Source: Trichosphaerium sp. ATCC 40318 (Eukaryota > Protista > Tubulinea). From it: a stretch of 64,000 bases of DNA. The notes below the pieces were generated by a model. That model saw only the letters and a list, made by a program, of their open reading frames with translations. It had not been told where the DNA came from and ran no database searches. Where the stretch lies: NCBI GenBank assembly GCA_038496445.1, contig JALMLS010000076.1, positions 124,001 to 188,000 on the forward strand, given 5' to 3'. The position numbers and the translations under genes were made by a program. Of this stretch, positions 1 to 64,000 are shown piece after piece; position 1 is the stretch's first letter; every line of letters starts with the position of its first letter.

Positions 1-286
1 CTCTTTGGCATAAATGAAGTTCATTTGATGAGCTGCCGTATTAAAGATGAAAGCATTAAGTATTTGACAGGTGCAAAGGTTGTCAATTTTTTCAATACAA
101 ACATAACAGACGAAGGGATTAAACATCTTCATTCAGCTACAGCTACGTCTTTCATATACAAATATTACTGATGAGGGTATCAAGCATTTGAAATCAGTTG
201 TGCGTCTTTATATTATTGGATGCAACATATCAAAAGATTGCACTGATTCATTGCCTAATCTTAAGTATTGTTTACGTTCCAAATAA
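1..286 (+). CDS. 3' end of an intronless leucine-rich-repeat protein (similar in style to the F-box/LRR genes at 39.9 kb and 61.4 kb), with a frameshift near 139
   Basis: Frame 1 reads ...IKDESIKYLTGAKVVNFFNTNITDEGIKHLHSA. After a 2-nt deficit at gctacagcta it continues QLRLSYTNITDEGIKHLKSVVRLYIIGCNISKDC...RSK* (TAA 284-286). LRR periodicity is 21 aa. Confidence 0.8.
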
Positions 287-783
287 ACCTTCATTTACTA
301 GGTTATGGCAAAAACAATATTTGAAAAAAATCACATGTTGCACTTTATTACAGGATTTACGTTTCAAATTTGTAGTAAGTTTTAGCAAAATTCAGAACCC
401 TTTTTCAGAATCTACAAGCAATATAAAAAGTGGTTATACTTTTCGTTAGCTGCAAACTCATAAAATTTTGCAATTGTTGAAATTATCACTTCTCCATAGC
501 ATCACTAAAATCAAACAAGATTGTGTTTTAAACCAAATACATTTGTCATTCAAAACGCTACATTTTTGTAAGATCCAAAAAGGAGCTATTTTTCAGGAAA
601 GTGAATTGTTTATATATAAATTTCAATGATTCATGGCGGCACTGGTAGGTATCTAATGCAAGGCATCAGCAAAGTAACTCCTTAATTATAGCACTGAGAG
701 TTCAAGCTTATACCATGTAAAGGAAAAATAACAACAAAAAGCAAACAAGGAGACAAGGTTGAGCGTAAAAAAAATGGGAATGT

Positions 784-2081
784 TTATTCTTCTTTTATTT
801 CTTCGATCCTAGGTCCGTCCCGCCTATTATATTTTTAATGCTGTCTAAATTTACGTGTGCCAACTCAATAAAAGAAACTTTCAAGCTTTTTTTGTGGGTG
901 AACCAAAAAAGAAAAACTGTTTGTACAAAAAAAAAAATAAAAAAAATCGAGTTGGCACACTGTTATGTACCTTACGTTGCCTCTAGCTCCTCCTTGAGCT
1001 TGTCCTTGACCTTGTGGTGCAGCTTGTCCGCCAACACCGGCAAAGTTTTGAATCAAACGTGGTACTAAAAGAAAGAATAAATCTCAACGCAAAAAAATAA
1101 TAATTTAAGGTTCTCAGTTCCGTTATAACAAAAAACTCCTCTGTGGTCTTAAAAATTATGTATTATGGTAAAAATACGACCAAACAATTATTGACGAAAG
1201 CGAAAAAGTCAGGTCTAGCAGCGAGAAAACTTCTTTTTTAAAAGCAGTGAATATAAAGAGAAATATGATCGTACCCATAATAGCAAGACCCATCATGATT
1301 GCCATACCGTATTTAGACCAGAAAGTCTGTGGTGGTTTGTAAACACGCTTTATAGCTGCTACAGAGACGATTCCCTGATGAAAAGACAAGTCAGAAATTG
1401 TGTTAACAAAAGGGTAAAAAATTTTACAAAACAATTTGTTTGCGCTTACCTCTGCGTTGTGGATAGATACAGTAAGGGAAATAGGAGATGTGATGTACAT
1501 GGTGTATGTACCTGGTGTACCAGCAAGGTCAGATTCGAAAGCACCTTGGGAAACCATTGCGCCCTTAGACAGAAAGCGGTAAGTAAAAAGGACTGATGGA
1601 GTTTTTTTTGTACTTTTGATCTGTTAAAGAAATCAAACGAGAAAAGCTTTTTAAGATCAGCTTCAGCGTCGTCGGCAATGTCGGCATAGTAGACAGCACC
1701 GTTTGAGTTAGATTCAAATTCCCTACGCTGGTGATGAGTCATATTTACAAAAACATAGTGATTTAGATCTATGGCTCTTGAGAGGCAATCATGACGTACA
1801 TGTTGATGGCGTATTCAAGGTCATTTTCAAAGTCAGTATATTCTGCTTTTAGGTCGCCGGCGTCGTTTGTTACGTTCATAAATACGCGTACGACATCACC
1901 TTCGGTTGCGTATTCCTCACTTTTACTAGTTTTTGAAATCTCTAAATCCCACTCTCTGTAGTACTATCATCAGCGTATAATACTGTTAAATTATATTATT
2001 GACGTACCCAACTAATAAGCCGCGTACATCTTGTCCAGCTACCAAGCCAATTACGCACAGAACTAATAAAAAGCGAAACAT
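784..2081 (-). CDS. Type I membrane protein of unknown function: signal peptide, lumenal domain, EMC10-like juxtamembrane segment, Gly/Gln-rich tail
   Basis: Seven exons splice in frame: MFRFLLVLCVIGLVAGQD...KPPQTFWSKYGMAIMMGLAIMVPRLIQNFAGVGGQAAPQGQGQAQGGARGNVRRDGPRIEEIKEE*. The FWSKYG+TM segment resembles the EMC10 C-terminus (weak). Confidence 0.7.
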
Positions 2082-2180
2082 TGTTGTGGTCGGGTTAACT
2101 ATTCACCACGTTGCTTTTGCAAAAAATTAATGAGAAGAAAGTCACCTAGTTTCAAGAATCTCTCTTGGGCGCCGTACAAC
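2082..2180. promoter_or_regulatory. Very short (99 bp) divergent promoter region
   Basis: Head-to-head ATGs at 2081 (-) and 2181 (+), both preceded by ACAAC-type context. Confidence 0.55.
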
Positions 2181-3288
2181 ATGGATCCAGGCACGATTTT
2201 GAAGGTGTACAACGTTAATGACCCATTTTGGTAGATGTATACGATGATTTAGCCGACTATGCGATTGATGATATTTATAAAGACCTACAAGGCAGCCCTA
2301 AGAAGGACTTGCCGCCTGCAGATATGGTACGTTGACATATTAATCGTTTCTGACAAAAACAGTTGTATGACCAACTACAAGAAGCTACAAAGGACCTGAA
2401 ACAAGCTAAAGAAGAGAATAAACTTCTACGCAGCAAAAACAAACTACAAGAAGAAGAGGTACGCTACAAAAATTACCAGACGCTCAATAAGCGTAACTAC
2501 ATAGCTTTCGTTCTCACAAGGTAGTAGCTGGCGTTGTTTCAGGAGAGACACGGCATTTTAACTCAAAACATGGCAGATTTATACGTAACGGCCAGGGCAC
2601 AAATTAATGCGTACGGCAGAGTCATTTAAAAAGCTTTTTACAACGTTTCAATGAAAAAATCAGTGGCGCGAAATAAAAGTTTTGAATCTCTGATGGCGGT
2701 ATCTTGCAACTTCTAAAACAACTCTAGATTAGATAAAAAAATGAAAGGACTCATTGCAGAGCTTGTTGAGGCAAAGTACGCAATACCAATCCACAGAATC
2801 AGTATTCTTTGTGCAAGTCTAACAAATTTTTTACTCGCAGAAAAATGAAAGAAGTTCGTGATCCACGCTTCGCTTTTGGTAAAAACAATCAAAAGAATGG
2901 CCGTAATAATATTCAACGTGGTGACAAGAATAATGTCGAAGATAAATCACGTGATCTTAAGCGTGGTCAAGGTGATCTGAAGAGAAAACGAGAAGAAAAA
3001 GATGATGACTTTCAAAGACGACAGAAACATCCTAGAGTAGACGAACAACATACTCACGCACGGAGAACGAGTCCTAAGAGGGAAAACAGTAGAGATAGTC
3101 ACCGAGATACATCACAACATAGAAGACAGTCACCTCCTCGACAGCGTGGATCACAAGATGGAGGTAGGAGATCTCCTGAAAGGTATCCAAGGAGACAAGG
3201 TGATAGAGGGCCAAGACGTTCACGGTCTCCTCCTAGAAACAGAAATGATTATGATAGGAGGCCGAATAATAATAGGTATCGCCGGTAG
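2181..3288 (+). CDS. FLASH/CASP8AP2-like coiled-coil protein with an Arg/Ser/Asp-rich nuclear tail
   Basis: Spliced product MDPDVYDDLADY...LYDQLQEATKDLKQAKEENKLLRSK...HGILTQNMADLYVTARAQINALDKKM. ILxxN..L..TAR..I matches the FLASH N-terminal coiled coil. The last exon has RRSRSPPR. The first intron is GC-AG (2191). Confidence 0.6.
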
Positions 3289-3555
3289 CATGCAGGGTAC
3301 AACTTTCAATTATAAGAATTGTTGGATTCGACTATTTGTACAAAAAACAAAAACTACAATTCGCTTCTCAACTACCACTATCTTTGTGTATCAACTATTT
3401 TGATATTCCTCAAGTGGTACACACAAGATTGTTTGTAATATAAACCCAAAACTAATAAATCAGGGGTTGTTAGAAACGAACAAAAGCAGAGATTTTTGCA
3501 AGGGTTTTTTTTTATGGCCTGCGGAACTTTTCATACTTCACCAAGGTGTCTGTCA

Positions 3556-4060
3556 TTACTTTTTCTGACTGTTGGCAAGAAACTTGCTAAGTTTGTGATT
3601 CATATCAACAGCTGTTCTATGTCCACAGCATCTACATCTGAGTTCAAGCTAGATTTAGCGTCAGCAAATGAACATAAATTAATCTTCTTGGACGTACTTG
3701 TCGTCTCTTATAAACTAGGGTAGTTTCTGGATACTCACATGATCCACACAGTACAAACTTGACAATGAACTTATCAAGAAGCAGTGCTAGTTTACGGCGA
3801 GATTGTTGTCCTCTAAGGGTGAACAAGATGTTTTTCTCATCACATGAAGTTCGTGTATTTAGTTCTATTGAAAAAAACTTCATTATCTGCTTTGGTGTTC
3901 TTTCCAGCGCAGATGCAACTTCTTTAAGGTTGTCAATACAAGTAGTAGATCCACTTTTAGATATAATCCTTATTTTCAACCCCGGCATCATGTAACGATA
4001 GAAAGGATCGTACACGACACGCTGGGATGGAGGGATTGGTATTTTCTTTGTAGTTGTCAT
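3556..4060 (-). CDS. Stand-alone eIF5/eIF2-beta N-terminal domain protein (about 150 aa)
   Basis: YDPFYRYMMP, NLKEVASALERTP..IMKFFSIEL, LLDKFIVKFVLCGSCEYPET, then an intron (~3650-3697) and LELRCRCCGHRTAVDMNHKLSKFLANSQKK*. The C4 zinc ribbon is intact; there is no W2/HEAT domain. Confidence 0.85.
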
Positions 4061-5797
4061 TTTGCATAGCCGGCATAAGGTGGTTGTGTTGTTTGAGGTT
4101 TGGTTAGAACAAAAGAATTGTGAAAACTTCGCTTCTATGAAACGGAGCAAGCATGAGAAAAGAAGCGGAAAACGCCACTTGGCTTTCGCTTTATCAGTGA
4201 AATCCTAGTAAGTTTCAGCACCAACAATAACAAAGTGTATAAACACATACAAAGACGTTACTTCGAGCGTAGGCGATAATTGGCCAATAGGCACTGGCAA
4301 CGTCAAAATCATTTTGTCATTTTCGGCCTTAAATTAATCAGTCAAATCTAGCTGGTTTAAGCCCTTGTAAATGAGATGGGAAGGCCTTTCGAGCATTGAT
4401 ACATTATCCTTCACCAACTAAGATTACCAGCAGAGCCCATGCTAGCACATCTAACTTTGCTATCTTTTATTAGATTGCCATTTCTGTCTGAAAGATCCCT
4501 CTGCAGCCCTAAACGTATATAGATTTTTGCGGCTTTGAAACTTGGACAGTACTACAGTACGACAATAGAGACAACTTTGTTCCATAGGTTACAAAATATG
4601 GCAACAATACGGAGTTCGCTCAGTAGCACATTCCTTCTTCTATACCTCACTCTAAACTTTCACCTTCACAGAAAGATGCTACTACACCATCAATGTGTTA
4701 CTTTACTATCTACATAGCTTTAGTAGTTCTGTTTAAGACTAGATACACAGGTTTGTTCTAGTATGGGTAGAATCACTTTTTTCCGGTTGTTGAGTGACTT
4801 CGTTTCGTGCAATATCAGCTTAGCTAACCTTCATGTCAAAGGAACATACTCCGCACTCGCATCTAATTTTAGGTTACATTCTACGGAGATATAAAGCACT
4901 GTTTTTAGCACGTGCTGTTTACAACTTAATTTTGATAAAATTGTTTGACAAATGTTTGATACATTTTACTACGTGTAGAATTATGGCTTATTTCGCGTGT
5001 TTGTTGAATAGCGGAGCGTAATAGAGCCTTACAGTCCACAATAGAGGTATACAAACACTAAAAAAAACCAAGGCAGAAGTACCAAACTTTGTCTCGCCGT
5101 ACATGACTTATTTCTGTTCTAGCGGCTACTAAAATAACGAGAAAAATACCATCAAATGTTTGAGTACAGAGATAAAGTTATGCTAAATTGACACGCGTCA
5201 GTACCACGTTCAACACTTTTCAACTCAAAAAAAGAACGAATAAATCTCATCACGTGATGTCCAATTTTGCTCGTGAACGAGCCAGCACGGCGTATGTTAA
5301 GGAACGTAAACTGTCTGGCTTATACGGTCTTAGCACAAGCTGGCGGAACCTTGTACCCTAGAGTTTAAGATGGAATACTTTGGGTTTTGCCTAAGAAACT
5401 ACCAGAACACAAAAGACACTCGTACACACATGTGCGTATACATCCGAAGTACTTGCAGCCACCAGCGCACTTTCACCGGAGTGAGATAGGAACGCGGAAA
5501 CAAAAGTATCGAAGGCCGATTATGGTCTAGTATTGTCAAACGGAAGTTCCTCTTTTGCTTCGCACCCAAGGTCAAAGATTACAGAATCTTCATTGACAAT
5601 AGGCTTGACAAGAACTTTTTACCTTTTACTCATACAATAGGCTTTGTGGTTAAAAATACAATTGATAATGATAGTAAACGTGCACAACTTTGTTAAAATC
5701 TGGCTTATCACACTTAAGATTTTAAAACAAAATTAGTGTACTGTAGACACTTCCTCAATATCTGCAGATCTGCCAAAAATAACATACATAACAAACA

Positions 5798-8248
5798 ATG
5801 GCAACGTATCCATTTGACAATAAAAGATCAAGTACAATACTGTATACTATCGTAATTGTCTCTTTAATAGGTACGAACTTTTACTATTCGGTTTCCCTTG
5901 TTGTTGGCCTTTGTTTTTTCTTTTTTCCGAAGTGTGGGCCTTTGTTAGAGATTGAAACATTATATACCTTTTCTTTCGAGTACGGAGAGTATATACACGA
6001 TAGGTAGACGCGTTGAGACTCGTTTTGACGCGACTACACTGTCCTAGCGCTACCAACTTGCGAAATTTCGTCAAACGTCCAAAAAACGATCTATATCACG
6101 TGATACATGTATTTGATGACGTTTCAAATCGTTTCTATCGCTTTTCGTAGCTTACATATCTCGCTAAAAGACCGAGATATTCCTCACTTCAAAAAAATGT
6201 CAAAGGAGCTTCAAAACAACTCATCTCTATTTTTTTAAAAACGTGGAAAGTCTGTTCAACATATCGTTGTTCATGGAACACGTGTTTTGTTGTGCATTTA
6301 CAGAATCATAAAGTCTTTCTATTTTGATACACAAACATTACCTACATTGTAGACTTACTTGTATTTAATAGCACAAGCCATTTGCGCATATCCTGAATGT
6401 TCGGGGAACACACAGTGCACATCAACATGCAGTGCAGCCGGAAAATGTCTCGGCAATTCAAAGTACAGCAGATGCTATTGGTGTGGTGTTCGTAAAACCG
6501 GTGAAAACCCATGTAAGAATGGCGGTGTATGTATTGGATGCTCCGACGATGAAGTATGCATGTGTCGGGCGGGATACGGAGGCCGCTTTTGTGAGATAGC
6601 TTTGGTACGCCATGAGCAACAATTTGTTTTTTTGAATTGACAAAAAATGCATCAACATTTTCTTGACTTACACTTTGAATAGACTGGTGGTATACAAACT
6701 GAACACCCTACAACACTTCCACCAATGACTCTACCGCCCACAACACCTTATCCTACTTCAAGACCGCCAACAATGCGTCCTACAACATTACCTCCAACGA
6801 CAGAGCCGCCAACAATGGTGCCTACAACAAAGGCTCCTACAACACGTTCTCCCACAACACGTCCGCCTACGAAACAGCCAACTACCGCACCTCCGACTAC
6901 AGAGGCACCAACTATGCCAACACCACCTACAACGTCCGCACCAACAAAGGCTCCAACAACAAAGCCACCAACAACTAAGCCTCCAACTAAAGCGCCAACA
7001 ACTAAGCCGCCAACAACCAAACCTCCAACAACTAAACCTCCAACACGGCCACCTACAACCAAACCACCAACAACTAAGCCTCCAACGACCAAAGCGCCAA
7101 CAACAAAGCCACCAACAACTAAGCCTCCAACTAAAGCGCCAACAACTAAGCCACCAACAACCAAACCCCCAACAACTAAACCACCTACAACCAAAGCACC
7201 AACAACGCGCTCGCCAACAACCAAAGCACCAACTAAAGCGCCAACAACAAAGCCACCAACAACCAAGCCTCCAACCTTAGCACCTACTCAGCCACCTACA
7301 ATAGCACCAACACCATTACCAACAGAGACGCCTGATCCGGATGTTGATGAAGGAAGTCAATGCGCTACAAGCGTACCGGATAATCTATCTAAACAAGAGG
7401 AAGTTCGCTTTAGAACAAATATGTACAGATGTCAGCACGGTCTCAAGGAACTAACAATGAACGACAAACTAACACAAGCAGCCTATATGCACGCAAAGGA
7501 TATGGCTGAGAACGAGTTCTTTAATCATAAGAATTTAGACGGTAAAACACCTGCTGATCGCGTTCAAGATGCAGGATATAGGCAATTAGGCGTCGGAGAA
7601 AATATTGCTGCAGGGTACGCTCAACAAGAGAAAAAACACAAAACCAGTAAAAATCGTGATTTTGTACTGAACTTTTCTCAAACGAAAAAGACTTTTGTTT
7701 TATCACGTGATTTGTTGGAACTTTTCTATCGGGCTTTTTTTTTGGAATCGTAATGATCGTTTGTGTTGATTATTTTTTTAGGTTTCCTACTGCACAGTCT
7801 GTTTTAAGAGGTTGGGAAGCATCGAGTGGTCATAGAGCGAATCTTCTTAATGATTACTGTAAGTAAAGAAAACAACTTTTATCAAAAAATCACAAAAGAA
7901 AAAGACAGAAGTTTTTTTTGTTCTACTTTCTGACCTCAACAATCGAGATTTTTTGTACTTTTACTATACCATTGTTTTACGTGGAATGGCATAAGATGCC
8001 GATCCCTTTCCCAATTATTTTGACAATAAATCGAGAGCGTACTCATTCTTTTTCTAGTCGAAGAAATCGGTGTCGGTTATTACGAGGACATGTACTCTCC
8101 TTACAGATACTACTGGGTCCAAGTATTCGCTCTACCGAACAAACTCAAGCGAAGCATCGGCGAAGAAGAAATTTCTTATGTGGTAGTTTCTCATGGCGTA
8201 ACTGCTGACTCTCAAACGTCAAGTATATCCTACTTCCCAACTGTGTAA
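5798..8248 (+). CDS. Secreted EGF-like + Pro/Thr mucin stalk + CAP (SCP/PR-1) domain protein
   Basis: The signal peptide spans intron 5871-6371 (TILYTIVIVSLIAQAICA). EGF: PCKNGGVC...CMCRAGYGGRFCE. CAP motifs: TNMYRCQHGL, AAYMHAKDMAENEFFNH, GENIAAG, WEASSGHRANLL, EIGVGY..YWVQVF. Stop at 8246-8248. Confidence 0.88.
6700..7330 (+). repeat. Coding tandem repeat, mainly 15-bp (PPTTK/APTTK) and 12-bp units
   Basis: About 40 imperfect units such as ccaccaacaactaag, with synonymous third-position variation. Confidence 0.95.
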
Positions 8249-8591
8249 ATAATGATTGAGGAAAATTTTTCAAAAAAAAAAACCAAAACGAGTTATCGGC
8301 AAAACCAGTAATACCCTTGTATAATAATACCCAAAGAACTTGCTTCGACGTAAAATAAACTCCAAAAGTATCTCACCTCAGTAGATTAGCAGTCAATTAG
8401 TTTTTACGGATGTCCTCAACTTGTAACTGCAACAAATCCGTCTTTACTACGAACTACAAGCATCTGGGTAGCCGTTAGACTACTCAATAAATTACCTCAT
8501 TATGCTAGTTCAAGGGCGCAAGAAAAGCGTATAACAGCAGTGGAGAACGAATACTTGGATATCCGGAAAATACGAGTGTGTGCTTTATTTT

Positions 8592-11500
8592 TTACAGTAC
8601 TTCAACGAACTTGGTAAATGATGTCCAAGTGTTGGTGTCCAACATCTTCAAATACTTTTGTGCTTTCATAAGTACAGGCTGTCTCATTGGTGCTGTTGGT
8701 ACGTCTTCGGAATCTATTTCGTATATTTTTTGCCCTGTTATCTGTGTGACAACTTCTTCGAGTTCTTTGATTTCTTCATTGTTTTTCCCATACCCTCTAT
8801 AAAACCACTCTATCTAAAACCATGGTAAAAAACCAAGTGAAATAAGTAAGTGTACCGTATTGATATGAGCACAATTTCTTTCAATCTGTTTGAGTGTCAC
8901 TGCAGTGATGGCAGTACATCGTAGACTCAAAAACACTACAGACGGGAATGGAAATTGGTCAAAAGGACCAATGAATGACCTGTCATCAAGTTTTTTGTTG
9001 TCACCGAGTAATAGTGTTTTGAGATTCGCCATAGGTTCAGCACCCCAACTGATTGTATCAAGATTTTTTGAAGAAGACAAAGATAGAAAGCACAATTGGG
9101 GTGTCTTCAGCCTCACATGTCTTGAATCGATACGCATCAATTCTTCATTGTGTTAGTGGGGTTTGTTGTAAATACGTACTCAATGTTTTGAGACTAGTAC
9201 TGGAAATGTACATGTCATATCCACAATCAATGTTATGAACAATAAATGTTTCAAGTTTTGGTAGCTTTTCGATTGCTAGGGAATGGAAGGTCGAAATTTT
9301 GTTCATCTCAAGGTGTGAAATATTCCTTGTTCTCTCTGATAAACTTGGAAAAAGAGATTCTTCAATGTACAACTCTCGCTAATTAATCCAATGTTAGACT
9401 TCATAATATATAAATTGTTAAAAACATTGACTCACCAATGAAGGGCAATCTACAGTTATGGCATCTTTTAGTGCTTGTTTTCCATTGCTTTTTTTTTTTT
9501 GCACATACTCAAGTGTATCATGTGATAGTGTTACAATCTCATCGCTGTTATGAAGTTTACCATAGAAAGAGAGGTATTTCACTGTTGAAAAGTTTTTTAT
9601 GTTACAAACACCTGTGCCGTCCATTAATGAAATAGCTGTTAATGACAATAATGGTGCAACTAGAGGTTTGCCATCTATAACCAGTGAATGTAAGTGTACA
9701 CTCTTAAGTGATGGTGATAGCAATTTGTAAACATCAATTTTGTTTGTTGGTTTCTTGTCATAGTCATCCAAAAAAAACGTATAATAATATGGACTGTGTG
9801 TAGGATTACGTGTAAATGAACCTGCTTGTAGCTCTGGATAATGTACATCCAAATTTTGTTGCAAATGCACTTGTTTGAGATGTGGTGTGTCAAGCTTTTT
9901 CTAAACACAAGAATTAGATAGTGAGACATATATTATTTGACATACAAGCTCTGGATTATAGTCACAGTCAAACACCTCAAGTGTTTTCGATTCAATGCAT
10001 TCTGGTATTGTACTTTTCTTTACTTGTAATACTTTAACATGTTTCATAAGCTCAGGAAATGCCTGTGAAAATAACTGGTTAAAACTGGTGTACAAATATT
10101 ATTACACCGAATGATTTTTTATGACTCACTTGTACCAACGTTTTGCTGTTAATGTTTTTCAGAGATAGTACAGTCAGATTAGGTACTACAAACTGTGATA
10201 TTGTGGCACCATCACATGCAGAGACTTTTAATGCACTATTCATAAGATTAAAGAGCAGTAGTCAAGGGTACTTACGTTACTTCTAGTAGAATCAATTTAT
10301 AACCATTTCGAGCCCTGTCATTGAGATATAGTTGAAGTGTTTTTAGTTTTGTCATCTTTTGGAAGGTGGCTAGCATCGATGTCTGACTTACTTGCATATA
10401 CTTCGAATCTACTTCCAAGTGAGTCAACCTTTGTGTTTGGTTAGTTCATGAGATATTAATTAAGTTCCAATTACTTACTCCTTCAAAGCAAGTTTTCTAA
10501 AAATGTCCTTGTTTTTGGTTGTTATGTTGCACACTAAACGTCTCAAACGTTGTAATTGTCTTTCGAAAACAGTTAGGCATGGGTTGATATAAATTATTGT
10601 AATATTATTCATAAAAACTGTACTCTTTGCTATATTCGAGAAGCTTTTCACCTGCGCAAGCAGCTTCGACATAGTGCAGTGTAAGATATATTATCGGGCA
10701 CTTGGACATTACTTCATCCAACCAACCCCACTCAAAAAAAGTCAGCATGCATCTAGTAGATGCTTCTTGTAGGTTACCTTCAAATTCAATCCATCAATTG
10801 TCTAGATTCATGTTTAGAAGATAACTTAATGCGCTAGCAAGTAAAACACAATTGATATTCTTAGTTTAATTTTATGAGTACCAGTGACTGAAGATTTTTA
10901 AAGTGCTTTGCCAGTTTGCTCAATTCTTTCAAAAAACGTTTATCATATTTATATTGTAGAATTATACGCAATCTATTAATAGATTGTTTGTTTGTAATTT
11001 TATCGAAAGGGTTTTTCACTCTATTTATGCGACCTGGTACTATTTATTGTTAAAATGTGTCAAAACAAACAGAATGCGTACTTGAAATAGTAGCAGCTTT
11101 AACAAGGAATCTTTTGTATATATCAAGCCAGTATTGGCATGTTAATTTGCATGTCTCATGATCGTCAATTGTCAGGAAGTTTAATATGTGTACAAGCAAT
11201 TCTATTGGTACTGTGTCATTTACCTTGACGAAGAAAAGTAAGTTTGTGTAATGAATAAAGAACGTACATATGATGTGTTTGTACTTTGAACAGCATCCCA
11301 TTTTCTCTTGCTAGACGGCTGGTCTTTATTTATTTTCAATGTAGTTATACTTCTGGAATTATGGTGTCTCTTTGTTGGCGATTGTTGAGTGTCTGGTACT
11401 AACGATGTGAATGTATCTGGTACAAGTAGGTCTGGTATCTTCTCCGGTTCATTGGTATGTGATGCTTTATGCTTTACGATTTGCTTCTACAAAAGTTGTT

Positions 11501-11912
11501 ACCATGACAGCTATTTTCAAAGTGCACGTGATCAGTTTCACAAAGTTGTGCCCACAAAAAGCTTTCCAAATAATTTTACGCACTGGTTGTATGCTAAAGA
11601 CCTGCGTTTGCTTCGAATAAAGTACATCATGCAGTTTTGCGATTTCGAGCTCAAGAGCCACATGCAACGCTAGTGTAGTTTTAAAAAAAAGCTCTGTAAG
11701 TGTTTTTAGTCGTACTGGCACTAATCGACATTGTTTCGCTTATTTTCCTGCTTGTTAACGCCATTAATTGTTTTCCGTTTAATTTAAGCCTCCTATTTGT
11801 TATGAGTACATCGTAAAACGTTATTCACGTGCATTGCTTCATTTGAGATTTCTCCAAGACCAACGTGTTCTAGCCACCCGCATACCTCTTCGGTGGTCCA
11901 ATACCTATCCAT
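8592..11912 (-). CDS. SAM - F-box - LRR protein, copy 1 (apparent 1-nt frameshifts in homopolymers)
   Basis: Exons 1-3 give a SAM domain (MDRYWTTEEVCGWLEHVGLGEIS...LNGKQLMALT...LEIAKL). F-box: VPIELLVHILNFLTIDDHETCKLTCQYW. LRR-like units include PKLETFIV, PQLCFLSLSSSKNL and NLKTLLLGDNKKL. The product ends TKFVEVL*. Confidence 0.75.
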
Positions 11913-12459
11913 TTTTATGTCGCTGGAGATGCAGTCACTGGGTTTGACGTTGGGCCAGAATTCCTAAAACTTTTGTGGCTGTACAAACGTTTGAGATTAA
12001 GGGTGCCTTAACGTACAAGTCACCAATCTAGAGGCATAAGCAATAGACGAGAGGGTCCCACATGGTTGTGGGCCTTGGAATGCTTTGAGACCAAGCTCCA
12101 GCCAAGAGATAGGCTATCCCCAATCTGGGTTGTTGTAGGAGCCAATGGAACGATAGGGTATAACACTTTACAGAAATAAGATACTAGGAGTTATTCTCAA
12201 AATGCCATTCATCCTATACTGATGCTACAACTTAACTGCAACGAATCCTTCTTTACTAGCTGCATCTGGACTGCTATAGAAGATTGCCATACAGCATACT
12301 AAAGTTCCTCTTCTTGCTAAAACAGGTCCAAGACGCTGATGCGGTAAAAAGTACTGGAGAATGCATTAAGAGTCCGTCTTGGTTATCCAGAAAATACTAG
12401 TTGTTCACTTTTATTTTTTACACGTTCATGCTTTAAGTGATGCTTGCTTTGCTACAAGT

Positions 12460-15400
12460 CTATTCTTCAACGGAACTTGGTAAATGATGTCCAAGTGTTG
12501 GTGTCCAACATCTTCATATACTTTTGTGCTTTCATATGTAAAGGCTGTCTCATTGGTGCTATTGGTACGTCTTCGGAATCTATTTCGAATTTTTCTTGTC
12601 CTGTTGTACGTGTGATGATTGCTTCAAGTTGTTGAATTTTTTCTAAACGTTCTCTGCTCATTTTTGATTCCCCTTTACAAAACCACTCTATCTATAACCA
12701 CGGTCAAATAAAACAAGTGAAATAAGTAAGTGTACCGTATTGATATGAGCACAATTTCTTTCAATCTGTTTGAGTGTCACTTCAGTGATGGCAGTACATT
12801 GTAGACTTAAAAACTCTACCAACGGGAATGGAAATTGGTCAAAAGGATTGATGAATGATCTGTCATCAAGTTTTTTGTTGTCACCGAGTAACAGTGTCTT
12901 GAGGTTCACCATAGGTTCAGCACCCCAAGTGATTGTATCAAGATGTTTTGAAGAAGACAAAGATAGAAAGCACAATTGGGGTGTCTTTAACTCTACGTGT
13001 ATTGAATCGATATTCACCAGTTCTTCATTGTGTTAGAGGTATTGTAATTGGTTTTAAATACGTACTCAATGTTTTGAGACTAGTACTGGAAATGTACATG
13101 TCAGATTCACATTCGATGCTACGAACAATAAATGTTTCAAGTTTTGTGAGCTTTTTAATTGTTCGGCTATTAAAGTGAGAAATGTCGTCCATCTCAAGGT
13201 GTGTTATATTCCTTGTTCTCTCTGAAAACCTTGGAAATACAGACTTTTCAACACGCAACTCTCTCTAATAACCTGCTGTTAGACGTACAGAGAAAACAAA
13301 AGAACATACCAATGAAGGACAATCTAAAGTTAAAGGTATAATTGAGCTAGAATTTTTGGATCTTTTTTTGTGTAGGTACTTTAGTTTATCATGTGAAAAT
13401 GCTATATTCTCTGAAGAGTTGTACGTAGCTCCAAAACTTTCGAAAGAGAGGTACTCCACTGTTGAAAAGTTCTTAATGTTACAAACGCCTGTACCATCCA
13501 TTAATGAAATAGCCTTCAATGAAGAATGGTAATGACGATGCAAGCAGGGGTTTCTGGTTATCATCTAGTGAATACAAGTGTACCACCTCAAGTGATGGTG
13601 AAAGCAATTTCTTAACAACAATTGTGTTTGTAGGTTTGCTTTCAAACGGGCTATATGTAGGATAACGTGTAAATGAACCTACTTGTAGCTCTGGATAATG
13701 TACATCCAAATTTTGTTGCAAATGCACTTGTTTGAGATGTGGTGTGTCAAGCTTTTTCTAAACACAAGAATTAGATAGTGAGACATATATTATTTGCGTA
13801 TATTATTTGACATACAAGCTCTGGATTATAGTCACAGTCAAACACCTCAAGTGTTTTCGACTCAATGCATTCTGGTACTGTACTTTTCCTTACTTGTAAT
13901 ATTTTAACATGTTTCATAAGCTCAGGAAATGCCTGCGAAAATAACTGGTTAAAAATGATATGTCAAATATAAATATGTGTAACTCACTTGTATCAAGGGT
14001 ACACAATGAATGTTGTGTATTGATAGTACAGTCAGATTGGGTACTACAAACTGTGATATTGATGCAGCGGTAACAGCAGACACTTTTAATGCTCTATATG
14101 TTATTAGATTAATTGACAGTTGAGTAAAGAATATTTACACTACTTGTGGTAGAACCAATTTATAACCAGTTCGAACCCTGTCATTAATACGTAGTTGAAG
14201 TGTTTTTAACTTTTTCATCTTTTGGAAGGTAGCCAGCATTGACGTCTGATTTACTTGCATATAGTGCGAATATACTTCCAAGTGAGTCAACCTTTGTGTT
14301 TGGTTAGTTCATGAGATATTAATTAAGTTCCAATTACTTACTCCTTCAAACCAAGTTTTTTAAAAAGATGTCTATCTTTTGTATCTATGCAACACACCAG
14401 ATGTCTCAAACGTTGTAGTTTTCTGTTGTTTGAAAACCGTTAGTACTGGTTGATTCATGAAACCGTACTCTTTACTACATTCAAGAAGCTTAGCACCTGT
14501 ATTATCAATCATGTTCATTATCGTAAGATAGATTATAGGACAGTTGGTCATGACTTCATTTAGCCAATCAAGATTCTCAAAGAAGGTTAGCATGCAAAAA
14601 ATAGGTACTCTTCGTTTGCTTACATCCGTTGATTGGCTATCGGTAGTTGTCTAGGGTCATGTTTCGAAGATAACTTAGCAAGTAAAACACAATTGATTTT
14701 TAGTTAGATTTTATGTATGAGTACCAGTGACTGAAGATTTTTAAAGTGCTTTGCCTGTGTCTTCAAGTCTTTCATTAGACCGATTCCACTATGCACACGC
14801 ATTCTATTAATATGCTGCTTGTTTGTAACTCTTTCAAAAGCACTAGTGTTCTTCCGTGGTTCTTTGCAAGCTAGTATTTGTTGAAATGTGCTAAGGAAAA
14901 CATATCACATACTTGGGACAGTAACAGCTTTAAAGAGGAATCTTTCGTATATATCAAGCCAGTATTGGCATGTTAATTTGCATGCCTCGTGATCATCAAT
15001 CGTCAGGAAGTTCAATATGTGTACAAGCAATTCTATTGGTACTGTGTCATTTACCTTGACGAAGAAAAGTAAGTTTGTGTAATGAATAAAGAACGTACAT
15101 ATGATGTGTTTGTATTTTGAACACCATACTGCTTTATCTTGCTAGGTGGCTGACCCATCAATGCTGTTACATCAGCAGAATTTTGGTGTCTCTCTGTTGG
15201 TAATTGAGTGTCTGGTGCCACTGGTGTGGTTACGTCTGTTGCTAGTTGGTGTTGTATCTTTTTAGGTCTTTTGGCACGTAATGCCTTACGGGTTACAATT
15301 TGCTTCTATTAACGTTTGTTAGTAAAAATGGAAGCTTTTTTAATGTGCATGTGATCAAAAAATAGAATTGGCGTCAACTAAATGCCATCATTTGAGTCAT

Positions 15401-15838
15401 TACGTTTTTAAGTACACCTTAATCACACTTTCAAACGGTGATTTGAAAGCAGTGATTGCAAAAAGTTGCTACAGATTGAAAAAAACTAAGCAAGTTATTC
15501 TACGCACGGGCTGTATTTTAAAGACTTGTGTTTGCTTCGAATAAAGTACACGGTGCAATTTCGCGATTTCGAGTAAAAGAGCGACGTGCAATCCTAGTTG
15601 TACTTAAAAATACCTCTGTACGCGTTTTTAGTACGTACTGGCACTAATGGACATTGCTTCGCTTATTTTCGTGCTCGTTAACGCCATTAATTGTTTTCCG
15701 TTTAACTTAAGCCTCCTATTCGTTTATGAGTACGTCTTAGAACGATTAATACACGTACATTGCTTCATCTGAGATTTCTCCAAGACCAATGCGTTCTAGC
15801 CACCCACATACCTCGCCCACAGTCCAATACCTATCCAT
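12460..15838 (-). CDS. SAM - F-box - LRR protein, copy 2 (apparent frameshifts; possible pseudogene)
   Basis: MDRYWTVGEVCGWLERIGLGEISDEA...; F-box VPIELLVHILNFLTIDDHEACKLTCQYW. Exon/intron layout matches copy 1. Indels occur near 14360, 13525 and 12471. Confidence 0.72.
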
Positions 15839-16143
15839 TTGATAACTTTATCACTTGCTGAAGGGAAGCGATGCGTCACCAATGGTTGATGAGATTTTAG
15901 ATTACAGAAATTTCAAAACTGTTGCACTTCACTGAAGCTTTGAAGTTCACTAGTACATTATTACATATGAATGATTCTACAACTATTCAGTCTATGTCTT
16001 GCTACTACGAGAACAAGCAGTGCAATTTTTTAAATTAACAAATCCGCTCGCTGTTACCGTACTACAAAGAAACCACACGCTACTCTATTTTAACATTTTA
16101 TCTACGTTTTGTTTTACAAGAAAGTTTGGTTCTTGAGACTCTG

Positions 16144-17229
16144 CTACATCCTCGATACAGTTCCTAAATTAGCGTGGCAAGATGGACAAGAGTGTACAGT
16201 ATCTTTAGTACTGGCAACACAGAATGGTATCAAACAACAAGGCCAGCAACCAACCTATTGAAAAAAAGTAAGCATTTTCAAAGTTGCTACACGGACAGAC
16301 TTGATTAAAAAAAACAAACACAACGCTCTCATACGTCAACAAAAGAGAAAACGCAATGCCAAGAATTGTAGCCGGGCAAATATTTTTACATGAAAAAACA
16401 GTTGTTTTAGCGTATTGGTATCATATATAGAATACATGCGTTATGGAATAGCGTGAAAATGAATTTAAAAAAGATGAGGTGGTACAGAGGAGGAGAAAAA
16501 TAAAAAAAGAAAAAAAAAGAATGATTTCAGTTCACTTGACGTTGCCGTACAAAGAATAGAATGCCAACTATGAGCCACATGAATATTCCCATCTGTTTAT
16601 CTGTTTTTGTGACAATATCTGCCTCGCATCTTGGGCATGTCATACCAACAGGGCTGTGAGAAAAAAAGGTTAAAAAACATGCCACAAATACGCCTAAAAA
16701 AGCCGAAATAGATAAAAAAACCCACCCACCACTTACTTGTGCCCAAGGTTTGAGTTCAAGTGCACGACATTAGGAGCGACAATGTTTACAGCAACATTTG
16801 CTTGTTGAGGAGGTTGCTGTTGTGGTGGTTGTTGATATTGCTGTTGTGGTGGTTGTTGGTACGGATCAACGTAGTGTTGCTGTGGAGGCTCTGGAGTTTG
16901 AAACAAATTAGTAAGTTCTTTAAACAGCATTTATAAGCTTATGAGACACGTAATATGACGTGTAATTAAGTTTAAACTAACTGTAGCGACTTTCCAGTTA
17001 ACGTAGGTTGAAACTAAGAAAAACTCGTTCTACGACGTACGTTGGGGTTGAGGCTGGTACTGGTTCTGTGGTGGAGGCTGATACTGTTGTCTAAAGCGAG
17101 AAATTACTAATAGGGTCTACACTAGCTATTGAGCACACTTGGCGCAACGAATACCGTTATTGCTGTAAAAAGAAATTGTTTTGATTACTAAAGTATAACA
17201 AGCGCGTACTGATTTGCGTTTGGGTCCAT
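16144..17229 (-). CDS. LITAF-domain zinc-binding membrane protein with Pro/Gln-rich N-terminus
   Basis: QQPPQQQY repeats, then PVGMTCPRC...VTKT...[43 protein letters not shown] (two CxxC motifs flanking a hydrophobic segment). Confidence 0.92.
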
Positions 17230-17648
17230 AGATGAATTTCGGGTACAAAGTGGGCGTGCGAGTCTTGTTTATCTGAATGCTTCAATTCTTTTCAGTCAAC
17301 TTGTTTCATTTTTTTACCGTCATTGTTTTTTTCTAGTTTCAATAATGCAGACTTGCTAATCGCGTTGATTGTATCTACCTTTTCACACAGCAACTGTCAT
17401 TTGATAATAGTACTTTTTATCACGTGACACAATTTTTTTTCCACAGTCACAACTTTGTCGTAGGTATAGGAATGTACGTTTTGTGTAGGTTCAAGTTATA
17501 GTGTTGTCAAATGAAGAACTAATTTTTTGTGTACTATGCACCTATAACACCTTATATTGTCAATAGACACAGGCATTGTATATTTATTTATGCGATACAA
17601 ATCAGTTTTTTTTAAAGGGGATTGTCATTAAGTCTCCAAAAGGATAAC

Positions 17649-20600
17649 TTACCAAGAGAATAGCAAACACGAAACTGTCAATAGTATAAATATAACAACC
17701 GGGTTAAGCGTATGGGAATTACTTGTAGGAGGTGTACTAACACTCTCTTCACCTAAGCAAGAAGTCACAAACAGAAAAAATACAAAATCAGCGAAGTTTT
17801 GATTATTTAGAAGCATACCTGCTACTTCTAATACGAAGCTTTCATGTTCTATTTCTTTTATTTCTTTTTTATCAACTGCTTCCTTTAATAGTTGCGCACT
17901 TTCATCTGGCATCTCAAAAAGAAGTTCTTCGGTTTCATCAACAGCACTTTTAGTATCATCTTCTTCAAACAAGCCATCCGCCATTTCTTTGACTTTCCAG
18001 CCTGCACATTATTTTAGTTCGAAATAATTCATAACACTCTCACATACTGTCTACTTTTCCAACCTTTGATGCACGTGCCAAAAATGCATTTTTGAATTTG
18101 GATACAATATTTCTACTCAGTGCCCTTGCAAAGCGTACTCTAACCTCAACAGGTACTACGCAACTGTAAGGAAAACAACAAAGCCAAAATCCAGAAAAAT
18201 TCCTAAATAAAAACACATTGTACCTTGACCAACCAGTGTTCTATCAGGTGAGTATAGATCTATGTTATGAATGATCAATACGTATTATCTGATGCGTTAA
18301 AATGATGTACCTTCTGAAAAGCAAGTGTCAATCTCAGTTCCAGTGAACTCTTCATCAGAACCAAACTTCTCATATTTGCCATCTACAACACCAACTAGTC
18401 TTTCAATCATATCGTCAATCCAATACATAGTGTATGGAGGACGAGATAAGTTATCGGCAGGTGAAAAAGATGAATGTGGCACTCCACAAATAGTTTCATC
18501 TTTATCTGCATCACAACCAGATTTGATGCGATACATGCAAACATTAACCTAAACAAGATTGATAAGCTTTCGCAGATTACAAGTGAAGAAAAAATTAACG
18601 AAAGCTCGTTTCTCATAGATGGGTTCGCATCACCTTCCCTAGGGATATACGTACCGGATTCTTTGCTCTACTTAGAGAACGGCCAGCTTGCCATACCATG
18701 GAATTTCGAGTAGTACCATCACGTTGGACCTGACAGAGATAAACACAAAGAAAAGAAAGAAGAAAAGCGCACTGTTATTAACTCAGTTTTGACGTTTCTT
18801 GCTTTTCTACTGTTCGCAATAGCAGCAGCTCCAGCGGCTTGAGCAGCACCCAAGTTACCAACTTTGAATCTAATAACAATGTCAATCGAAAGAAGTTCAC
18901 AGGCTCGCAAAAGAATATCAGAAGCGAGAGCTCCGAAGTTAAGGCTAAAATGCTATAAAACAGGAAATCACGTGCGAACAATAACCAGTACGCTCTGTAG
19001 TTGCATTATCACGCGCACTTTTACAGCTAGCTCCCCAAGAAAAGTCAGAGGTGAGAAGTTGCTCAACCTACAAAAAAACATTTAAAAAAAAAAGTTTTCT
19101 AGTTCGGTCTTTTTCCCTGTCAAATGCATACCTTACTCTTCCCAAGATAAGGAAAAGAGTTACGCTTTTGTACGAGGAATGAGAAAAGTGATCTAAACAT
19201 CACTTGAAGTTCAGCATATCCACCCCTGAAAGTTTAAATCAGAAAACTGTAAAGTATTTGAACTTGCCTTAAGGTAGATTGTGTGGCTTTTAGAGCGTTT
19301 ACAACTATTGTTTCTAATATTTCTACGATTGCCTCTGGAACTGTACTTTTTGTATCATCACCAACACCATCTCTAAGGGTGTTTTGGAAAAAAGACCTAA
19401 TACAATCTTCAAGTGAATCTTTACCAAGATTACACTCAGCAACATATCTATCCAAAGATGGCACAGACATGCCAAAGAACGGAGAGAATAGTAATTGTCT
19501 CTCATATAATCCTTTGCCCTATACATAAAGTTAGGTACGCATAACACAAATGGGTTGCTATCAATCGCCATTCTCAACAAAACAGCGAAAGAAAAAAGCA
19601 CGTGATAAAAGACCATTGTAAAAAAATACGTACTCTTGAAGTTGCTAAAACAGCTAATGTACTTCCAAGACTAAGCCCAACAGCATTTGCTTTTACAGTA
19701 CCATCACCAAGCCTGTTCAATTCCTGACTTACAATGTCATTAATTTCGTCTATAAAGTCAATATACACGTTCGCGTTCAAAGGCATTGCTAAGAAAGAAA
19801 AAAAATTAGTGTCAATCTGTTAATTATTACATCATAAAATAATTAAGTGCTTGAATAGCACCTAAACGTAATTTCAAATACATACACATATCAATAAATC
19901 ACGTGTGCGTTTATAAACAAAGCCCGTCCAGGCACATCATCGTGCAAAAACAAGCAAAAAAAAAATTCCAAAAAGCAGAAATGATTTCCCGGCTTCAGTA
20001 AGTTTCTTAAGAATTTTGAAATCCATAATAACTAACGTACTATCCATAGGATCACCATCAGCGCATAGTTCAGGTGATTTACAGTCAAACCGTTTTCTGC
20101 CGTGTCCTACTACTGTAGGAACTAAAACAGTGTAACCAGCTCTATCAAATGCTTCAGAGGCGAGATGCATTGCGTCTGGGCAAGCTAAAAAGGCCAAGTT
20201 AGGAAGACAAGTGAAAACTAAATACGCTCGCGTGTGGTACCTGTATAGCCGTGAAAGATAACGACTAGACCCTAGTCAATGAGTAAGCCTTTTTAGGTTG
20301 CTGTTACGTTAAAACTTACTTTTGATTTCCCTGATGGTATCCATTGCTGTGGGTAACAACGTGGGTCTAGGTCGCCTTGTGCTATTAACGGGCAAGCGTA
20401 CTTTTGCCATTTACTTTGAAAGGATGTTAAAAACGCCCACGGCCAGTTAAATAGTATTGAAAATGTCGTGGGGTGTTATTCAGAAGCTAGTTTCGGAATT
20501 GTACTCACCTGTAATGAGCTGTCGGTGTACTCTCGCAAAACGTGTCTGTTTGTATCATGGCAGCGTATGAAGTACAGTAGTACAAAAAGGCAAATATTGC

Positions 20601-20660
20601 CACCCTATTATTTGATTAGCCGATTAAAACTACGCTACTGAAGTACCAAAACGTCCTCAT
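17649..20660 (-). CDS. Secreted, C-terminally anchored alpha/beta hydrolase (esterase/lipase-like)
   Basis: Signal peptide MRTFWVAIFAFLYYCTSYA; oxyanion region VVIFHGYTACP; GYTVLVPTVVGHG; nucleophile motif AVGLSLGS; hydrophobic C-terminus VVIFILLTVSCLLFSW*. Confidence 0.8.
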
Positions 20661-20743
20661 AGCGTGCTGAGTCCCAAATAATTAAATAAAGAAAGTTTGG
20701 CGGTTAAGGAAGACACAACAAAAAGGCGCTCGAGAATTTTCGA
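20661..20743. promoter_or_regulatory. 83-bp divergent promoter region
   Basis: ATG at 20660 (-) and inferred ATG at 20744 (+). Confidence 0.45.
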
Positions 20744-22555
20744 ATGGTAACTTAACCTTTCTATCGACATTTACGCCTCGTCTTCTTCTTCATAGGAGGA
20801 AGCACTCTTGTTGCTACACAGTGACAATATGTTAGATTCACTAGCAGTTGCTGCTAATGTTACTGTATCACCTACAGCACCACATCATATTAAATTCTTC
20901 CCTGACATATTCCAATGGATTATAGTGCTTGTTTCGATAGTAACATTTGGGTCGTTTGGTACGTTGTTTTCTACTTTACAAATAGAAGAATACGCCGAAT
21001 CTAACGTATTCATAGCTGTTTTCGTAAAATTAGAGCGTATTCAGGCAAGTTGACCAAAAAAATCTTTAACACTCGTGTTACTGAGAGTTTACGTTTGTTT
21101 ATTCCTTTTTGTACAGAAAGCAAACGTATCACCAATGGTAATACAAACTTATTTCAATGTAATGGTTTTTGCATCTAGCTGGTTAGTATGCGCGTGGAAA
21201 CCTTTCCAATTCACATACTGGGGCACGTTTATTTATTTCTCCGCTTTTTAGTGACTTTTTCTTTTTCGTTTTTTTTTGATTTTGACTTGAGAGTACAAAC
21301 ATAACGTTAACAGGGTTCGTAAGCGCTTTATTATGGGTCCCTTCATCTCTTTTTGCTTTCGTGGCAATAAACAATATAGGCATAGGGATGGCACAAGGAG
21401 TTTGGTGAGTAGATATATCACGTGTTTTTAAATGTCACGTTTGAACTTACACAATTTTTTAGGAGTGGTAGCACAAGTGAGTATTTGTCAAGTTTTTTTT
21501 TCCGGACGCTGACTGTCGGTTTTAAAACAACATACGTCTAATACATTTCTAGTATTAGTATCTTTCCTATGGGGCGCTTTGATATTCCCTAAAGAGCACC
21601 CAATAAAAGACTTGGGTTGGTCTCTGATAGGCATTTTTTTTATACTTGTTGGGATTGGATTAATTTCTTTGTGTACGATTTCATTTTATACAAGTTCACG
21701 TGTTGTTATTTTCTTTTTTTGTATCACACTTACATACCCCTCAGCAAACCATCCAGTTATGGGGAGATTCATTAATTGGTACATGAATAAAAGGGTAACA
21801 ACAAGAGGTAGCCGGGATTCTTATTCGTCACTTATCGGGTCGGTATCCGCAGAAGATAACGCTCAAGACTACGATGATGAAGAGCCTCTAAGGACAGTCA
21901 CTCAAAAAAAGCGTTGGCTACTCGGTTTCGCATGTGCTCTTGCGTTAGGGTACGTAGTTCCTTAGACTATACAAGTCAAGCGCCTCTGACTTTGATTTAG
22001 TTTGCCAAATGGGTCAATGTTGATTCCTCTTCATTATGCGCCTAAAGAAGTTCAAAACGAAATGTTCGCACGTGCGTAATTAAAACTATGAGTATTGGCT
22101 ACTTTACTTATCACTTATCGCTAGCTTCGTTTGCAACTGGCGTTCTCCTTGCAACTCCACTGTTTGCCTTTATTTGGTTTTTTTTTATTGAAAGGTACAT
22201 GGTTAATTGAGTTGCTTGTGAATAATCTTGCGAGTTTAGAGGATGGCCATCTTGGGAGATTAAAGTGTCTTTAGTACCTGCTAGCATAGCAGGGTTTATT
22301 TGGAATGTAGGGAATGTATCAAGGTATGAGAGAAGTAACTACAAATAACAACTGACATTAACAATTAGTATTATTGCTACGCAATATTTGGGTTACGCCA
22401 GAGGGTTTCCTTTGACTCAAACAGCATTACTTGTGGCTGGCATATGGAGTTTATTATATTACAAAGAAATAACAGGCGCTAGACCAATATCTCAGTTTAT
22501 TATTGGCGCAGTTATCTTACTTGGAGGTATTGGGTTATTAGGTACTTTTGGCTAA
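20744..22555 (+). CDS. TMEM144-like / DMT-superfamily sugar transporter
   Basis: VSIVTFGSFAVFVK, AINNIGIGMAQGVWSG, VSFLWGALIF, ALALGLPNGSMLIP, AGFIWNVGNVSSIIATQYLGYARGFPLTQTALLVAGIWSLLYYKEI; about 10 TM segments. The start is inferred from an ATG-only first exon; the alternative start is 20829. Confidence 0.85.
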
Positions 22556-22729
22556 AAAAAACAAAAACAAAAAAAAAATAAAACTCATAATATGCATTCA
22601 TTCCAGACTTCTTTTACTGTGATATGTACAATAATTATTATTTTATTCACAGTACAACACCTTACACAATCACACGCTTCAATTAATTATGGTAAAAAGC
22701 CTTTGAAGCAAACAATTTCTTGTTCTTTT

Positions 22730-23030
22730 TTTTTATTAATTTGCCTTGTTTGTTCCAACACTTGCATCCCTTTAGTTTTCCTTTGTGTATGCACATTGCT
22801 ATTTTAATTTACCATTTTCGTACCATTCATTGTACTCTCCTTCATTTTTACAATGACAAAGTGACATTCCTCAATTGTTCGTTGAAACCACTCTTTGTAC
22901 CTTCAACCCACTTTTACTACTTTGTTTCAATTGCCCATTCTCATGCCATATCATGACATGTCCCTCTGTGTTATAATGAGTACGTATTTGCCCATCCTGT
23001 ACCACTCCTAGAAATATTCCGTGCTTTTCA
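22730..23030 (-). pseudogene. Decayed MORN-variant (MORN_2/YwqK-like) repeat gene
   Basis: Fragments in shifting frames: KHGIF-EWY-DGQIR, IWHENGQLK, YKEWF, EGEYNEWYENGKLK*QC, KGKLKGCKCWNKQGKLI. Multiple stops and frameshifts; no introns evident. Confidence 0.75.
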
Positions 23031-23490
23031 GAAATTGTAAAATATTTTTCGCTTACAATGGTTTGTTTTGCTGAATTGCTCTAATAATAAATAGATACGA
23101 CAAGGTCTTTGTAACACTTTGTAATGGCAGGTTTTTTAGTGCAGCTGTGAACGACATGTAACGTTTTTTTTTCTGTTCGGCTTTTTTTGGTTGCATTCGC
23201 TTTGCTAGGCGTAGAACGTATTTCGTAGAAGTTTTCAAGTAAATCTAAAATTGTACGCCGAAAAACCGTTTCCCAACGGCATTCACATAGGAACTGGTTG
23301 TAGTTTGCAGTTTCAAGACCCTTTAAAACAGTAGATGACCTCAACATTTGCTCCACTTATTTTTCCCCCGCAGCGCTTATAATTACTCTAAAACGTATCA
23401 CAGTAGGCTTCAAATTGTGTTGTTCGACGACATTCGTTTCTGTGATTTTTTTTGACGAAAAACATACACAATTATTAAAACACTCAAACG

Positions 23491-25504
23491 ATGGCATCTG
23501 CTCCTGTAAAAGAACTTCTAAACAACGTAAAGCTTACTGACGCTTCTGGCGCTGAGTTTGACTTGGATACTTTGAAAGGAAAAACAATAGGCTTATACTT
23601 CTCAGCTCATTGGTGTGGACCTGTACGTGTTGTTGTGATTAAAGACTGTTCTTATCGCTTACCGTTTTGTTAGTGCCGTGGATTTACGTATGTTGACGTT
23701 TCCAAACTCTTTTAACCGTACATAGTCCTCAGCTAGCTGATTTCTACAAAAAGAACGCCGAGAAACTCAAATTTGAAATAGGTTCGTTATTTTTGTTTCG
23801 GTACAGTCTTTTTGTTTATACAGCGTAGTGTTCGTATCCTCAGACAAAGATGAAGCTTCATGGTTAGTTAAATCTTTGCGGAGTAAGTGAACTAACGTTT
23901 CAAAAGGAAAGAATATCTCTCTGAGATGCCATGGAAAGCATTGCAATTCAGCGAGAGGGATTTGAAAGCCAGTGTACGCATAAAAAGTCAAAACCACCAA
24001 GCATCGTACCTAGCTCATTCTTACGCCGAAATAGCTCAGCAAACAGTTCAAAGTACGTGGTATTCCTACTTTCGTCATTGTTGACGAGAATGGTGAAACC
24101 ATCACAACCGATGGAAGATCTGGGGTACTCATACGCACCAATAGCCCTGTGTATTTTCTAAAACAGCGGTTTTCAGGTCTCAGGTGATCCAGAAGGCAAA
24201 AACTTTCCATGGAAGCCAAAAACATTCTTTGAGATCTTAGGAGACCAAGTTGATGGAAAAGACGGTAAAGTGAACGTTGCCGACATTAAAAAGGACAACA
24301 AAGCAATCGGTACGAAAAGCCGATCGTCTATGTACGGTTATTAACCAAAGAGCGCAGGCTTGTATTTCTCTGCTCACTGGTGCGGACCTGTACGTATTTT
24401 TGCTGAAAAAAATCGAAACTCCGATTTGCGTCTAATAGTGAACTTCTAGTGCCGCGGATTTACTCCATCTCTTGTAAAAGCATACAATACAATGAAGGCA
24501 GCTAACAAAGGCTTTGAAATCATCTTTTGCAGCTCAGACAGGTCCGTTTTTACTGAAAAAGTTTTTTGTTAAATTTTTCTCTTCCGATTCAACAGCAATC
24601 ATTAATCTTTTGTCCCATAGAGATGAAAAGTCATACGAAGATTACTACGGTGAAATGCCATGGCTCACAATTCCACTTGGTGGTGAGTACCTAAAAAAAC
24701 TCAGAAAATACGCAACCTCTCGCTCACTGTTTTTTAGATGATCGCAAAGATGCTCTAAGCAAAAAATACAGTGTCCGTGGAATCCCATCGTTGATTATCG
24801 TAAACGCACAAAATGGCGAAACAATCACAGCAAACGGACGTGCTGCAGTACAAACTGACCCAGAAGGTGCTGACTTCCCATGGCTACCAAAGCCACTAAA
24901 CGAGCTCTCTGGAAGCAGTACGTTAATCCTAAAATCTCGAGTTTTGTATTTTGTAGCGTTTTTTTAGACTGGGGGTTTACAAAACGGTTATTCTCTTTCT
25001 AACTTGTTATATAGACGGTGAGTTATTGAATGAAGAGACCTGTCTTATCGCATTTGTTGGTGATGATGAGAAATCAGTTGAAGAATTAAACAAAGTAGCA
25101 ACTGCTTACGCTGCTAAATGGGAGGCAAAGAGCGATAAACCACTCTACTTTCTATACGTTAAGGATGGTAACCCATTGAAAGACCGTATCACTGGATTCT
25201 TGAAAGTGGCTGATGAGAAGGTAACCTTTCTTCTTCTTTTTTGATTCTACTCGATTTGATCTTTACGTCTACGCGCAATCGTCTACGCACAAATGTTAAT
25301 TACTCGAGTAGCGATAGCTTTTTTTTTTTAAATGCTTTTTCGAATGTAACCTCTGACATTTTTCGTTCTCTGTAGCTTGTAATTCTTGATATCCCTGGTG
25401 AAAAGAAATATATGCTAAAAGACGCTGAGTTGAAAGAAGATTCTGTAAAAGGTGTCGTTGAAGACTTTTTGGCATCTAAATTAGAAGGTCTCTCTTTGGG
25501 TTAA
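23491..25504 (+). CDS. Nucleoredoxin/tryparedoxin-like oxidoreductase (two WCGPC thioredoxin domains plus a C-terminal Trx-like domain)
   Basis: GLYFSAHWCGP|CRGFTP occurs twice, with FEIVFVSSD, MPW, VRGIPT/VRGIPS and DPEGxxFPW. Confidence 0.93.
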
Positions 25505-26176
25505 AAAACCATTAAAAAAAATTACTCACTGACATACAACTCTTGTTAATAATAAATACATTGTTGTACACAAAAAAACATCAGTTTACTTCCACCTCTA
25601 TCAATTGTGTAGTCATAATCACCCAAAAGTGTAAGACCAAAGGAATTTTTCATTGCAGCATCTAACACTTAAACGTTAAGCTATGCTTGTTAGCATAGTG
25701 ACCTTTATCTATAACAATAGTATGAGAAAGATCTATTGTACGCAGTCCATCCGTTACTTTCACTACTTAGCTGTACCATGTCGTTTGACAATACCACATA
25801 CAAACTCAATACAAAAGTTGTTCCCCTCTATTTTTCATTAGCCTTTCCGGCTCTGTTTGAGTTTGTTGAGCGAATACTAAGTGTTTAGGTGCATTCATAG
25901 AGGGTTATGTTTTAAGGAAGAGGCGTGGCCTCCGAAAAAGTATCGCTGAGTTTTCTTGCGTTTTTGCATCCATCCTTTTTTGCTATAACAGTTTTAATGT
26001 CGTGTTGCCTTTTCTACGCACAGTCATTGCAAAACCATCCATTCTTATTTGTTTTTTGTGACATGCCGAAACCGGCTTGTGATGAATGAATTCGTCCTAA
26101 AAAGTCTATCGCAGTTTTAAGAATCAATAGTTAGCACACTGTTGCTATCGCGTGCCATCCAAGTAACACAATAACT

Positions 26177-28339
<2,163 letters not shown>

Positions 28340-29050
28340 TCTTCGTAATAAACTGATTTCTGTCCTTGGTTTAAGTCCGCCAATTTGTGGTCATTATGGA
28401 GTCGCGCCTTTGTTTGAGAAGGTATGCAATAATCACGTGCTACAAGTGAAAATACTCCAAACATAGGAACATAACTTAAAACTTTACTTACGTTGTCACG
28501 TGTTGAAGTAGTTTGCACTTTACAAAAGGTGCGCTTGTGAGAACTCATTTCTAGCTATCTTGTTATTTGATAGTATGGCTCCGACTGTGGGAGCATATCA
28601 AGCCTTTGTACCAAAAAAATGAAGCCTGCATTTCGTTTCAGCTACACTCTGCCTTGCTGTGCTGCTCTGCTCCACTGATACTTAACACGAAGTCATAGAC
28701 TTCGGTAATGTGAACCGAAAGGGACTTTTTGTGTTGCTAGTAGTAAACTTACACTCAAAAGGTTTCAGTGAAGTTAACGTGTCAGCAGATAGTGGTCGTG
28801 TAAACAGCAAAGGATTAATTTGTATTCGCTTGTTTCTAACCGATGTTACGAATAGTTTGAGGCGATACAAGCATCAAAATCTATTATGATAGAGATTTCC
28901 AGTTTAGACCACCAAAACTCTTCCTCGGTATAGAAACTACGACGTGTCGTATAGTTATTCCGACATTTTCTGGTTTTTTCTAGGTCAACTTGCTTTTGGC
29001 GCTTACAACCTACAAATCATCATAACGGCTTCTCCCGTTTACACTTGAAC

Positions 29051-32000
29051 ATGAGCCTCGCTTTAAACTTGTCTAGGGCTACAAGCAGATTTCAAGGTAC
29101 AGTAACCATAACACAGTACAGCGTACTTATATTACTAAATAGTGCACCAAAATGCGTCGGGTACGCGTTATAATGGAGGACTGTCAAAAACCAGTTACAA
29201 AGTACGCAAGCGTGCAAAATGCTTTGGTTTTAGCGCAAAGCGTGTTGTAATTACCGATTCGGTGTCTTTCAAGCATTTTAATGATTCTTGGGTAGTTCTC
29301 CACAAGATCCACTCGTAGTGCCATAAGACACGTAGCTGATGCCCCTAATACGCGAATAACGCCATACGCTGCTTTGGACACTTTCGCTCGCAGACACATT
29401 GGCCCTAAAGACGAAGATGTAAAGGCTATGTTAGAAGACATTGGAGAGAACAATGTACTAGCACTTATCTCAAAAATTGTTCCAACAGACATCATGTTGA
29501 AAAAAGACCTTGAAATTAGCGACGCTCTTGGAGAAGAGGCAACTTTAAAACGCTTAAAAGGTACTACTCCCCAAAAATATTTTTTTTGCTTTTTTCTTTT
29601 TATTTTTGTGCGTCATTTGACGCTCTCATTCTACGTTAGCTTATTGTTTGGACATTTAAAATGTGCTTAGGCGTGAAAACTTTTCTTGAACTTTCTTTTT
29701 TTTTGTTCGTTTTCGTACAACTAACTCTAAACGTTTAGAAATAATGTCCAAAAACGTTATAAACAAGTCTTTTATTGGTATGGGATACCACGATACATTA
29801 CTACCAAAAGTGATTCTACGTAATGTATTGGAGAGCCCAGCATGGTATACACCATATACACCTTATCAAGCTGAAATCTCACAAGGTACGTTGACAGATT
29901 CTTGAAATAACAAAAAAAATAACTCAGATTGAAATAAAAGTTTGTGTTTATTCTTTCCTTTTTAGGCCGCCTTGAGTCTTTGCTTAATTACCAAACAATG
30001 ATCTGTGATCTAACTGGTATGGAGATTGCCAATGCTTCATTATTAGATGAGGTACGTATACTATAGCTTCAATATACGCATACACTTTTTACCGTTTCAA
30101 TTTTTTTTTTTGGCTGTAGCTAACATTAATTTAACAGGCCACAGCAGCTGCAGAAGCAGCTATGATGTGCTTTAACCTAAGCAGACAGAAGAAGAATTAT
30201 TTTATTGTTGCTCGTGATATTCACCCACAGACTTTGGATGTACTCAGAACACGTTGCAGTAAAGTTGGTGTTCATGTTAAAGTAGTTGACATTGAGGTAC
30301 GATTCCATTTTTTTTTGTGTAAAGAGAGTGTTTAATCTTAATGTCTATCTAGAACTTGAATTTGGATGCAGATGTTAGTGCCCGTGTATGTGGTGTACTC
30401 GTACAATATCCTGGTACTACTGGTACTCTTCGAGATTTTAGTGGCTTATGTGATGTAATACACGTACGTACAAGCAACATGGGAACTTGCAACAAGTTGT
30501 TTTTTACTTACTTTTTTTTCTCTTCAGAAAAACACCTCTGGAAAGGTTGTGTTTGCTGCTGATTTACTATCATTGACACTTGTCAAATCACCAGGTGAAT
30601 TGGGAGCTGATATTGTAATTGGTACGTAAATCTTTTGAAAAACAAGTTATTTGTTTACTCATCTCCTTGTAGGCTCTGCTCAAAGATTCGGTGTACAGAT
30701 GGGATATGGTGGTCCACATGCTGCATTCTTTGCAACAAAAGATTCATTTAAGAGAGCCATGCCAGGCCGTTTGATTGGTGTATCAAAAGACGCCAATGGT
30801 AAGAGAGCATTGCGTATGGCATTACAAACAAGAGAACAACATATCAGGTGCGATAAATGATAAAAACAACTTGATCTACTTTTGAACATCCCGTTCATTT
30901 AATACTAACGTTCGCGTAGGCGAGACAAAGCTACAAGTAATATTTGTACTGCTCAAGTACTCTTGGCTAATATTGCTGCGATGTATGGTGTCTACCATGG
31001 TCCTCAAGGATTAAAGTACGTCATAGTAGTCCAAATCGTGCCTATTTCTGTTGGTATGGAAGCCATGATTTATTGATTGCTTTACCTTTAGAGACATTGC
31101 TATGAAAGTACACTTACAAGCACGTACTTTTGCTTTGGCCTTAGAAAAGTTGGAATTCAAGATTTACGCAAACATATTTTTTGATACTTTAAAGTACGTG
31201 AAACCTTTCGAGACAGTTTAACGCAGCAAAATCAAGAAAAGTTTTTCGAGTAGACATTAGGCAGAATCCGGATTTTGCAAGTTTTATTTGCTGTAGTTTT
31301 GTTTAACATTCTTCTAGGATTGGTGTAAGTGATGTAGAAGCTGTTGTAGAATCTTGTATAAAATATGGATGCAATGTTCGCGTAATAGATGAATTAAGCG
31401 TTTGCGTTAGCTTTGATGAAGCTAAAACAAGGGTACAACCAACAATAGCCTTGCCTTTGATTATTTCTTATTTTGATGATTTTCGCCTTTAGGAAGACTG
31501 CGAGAACCTCCTAAGAGGATTTATAGAGTCTGGTGTCAAGGGAGACTTAAATGTAGATATATCACAAGCACTTAAAGACGCAGAAAAGGAAGTTATGGAA
31601 GCGTGCGTTTTTTCTCAGTTTAATTCAATGAAAAAGACTTGATGACATTTTGTTTTATTCGTACTTGTGTACTTACTTTATAAAAAGTGATAAATCCAAG
31701 TTTTTCCCTGGATTAGAGCGATCTACTGAGTTTATGACTCACCCAGTATTCAACTCTCATCATTCTGAGACACAAATGCTGCGTTACATATATAACTTGC
31801 AAACAAAGGATTTGGGCTTACAAAATGCAATGATTCCACTTGGTACGCACAACAGTGAAATTAGAACAGTTTTTTACAAGTGTCACTTCCTTTTGTTCAC
31901 TGAAAATACTCTTCTTCACATTGTAGCTCAGTTCTATTGACTTATTTTGTTTAGGTTCATGTACTATGAAATTGAACGCTACAGCAGAGATGATACCTGT

Positions 32001-34185
32001 CACATGGCCAGAAGTAGGGCAATTGCACCCATTTGTGCCTAGTTCTCAATCCAAAGGTAAAACCTTTTTTTTTTTGAATTTTTCTGGTTCTTGTTTATAG
32101 CTATTGAAGTTTCGAAATACTTTTTGATCTGTTTTCTTATACTTCTTTTAAGGTTATGCTATCATGCTTGAAGAATTAAAGCGTGATCTATGCGAAATTA
32201 CCGGATTTGCAGATATGTCACTTCAACCAAACTCTGGAGCTCAAGGAGAGTATACTGGTCTTCTATGTATTGCAGAGTATCATAAGAGCAGAGATGAAGA
32301 ACACAGAAATGTCTGTCTGATCCCTGTATCTGCTCATGGCACCAACCCTGCCAGTGCTCAAATGGCTGGTGCGTCAACAGTTTTTTAGAAGTTTGACATG
32401 CCTTCCTTCAACCTCATCATCTTTGTTGGATGATTAATGCTCCTTCATTTCTAAATTTGTTTCTAGGTATGTTAGTTAAGACTGTTCAATGTGTTGATGG
32501 CGAGATTGATATTGACGATCTTCGGTACGAAAACAACAAGTGAAGAGACCGTAGAAATCTAACAAACCCTTTTTTAGAGTAAAAGCTAAGAAGTACGCTG
32601 GTAACTTAGGTGCTTTGATGGTTACCTACCCATCAACCTATGGTGTATTTGAGCAACGTATTCGTGAGATATGTCAAATAGTACATGATAACGGTGGTCA
32701 AGTTTACCTTGACGGAGCTAACCTTAATGGTACGCCAAATGTTTTTTTTTCGTTTCAAACATATGTTCTTATTTATTATTAGCTCAACTCGGTCTTTGTC
32801 GTCCTGGTGATTACGGTGCTGATGTGTGCCACTTGAACCTTCATAAAACATTTTGTATCCCTCACGGCGGTGGTGGTCCTGGTATGGGTCCTATTGGTGT
32901 AGCTCAACAGTACGTTCAAAGCCTGTTTTTTTTCGAATGGAATACGAGAAGAACTTGAAACTGACTTCTTTCTTTAAAGCTTGGCAGAGTTCTTACCTAG
33001 ACACGTTTGTGATAATCAAGTTGGTGGTGAAGGTGGTATAACAGCTGTATCTGCTGCCCCATATGGAAGTAGTTCTATTTTACCTATTAGTTGGGTATTT
33101 ATTAAAATGATGGGTCCTGAAGGTGCGTCAGATAACCATTAATTTTTGTTTTGTTTTCTTTTCCTATTTTTTTCTGTTATTGATTGCTTATGTGCTTTTG
33201 CTCTTTAGGTATCCGTCAAGCTGGTCAACTAGCTATAATTAGTGCCAATTATATCTGTAAAAAACTTGAAGAACACTATACAGTTCTATACAGGGTACGT
33301 TAGCTGTCGCTGGTGAACCAAAATGCCAAACTAGTTAAATGCTGTTTTCGAAGTTTGTTTTTTTATTTTTTGGTCACTGTTCTCAAACTGACGTTGTCTT
33401 TTTACAGGGAAAAGACGGATATGTTGCACATGAATTCATCATTGATATGAAACCTTTCAAGAAATTCGGAATTGAAGCAGAAGATGTTGCAAAGCGCTTA
33501 ATGGACTTTAACTTCCATGCACCTACAATGAGCTTCCCTGTTGTCAATACTCTTATGATTGAGCCTACAGAGTCTGAACCAAAATCAGAACTTGATAGAT
33601 TCATAGAAGCTATGATCACCATCAGGTAAGCGCGAAAAAAAAAGCGAAAACACATGGATTTAACTCGCTTTTTCAAAAAACATTTGTTCTTTGTTACTAA
33701 ACTTTACTGTAGACAAGAGATTAAAGAAATCGAGGATGGTCACATAGAAGCAAAAGACAGCGTATTGAAGCATGCACCACATACCCAACAAGTAGTATCA
33801 GCAACGTACGTTGTCATCTATAATCAAAAAAAAACCCAAAAAAAGAAAAAAATTAAATGAAGTTTTTACTTCGTTAGTAGCACGTGCTATGCTTTTTTTT
33901 TAAATTTCAGGTGCATGATTAGTAAATTAAATGTACTGATAAAGCGCTCAATATATTGCTTTTATTTTATTTCATTCAAGAGCTCAGACTGAGTTTTATA
34001 ATTTTTTTTTCGCTTATTGTTTTTCTAGAAAATGGGAAAGGAAATACCAAAGAGAAAAGGGAGCATACCCTCTACCTTACTTGGTAGAAAACAAATCATG
34101 GCCTACAGTATCACGTATTGATAACGTATATGGTGACAAAAACCTTATTTGTTCATGCCCACCAATGGAGGAATATGAAGAATAA
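29051..34185 (+). CDS. GLDC: Mitochondrial glycine decarboxylase (glycine cleavage P protein), 23 introns in this model
   Basis: Transit peptide, [115 protein letters not shown] (PLP Lys), [20 protein letters not shown]. Confidence 0.98.
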
Positions 34186-35256
34186 GAGGTTGATTGGAAC
34201 TCAAAAGATCTCGTGAAAAAGAGGTCAACATATTTTTTGAAGATATACATATAATGTAGAGAGGATATTTTGGAGAGGCGGGTTTGGAATAGTATAAAGT
34301 GAATCTTGTATACAATGTTTATTTACTTTGTACTATTACTAGTTGTTATTTGTTTCGTGATTTCACGATTTTTTTTCATTTTTTTTTCATTTGTTTTTGT
34401 TTCCTATGTAGATACGCAACTCTGGAGCTCTTTAAATGTAATGATAGCATACAATGTTTCCGCATTTATATGCCACCGCATTGGTTATAACCATCAGCTC
34501 AATAGCTGCTTGGCATGCCTAAATTAAGTAAGTCAGGTGTAAAAGCAGAAATGCAGAAAGAAAAAAGATGGTACCAAACAAACACGTTGCAGAAGGAAAT
34601 GGTCATCATTGTTCTACCACCCAAATCATGCACCTATTGTGTCAAGTTACTAACACCAATATGTGCGTGGATTGGCAGGAAAACACAATAATGTTCAGGG
34701 TCGGTTTGTCAAAAAAGTGGCTTGATTATTGTGTTTTCTTAACAGTACTGGTGAAATTATTCTTGGTATTTGCATCATTATTGACTTTATTTGATTCGTC
34801 ATGAAACATTTTGTTGACGTGCAATGTTGTAATGTTCTAGGAACCACATGAATTTCATCAGAACAAAAACTACTACAAAACTACCAAAAATACCCGAAGC
34901 TTGATAGTGGGTGGTAAATCAAACCATAAAGCTAGTTTGCAGTAAGTGGGCCTAGTACACAAATTAGTCTCGCCTTGAAAGCTTAGCTTGGAGAAAGACG
35001 GAAGGGTACAAACAACATAAGACCGTTTCTCTGAAAATGTTCACACTTAACTTTCGTAGAGACTATTTCTCCGGAACCGTCATTTTTCCTTTAATGCCAA
35101 CAACACAACTAAATTTTGTGCCTTCCAAACTTCATAAAAAGAGCGTAATTTTAATGAGATAATGAGAACTAAAAAAAGGTTGTTCACGAGACAACACAAT
35201 GACTTTTTCTGACTCGAATGTCCGCCAAGGTAAAACAAAATTTAAAGTTGTTTCAC

Positions 35257-37331
35257 ATGAAAATGCAAGTTGCAGTGTGCGGTGTTACCTTCATCATACT
35301 AATTACTTATGCATCATGCCAAACGTTTGTAACGGATACAAAAGCAGTAATAACGTGTTTTAATGGCTGTGAAAATATTTCTGCTGTTTTCGCTTGGTGG
35401 AGCAAACCAGCCACTAAAACTATTCGCGGAACACTACAACAAGCAGAATACAACGGATGCGAGCTATTAAATCCAGAAAGACTCAATGGTAATCACGGTT
35501 CAATCAGTATAAAAAAAATTCATAAATTGTCACGTTCTAAACTAAATTATACGCTTAGATTCTACAATAGTATACATCTCAGAGGAGTCAAGTACATGTA
35601 AAAGCATGCTAAGAAAATTAATACCTGTACAAATCTCTCAAGCTCAAGAAAAAGGCGCTATAGCATTCGTTGTTATTGTAGGTATGTCATATATACGTCT
35701 TACTCAAAAGGAGTTGTAAGGTAACCATTTTTAGATAAATTTCCTAAAGAGCAGATAGCAACGGCCCGTATTGGTATTCCAGTCGTTCTAGTGCTTCGAG
35801 GGACAATAGGGAACATATCTGCTATATCTGAGATTGAAATAAACCCAACTAACCCAAATGGTAAGTCACGTTTCTTTTTTTTCTATTTGTTGTCAAAAGG
35901 GTCACGTGGTTTAGACGAACTTACTTTTTTTTTTCGTAGTATTGTCATCGTATAATACTTTTTCTCGTTTATGGAGTACTACGGAGGTATTGTTTCCAAT
36001 ACTGTTCATTTCATACTTTGTCTATGCATTCATGGTGCTTATGCTAAGGCAAATAAGAAAGTACAAAGGACACACCTCTTCGTATGCTGCGAACCCTTAC
36101 TCTTCTTTGTTATTGGATATCACAATGTTGGCTGTAATGTGGGCAAGCCTGGGTATGTGTAAACAGAATAAGTAATGTCTTGTTTTAAACGAATTTGTCA
36201 AACCGGCAAAGAGAATTCAGCACGTGAAAATTTTTCTGAACACGTGAATGGTATTTTTACTTTTACCACAATTGCTTTGCAGCACCTTTTTTGTTGTCTT
36301 GTATGACTTATTTTTAAATTAGAAAGAGCCCTACATATATCTATAGATTATTACGGGTTCAACGGATATCACATGCCTTCCATGTATCTATTTCATGTAT
36401 CAGCGGACTGTGCATTACTAGCAGTGGTCTATTTTACAGCAGCGTATTGGTACTGACAAAAAGAAAAGAAAACTTGCAGCCATTTATTCTTTGTTTCGTA
36501 GGATGCTATCTGCCCTAAACAATCATCCGATATTCACCCAAAAAAGGATAATTATTTCAACATACTCTTTTGTCGTCATCACTACTATTCTGATAATGGG
36601 ACTAAGATTATACTTAGTAATAGTAAAAAAGTAAGAAACCAGTTTTTTTGTTTGTCTGAGATGGATTACCACTAACAACCTATATCTCTAGAGCCGGTAT
36701 AATATTCGCGTTGGAAGTAGTACTTAAAGTGTTAGCCATTGTAATTATAACTACGGTATTCCTTGTACGTACAGAAAGCAACAGCAACATTATTATTTTT
36801 TATGCCAGGCTTTTCTTTGTGTATTTGTGACATTCACTATTTAGATAAGTGGTATTACCGTTTATGTCAAAATACAGAAAGTTTCCGCAAAAAATAAGAC
36901 ATCTCAAGTAGCAGTGAAAAGAGTACGAAGAAAAATAATACGTTGGACTTGTCCGACAAGATTCTCTTTTTTTCTTATTATTTCTCGTTTTCTGTTCACA
37001 AAGCTGTTGTTCCTTACAGAGGTACTAGGTCACAAGATGTCTGATTGCTACAGCAACTGTTGGATTGATATATACGTTTGTACTTATCTTAAAAACGGCT
37101 CTTGGTTCAAGGCTTGTTTTTTGGATATTCCTTCAACGTGGATTAGAATTAATACTATTGGGATCTATTTTTAGCTATTATGCACCTTTATGGAGTATGA
37201 TTAAACTTATTGGAAGAGCAGCAACATCTACTAGATCATCTCTTTCTGGAAAAACATCTAAGGATCAATATAATAGTGCTATAAGAACGCCAAGACCACA
37301 AGAAGAAGAAACAAAAGTAAGGGTGGTTTAA
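35257..37331 (+). CDS. PA-domain - 7TM receptor-like protein, paralog A
   Basis: Signal peptide, PA-like motifs AQEKGAIAFVVIV and IGIPVVLV, linker INPTNPN, seven hydrophobic segments, and a Ser/Thr-rich tail. Confidence 0.75.
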
Positions 37332-37654
37332 GAACTTGGCTGGAAAAATAACAGGAAAATGCGGGTTTGTTAGGCTACGTAGATGATTAATTGTAAAGGT
37401 GTAATTGTAACTATCAGTAAAAGTATTTGTAGACTAAACTAAGTGGAAGTTAGAAGCCTCTGGAAGGTGTCAAAATTTATTGAATAAATAACATAAATTG
37501 TACATATAGCGTGAATAGAAGTAAACAGAGTGGAACTTAAACTGAATATCAAGTGACTGTACATCCAAAAAAGGGCGCATAATAGCAAGGGTAGCGCCCT
37601 TTATAAATTGGGCGTATGGCAAGTAGTCGCTGAAAACAAGTCATTTGATTATTG

Positions 37655-39710
37655 CTATGATATCCAATCAACATCACTTTTGAAAAGTTGTTGTTGTTCG
37701 TTTTCTTTCTCTTCTTTTTCTGCTTCTCCTTCGTTGCTTTTTTCTTCTTCTTTGGCACTCTTCTCTTTTTTAGAACTTGATAATGCCTTTCTTTTGTTTT
37801 TAAACAGTTGGAGCTCTTTGTGGTAACTCTCAGCAAGTGAGATTGCTTTGAGTAAAATATTTTTGATACTCTTTGCTTGCTCTTCTGAAACACGTTTCTT
37901 TACACCATCAAACATGCCTTTTGAAAAAACCTTCTGTGCTTGCTTAGGTAAACGAATTTTAACCTTATTATATATTAAAACAACCACCTCATACGTGATA
38001 CATGAAAGTTGCACCTAATCAACAAACTTGTTAGAAGTTTCCATTCAAATCTTCCAAAAAAAAAAAGCCAGAGATTTTCTTCACTATTTTTAGATCGTCT
38101 CGCTGTAGACACGTGCTTGAGTTTTACCACAAAAAAAGAAAACTTAAATATGTACCTGAGAAAACTCCTTTAGGAAGAAAATAAGAATGTCATAGTTTAA
38201 TAGATTATGAAACATAGAAATCCACATCATTTGAGGTATAGTGTTGACATCTTTCTTTAAATCGTGGTAAAGACTTTTCATTTGTTCATAGTTTTTTGTT
38301 TTTGTGTATGCACAAAATAGCCCCGTCCTAATCTTTGTAGATAAATCACCACGACCTTTAATACAAAGTGTTTCAAACTCTTTAAGTTGTTTGGACTTGG
38401 CACCACAAGAAAATAGGTAAAAAGCAACAGATGTATAGGCACCTTCTGCTAACTTTAACCCACAATCAATCGCATATTTATACAGTTTGAGTAATTCCTC
38501 AGGATCTAAGAAATCCCATTAGTTACTATTTAAGACCTACACACATTCAAAGACACGTGTTTACCAACAAGAGATTAAGACTTGTCAAACGTAAAACAAA
38601 AAAAAAAAGAGAAAAAAATTGCACGGGAACTGTTTTTGGTGCTTAATTCACATACCATTACGCCTAGCACATGCCTCCAGCGCATACTTGAACGTATTAC
38701 CAGATATCTTAAAAGATGTTTTCTTGTTGATTTTCTCGTATGCCTCAATCAGACAATCAACAGATACCTTTGATTCTTGTTCAATATAAACCTTTAGCAA
38801 ACTTTCCTCTGCTCGTTCCCTTTTCCTTTTATTGTTACCACCATCCTCTAAACCATCAAGATAGGTACCCATAACCTCCCTTGCAAGTTCAATCATATTT
38901 AACTTGTTTGCACAATGCATTAGGCTTGACAGAACTCCCGTATTCAGCACCTTTAGCTCAACTAAAACTTGATATATTTTCAATAAATGTTTTTCCTTAT
39001 CTATCTTATCAAGCACCATAGAGATAAGAACAACTTTCTTAGTATCATCACAATCACTACTCTTTAATATCTCTTCACACAATTCTATACCTTTATCGAC
39101 ATCTCCTGCGCGTAGTAACTCATATAAACGTACAACTGGCCTTCTTAGTTTTTCACTGAATATTTCTTTTGTTTTTGTTATTAGTTTATCATTGTTTCCG
39201 TTTCCGTCCATAATGCGCATAAATAAATTATCTGTTAAAAGTTCGTGATGTGTTTTTGATGACATTTCCGTCAAGTATTCTAGAAATGACGTTTTATCAT
39301 CTCCCATTGTTTGCAGTAGCGTTCTAACAAGTGAGTAGGACTCTGTCTCTCCGAAAGGCTCTTTCACATCTGTGAGGATACTATCCAACTCTTTCTGTGC
39401 TAGGTCGATGTTTTTGATTGATGGCATGTATTTCCAGTACGCTTTTACCACGTTAGTGCCGCCTAAAGCTTTTTTATCCTCGTAGTCTTTCTGAAGCGCT
39501 TCTGGTCTATTAAAACGTTAATTTAAGCGAAAAAATGTGCGAAGGGACTAACGTTTTGCCATTAAACTGTCTTTTACGCTCAGATTTATAGTTTCGCCTC
39601 GTTTCTCGCTTATTTAACGTAAACACGCGACCATAAAACTAAATACGCACATTAAGAGTGAGAATCTGGTCGCTGGTACATAACCGCGAACAAGATGCTA
39701 ATTTAAGCAT
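37655..39710 (-). CDS. Probably mitochondrial helical-repeat (PPR-like) protein
   Basis: Arg-rich transit-like start MLKLASCSRLC...RRNY. PPR-like segments include VLSSLMHCANKLNMIELAREV, TFKYALEACARRNG and GLFCAYTKTKNYEQMKSLYHDL. Charged C-terminal tail. Confidence 0.6.
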
Positions 39711-39932
39711 AGCTGTACCAGATTTCAACTAACGGTACAAGTACAGGCTGTATTGAGGTCAAACTAAAAAAAACTTAGTTGCCTAATTTAAGCGAGGGCT
39801 TTCGTTTTTATTGCCTATGTTCGTTCCGATGGTATCAAAAGGTACCCTCATTACTGGTTTACCTATTTGCGCTGTTTTTAAACACAAAACGAGATGTTGC
39901 AGTAAAGAAAGATGCTGACTTCTCGCTTCTAA

Positions 39933-40900
39933 ATGATGTCCTGTATTCGTGAGATGGAACCATCAAACGCTTTAGTTAAGGACAAATCGAGCGATACATC
40001 GATTTTAGACTTCCCTTCAGAGATAATCGCCAATTTACTTCAGTTTGTGGCCGTTAAGAATCGATTTGCCGTTTCTCAAAGCTGTAAACGATTATCAGAC
40101 ATCATACACCACCACGTTGGCTATGGAACAATAAAGGTTAAATCAAGTTCAGATTGCTCTGGTCTTTCAGGAAGTCCTCTTCTCAAAAACACCATCATAT
40201 CTTTTTTGTCCTTCTTGGAAGCAACAGACAAAGATCTTTCTCTTCTTTCTGGTGTTCAAACGCTATGCTTGCAATGTAACTACAACATAACAGGATCAGG
40301 ATTGATGTCTATCTGTGGTGTACGTCACTTGACTGTGGTACAGTGTACCAACATCAAATACTCAAGTATTGCACCACTTGTCAAACACCTCAAATACCTT
40401 CGTTTGTATTGGATTGATTGCAACCGTTTAGACCCTGTTGATGCAAAATTATTTGCTGGAATACCACATATTGATGTATCGCAAACTGCAATTACAGATG
40501 AAGTATTGTACTCATTAGCTGGAGTACATACAATTAATTTATCTTATTGTCAGCATATAACAGAAAAAGGTATTAAAGCTTTGGCTGGTGTTCATGCCAT
40601 AAATTTGAGATACGCATCAGTAACAGATAAGCTGTTAAAGCTTTGGTTGGTGTACACGCCATTGACCTTACAGGTTGTCATAGTATCACTGGAGAATGTA
40701 TGAAGAGTCTCGCAACTGCTCATACAATTGATTTATCAAGAACAGAGGCAACAAATGAGTGGCTTACACAAGTCCCTGATGTAAAGGTATTACACATTCA
40801 TAAGTGCCCACATGTAACGAAAGACATAAGAGAAATTCTCAAAAACACTGTAATACATGGCATATGTACTGATTGGTGGTCAAGTCTTGGTGAACCTTAG
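39933..40900 (+). CDS. Intronless F-box + LRR protein (1-nt frameshift at about 40630)
   Basis: F-box ILDFPSEIIANLLQFVAVKNRFAVSQSCKRL and repeats AGVHTINLSYCQHITEKGIKAL. ORFs 39933-40703 and 40643-40900 join if one A is added to gataagct. Confidence 0.85.
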
Positions 40901-41527
40901 TATCTTACGTAATACACTTCTGTTTGAGTATAATGAATATTCATATTCATTGCATATATTCGCTGGTATTTGGTGATAACTTTTGATTTTGAAACACTTG
41001 TCATTCTCGTGATTTTTTCTAGTAACACAGAAACTTATACTACGTATCACCATGATGTCTACTCTTAGAAAACTACAATGCTAGCTTTTTATAAACAACA
41101 AAAGCTTTCAAAGTTGTATATGGGATTTATAAATCAATCTTTCAAATAAAAAAGCCTTTTGGTTTTTTTTTCTTGTAAAAACACTTGCCATCTGAAGTTT
41201 TGTTTGTATTCCTTAATAGAAGTTGTGCTTGTATAGAGAGTTTTATGTATTAATTTTACTAGTGACGCTAGTAGTAGGAGTGACAAGTTATACTCTCAGT
41301 GTTGGAGATACCTCTGTGAAGGCTCATTCATAGCAGATGGAGAGATTTCGAATATACCATCTCTAACAGATGACGGTGGTATCTTTGAGATACATAATGA
41401 AGGGTATCGTGCGTCTCACGGGATAACTTCTACATGTAAAACAATTATATTTATTCTACTAGTAGTACATTCACAGTGTTTATACAAAAGGTTGTTTACC
41501 AACAAACCAAATTAGTGATGTCACTTT

Positions 41528-43707
41528 TCATTCATCATTAGGTATTGAGTTAGGTGTTTGTATATTCTCTCCCCTTGGTGTCTCTGTTATACCTCCACTA
41601 CATTTTCCAGAAGAAGTAGCTTTACTCTGAATAGTACTACCAGATGTAGCATTCTTTGAATGATGTCTGAAAGCTTGTACTTGAGCAGCTGCGATTATAA
41701 TACTGAACATGTAGAAAAATATACTCATCACAGTATTTCCTATTTTAAAACGTAAGTCAGCTACAAATTCTACAGAAAAAAGAAATTGCGCGTGCAATTG
41801 AAGAAAACGTTTTTCTTTTCAAAAAATGAGCTGAATTTGTTTTTTCTTTTCCTATTTTCTTCTTTATTTGTTTTTGCTTACCCCATGGAATCCCATAGAC
41901 TCCTGATATTATTATTATAAAGCCAGAGAAGAATGAAACATATCCCAGTATTATGAATGCCATACGGATTATCAACTAAATAAAAAACTATTAAAAAGAG
42001 TGCGGGTATTCATGGTGACTTTATTGGGTTTTAGTTTCTTGGAATGCTGTAACGTACACGTTTCATCATTGATTTTCCACTATCTGAGATGCTACTAGTA
42101 GCTTTAAGACGTATTCCTATACGTATACAAGTAACAACATAGAACACTAAGATAACTAAATAGACAGTTAGCAAAATAAGATGAGGACAAATTTATAATT
42201 GTTAGGCAATCCCAAAAAAGCGGTTGCTCATCGTACCCAGACACAGTAACATGTACACTGCTCCATACAAAATATAGACAATGGCATGTTGTAGTGTTAT
42301 ACGTATAGCAGCGAATATAACCCATACTAGTATAATCAAGACACATCCAACAAAAAATGTGATTTTACTCTTTGATAGAAAATTATTAACATCAACGCCA
42401 GCATTACTAAGAGTCTCATGCCAATATAGAGTAATAAGAACAGTAGCTGTAATTGTCGGTGCGAAATTAGCATCTAGAATAGAAATAGATAAACTAGCAG
42501 GGTATATATTTCTATGTAAAGCATCAATCCCGCTCAGAACGACACCTGAAAAAAAAACAGTTAAAACGAGAAAGATAGAAAAAAAAAAAGTTCTTTCTCT
42601 GAAAACCGCTGTTTACTCGCTAGCGAGTAGTGGTGTGTACGCGTACATATTAAAGCCCAAGCGTGTAGACTCATAACAACAAATGGTATATTCAACAGCG
42701 TCTGTGATGTAGTGTAAAGATACCATAGTTGATAGAAGATGTAGCAAAGAACAAGAAAAGCTGGAATTTCCCATCCGAAAAATTGAATCACCCAAGATAG
42801 TGGTGAATCGAACCAATCCCGCCAAGGGTTTGATACTGCGCATAAATTAACAATTTTAAATAAGAACTAATAATGCAGTTTTTGATTTAAAACCTCGAGG
42901 TAGTATGGCTTACTTGATCCAATAATGGTTGCATTTAACGATCCGAAGTCTTTTAAAGCTCGCTCTATTTTTCCGCCGTCGCCAAGCGAAACTTCGAAAA
43001 CTGGAGGTGTATCGGTGTCTACTGCTTTATCTTGATAATACTGCGCTCTCCCCGCTACCCTAATGTGTGTTTATTGGTTTTTTATCTTTGACAATTTCGG
43101 TATTTCTACCTTTGCCAAAACTACTTTAACGTACTTTTCAGCGTTGTGCAGAAGAATTGCAGCAGGTTTTGATTCAAGTTGCGATAGTACTTTACGCAGT
43201 AGTTTGTCTACTGGCACTTCATCGAAAGAAACAAACACGATACGCGTATGCGTGTCTATATGCGCAAGCGGGCTGTCAATATCGACCTAGGTTGCGCGTA
43301 AAAACGTGCCGGCTTTTTACTAAACCGATAAAAACGCAAAAGCGGCTTCATTTTTCGTTTTAGAGCGTCGGGTATGTTTATTTTGCGTACCAGGGTGTAC
43401 GATCTACTCGTGAAGTTTACGTCTACGCGTGGTGTATTACCGAAATCACTTTGTGGAGCATTGAAATAGAACCCTGTAAATAAAGTGAGAACGATCGTAT
43501 AAATGTTGTTTGACACGTCTTTTTTTTTAAAATGCTCCTTTTCGATAGTTTTCACATTTTAGTATACGTACGTGTATCATTGCATGATGTGTAGTTGCAA
43601 GCAGGGGCTATAATGAGATTTTGGCTCAAAGCAACTTTAAAACTCAAGAGACAGAGTATAATTATAGTTGCAAACGAGGAGAAAGTTCCTCGGAGAGGTG
43701 AGGCCAT
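41528..43707 (-). CDS. PA-domain - 7TM receptor-like protein, paralog B (start region has a 1-nt frame discrepancy)
   Basis: Signal LQLIIILCLLSFKVALS; PA-like KPAAILLHN...PPVFEVS...LNATII; NPW; NIPFVVMSL; GIDA; LYWHETL; seven TM segments; Ser-rich tail. Confidence 0.72.
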
Positions 43708-44021
43708 TAATTGAGTTTGCAAGTTAAAAAAACGCTCAGTTGGTACACTGAACCCGAAAATAGAAAGTATGGCTCAAAAAATGTTAAAATGGAGGTATAG
43801 TTAAATATGAAGCTTTCTAGACGAATCAAATGCATAAAAAACCAATTTATTTCACAAAAAATCAAAATGGTATTTTGCAATCCGGACAGAAGAGAAAAAT
43901 TGAGATAGAGTTTTATTTACAAAGGGGGGTTGGTGTCAAAAAAAAAAAATGAAAAAAAAAGCCAGAAACTTTTTTTTTTGTTGTGTTGAGTGTTTTCTCC
44001 TTTTCTTTCTTTTTCCTCTCT

Positions 44022-47000
44022 TTAATTACGCATTTTCGTTTCATAGAACTCAATGAGACGTAAAGGACAGGCTTTTTTAAGGATCTCTGAAGGGAATACA
44101 CTCGTAGAACCGTCAAGCCTAATAATTATTTGAGTACTCAACTAGTATTTGTGATGTTATAAAACTTGTTACAGACAACGTCAATGAAGTTGTCAAAAGA
44201 TGTCACAGATGAATTTTTTTCTTTTCAAATAAAAGAAAACCGTTTTGCTTTTGTGCTTTCTTTTTCTAGGTGTAAATATCCTTATTTTTGAATGACGTAC
44301 ATTTCAGCTGCAATATAACTTTTACCATTTGAAAAGTGTAATGTACGTAGCTTGTGAATGTTGTTTGGGTCACTTGTTCCTTCTCCTACCTCATACTGTG
44401 CTATAATTTTATTCACAAAGCTTGCACCAAAAGACCTCTCAAGTGAGTCCCTAGGCCACCATAGAGGATCATTATTTTCTATAAGAATAGAGTAAGCGCG
44501 TTTCCTTTTTTTGTGGATTTTCTATCTCCAGAAAAATAAAATAAAATCCTCCAAAAGGGTTCGAGTACACAAAGGTACACGTATATAAAACTTGTTTTAA
44601 AAATTATTCTCAAGGTTGTCATAAAAAAGACAAGCAAAAAAAAAAAAAAGAAGAATATCCTTTTTGAGTTTAAACTAAAGATTACCTGGTATGTCTTTCC
44701 ACTTTATCTTAAACACTCTTTTATAACTAGCTTGTAGAATTCTTTCAGGCACATTTTGTTTAAAAGCATTTAAAGATGATGCAGGAGAAGATCGCTTTGG
44801 CGGAGTCCCTTTTCGAGTTTGTTTAGCGCTTTGTTGTCCCTTTGAAGGTGTACGCTTGGTCCTCTTTGGAGGTGGACCATCTATCATCTGGGTGGATCTA
44901 CGCTTTCTTGTAGTGGCAGGTCGTGGTTTAGAATCATTTGGAGGCGTAGCTAGTTGGTTTTTGGCAGGCGCTACAGGCTTGTATTCTTGAAGTAGCTGTT
45001 CAAAGCCATTTTTTACTAACACTGTTTCATGCACCCATGAGTCTTCTTCTGGGGCTGTATCTTTCCAACGGACCAAGTAATCTGTAACACCATTTTTATG
45101 ACGTCGGTTGATAATAAATTGAGGTTCTAAACGAGCCACGTGTCAGAAAACAGTACGCACATAAAATTAAAAATAAAAAAGTTCTTTGTCAATTTTCTAG
45201 TCATGTGACATTTACCATATGGTCCACGAGATTTTCTTCTGGTTTGAGAAGTCTTTTTTGGTGCTTTTTTAGGTGTCGTTTTCTTTTTTTTTGGTGTTTG
45301 TGTTGTAGCCTTTGTCTGTTTTTTTGGTGTTTGTGTAGTAGCCTTTGTCTGTTTTTTTGGCGCTTGTGTAGCAAGCTTTGTCTGTTTTTTTGGTGTTTCT
45401 GTTGTAGCAGCCTTTGTCTTTTTTTTTGATCGTACTACTGCTGGTTTCATATGAATGGTCAAAATCGGTTCTGTTTGCCATTGCATATTAGCTAATGGCG
45501 CTTGATATTGATGTCAGGGAATAAAGTAATCAAACAGCAACAAAAAAAAAAGTTGGATTGAAAAAGAAACTCCTTTCTTCTATCCGTACATTCTTTTGCT
45601 TCTTTCACATCCATCAACACTTCCCTAGAGTCAGCTAACCATTCAGATACACTTTCATCATCTAAAAGAGCTCGGGCATGGCATGTGAGAATCTGATTTT
45701 CAGGTACAACACCTACAAACTTGTAGTTAGCCATTTTGACGCGAAAAAAATTAGCTAACCAGTCTCTTGAAATACAGCCCATTTTAACGTGATCCCGGAC
45801 ATGTTTTTATGTGCACTGGGCTCTGGTATGATAATAGTTACAACTTCATCATCTGGGCGTAAAGGCTATCACATAAATCAGGACATAAAGTCTTCACAAA
45901 AAAGAATCCAAAAAAATGCAATTAAAAAAAAAACTACTTACCATCGGGTTTGATTTTACGGCGATATTAATTTGTCGCACCGTCGTGTATTCCATCCTTA
46001 CACCAACAAATCCTTGATCCTTATAATTTTAGTTAGCTGGATTTTGATGAGGAGAAAGGAACTCAAAAATACATGTGGATTACCTTATATGATAGATTCA
46101 ACAATTGTTCTCCGTATAATTCTACTTCTACACAAAATATAAATTAGAAAACAAACGATACATAATCCATAATAAATAGGGATTTTGGATTTCACAATTG
46201 TTACGTAACAAGTCATCATTGTGACGTATATAAATTTAGATTTCAAAACAACTTTGTTAAAATAAAAAGTCCATCACGTCAAGGAAATGATGATTTGATG
46301 GCAGCAGTCTAAATATATACACTTACGGGACTTTTGTCTATCTTCATCAAATGTTAACATATATAATATGTTTCCTTGGCGCATTTCACACTAAAAAGAG
46401 CTTGGTGAGTACAACAGTAAAAGAATTAGCAAAAAGAATTAAAAAAAAACAACTTCGATTTAACTTACCATTTTAGGTGTGCTGTTCGGATCTAATATGT
46501 TAACTTTATATGTATCAATATCCCAAGTATAGAACAATACTCTTTTATTAAGCTAAAACAGGATTTAGGGTTGGGATTAAAAACCACAAAGAAATAATTC
46601 CTTACTTGCTTGTACAGCTCTATAAAACCTCCTTTGCCAAACCTTTCAACCTCAACTGGGAATGAAGCACATCCATCTGTGTTTGTTAACTCAACTACAA
46701 CGGTTTTTTAACTTCAGCATTATCATTAACTGTTTTGTGTCGACGTATAGGCGCTTAGCATAAAAACAAAAAAAAAACAAACAACAAGCTTTTTTTTTTT
46801 CTTCCAAACACTAAAAGCCTTGTTAAATCAGTACCAACTTGTGGAGTTATAATATCCTTATCAAAACCAATCTTAAACGCAGCTGGCTTGTTGCTAGATT
46901 TAATGCCGACCTCAATTGTATCACCCTCGTTACCTAAGGAGGACAAAGAAGTTAAAACCGTGGTGTTTTGCGTGACGTACAAGAAAAAAAGAAATGACGG

Positions 47001-47670
47001 TCCGCAGATTCCGTGTTTTCCTATAAGACCGTTAGCACGTATAACGTACAGAGAATTAGGCGTATGTCAATCAATAAAATCGAAGAATAAAACTTTTCGA
47101 AAAATGGTTTTTATCAAAAAACACTCAAACCCTCAATACCTCATCAAAAGCTTTTAATCCAGCGAATGGGTGCGTATTCTGTGCTTTAAGATCAACTTGT
47201 ACATACTCATTTCTTACACAGCCACCATCAACCACTAATGTTTTACTATTGCGCTCTGGTGCTGTTAAGAAGTTGTAGAAATGAATAAATGTGGAGTTGA
47301 CGTTTATGTCCGCAACGCCGTATGTATCATAGCCTTTGTCTATTGTTTCTACTACACGTAGTTTACGAGCCGCAGTGTATTCAGAAAGCCTATTTGTTGT
47401 TAAAACCTTTTTTAACCGCTTTTTGTGACCTACATTGCTAGTTTATCATCTCTGCTCGCTAGAAGACCCCATGGCTTATCAAAGGTACCAGGTGCAAGAG
47501 TAGACTTCATTTGTTTAGCGATGCAACTTGTCAAGAAAGCTATTTGTTTAGTGCGTGTCAGCTTCATTTTGACGCGTTTAGGGCTATCAGCGAACACGAC
47601 TCGACAATTCTACAATAAAATTTAGGTATTTAGTGTTAATTCATATATTTACGATGGTAGATGGTATCAT
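44022..47670 (-). CDS. Ubiquitin-like domain(s) fused to an HP1-like module (TPKK repeats - chromodomain - chromo-like domain - chromoshadow domain)
   Basis: About 16 exons splice in one frame. Ubl: QINIAVK...LKWAVFQETGVVPENQILTCHARALLDDESVSEW. Chromodomain: YEPQFIINRRHKNGVTDYLVRWKDTAPEEDSWVHE. Second chromo-like domain: VPERILQ...FKIKWKDIP...LWWP. Chromoshadow: SVFPSEILKKACPLRLIEFYETKM. Confidence 0.75.
45255..45422 (-). repeat. 30-bp coding tandem repeat (T-Q/E-T/A-PKKQTKAT)
   Basis: About four copies of ttgtgt(a/t)gtagcctttgtctgtttttttggtgt on the + strand, plus two degenerate PKK units. Confidence 0.9.
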
Positions 47671-47933
47671 GGCGTATGTTCACTATGATTGATGGTTTTT
47701 CTGGGTTTTTTTAAGCTCAAAATCTTTCGGTAATATCACCAGTAAAACCAGCGCGTATGAGAGTATTCATGTATCGTTTTTTTGGCACTTTGATTTAAGT
47801 CAAAAGCGCTTATGCCAAAAAGAAGCAAAAAGCCTTTACGACTTACTAACGCGTTGCTGAAACATGCTTTAACTGTACAACATTACCATTTAGACATACT
47901 ATTACGTTTGTGGTTGGGGTAGCTCTCTAAAAG

Positions 47934-50505
47934 ATGATGGGTCCTAGTTGGGACGCTTTGCCGTCATTGCTTCCAATAGTACTATCCATAGTACTTTTAT
48001 GTACGAACGAATTTTCTTTTTTGTACCAGCACAGTTCAAAGCTTATAAACGACTCTAGATGATACTGTTGGCGCAAATATAGTAGTACATACTCAAAACG
48101 AGACTGTTGTCATAAGTCCAGCAGCTATTGTACCGTACGTTCTTACAGAAAACGCCAATCTAAGAAATCGATAGTTTTAGAGGTGTAAAGGACCCTTTTC
48201 GTTCTTTTAACGGTACGGTCGTTTCAAGTGGAGCATTTTCTGGAAAGGTCGTTATGGTAACTGAAGAGGATGTGTGGCTATACAATGTTGAAGGTATTGC
48301 AAGGTACGTATCTTTACACCTTTTGACGTGATGATCAAAGAAAAAAAATGAACGTTGGGGACGAAAAAGAACGCCAAGCTTTGCCCACTGGCGGTTAAAT
48401 CGTTACAGTAGAATATTAGAATTAAATATGTTTTAACTTCAAAATCTGATTTTTTTCTGTTTGTTCCAAAACGGGCGTAGCAGTTCACTTTAAAATCATC
48501 AAATACATGTTATTTAACTACTACTGTATAGGCGTCGCCAAGGACAAGGTGCTACGGCAATTATAACATCTTCGGACGACTTTGTACCAGGATTTTCTTA
48601 TTTCAGCCATGGAGGCGTTGCTTCGGGTCGTGGAGCGGATATAAGGATTATAGGGATTGATTTATCTGGTCCTGACTATGATTTTGTTAAAAAGATTATT
48701 AGCGATAACGGTGGTAGTGTTAATATAACTATAAATCCAGATGTTAATCCATGGATACAAGTTATTTACAGTGTATCATTTCAAATATTTTATCAACTTT
48801 TTATACTCTCGTGGGCTATTGTTAATATTGGCATGGGATTCAGTAAGCTCTATAGTGCTAGGAAATTATTCCCTAGAAACTTCTCTAAAGCGCATATACC
48901 TTCGATAATACTATGTTTGGAAATATTAGGAAATTTCGGTACGTTGACAAGTGACAGATGTCATACATTTGATTTTTTTTGTGGATTTCTTCAAATTCCG
49001 GTAAAATCAGAAAACATCTATCCACAAAAAACCATTCTTGTTTCTGTTTATTCAAGGCTTATTTCAAAGTGCTTTTTATGTTGTTGGAGTCTTTTTTTTT
49101 TTCCTGTTGAAAAAATAATCTTTTGGTTTTTTTTCTTTGCTTCTCTTGTACTTATTTGGTTTGTTGTGTAGCACGCATTATAGCAAATATTGATCCTCTT
49201 CAGAGCAAATTTGTATATTCATCGCGCATAGGAAACTTGGTAGCTACATTACCTACACCTTTTAGTATTGCGAGCTTTATGCTATTGACACATGAGTGGT
49301 ACAAAAAAATTTCAGCGCAAAAAATCTACTCAAACTTTAAGTTTCTTTGTACCACCTGCAAAAAATACCAATTGTTAATGTCGCACTACATATGAGTAAT
49401 TTATATAGTGGTACAGGCCAAAACGAGAGTAACAACTTGAAGGATTTGGCCCATAGAGTTGAAAACTCATTTTGTTTTTTGCTCGTTTTTTTTTTGTTTA
49501 CCCTCAACCAGTTCCCTTATTTCTCCTTTTTAGGCATGTAATGCTATCTGCTACAGTGCGAGTAAATAGAGCACTTGCAAAGCTTCGTTGGTTATTCATA
49601 CTGCTGTCTATACTTGCTTTTGCTTTCGAGTTGACAATGTCAATTTGGAAGTACACAACGAGTATACAAGGTGCATACATTGTACAAGCAGCAGCTTATA
49701 TGTGTGTATTCTTTATACTAGCAGTATTCTACTATGTAACAGGGTACCGTGTTCTAAGTGCGCTTTCAAAACTAGATAACAAGACAGACGCCACTAACCC
49801 TGTAAAATGGGTACGGTTTTTTTTAGTTTTATTCTCCAATGATTTTGAGCGTTCGGAGGACCACCTTTACAAAATTAAACTATCGAAATGATTTGATTTT
49901 AATACTACAATAATACCTGCCAATTATGAGTCCAGCCTTCTTTTTATACTGTAGTGTTTTAATCCCAAGTTTTTTTTGACGTGTTTTTTCATTTCGTTTC
50001 GAAACATTTTTTTATCTTTGTTTACAGAATCTCACTTTGGCTGTAGATTACTATAAGAGCAATTATTGGAGCTTGTTGTTTATTTGTATTTTTTATAAAT
50101 AGCATATGCGCAGCAACAGGACTATTATTAAGTCCTTTATCGCATGTTATTGTTATTTGGAATTTTCAGATATCAATGAGCCTTGCTTCATCTATAATGA
50201 TCCATACAATGTTTGCAGAGACAGGTATAATCGGAAGACATGTGCAACCACGTGACACTTCTGCTGCCGGAAAAGAAACAAATATCGCATCAAGCGGAGT
50301 GAACGGATTCAGTGAGAGTAGCACAAGTAGTAGTTGTCGCAGTGTTGAGGAAGACTCATCGTCACGTTCAGCTATTTCAATAGAACTACCAGAACTTATA
50401 TTACCTGTTAATGCACATCAAGTCATTACAGTTAAAAAAGAGGGTAGTGAAGATGCAGAAAATCCAGAGACATCACTTAGTGATATGATAAGCAGGTCGG
50501 AATGA
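47934..50505 (+). CDS. PA-domain - 7TM receptor-like protein, paralog C
   Basis: Signal-like N-terminus; SGKVVMV; QGQGATAII; VPGFSYF; VNITINPDVNPW; HIPSIILCLEILGN; IDP; PFSIASFMLLTHEWH; seven TM segments; long Ser-rich tail. Confidence 0.8.
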
Positions 50506-50793
50506 TAAAACGAAAAAACGAGAAAAAAAAAGGAAAAAAGATTAGTTGTTTGTTGGCAATTTTTTGCTTGCACATTGTAATTTTGTACATAAGTAATAAT
50601 AGACATCGTAATTGGTATGTCGTGGTGTGTGATCTCATAATAATAAACATTTGATTCCCAAGCATAGAGCTCTTAACTGTGGAGTTGACTCAGAATATCA
50701 ATAAAAAACTTAACAAAAATCGCGAACTACATGCTCATGGTGATTACCAAAAACGACGTCTTGCTGTTTTCATACTTTTTTTTGGTGTTTATT

Positions 50794-53212
50794 TTACAAG
50801 TACATGAATATCAACATTAATGGTAACAAGATATTTATAAAACATGCACGTATCATAGTATAAGAGGAACATCTTTTAGTAGCAAAAGTGAGTATTTGAA
50901 ACTTGTTGTACGAAGTAGATTTAGTTGAAGAGACGCATTGATTTTCTGATGTTACAATCTTTGGTAAGACTGTTCGGCACCTATTCAACTGTTTTACAGT
51001 CACAAGGGCTTCCTAAATAATGAAATTTAACTCAACACAACAATGAGCATAAAAAACGCTGGAGACAAATCTTAGTGGCTCCAAAAATGGCAGTTTCATG
51101 TTTAAATCCACTAACATAAAAATGGTCTCGGTTTTACCGTGTCCTTTTTGTACATACCTCTATGTTTTTTATATCTATGCTATAACTTCCAGATATACAT
51201 CCTTCTACTTGAATAAGTACAGTACTGTTTTTAAACTCGAGTATTGTATCATCAAAAGTTGCATTTCCTATTTTTTTATCAATAATTTCGAGGAATAAAA
51301 AAAATCCTCCACGTGTAGTCCATTTACATACCCAAAACAATTAAATTACCGCTTATCTGAATATCAGATCTTCCTGGTTCATAGGTACCTAAGAGAAAAG
51401 TAAAAATAAATCAGCTCAGGCGTGTATCAGTCGAATGTCACTAAATGTATTTTTACCTATTATAACGACATCTTTTGAAGGTTCTGTTGGAACTACTGTT
51501 GGCTCAAGTGTTGGAAGTGATGATGGAGAAATTGTTGTTGGTATTGAAGTAGGTGATGATGTCGGTTTATATGTAACAGTTGGTGGCGTTGGTTCTGACA
51601 ACTCAATCTCACAGATTGCTTTCAAAGGCAACGTTATTCCTTGTCCGACATTTGTACAAAAAAAATCAGCCCAATGGTCTATGAAACTACAGCAGATAAG
51701 TACGTCGTACACACAAAAAAAGAAAATAATTATAAATACTATGTTTAGGTTGGCCACAAATTAAAAAAGTCAACAGAGCAACAAGCACAACACAGAAACT
51801 TGTTTTCTCAAGGTATGAAAAAAACACAGTTTAAGTCTTTTCTCTTGTTGTATATCTCAGCATCTGATTGTATTTAGAAAACACACTGCATATTCAAAAA
51901 CAACTTAGGGTAATCTGAGGATGGAGAGTTGAAGCAGCCAACAAAGAACAAATGCGAATTTAATAAGAAAAAAAAAAAGACAGTAGCAAGATGTACGCAC
52001 ATAACAACACAATCCTCCGACATGTTGCCTATTAGATTACCTTCTGGTTCTTGTATAGACCACGGGAAAACATGAAAGCTTTTACCAAACTCAAAGGGCT
52101 CGCCAGTTACTGCCTATTCAGCAATAAGTATGCCAACCAATAAACTAAAGGAGTTACCCACTGAAAAGCGAGGTGGTCTCCAAACCCGCTTGAAAGTCCA
52201 ATCCAATGTACTGCGTTTTCAATATCTTTGGTCATATTAATCAAAAGCGCATTCTCGTTATATGAATTGATAGTGGCAAGGTATCCACCGCGCTGCATGC
52301 AAAGACCTAAACAAAAAGAAGTGTTGGCTTTTTTTACCAATAATCCAAAAAACCCAACTTTCACCCTTCATGGTGACGCACCTTGTGCCTCAGTCCAAGT
52401 AATATTCTCCTCGGGTAGCACAATATAACAGTGATCTAAACACCTTTTGTCAACAACTAATAATGGCTTTATGGTGTTATATCACGTGATTTTCCGAAAA
52501 TTATTTTATTTAACACCAGTACGTACCGTCAATTGCGCCAATAGAATCATTCGACTCACAATTAAACACTTGAGTATCAGGTATACAAGGCTTAAATACC
52601 GGAGATGATTGCATTATTGGTCGTTCACATACATAGCTATTAGAACGCGTACGATTACTGGTAATTGACTAAGTTACAAGTTAGCGATGCAACAAAGTTG
52701 CTACTTTTTAATTATGAAAAGTCTTGCTACATACGCCTTGTTTAAATGTTGGGTATCCACGGAACCCCATAGAATGTGCAACATCATCTCTAAGCAACGC
52801 ATCTAATACAATATCACCATTATACCAATATAGTACTGAATCTCGTTCGGTAATGTTTAAATGCAAGTCAATCTATTAAAAAAAATGAGCTATCACGTGT
52901 AACTACAAAATATCTTTTTTTTTTTTTTGAACGTTTTGTTAACACAAACTGCGTACAGCAAAAGTAGATATAACTGCGCTCTCGAGTAGACTATTGATAA
53001 CAAGATTTTGACCTATTTAGTGAAATAACGTTAAAACAAAACCTTTCGGCATAACTTTCCGAACCATTAGGGCAAACACCATATGATGAATCATAATAAA
53101 CATCGTAAATGCTATCATCCCAATAACAAGATCGTTGTATTGATCCACCAAGAGCAGAGCGCAACAGTAGAAAAAATAAACATGTATATAAATACACTGC
53201 AAAGTTTTTCAT
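50794..53212 (-). CDS. Cell-surface C-type lectin-domain protein with Pro/Thr stalk and GPI/TM-like C-terminus
   Basis: Signal peptide; HCYIV..TWTEAQGLCMQRGGYLATINSYNEN; HWIGL; FQWV; EDCVV; WADFFC..AICE; PTSSPTSIPT stalk; hydrophobic end. A degenerate CTL-like domain lies upstream. Confidence 0.85.
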
Positions 53213-53420
53213 GAGCAGCTAACGGCCAACAAATCACGTGGTTAAAAAAAAAACACAAAAACAATCAAACACAGTCATGACAAAAAAAAATTCGGGCAAA
53301 CTCAATCCCGCAACATTTCGAGCTCTTACTGTACTGTGCACTTCTAAAAATACTGTGAATGGGCGTTACATTGTTTTATTAATCCACTACAATAAGATAA
53401 AATTGTTGAGGGTACAAACT

Positions 53421-56160
53421 CTATGCGTTATTACGTAAACTTCCGATCAGCATCCATTCCATCTTCAAGAAAAAAACTTAGAAAAAAAACAAAATAGTTT
53501 GGTTTTTTAACTCAAAAGATAGTTCAATTAATGACGTACAAGACGAGCTGGTGATAGTAATTTACAGTAGTACATTCCAGCAAAAGATGAAAGTGGAAAA
53601 TCGACTGATGTGTGGAGTGCAGGTGCTTGAACATTGTATGTAGTAGAATTTGCCTTGAAAAAAAAATTATATTCTTGCCTCAACCTTGTACGTACCTTTT
53701 CGAATACGACGCTCGCAACTGTCCAAGTTAAACCACTAGAATCTTGTATATCTTCCAAGAAGTTAATCCTTTTACCATACTTGTGATACCTACAACTAAC
53801 ATCAGAAACAACAAATGTCTCAGTGGGCTTATCAAAAAAAAAAAAAACTTCATTCTCTGTTTCCATCAAACGCTTGTTGTTGCTTGAACATGAAGTAAAC
53901 ATGGGGCGCAAACATAACTCTCCAAGAATGGTAAACTGAAAATTTGATAACGTTTATGAAGGGCTATTCCTGGAAAAAAAATGTAATGTTCGTTCACTTT
54001 TTTGTACCTTGACAATTGAACGTCTGTCATCATATTTTGAGCAAGTTTGAAAGCTTCAATATTAATGTCTTTACAAGACTGTTGTTGTTGATGTTCAAAA
54101 TGACCAACAACGTCAAGGACAGCCTCCTGTGACTTTGACTTACAGAACGTTGCAGCAGCTGACTCTGGATGTGTTGAAATATCAATAGGATTGAACTCGT
54201 ATGAGTTAAACGAAGGTGTATTAATATTATACTAAAACATAATACTCAGTCAGATATAAGAAATATACACACCAATAAGAAAAATAAAAGTTAGCGCTTA
54301 TAGCACTAAAATGCGTTGAGAAATTGAAGTACCAAGAGAAACTTCATGGTAAGATTTTTTCCAAAAAAAAAAGCTTCTCTTCTTGTACAAATGTCTATCT
54401 AATCAACAAAACATATATTTTGGAAAAAAGCGAATGTAGATGTATTGATATAACAAATAATTCCAAAAAAGAAACGGCAACAAGCCAAGGGAGAAAGAAA
54501 AAAAAAAGAGGAAAAATTACGAAAATAAAAATAATAATAAACAAAACGTACAGTTCCTTGGTATTGTCCTTTTGTGATTTCTGGCTTAGATAGTTCAAAG
54601 CTAACTATGTTTGATATATCTTGTTGCCCAACAATGAATTTTCCAGGTTTATCAGAACGTATATGAGCACGTTGTGCTTTAACACACCTAGAGAAGAAAA
54701 AAGTAAGACAAAAAATTGTAGTTGTAAACAAAGAAGTAATAAAAAGTTCGCTCAATGGCTTGTTGGTACCAACTGTTGTCTTGAATTTCTAAAGCTTTCC
54801 AAAAAGGTGTTATGTACTGGATCGCATTATTATAACCTTCCATTAGATTATTGAGAGCCTGTAAGTTTGTCAGTATTAATAATTCGTAAAAAAATTAACT
54901 GTTCGTACTGTTTCATTGTTGAATAACTGCACTCTTATAAAATCACCTGCAACACCTGCAATGAGTATATGTGCCTCCTTTGTTGTTAAATAAGAATCAA
55001 TATCACCAACAATAATAGTAGCTCCTACAAAAAGCATAAACAATTAGAAGTCCAAACAACCAATTACAAAAATGTAAAAGCTGCAAGTCAAAACTCTTTG
55101 CAGGATAGTACTGTTTTGAAGAAAATAACATTCCGTATATGCACCACGTGTAGTGATATGCTTACCTGATATTTGAGAGTTATCAACGCCTGAAATCATA
55201 ACAACTGGTTTGTTCTTTATCGCATCTTTGAGACCAACACGAGGTACAATAATCTCTTTTAATTGTCTCAAATTATATCCAACACGTGTCATTGTAACCA
55301 TCCCATCAAGCTCGCCAGCAATATGGATAACCTAAGGAACATTTAAAAACGATTCACGAGTCTCAAAAGTCGTCAGTAAGACCAAAAATGAGCGAGACTT
55401 GTTAGGACAAAAAAACAAAAGGAAAAATTTTTCCTCAAAAAAATGCAAAGAAGTGGATTTAGCGTACTGGCGTTGAAAAATTGACGATAGACCTTGGCCC
55501 TGTCTTTAATAGGTATGAAGCAAATAGAATCAAGCCAGCATAGTCGTCTTGGATGATCTGGAAATCGTTAGAAAAAACAGACAAAAAACCCGCCATGCTA
55601 ACGAATAGTATAGTTTCCCGCTAAATTATTACGTACAGTGGCTGCTGCTACACCACCTAAAGCATGACCAGACAAGAATACATCTGAGTGTTGAATGGAC
55701 TCAAAGCCACGTTCGCTCACCTAGATAACGAATTAGCGCGATTAAAACATTAATGGTACGGATTAAAACACATACAGTAGTGATAATGTTGTCTATTTGA
55801 AATTGTACTTCTGTTGGGATTGGATAACCACCCAAGCAATTTGTGATACCCACCTGAGCGTTTATAAGCGTTTTTAGGTCATTTTTTGTAATCTCTACTG
55901 TACCCACAGTCTGATATTCGGCATCGCGGTTTGCAAAGCTTTTGCGAGAAGGTCATAGCTAGACGGCATGAAATTGTCATCTTATAAAATGTTAGCAGGG
56001 AAATCTTTTTTCCACCTTTGCACAAAACCGCACTTTGAACGATTACTAATAGTTTTTGAGGTCCATTACTAGATTCAAGAGGTTTTACAATTTCTGGCTG
56101 ACCCAATACTACAACGTAAAACAGGCACGCAAAAACCAGTACAACGTGGTGCATTATCAT
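53421..56160 (-). CDS. Secreted alpha/beta-hydrolase-fold protein lacking the catalytic Ser and His
   Basis: Signal peptide; DVFLSGHALGG; AGLILFASYL; AGELDGMVTMTR; KPVVMISGVDNSQ; GMYYCKLLSPARL|MEWMLIGSLR. Confidence 0.8.
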
Positions 56161-57738
56161 GCTTTCCGGTTAAAAGAATAATTCAATGGAACGTTCAAGG
56201 TCATCCGGACTAATAGCCCAGAAAAGCCAGTAGGTGATGTGAAAGTGATACATTAGATGTAGCGTAGTTATTTAACGCAAAGATAAACGAAAAGAGAGGA
56301 ATACTAGTTGAGCACGTAACAGATTTAAGGAAAATGTGTACGCAAATATTTGTTTACACGTCAGTGTTCATTTTTTAATTACTACGACGTTATCGCGTCA
56401 CCGGCCAAACAAAATAAAAACAATATTTTTAGAAAATTTGTTACGACCCAATTGAAAAAAATACACTTCGTATCGCGTTTAGCGTACAAGACAATGTTTT
56501 GACTATGTGTTAAGTTGGGGGTTTTTTCAATTTTTTTTTGTTAATGTAATTACGAGCCTTGAAAATGATTTGTTTCGCGTGGTTTTTTGGTACAGACAAC
56601 GTAAAAAAATGTTTTAAAATTCATTTAAAAAAAGTGCAACAAAACCGAATTGGTAACTTCTATGTTCCGTTAGTCTGACTTTGCTGAACATAACCTTCAC
56701 GTTCAATTATAATGTTTGGGTTGTGCGTATTGTAGAAACTTCTGTGAAGGGTATACTGTGGCGTTAACTTGAGGAATTCATTACAAGAGGGCTGTCTATT
56801 TGATACACCAAACAAGGCTATCAATAGAGTTTTAAACGGTTCCCACGTGACATTTCAAAAAAAGAGTAAAAACTCTGTAACAGTTTACAGTTTTGCTAGG
56901 TGTAGTTATACATTGCGACATAATAGCGTACTTTGGTTGTATAGAAAACCTAGTACGATAACGTCTACCTATGAGCCATTTTTGGATTTCTTTTGTGGTA
57001 TTTTAAAGCAACGACATACAAACCTCAAATACATCCGGGATCTATCACAGCGCCTTTCCGAGTTAACATCTATCTTGTGTATGTTGTTTAAAAAAATACG
57101 GAAGGTCAAAATGTACAACAAGGTTTATCAGAAAATCAGGCTTGTTGTGGTATTTTCTGTATTGTATGTATTTTAAGATACGTAAAACACATTTAAGAGA
57201 TACTATAACACTATGTTTGTGTGAAATTTCGTGCCGAAAAGAATATTACGAATATTCGAAGTCTGACTCCGACATCCACGCCATTTTTACACACACAAAT
57301 AAGGTACTACTTTTGGAACACATAAAAATGTTATACATTGCGTTAACACTCTCAAACATTAAGGAAAAAAAAGTAATGGCTAAAAAAAAAATTTGGTTGG
57401 ATTTTTCGTTAATGAAGGTATTTTGTTCAAAAAAGAAATATAGGCCAACGAAATAACAAATAGACCTAACTGATACGTATATACGTAAAACAGTGTGGTC
57501 TCCTCTTAACCTTATTTAGTAAGGCACGAGTTTATTATTTTGGTGCGAAGGATGCACAATCCTTGAAGTCAACCCCCTCTGGCTTTTTTTTTCTCCTCTA
57601 CTAAGAAAACTCTTATCAGTGTATAAGTTTGAAATATCGCGCAGTTTATTGTGTCCTAAATTTGTCAAACTGCACTTAGTTTAGTGTTCTCTTTTTTCGT
57701 AGTACATTTTTAGACATAATTTCAAAACACAACAAGCA

Positions 57739-60700
57739 ATGCAACTACTCAGCACTACGCTAGTACTTGCTATACTATTAGTTACCGTATCTCATGCGGT
57801 AAAGTTTCAAAACGCTGCTCTTAACAGCGAACTAGCAAACTTTGTACATTACCCCCATAAAACTATTACAGAACACTATGACGTCGTAAAGGTACACAAA
57901 GTTCTTTACTTGCGCTTCCGTAATATTTTTAACCTTTTACACCAAACAAACGCATAAAAGCGTTCTATAAAACTTTTTCGCATCTTTGTGACAGAGTTGC
58001 GCGTTTTAATTTCCTATTATCCGAACTTCCTTCTACTCTATCGCAACACGCTCAAAGTAGTCGTAAAGTCGTTCTTCTAGCCCAGTTCATCAACTTATCG
58101 ACTTTAGACTGGCCCTGGTGCTTCTTTCCCTTTCACATCTCGCCCTCGATTTCCAGATGATGGAGAACTTGACTACTTTCCAATGCGTGGTTACGGTAGA
58201 AACGGTGCCGCTCTTGTCGATTTTGACGGAGATGGTGATTTGGACGTCTACTTGACAAACGCGTTCGGACACGAAAACAAACTTTACATCAACTTGCTCA
58301 AAGAGGTACGCAACACAATAACAACCAAAATACAGAAAAAATAGCTATTTTTTGGCCTTTTAGCCTTTTTTGTAGAGTTGTAGTGTTGTAAATTGGTAAC
58401 TAATTCTCCTTTTCTAGTGTGGTACAATGGACTTTGTAGACGTAACATCAGAGATGTGCGCAGATTTACAAGAACATGACTCAGCTGCTGTTTGCTTCGG
58501 AGATTTCGATAATGACGGTTTGGATGATATTGTCGTAATGGGACACGATTCTACTATTGAATCTGGTATCCGAGTCTTACAGTGCGTAAAAAGTTTTCTG
58601 ATTTTTACCTTTTTTCTCCGCCTTTCTCCTTTCGTAAATTAAAAAAACTTTTTCCGCTTATATTGTCTTTTCTAGTGGTAAGAAGAGAGCTGGTAACGGT
58701 AAACGAATGAGAAAAGGTGATTGTAGATTCCAACTAAAATCAACCTTCGAAGATATCTCTGTATCTTCCGGTATTCTCCATGATGGTTACGAGAAGTACT
58801 CTCCTTCCTCATGTACTATCGCTGATTTCAACTCTGATGGTAAACTCGACCTCTTCGCCACTACAACATGGACAGATATGACCGACGGTTCTCTTATCTT
58901 CAACTACGAAGAAGAGAGACTAACACACAACATGCTTTTTATGCAATCTGATACTCCTTTGGTTTTTACCGAAGAAGCTGAAGTTCTCGGTCTACAAGCA
59001 CAAGAACTCATCGGAATTACATGGGCTGCTGGTGCCGCTGATTACGATGGTGATGGTGACGTTGATCTATTCGCTGTTGAAGATCAAGCTGCTTCTTTCA
59101 ACACACAACAAAGCGAAGAGTTCGGTATTGATAGAGGATACGTCCGTATCTTTAAAAACAGACTCGTCGAAGACGGTGCTCTCTCTTTTGAAGACGTAAC
59201 ACTCGAAAACAATATCCCACCTGCTGATTACATGTCCATCTCCTTCGGAGACATGAACTGTGATGGTACGTAACTCTACAACAAACAATCTTGTTTAAGA
59301 AAGAAAAAATTTTCTTCCCTTTCTTTTTTAAGTCCTTGGACTTTTTTCCTTTTTCAGATTTTTTCTTTTCTCTTTTTTTTTGGAAATAAGTTACTGATTT
59401 CGTTCTCTTACTTACCTTTTTCTCTTTAGCTAATATCGATTACTTCTCTGCCACCTTCGGTGACTACACCCAAGTCGACAACGTACCAGCATTCGCTCCG
59501 TACACACAACCAAAGGAAACATCTCGCTGGAGATACTGGAACGGAACCCACTTTATTGACTCATACGACTCAACTCCTAAAATCGGTGGTCTTATCTCTA
59601 CTCCTTTCGGTTGGGGATCAACAGTAGTCGATTACGATAACGATTTCGATCACGATATTATCTTCCACGGTGGTCTCCACACTGGTCGTTTTGTTGATTT
59701 GAACCCTGGTGCTATTTACCAGAATCAAGGATGCAAAGGCGGTAGAAACAGATTCAACATTCTCTTCGAGCGTGATGCTGAAGCATACCAACATGTTGAA
59801 GCAATCGGTAATCCTTTCATCTACAATATGATCAACAGTGTCCTCGCTGGTGATATGGACGGTGATGGTTTCAACGACATCGTATTGACATCTAGCTTCG
59901 CTAGACCAGAGAATACAACTTATTCCGTGTACGCTGATGACCTCGGTGTCGGTAACGGAAGTGACCGTTTCCCAATCGCAAACTACACCGGTTCTGCTTT
60001 CAACGTAGATTACGGTAAATGGCAAAACTGGACACCACTTGACCCTCTTGACCCTGATCCACAAGAATTCTTCTGGAACGGTATTGAAGAAATCCCAGAA
60101 GGTCGTGTATTCCTCCTTAGAAACGACGGAGACGTCTCACACAGTAAGTTACTCGAAACCTTTTTTTTTTTTTGAATTCTGCGGAAACTTTTTTTTGTTT
60201 TTGATTTCCTTTGACTTACTCTTTTCTCTTTAGAGGGTAACTCTATTCATATAACTGCTCTCGGTACCGGTGCTATTCTACCACATGGTGTCGTTAACAG
60301 AAACGGAATTGGCGCTTCTTTCGTCTTGAAACCGAGAAAGAACAAGAACAAGCTTAAGAGATTCTCTACAATCAACCCAATAGTTGGTGGATCAGGTTAC
60401 GCTGGTCAAGAGTCTCTAGCTAAGACTGTTGGTATCAAGAACGCCGAATACGCTGACATTGAGATGCGTTGGCCTACACCTACAGGTGTATTGATAAACG
60501 AGGTTAAATGCGTCAAACAAGGGACTAAGATCATCTTCCCTGAAATACCTTGTGATATTACTCATAACGTATGTCCTTACGGAGAACCTTTGGCTGGATT
60601 CAGAGGATTCACTAAATGCGTAAGAACCAACTTGAGAAAATTGAGAAGATACCACGAAATCACTGCTCAACAACAAGCTAAGTTGTACGCTGGTATGTGC

Positions 60701-60769
60701 CATGCTTTCATGGATAGACATCATCTCAATGACGCAGATACTCACTGCCCTCCAATCACTTGCGCTTAA
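57739..60769 (+). CDS. Secreted FG-GAP repeat / CRTAC1-like protein with ASPIC-UnbV domain
   Basis: Signal peptide; repeated DxDxDGxxD loops (DFDGDGDLD, DFDNDGLDD, DFNSDGKLD, DYDGDGDVD, DMNCD, DYDNDFDHD, DMDGDGFND); C-terminal NRNGIGA...GGSGYAGQES...IEMRWP. Confidence 0.9.
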
Positions 60770-61374
60770 ATAGCCAAGTGTATGAGTTATGGCGTTATCT
60801 TTAATCGTCAAACAACTACAAAAAACCCCGTAATATATTGTTGTTTAGTATGAAAAAAAAAAGTCAAAAATGTAATAAAGATTATAAAGTCCACGTGACT
60901 TTAAATATTAGAAAAAAAACTACGACTTGTTTCCTTTCGCTGGCATCTCGTATTTCTTCGCGCCTGTACAATCACTGAACCCTTTTTGTTGCACTAAGAG
61001 ATGGTACGTAATTGGTGTTTTGCGGGCATGCATTACAAAAGTTCTTTGAGTTTAAGAACTACAAAAGGTCTAGTTTAATGAAATCCGACATTGCCAATCG
61101 TTTGCTGGTGAAACAAAACCGACAACGGTTTCGTTTAGTTTTGTATATATTCTACATATGTATCGTATGGCACGTGGTAGAAGATTGTGTAAATACTTGT
61201 TTTAAATCAAAGTCCAACTTTACAAAACCAAAAAAATACAAGGTTGACATTAGCCTGATAAAGTACTTGTAAGTAAAGGTTTCCCTTGATAGAATATGAA
61301 GTTTATTAAACTGATTAAGTATTATTGCATATTTCCATGTATACTATATTTAAGGTTTACTAAGTGACCACCAA

Positions 61375-62307
61375 TCAGTCACATATGCCACGTATTACTG
61401 TGTTTTTGAGTTTTTTCCTTATGTCTTTTGTTATTTGTGGGCACTTGTGAATGTGTAATACCTTTACATCAGCTAGGTGGGTAAGACATTCATTTGTTAT
61501 GTTGGTATGTGATAGATTAATTGTATGAGCAGTTGTAAGGCTCTTTGTACACTCTCCAGTGATTTGACTACAACCTGTGAGGTCTATTGTATGCACACCA
61601 GCCAATGCCGAAATATCTTTATCTGTAATCTGAAAACAATAACATAACTTAATTGTATGTACTCCAGCTAATGCTGAAATACCTTTTTCAGTTATATGCG
61701 CACAACAAGATAAATTAATTGTATGTACTCCAGCTAATGAGTACAACACTTCATCTGTAATTGCAGTGTTTGATAGATCAATATGTGGTACTCCAGCAAA
61801 TAATTTAGCATCCTCAGGGAATAACAAGCTTATGTAATCATTCCAGTACAAATGAAGATATTTGAGGTGCTTGGCAAGTGGTGTAATACTTGAGTATTCT
61901 ATATTTTCACACTGTAACAAAGTCAAGTGACGTACACCACAGATAGACATTATTCCTGACCCTGTTATGTTGTTGTTACTATGAATGTATAGCGTTTGAA
62001 CACCAGAAAGAAGGGAAAGATCTTTGTCTGTTGCTTCAGGGAAGGCCCACAAAGATATGATGGTGTTTTTGAGAAGAGGACTTCCTGAAAGACGAGAGCA
62101 ATCTGAACTTGATTTAACCTTTATTGTTCCATAGCCAACGTGGTGGTGTATGATGTCTGATAATCGTTTACAGCTTTGAGAAACGGCAAATCGATTCTTA
62201 ACGGCCACAAACTGAAGTAAATGGGCGATTATCTCTGAAGGGAAGTCTAAAATCGATGTATCGCTCGATCTGTCCTTAAATAAAGCACGTGATAGCTGCC
62301 GATCCAT
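61375..62307 (-). CDS. Intronless F-box + LRR protein (close paralog of 39933-40900)
   Basis: Uninterrupted ORF with F-box ILDFPSEIIAHLLQFVAVKNRFAVSQSCKRL and AGVHTIxL repeats. Confidence 0.9.
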   Translation of the reverse strand: MDRQLSRALFKDRSSDTSILDFPSEIIAHLLQFVAVKNRFAVSQSCKRLSDIIHHHVGYGTIKVKSSSDCSRLSGSPLLKNTIISLWAFPEATDKDLSLLSGVQTLYIHSNNNITGSGIMSICGVRHLTLLQCENIEYSSITPLAKHLKYLHLYWNDYISLLFPEDAKLFAGVPHIDLSNTAITDEVLYSLAGVHTINLSCCAHITEKGISALAGVHTIKLCYCFQITDKDISALAGVHTIDLTGCSQITGECTKSLTTAHTINLSHTNITNECLTHLADVKVLHIHKCPQITKDIRKKLKNTVIRGICD

Positions 62308-62715
62308 AAGAACAATCACTAGATATTAGGCGCTGCGCTTACTTGAAGTTAAGGGCGTCTTCGTGTAAACGTTATGGGAAACAACACGTTTTGTGTTTAA
62401 GGCTGTTCCTTAATCTGTTGTTGTTAAGTTTCAATGTAAAAGTCAGTAACCAACCAGTTTCAGACTCAAGAAAAGTGATAAGCTGGTACAAGACCCAGAA
62501 AAGATATCAACAAACGATTAAAAAAACAAGTCAGCTAGTTATGGAAGTCTATAAACCTGGTTCTATTTACAGACTAGAAAAATACAACTTTATAAACCAA
62601 TACTCGCGGCAGTAAAGGGGATACAAACGAAAGTTAAGTCCATCAACAAAACCAGAAAAAACCTGTTCGTTTTTGTCCAACAGCTCCATATCGGTCACAC
62701 GTCAAACTATTAGGA

Positions 62716-64000
62716 ATGAACATGTTGCTTTGCGTTTTATTCGCGGTTATATGTACGTAAAAGCGGTTTAGAGAGTATTAGCTTAAAGAACAGATCTAGT
62801 GGCCCCTGCGTGCTCTATAATCAGTGTGACGCATACCAATGGCACTGAGACGTTCTACGACTCATCGTCTCTTCCGTACGGAGGTCGAGTCTTACTTTTT
62901 TTTAAAATCTTCTTTTGACAGTTACTCTGGCATTCCAAATCCAAAGGCATCAATATCTGGAGTGCTAGGCACAGAAACGGAGTATTCTGGCTTAGTAGCG
63001 CTCATTACAGAAGAAGAATACAGGCTAAGAACAGGAAGCGCAGAGAAGGCAATATTGTGCGTATGCTTACTGTAAAAAGAGACTAAAAACAAAGCAAGGA
63101 AGTACCAAGATAGAGGCGCTGTTGCTGTTATTCTGCAATCTGAAAAGGACGCGAAGCCAGGGTTCGGATACTACATTACTGATGGGATTGCATCAGATGA
63201 CGATGATATTAAAATTATATGCGTTGACATTCGTTATGAAGACTTTATTACTCTTCAACAGCTTGCCAGAGATAACATTACTATGAATATTACTATAATA
63301 CCAGAACAAAACCCTTGGGTACACAAAACCGTTGATCTGCATTTTTCTTCCTTTTTTTGGCTATTCACTTGAGTCTAGCGACATGTCTATTTTTTTGTTT
63401 TATGCAAGTAATACTTGTAAACAATTAGGGGCGCTTCTTGGTGTTTAGCAGTTTGATGTAAATGAAACTAATGCAAACCTTTTATTGTAGGTTGCTGTAT
63501 ATGGCTCAATCGCTTTTAATGTTCTATTTCAAGGGACTATGCTTCTCTTTGTCGTTTTTAATATCAGCTTATGTTTACTACGCTTACTGAACGGTTATCT
63601 AAGTAAAAAACTGTGGGTATTTCGTGTACCAACAGTAATACTCACGATAGAGTTGATTTCTAATTTACGTACGTTTTCTTTTTTCCTTGTTTTTACTTGA
63701 TTATACTGACGTTGCGTTCAAGTACGTCTTGTTTATGCGATAGACCCTATGTCTAGTCATAGGCTTTACTCATTCAAGATGGCAGATGTACTCGCGACTG
63801 TAACTTCTCCGTTTACTCTAGCCTCCTTTTTACTTCTCACACTTCATTGGTACGTTAAAATGTGAACTTGCAAGCTAGTCCGTAATGGTTTTGTCTTTTA
63901 CTAATTTCCTCTACGCGCGTAGGCATGCTTTGCTACATGCAAAAAATATTCAACTCAATAGCTTTATACCTAAGCTTCGTATTTATTTCATAGCATTTGT
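62716..64000 (+). CDS. PA-domain - 7TM receptor-like protein, paralog D (3' truncated by the window)
   Basis: Signal MNMLLCVLFAVILAPACS; SGLVALI; QDRGAVAVIL; KPGFGYY; MNITIIPEQNPW; RVPTVILTIELISN; IDP; PFTLASFLLLTLHWH. Confidence 0.8.

Follow-up and report, generated by a model that had tools for sequence, protein, structure and literature searches.

Evidence for a divergent HP1-type module joined to a constrained orphan N-terminal region in a single gene of a marine amoeba

A 16-exon gene on the minus strand of the window (the whole 64-kb stretch of Trichosphaerium sp. DNA analysed here) is best explained as joining, in a single mRNA, a divergent HP1-type module, a TPKK linker and a selectively constrained orphan N-terminal region; we put the probability of this reading at about 0.6. 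On the same reading, the sequenced allele probably encodes a protein of 723 residues whose C-terminal 240 residues form the divergent HP1-type module. The positions of all features are collected in Table 1.

Gene structure and splicing

The coding sequence forms a single continuous frame of 723 codons, running from the ATG at 47670 to the stop codon (TAA/TAG) at 44022-44024. Junctions read from spliced public-run contigs divide the gene into 16 exons and 15 introns of 43 to 207 nt, every one of which (15/15) is bounded by GT..AG. This agrees with the preliminary description, in which the gene had been spliced by hand into one frame with GT-AG introns only and with exactly the limits 44022-47670. 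The contigs add a micro-exon of 40 nt at 46981-47020 to the hand-spliced model, and they correct its exon 12/13 intron, for which the acceptor is found at 45501/45500, giving the protein sequence ...KEAKE-S-PLANMQWQ.

Two junctions of the hand-spliced model had been singled out for checking. Near 45715-45760, the X2 and X3 contigs remove 45713-45759 as a 47-nt intron. Near 45490-45590, position 45590 is joined to 45500 in the public-run contigs, and the same junction, together with every downstream one, is independently present in L001 and L002, two transcript contigs from JGI. A model with two separate genes, the first ending at the TAG at 45755 and the second starting at the ATG at 45734, is rejected because this stretch belongs to the spliced-out intron 45713-45759. 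The two halves of the protein share one exon, since the last part of the N-terminal region, the TPKK array and the first cage Tyr of the chromodomain are all encoded within exon 13. No paralogue of any exon was found within the 64-kb window.

Table 1. Positions of the gene, its exons and the observed or putative features of its product, in window coordinates
Feature	Position	Strand	Remarks
mRNA unit	43900..47791	-	5' end ~47791, 3' end ~43900-43965; spliced contigs
Short upstream ORF in 5' UTR	47717..47770	-	ATG 47770, 17 codons before stop; sole 5'-UTR ATG listed
Coding sequence	44022..47670	-	723 codons, 16 exons; from transcript-contig joints and ORF length
Exons 1-4	47653-47670 (exon 1, coding part), 47434-47609, 47140-47389, 46981-47020	-	
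Exons 5-8	46835-46933, 46606-46694, 46469-46552, 46327-46390	-	
Exons 9-12	46084-46127, 45942-46019, 45760-45865, 45590-45712	-	
Exons 13-16	45216-45500, 44686-45126, 44301-44478, 44022-44118	-	
N-terminal orphan region	46084..47670	-	Residues 1-288, exons 1-9
Claimed N-terminal beta-grasp	residues ~8-80	-	Putative; inside the exon 1-9 region
Claimed Ubl	45444..46019	-	Putative; residues ~300-410, exons 10-12 and start of exon 13
TPKK/APKK repeat array	45254..45428	-	33-nt (11-aa) unit, 5.2 copies; TRF score 204
A7 run (T7 on the plus strand)	45385..45391	-	First repeat unit; fusion frame depends on run length
Chromodomain	44978..45126	-	Pfam PF00385; first cage Tyr encoded by the final codon of exon 13, 45217-45219
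Basic hinge	44720..44977	-	K/R-, P-, S- and T-rich; includes PPPKRTKRTPSK
Second chromo-like segment	44430..44719	-	RVFKIKWKDIP/ENNDPLWWP; split by 207-nt intron 44479-44685
Chromoshadow domain	44025..44375	-	C-terminal; split by 182-nt intron 44119-44300

Transcription as a single mRNA

The X2 contig (record 3; 2334 nt) spans 44003-47780 unbroken and contains the whole gene. The X3 contig (record 4) covers 45321-47791, the X1 contig covers 43965-45077 and L001 extends to 43900. Past 47791, the sequence of X3 continues with 19 loose letters whose reverse complement resembles a cDNA template-switch oligo, and which we take to mark the 5' end of the cDNA. Spliced N-terminal transcripts were also sought in the JGI metagenome contigs with two exact patterns, taken from exon 11 and exon 12, neither of which had a match. 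The locus is one gene, transcribed as a single mRNA.

The public-run contigs also bear on the idea that an internal promoter gives rise to a second, HP1-only protein that would be the main functional form. An in-frame ATG at 45486, 14 nt into exon 13, would open such a product (MQWQTEPILTIHMK...), of about 325 residues and with the classical HP1 layout plus a TPKK tail, and the X1 contigs cover the 3' part of the gene only. Nevertheless, no contig begins at 45486, the exon 12-13 splice is present in three independent contigs, and the one cDNA 5' end that could be mapped lies at 47791 (although contigs cannot show starts). We regard two products of this kind as unlikely.

The C-terminal HP1-type module

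The chromodomain proposed in the preliminary description is clearly recognized by the Pfam Chromo profile, with a score of 42.8 bits (E 5e-11) for a cut-off of 25.1, and of 41 bits when the Tyr encoded upstream of the intron is included (L001:270-480). Its best solved relatives in a sequence search of the PDB are CDYL, CDY1 and CBX5. Alignment to CBX5 and CDYL indicates that two of the three aromatic cage residues are kept, a Tyr and a Trp, while the third position is occupied by Thr (VRWKDT versus LKWKGF). The predicted basic hinge is likewise evident from the composition of residues 561-600, where 12 of 40 residues are K/R and a single one is D/E.

The second chromo-like domain of the hand-spliced model does produce a match to Pfam Chromo, but a weak one that stays under the cut-off (14.3 bits, E 0.039, profile positions 16-42). 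In P0002, a protein fragment of the organism itself, this segment corresponds to the second of two Chromo stretches. The C-terminal chromoshadow domain holds up on the same fragment, which scores 24.3 bits with Chromo_shadow (PF01393) for a cut-off of 22.4, over the second half of the profile only (positions 28-51 of 52). Exon 16 alone reaches an E-value of 1e-4 with this profile, and the chromoshadow structures of Chp2 (E 0.057) and Swi6 (E 0.14) are weak matches. The protein ends in ...FYETKMRN, to be compared with ...FYEERLTW in CBX5, and thus has Asn followed by the stop where CBX5 has its Trp.

With exon 14 or the 250-residue HP1 module as query, word searches returned P0002 alone, and the AlphaFold2 (AF2) prediction of the module was therefore run with no alignment. 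The resulting model, with a pLDDT of 41, is too poor to confirm the chromoshadow fold. The earlier designation of a complete HP1-type module is thus correct in that chromodomain, hinge and chromoshadow domain are all present, but not as regards the aromatic cage, the C-terminal Trp and the extent of the chromoshadow profile that is matched. With Thr as the third cage residue and a chain that terminates at the Trp position, methyl-lysine reading and PxVxL-type partner binding both appear uncertain from the sequence. Compared to the window, the C-terminal part of X2 has four non-synonymous and two synonymous changes, small numbers that fit weak constraint.

The TPKK linker and the length of the A run

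The TPKK repeats reported previously are readily found as a tandem array of 5.2 copies of a 33-nt unit, in which four TPKK and two APKK motifs occur in an 11-residue repeat. The array is lysine-rich and disordered according to the composition profile, with 15 K/R and no hydrophobic residue among the 40 residues at 441-480. The copy number differs among transcript contigs, X2 being 33 nt longer and L002 33 nt shorter than the window.

The first repeat unit includes an A run on which the fusion frame depends. The run is A7, in frame, in the window and in the X2 contig, and A8 in X3, L001 and L002, that is, in three of the four transcript contigs across the site; the additional base of X3 is a T inserted behind 45384. 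With A8, the frame of the N-terminal region stops 38 codons on and the chromodomain frame has no ATG. The fusion frame is then broken, and the full-length protein may therefore be produced from just part of the alleles or transcripts.

If A8 were the prevalent form, the product would be confined to the N-terminal part, with about 470 residues, and the HP1 ORF would have been disconnected recently and be decaying, or would be reached via recoding, either by transcriptional slippage or by a +1 shift at the A stretch. The assembly, with its A7, would then represent one allele or contain a homopolymer error. At their remaining A7 and A9 runs the three A8 contigs agree with the window, the rest of L001 has 99.7-100% identity to it, and the four non-synonymous and two synonymous changes in the C-terminal part are compatible with decay. 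However, the X2 contig, derived from short reads, has A7 and remains in frame through an exon 13 of 318 nt. The chromodomain frame, which lacks an ATG, moreover stays open over about 310 codons, something that would be hard to maintain at 37% G+C unless the frame is translated as part of the fusion, and neither the Chromo nor the Chromo_shadow match is disrupted. We consider the prevalence of A8 unlikely to be the correct reading, whether it is combined with decay or with recoding.

A constrained N-terminal region with no detectable relatives

Over codons 1-395, the X2 haplotype differs from the window by six synonymous changes and one non-synonymous change, a ratio with a binomial p of ~0.001 relative to the neutral 1:3 expectation (our own calculation). 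The N-terminal half of the protein is under purifying selection between these two haplotypes. In the composition profile, folded-like N- and C-terminal parts flank linkers that are basic and poor in hydrophobic residues, and residues 1-288 are probably folded since hydrophobic residues are abundant there.

Pfam searches with all exon pieces gave no match for exons 1-12. A query with exon 3 against 1.84 billion representative proteins found no real relative. P0001, the single hit of this search, is spurious, as it is a secreted Cys-rich protein of 2044 residues in which 17 near-identical repeats sum up weak matches. Look-alikes of exons 2 and 3 in the ESM Atlas yielded no usable match, and exons 2, 3 and 12 had no counterpart among PDB sequences at E-values up to 10. 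Comparison of the N-terminus with the remainder of the protein for internal repeats gave a low-complexity match only. Taken together, the N-terminal ~400 residues are a probably folded and selectively constrained region for which these searches detect no relatives.

Putative ubiquitin-like domains in the N-terminal region

The preliminary description assigned a clear ubiquitin-like (Ubl) domain and a possible N-terminal beta-grasp domain to this region. Neither assignment gained support from the tests carried out here, all of which were run exon by exon and are therefore weak; both putative domains are split over three to four exons. No exon piece matched a ubiquitin-clan Pfam profile at E-values up to 1, and no exon scored above shuffles with a local HMM derived from the ubiquitins of giant viruses (77 sequences). 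In a Smith-Waterman comparison of exon 12 with ubiquitin, VVPENQILTCHARALLDDESVSEW aligns on ubiquitin positions 36-59 with a shuffle-controlled p of 0.15. Collinear chains of exons are also at chance relative to ubiquitin, with p = 0.19 for exons 10-13 (Ubl2) and p = 0.83 for exons 2-3 (Ubl1). AF2 prediction of exon 2 alone, with no alignment, consists of one helix only and is of poor quality (pLDDT 55).

The protein could nonetheless contain one or two genuine N-terminal Ubl domains, in which case a Ubl-HP1 fusion would bring partners of the ubiquitin-receptor, proteasome or p97 type to chromatin bound by HP1. Several observations are consistent with such domains: the local alignment independently finds the register claimed earlier, the hydrophobic strands, the EPS turn and the final alternating strand (ILTIHMK) are collinear with ubiquitin, the helix predicted for exon 2 sits at the position expected for the beta-grasp helix, and the region is under purifying selection, with three of three X2 changes in the claimed Ubl region being synonymous. 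On the other side stand the chance-level alignments, the HMM scores no better than those of shuffles and the blank Pfam, PDB and Atlas searches (at the exon level, where they are weak). Moreover, Ubl2 would require insertions of 11 and ~20 residues. We consider the Ubl domains doubtful on this evidence, and the proposed recruitment of ubiquitin, proteasome or p97 partners depends on this putative domain call. Even more tentative, and in our view improbable, is a combination in which N-terminal beta-grasp (Ubl) domains are present and the length of the A run, as an allele or through slippage, decides whether the HP1 module is attached, giving a tethered and a free form.

Comparison with known chromatin proteins

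HP1 proteins are almost always short adaptors in which a hinge links a chromodomain to a chromoshadow domain. The amoeba protein has the same order of chromodomain, basic hinge and C-terminal chromoshadow domain as HP1, Swi6 and Chp2 (CBX1/3/5 for the HP1 proteins), exceeds both Pfam cut-offs, and finds the structures of CBX5, Chp2 and Swi6 among its PDB sequence matches. It is however much longer, with 723 residues compared to ~200 in the HP1 family, as the 400-residue orphan region and the TPKK array precede the chromodomain and an additional weak chromo-like segment precedes the chromoshadow domain. It also differs from HP1 in the replacement of the third cage aromatic by Thr and in the stop codon at the position of the C-terminal Trp.

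The best-scoring solved chromodomains belong to the CDYL/CDY proteins (2dnt, E 3.4e-05; 7n27, E 5.6e-05). The CDY family has a C-terminal enoyl-CoA-hydratase-like domain and no chromoshadow domain, whereas the amoeba protein has no hydratase-like domain. A likeness to UHRF1 and UHRF2 (Ubl-tandem Tudor-PHD-SRA-RING), namely a histone-mark reader with an N-terminal Ubl, would exist only if the Ubl is real. The reader module of the amoeba protein is of the chromodomain/chromoshadow type, and no exon piece has a Pfam match to Tudor, PHD, SRA or RING, so the protein is not a UHRF1-like member.

S/TPKK motifs are minor-groove binders of AT-rich DNA and fit the CDK consensus [S/T]PxK. The TPKK and APKK motifs of the amoeba protein recall those of histone H1 and sperm H2B, but there they are located in histone tails and here in a linker inside a chromodomain protein, where their binding and phosphorylation are putative. 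As the preliminary description supposed, the architecture appears to be undescribed: no relative with the same architecture was found in papers or databases, and neither the search of 1.84 billion proteins nor the word searches revealed an orthologue in which the fusion is conserved.

A possible mode of action and its significance

In the most likely mode of action of the 723-residue protein, chromatin binding, methyl-lysine reading, dimerisation and the contribution of the N-terminal region are all inferred. Tethering to chromatin would be provided by the HP1 module together with the two basic stretches, with the chromodomain contacting a histone tail and the TPKK and hinge stretches contacting AT-rich DNA or RNA. 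CDK-type phosphorylation of the TP sites could tune these latter contacts, and the chromoshadow domain would permit dimerisation. The lineage-specific N-terminal region may then be the effector or partner-binding part that is carried to chromatin.

The A7/A8 discrepancy bears on the annotation of the genome and is a candidate case of domain-fusion control at the level of alleles or RNA. If the Ubl assignment is true, no HP1 paralogue with a built-in connection to the ubiquitin-receptor machinery would have been described before, and the protein would form a direct link between the reading of histone marks and ubiquitin receptors, with no E3 ligase involved. If it is not, the gene would encode a lineage-specific chromatin protein with a putative effector part. 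The association, in a transcribed gene of a little-studied marine amoeba, of an HP1-type module with a constrained region of 400 residues that has no known relatives would represent a new effector arrangement for heterochromatin-type readers.

Gene model and transcripts

Alignment of public contigs to window positions 43900-47800 revealed spliced copies of the gene in three sequencing runs (X1, X2, and X3), where all the skipped stretches read CT..AC on the forward strand, corresponding to GT..AG for a minus-strand gene. The X2 contig (2334 nt) covers 44003-47780 and lacks all 15 introns; the X3 contig, from the same sample, covers 45321-47791, and X1, from a separate study, is identical to the window across the last three exons. 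Once the tabulated shifts of the cut positions were applied, the introns (43-207 nt) begin with GT and end with AG in 15/15 cases. The spliced frame, which starts with the ATG at 47670 and closes with the stop at 44022-44024, comprises 723 open codons and reproduces the continuous GT-AG-spliced frame of the preliminary description at exactly the same coordinates. Three-frame translation gives short open pieces in a chain on the minus strand. The G+C content of the eukaryotic genome containing this stretch is 36.7%.

Transcript contigs L001 and L002 from JGI (sample 3300016894), retrieved via P0002, a fragment of the organism's own protein, provide independent evidence of the exon 12-13 junction and every later one. 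A model with two genes, one terminating at the TAG at 45755 and the other starting at the ATG at 45734, was considered and rejected, since both codons lie inside a 47-nt stretch that is removed as an intron. The X3 contig carries 19 loose letters past 47791, whose reverse complement resembles a SMART-type cDNA template-switch oligo, indicating that the runs are cDNA and that the mRNA starts near 47791. The gene model is confirmed; its single uORF and the neighboring ORFs are listed in the table.

Predicted features flanking the coding sequence or elsewhere in the window
Feature	Position	Strand	Remark
COX7B-like	1159-1557	-	weak match
eIF2-beta/eIF5-type domain	3647-4150	-	E 2e-24
Proline-rich extensin-like region, then CAP (cysteine-rich secretory protein) domain, one ORF	6725-7750	+	
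F-box and leucine-rich-repeat ORF	39933-40700	+	Pfam F-box, LRR_6
uORF, 17 codons	ATG 47770	-	5' UTR; only one
FG-GAP repeats	58707-59270	+	
F-box and leucine-rich-repeat ORF	61378-62319	-	Pfam F-box, LRR_6

The HP1-type C-terminal third

Profile searches confirm the HP1-type module. Exon 14 matches Pfam Chromo with 42.8 bits (cut-off 25.1), and P0002 (221 residues, 99% identical) matches both Chromo and, over profile positions 28-51 only, Chromo_shadow with 24.3 bits (cut-off 22.4). Between these two domains, the proposed second chromo-like segment (RVFKIKWKDIP/ENNDPLWWP) does match the Chromo profile, but weakly (14.3 bits, E 0.039). The closest solved structures of the chromodomain are CDYL, CDY1, and CBX5, while the terminal domain has weak matches to the chromoshadow structures of Chp2 and Swi6. 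The module had been called complete; both Pfam families are present, but alignments with the solved relatives show that the third cage aromatic and the C-terminal Trp of HP1 are missing. The cage retains Tyr, encoded by the final codon of exon 13, and Trp, with Thr in place of the third aromatic (VRWKDT vs LKWKGF). Word searches found no relatives for an alignment of the module, and the AF2 model obtained without one has a pLDDT of 41, so that no structural conclusion is drawn.

Strong basicity and a scarcity of hydrophobic residues characterize both the hinge and the TPKK array. The TPKK repeats were recovered as 5.2 copies of a 33-nt unit (45254-45428), and their number varies by contig, with one unit fewer in L002 and one more in X2; in L001 the array lies at 93-268. 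Such variation reflects either a minisatellite within the coding sequence or the assembly of repeats.

The putative ubiquitin-like region

Both putative beta-grasp domains are interrupted by three or four introns, and ubiquitin likeness was tested exon by exon. From ubiquitin genes of giant-virus contigs, 77 distinct ubiquitins were extracted and used to build an HMM, against which no exon scored above chance relative to 1000 of its own shuffles. Local alignment does reproduce the register on which a clear ubiquitin-like (Ubl) domain had been proposed, placing VVPENQILTCHARALLDDESVSEW on ubiquitin 36-59, but shuffle-controlled Smith-Waterman scoring of exon 12 (p = 0.15) and collinear chaining of exons 10-13 (p = 0.19) are likewise not above chance. 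The possible N-terminal beta-grasp domain is not supported by chaining of exons 2-3 (p = 0.83); the AF2 model of exon 2 consists of one helix and zero strands. Many true Ubls are not detectable from sequence, and these exon-level negatives therefore do not refute a beta-grasp fold. At present the clear Ubl is a visual impression, with an estimated chance of being real between about one in four and one in three. The ubiquitin link and the proposed recruitment of ubiquitin, proteasome or p97 partners to heterochromatin are hypothetical.

The N-terminal 400 residues

No Pfam family was matched by any N-terminal exon piece, and PDB sequence searches with exons 2, 3, and 12 and Atlas look-alikes for exons 2 and 3 were blank. 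The region is nonetheless real coding sequence: across codons 1-395, the window and the X2 haplotype differ by 6 synonymous and 1 non-synonymous changes, a split for which we calculate p ~0.001 if a neutral ratio of 1:3 is expected. This half of the protein is an orphan under constraint.

Exon 3 (83 residues) had a sole match, P0001, among 1.84 billion representative proteins, a collection without the organism's own protein, which was also missing from the results. P0001 is a secreted, Cys-rich protein of 2044 residues with 17 near-identical repeats of ~120 residues, and was rejected as a relative: it reached E 7.6e-23 solely by summing weak repeat matches, and also drew spurious Pfam names. 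This case is a caution about scores inflated by repeats.

The fusion frame across the TPKK repeats

In its first repeat unit, the fusion frame crosses a run of seven A (T7 on the forward strand, 45385-45391). The window and the X2 contig have A7, and X3, L001, and L002, that is 3/4 transcript contigs from two independent samples, have A8. With A8, the N-terminal frame stops 38 codons on (...KKKENDT*) and the chromodomain frame is severed, with no ATG of its own ahead of the domain. General slippage is unlikely, as the remaining A7 and A9 runs of exon 13 are the same in all copies. An assembly error is possible and recoding could be involved, but the clear heterozygosity of the samples makes an allelic difference more likely: X2 and X3, from one sample, differ at exon-3 sites, and X1 breaks at a variant at 44933. 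Two observations argue for translation of the fusion from some alleles at least: the open chromodomain frame extends over ~310 codons of AT-rich DNA, and X2 carries an exon 13 of 318 nt in frame throughout. In the C-terminal part, 4 changes are non-synonymous and 2 synonymous, small numbers that fit weaker constraint.

Comparison with known proteins

No paper describing a ubiquitin-like domain and a chromoshadow domain in one chain was found by full-text searching, where co-occurrences correspond to separate PRC1 and UHRF proteins; no domain tested here resembles UHRF1. Unlike HP1 proteins, for which a complete aromatic cage is defining, this protein has an incomplete one, differs in length and architecture, and ends at the position of the HP1 C-terminal Trp. 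By two Pfam gathering scores, it nevertheless belongs with the HP1 family and would work like its members.
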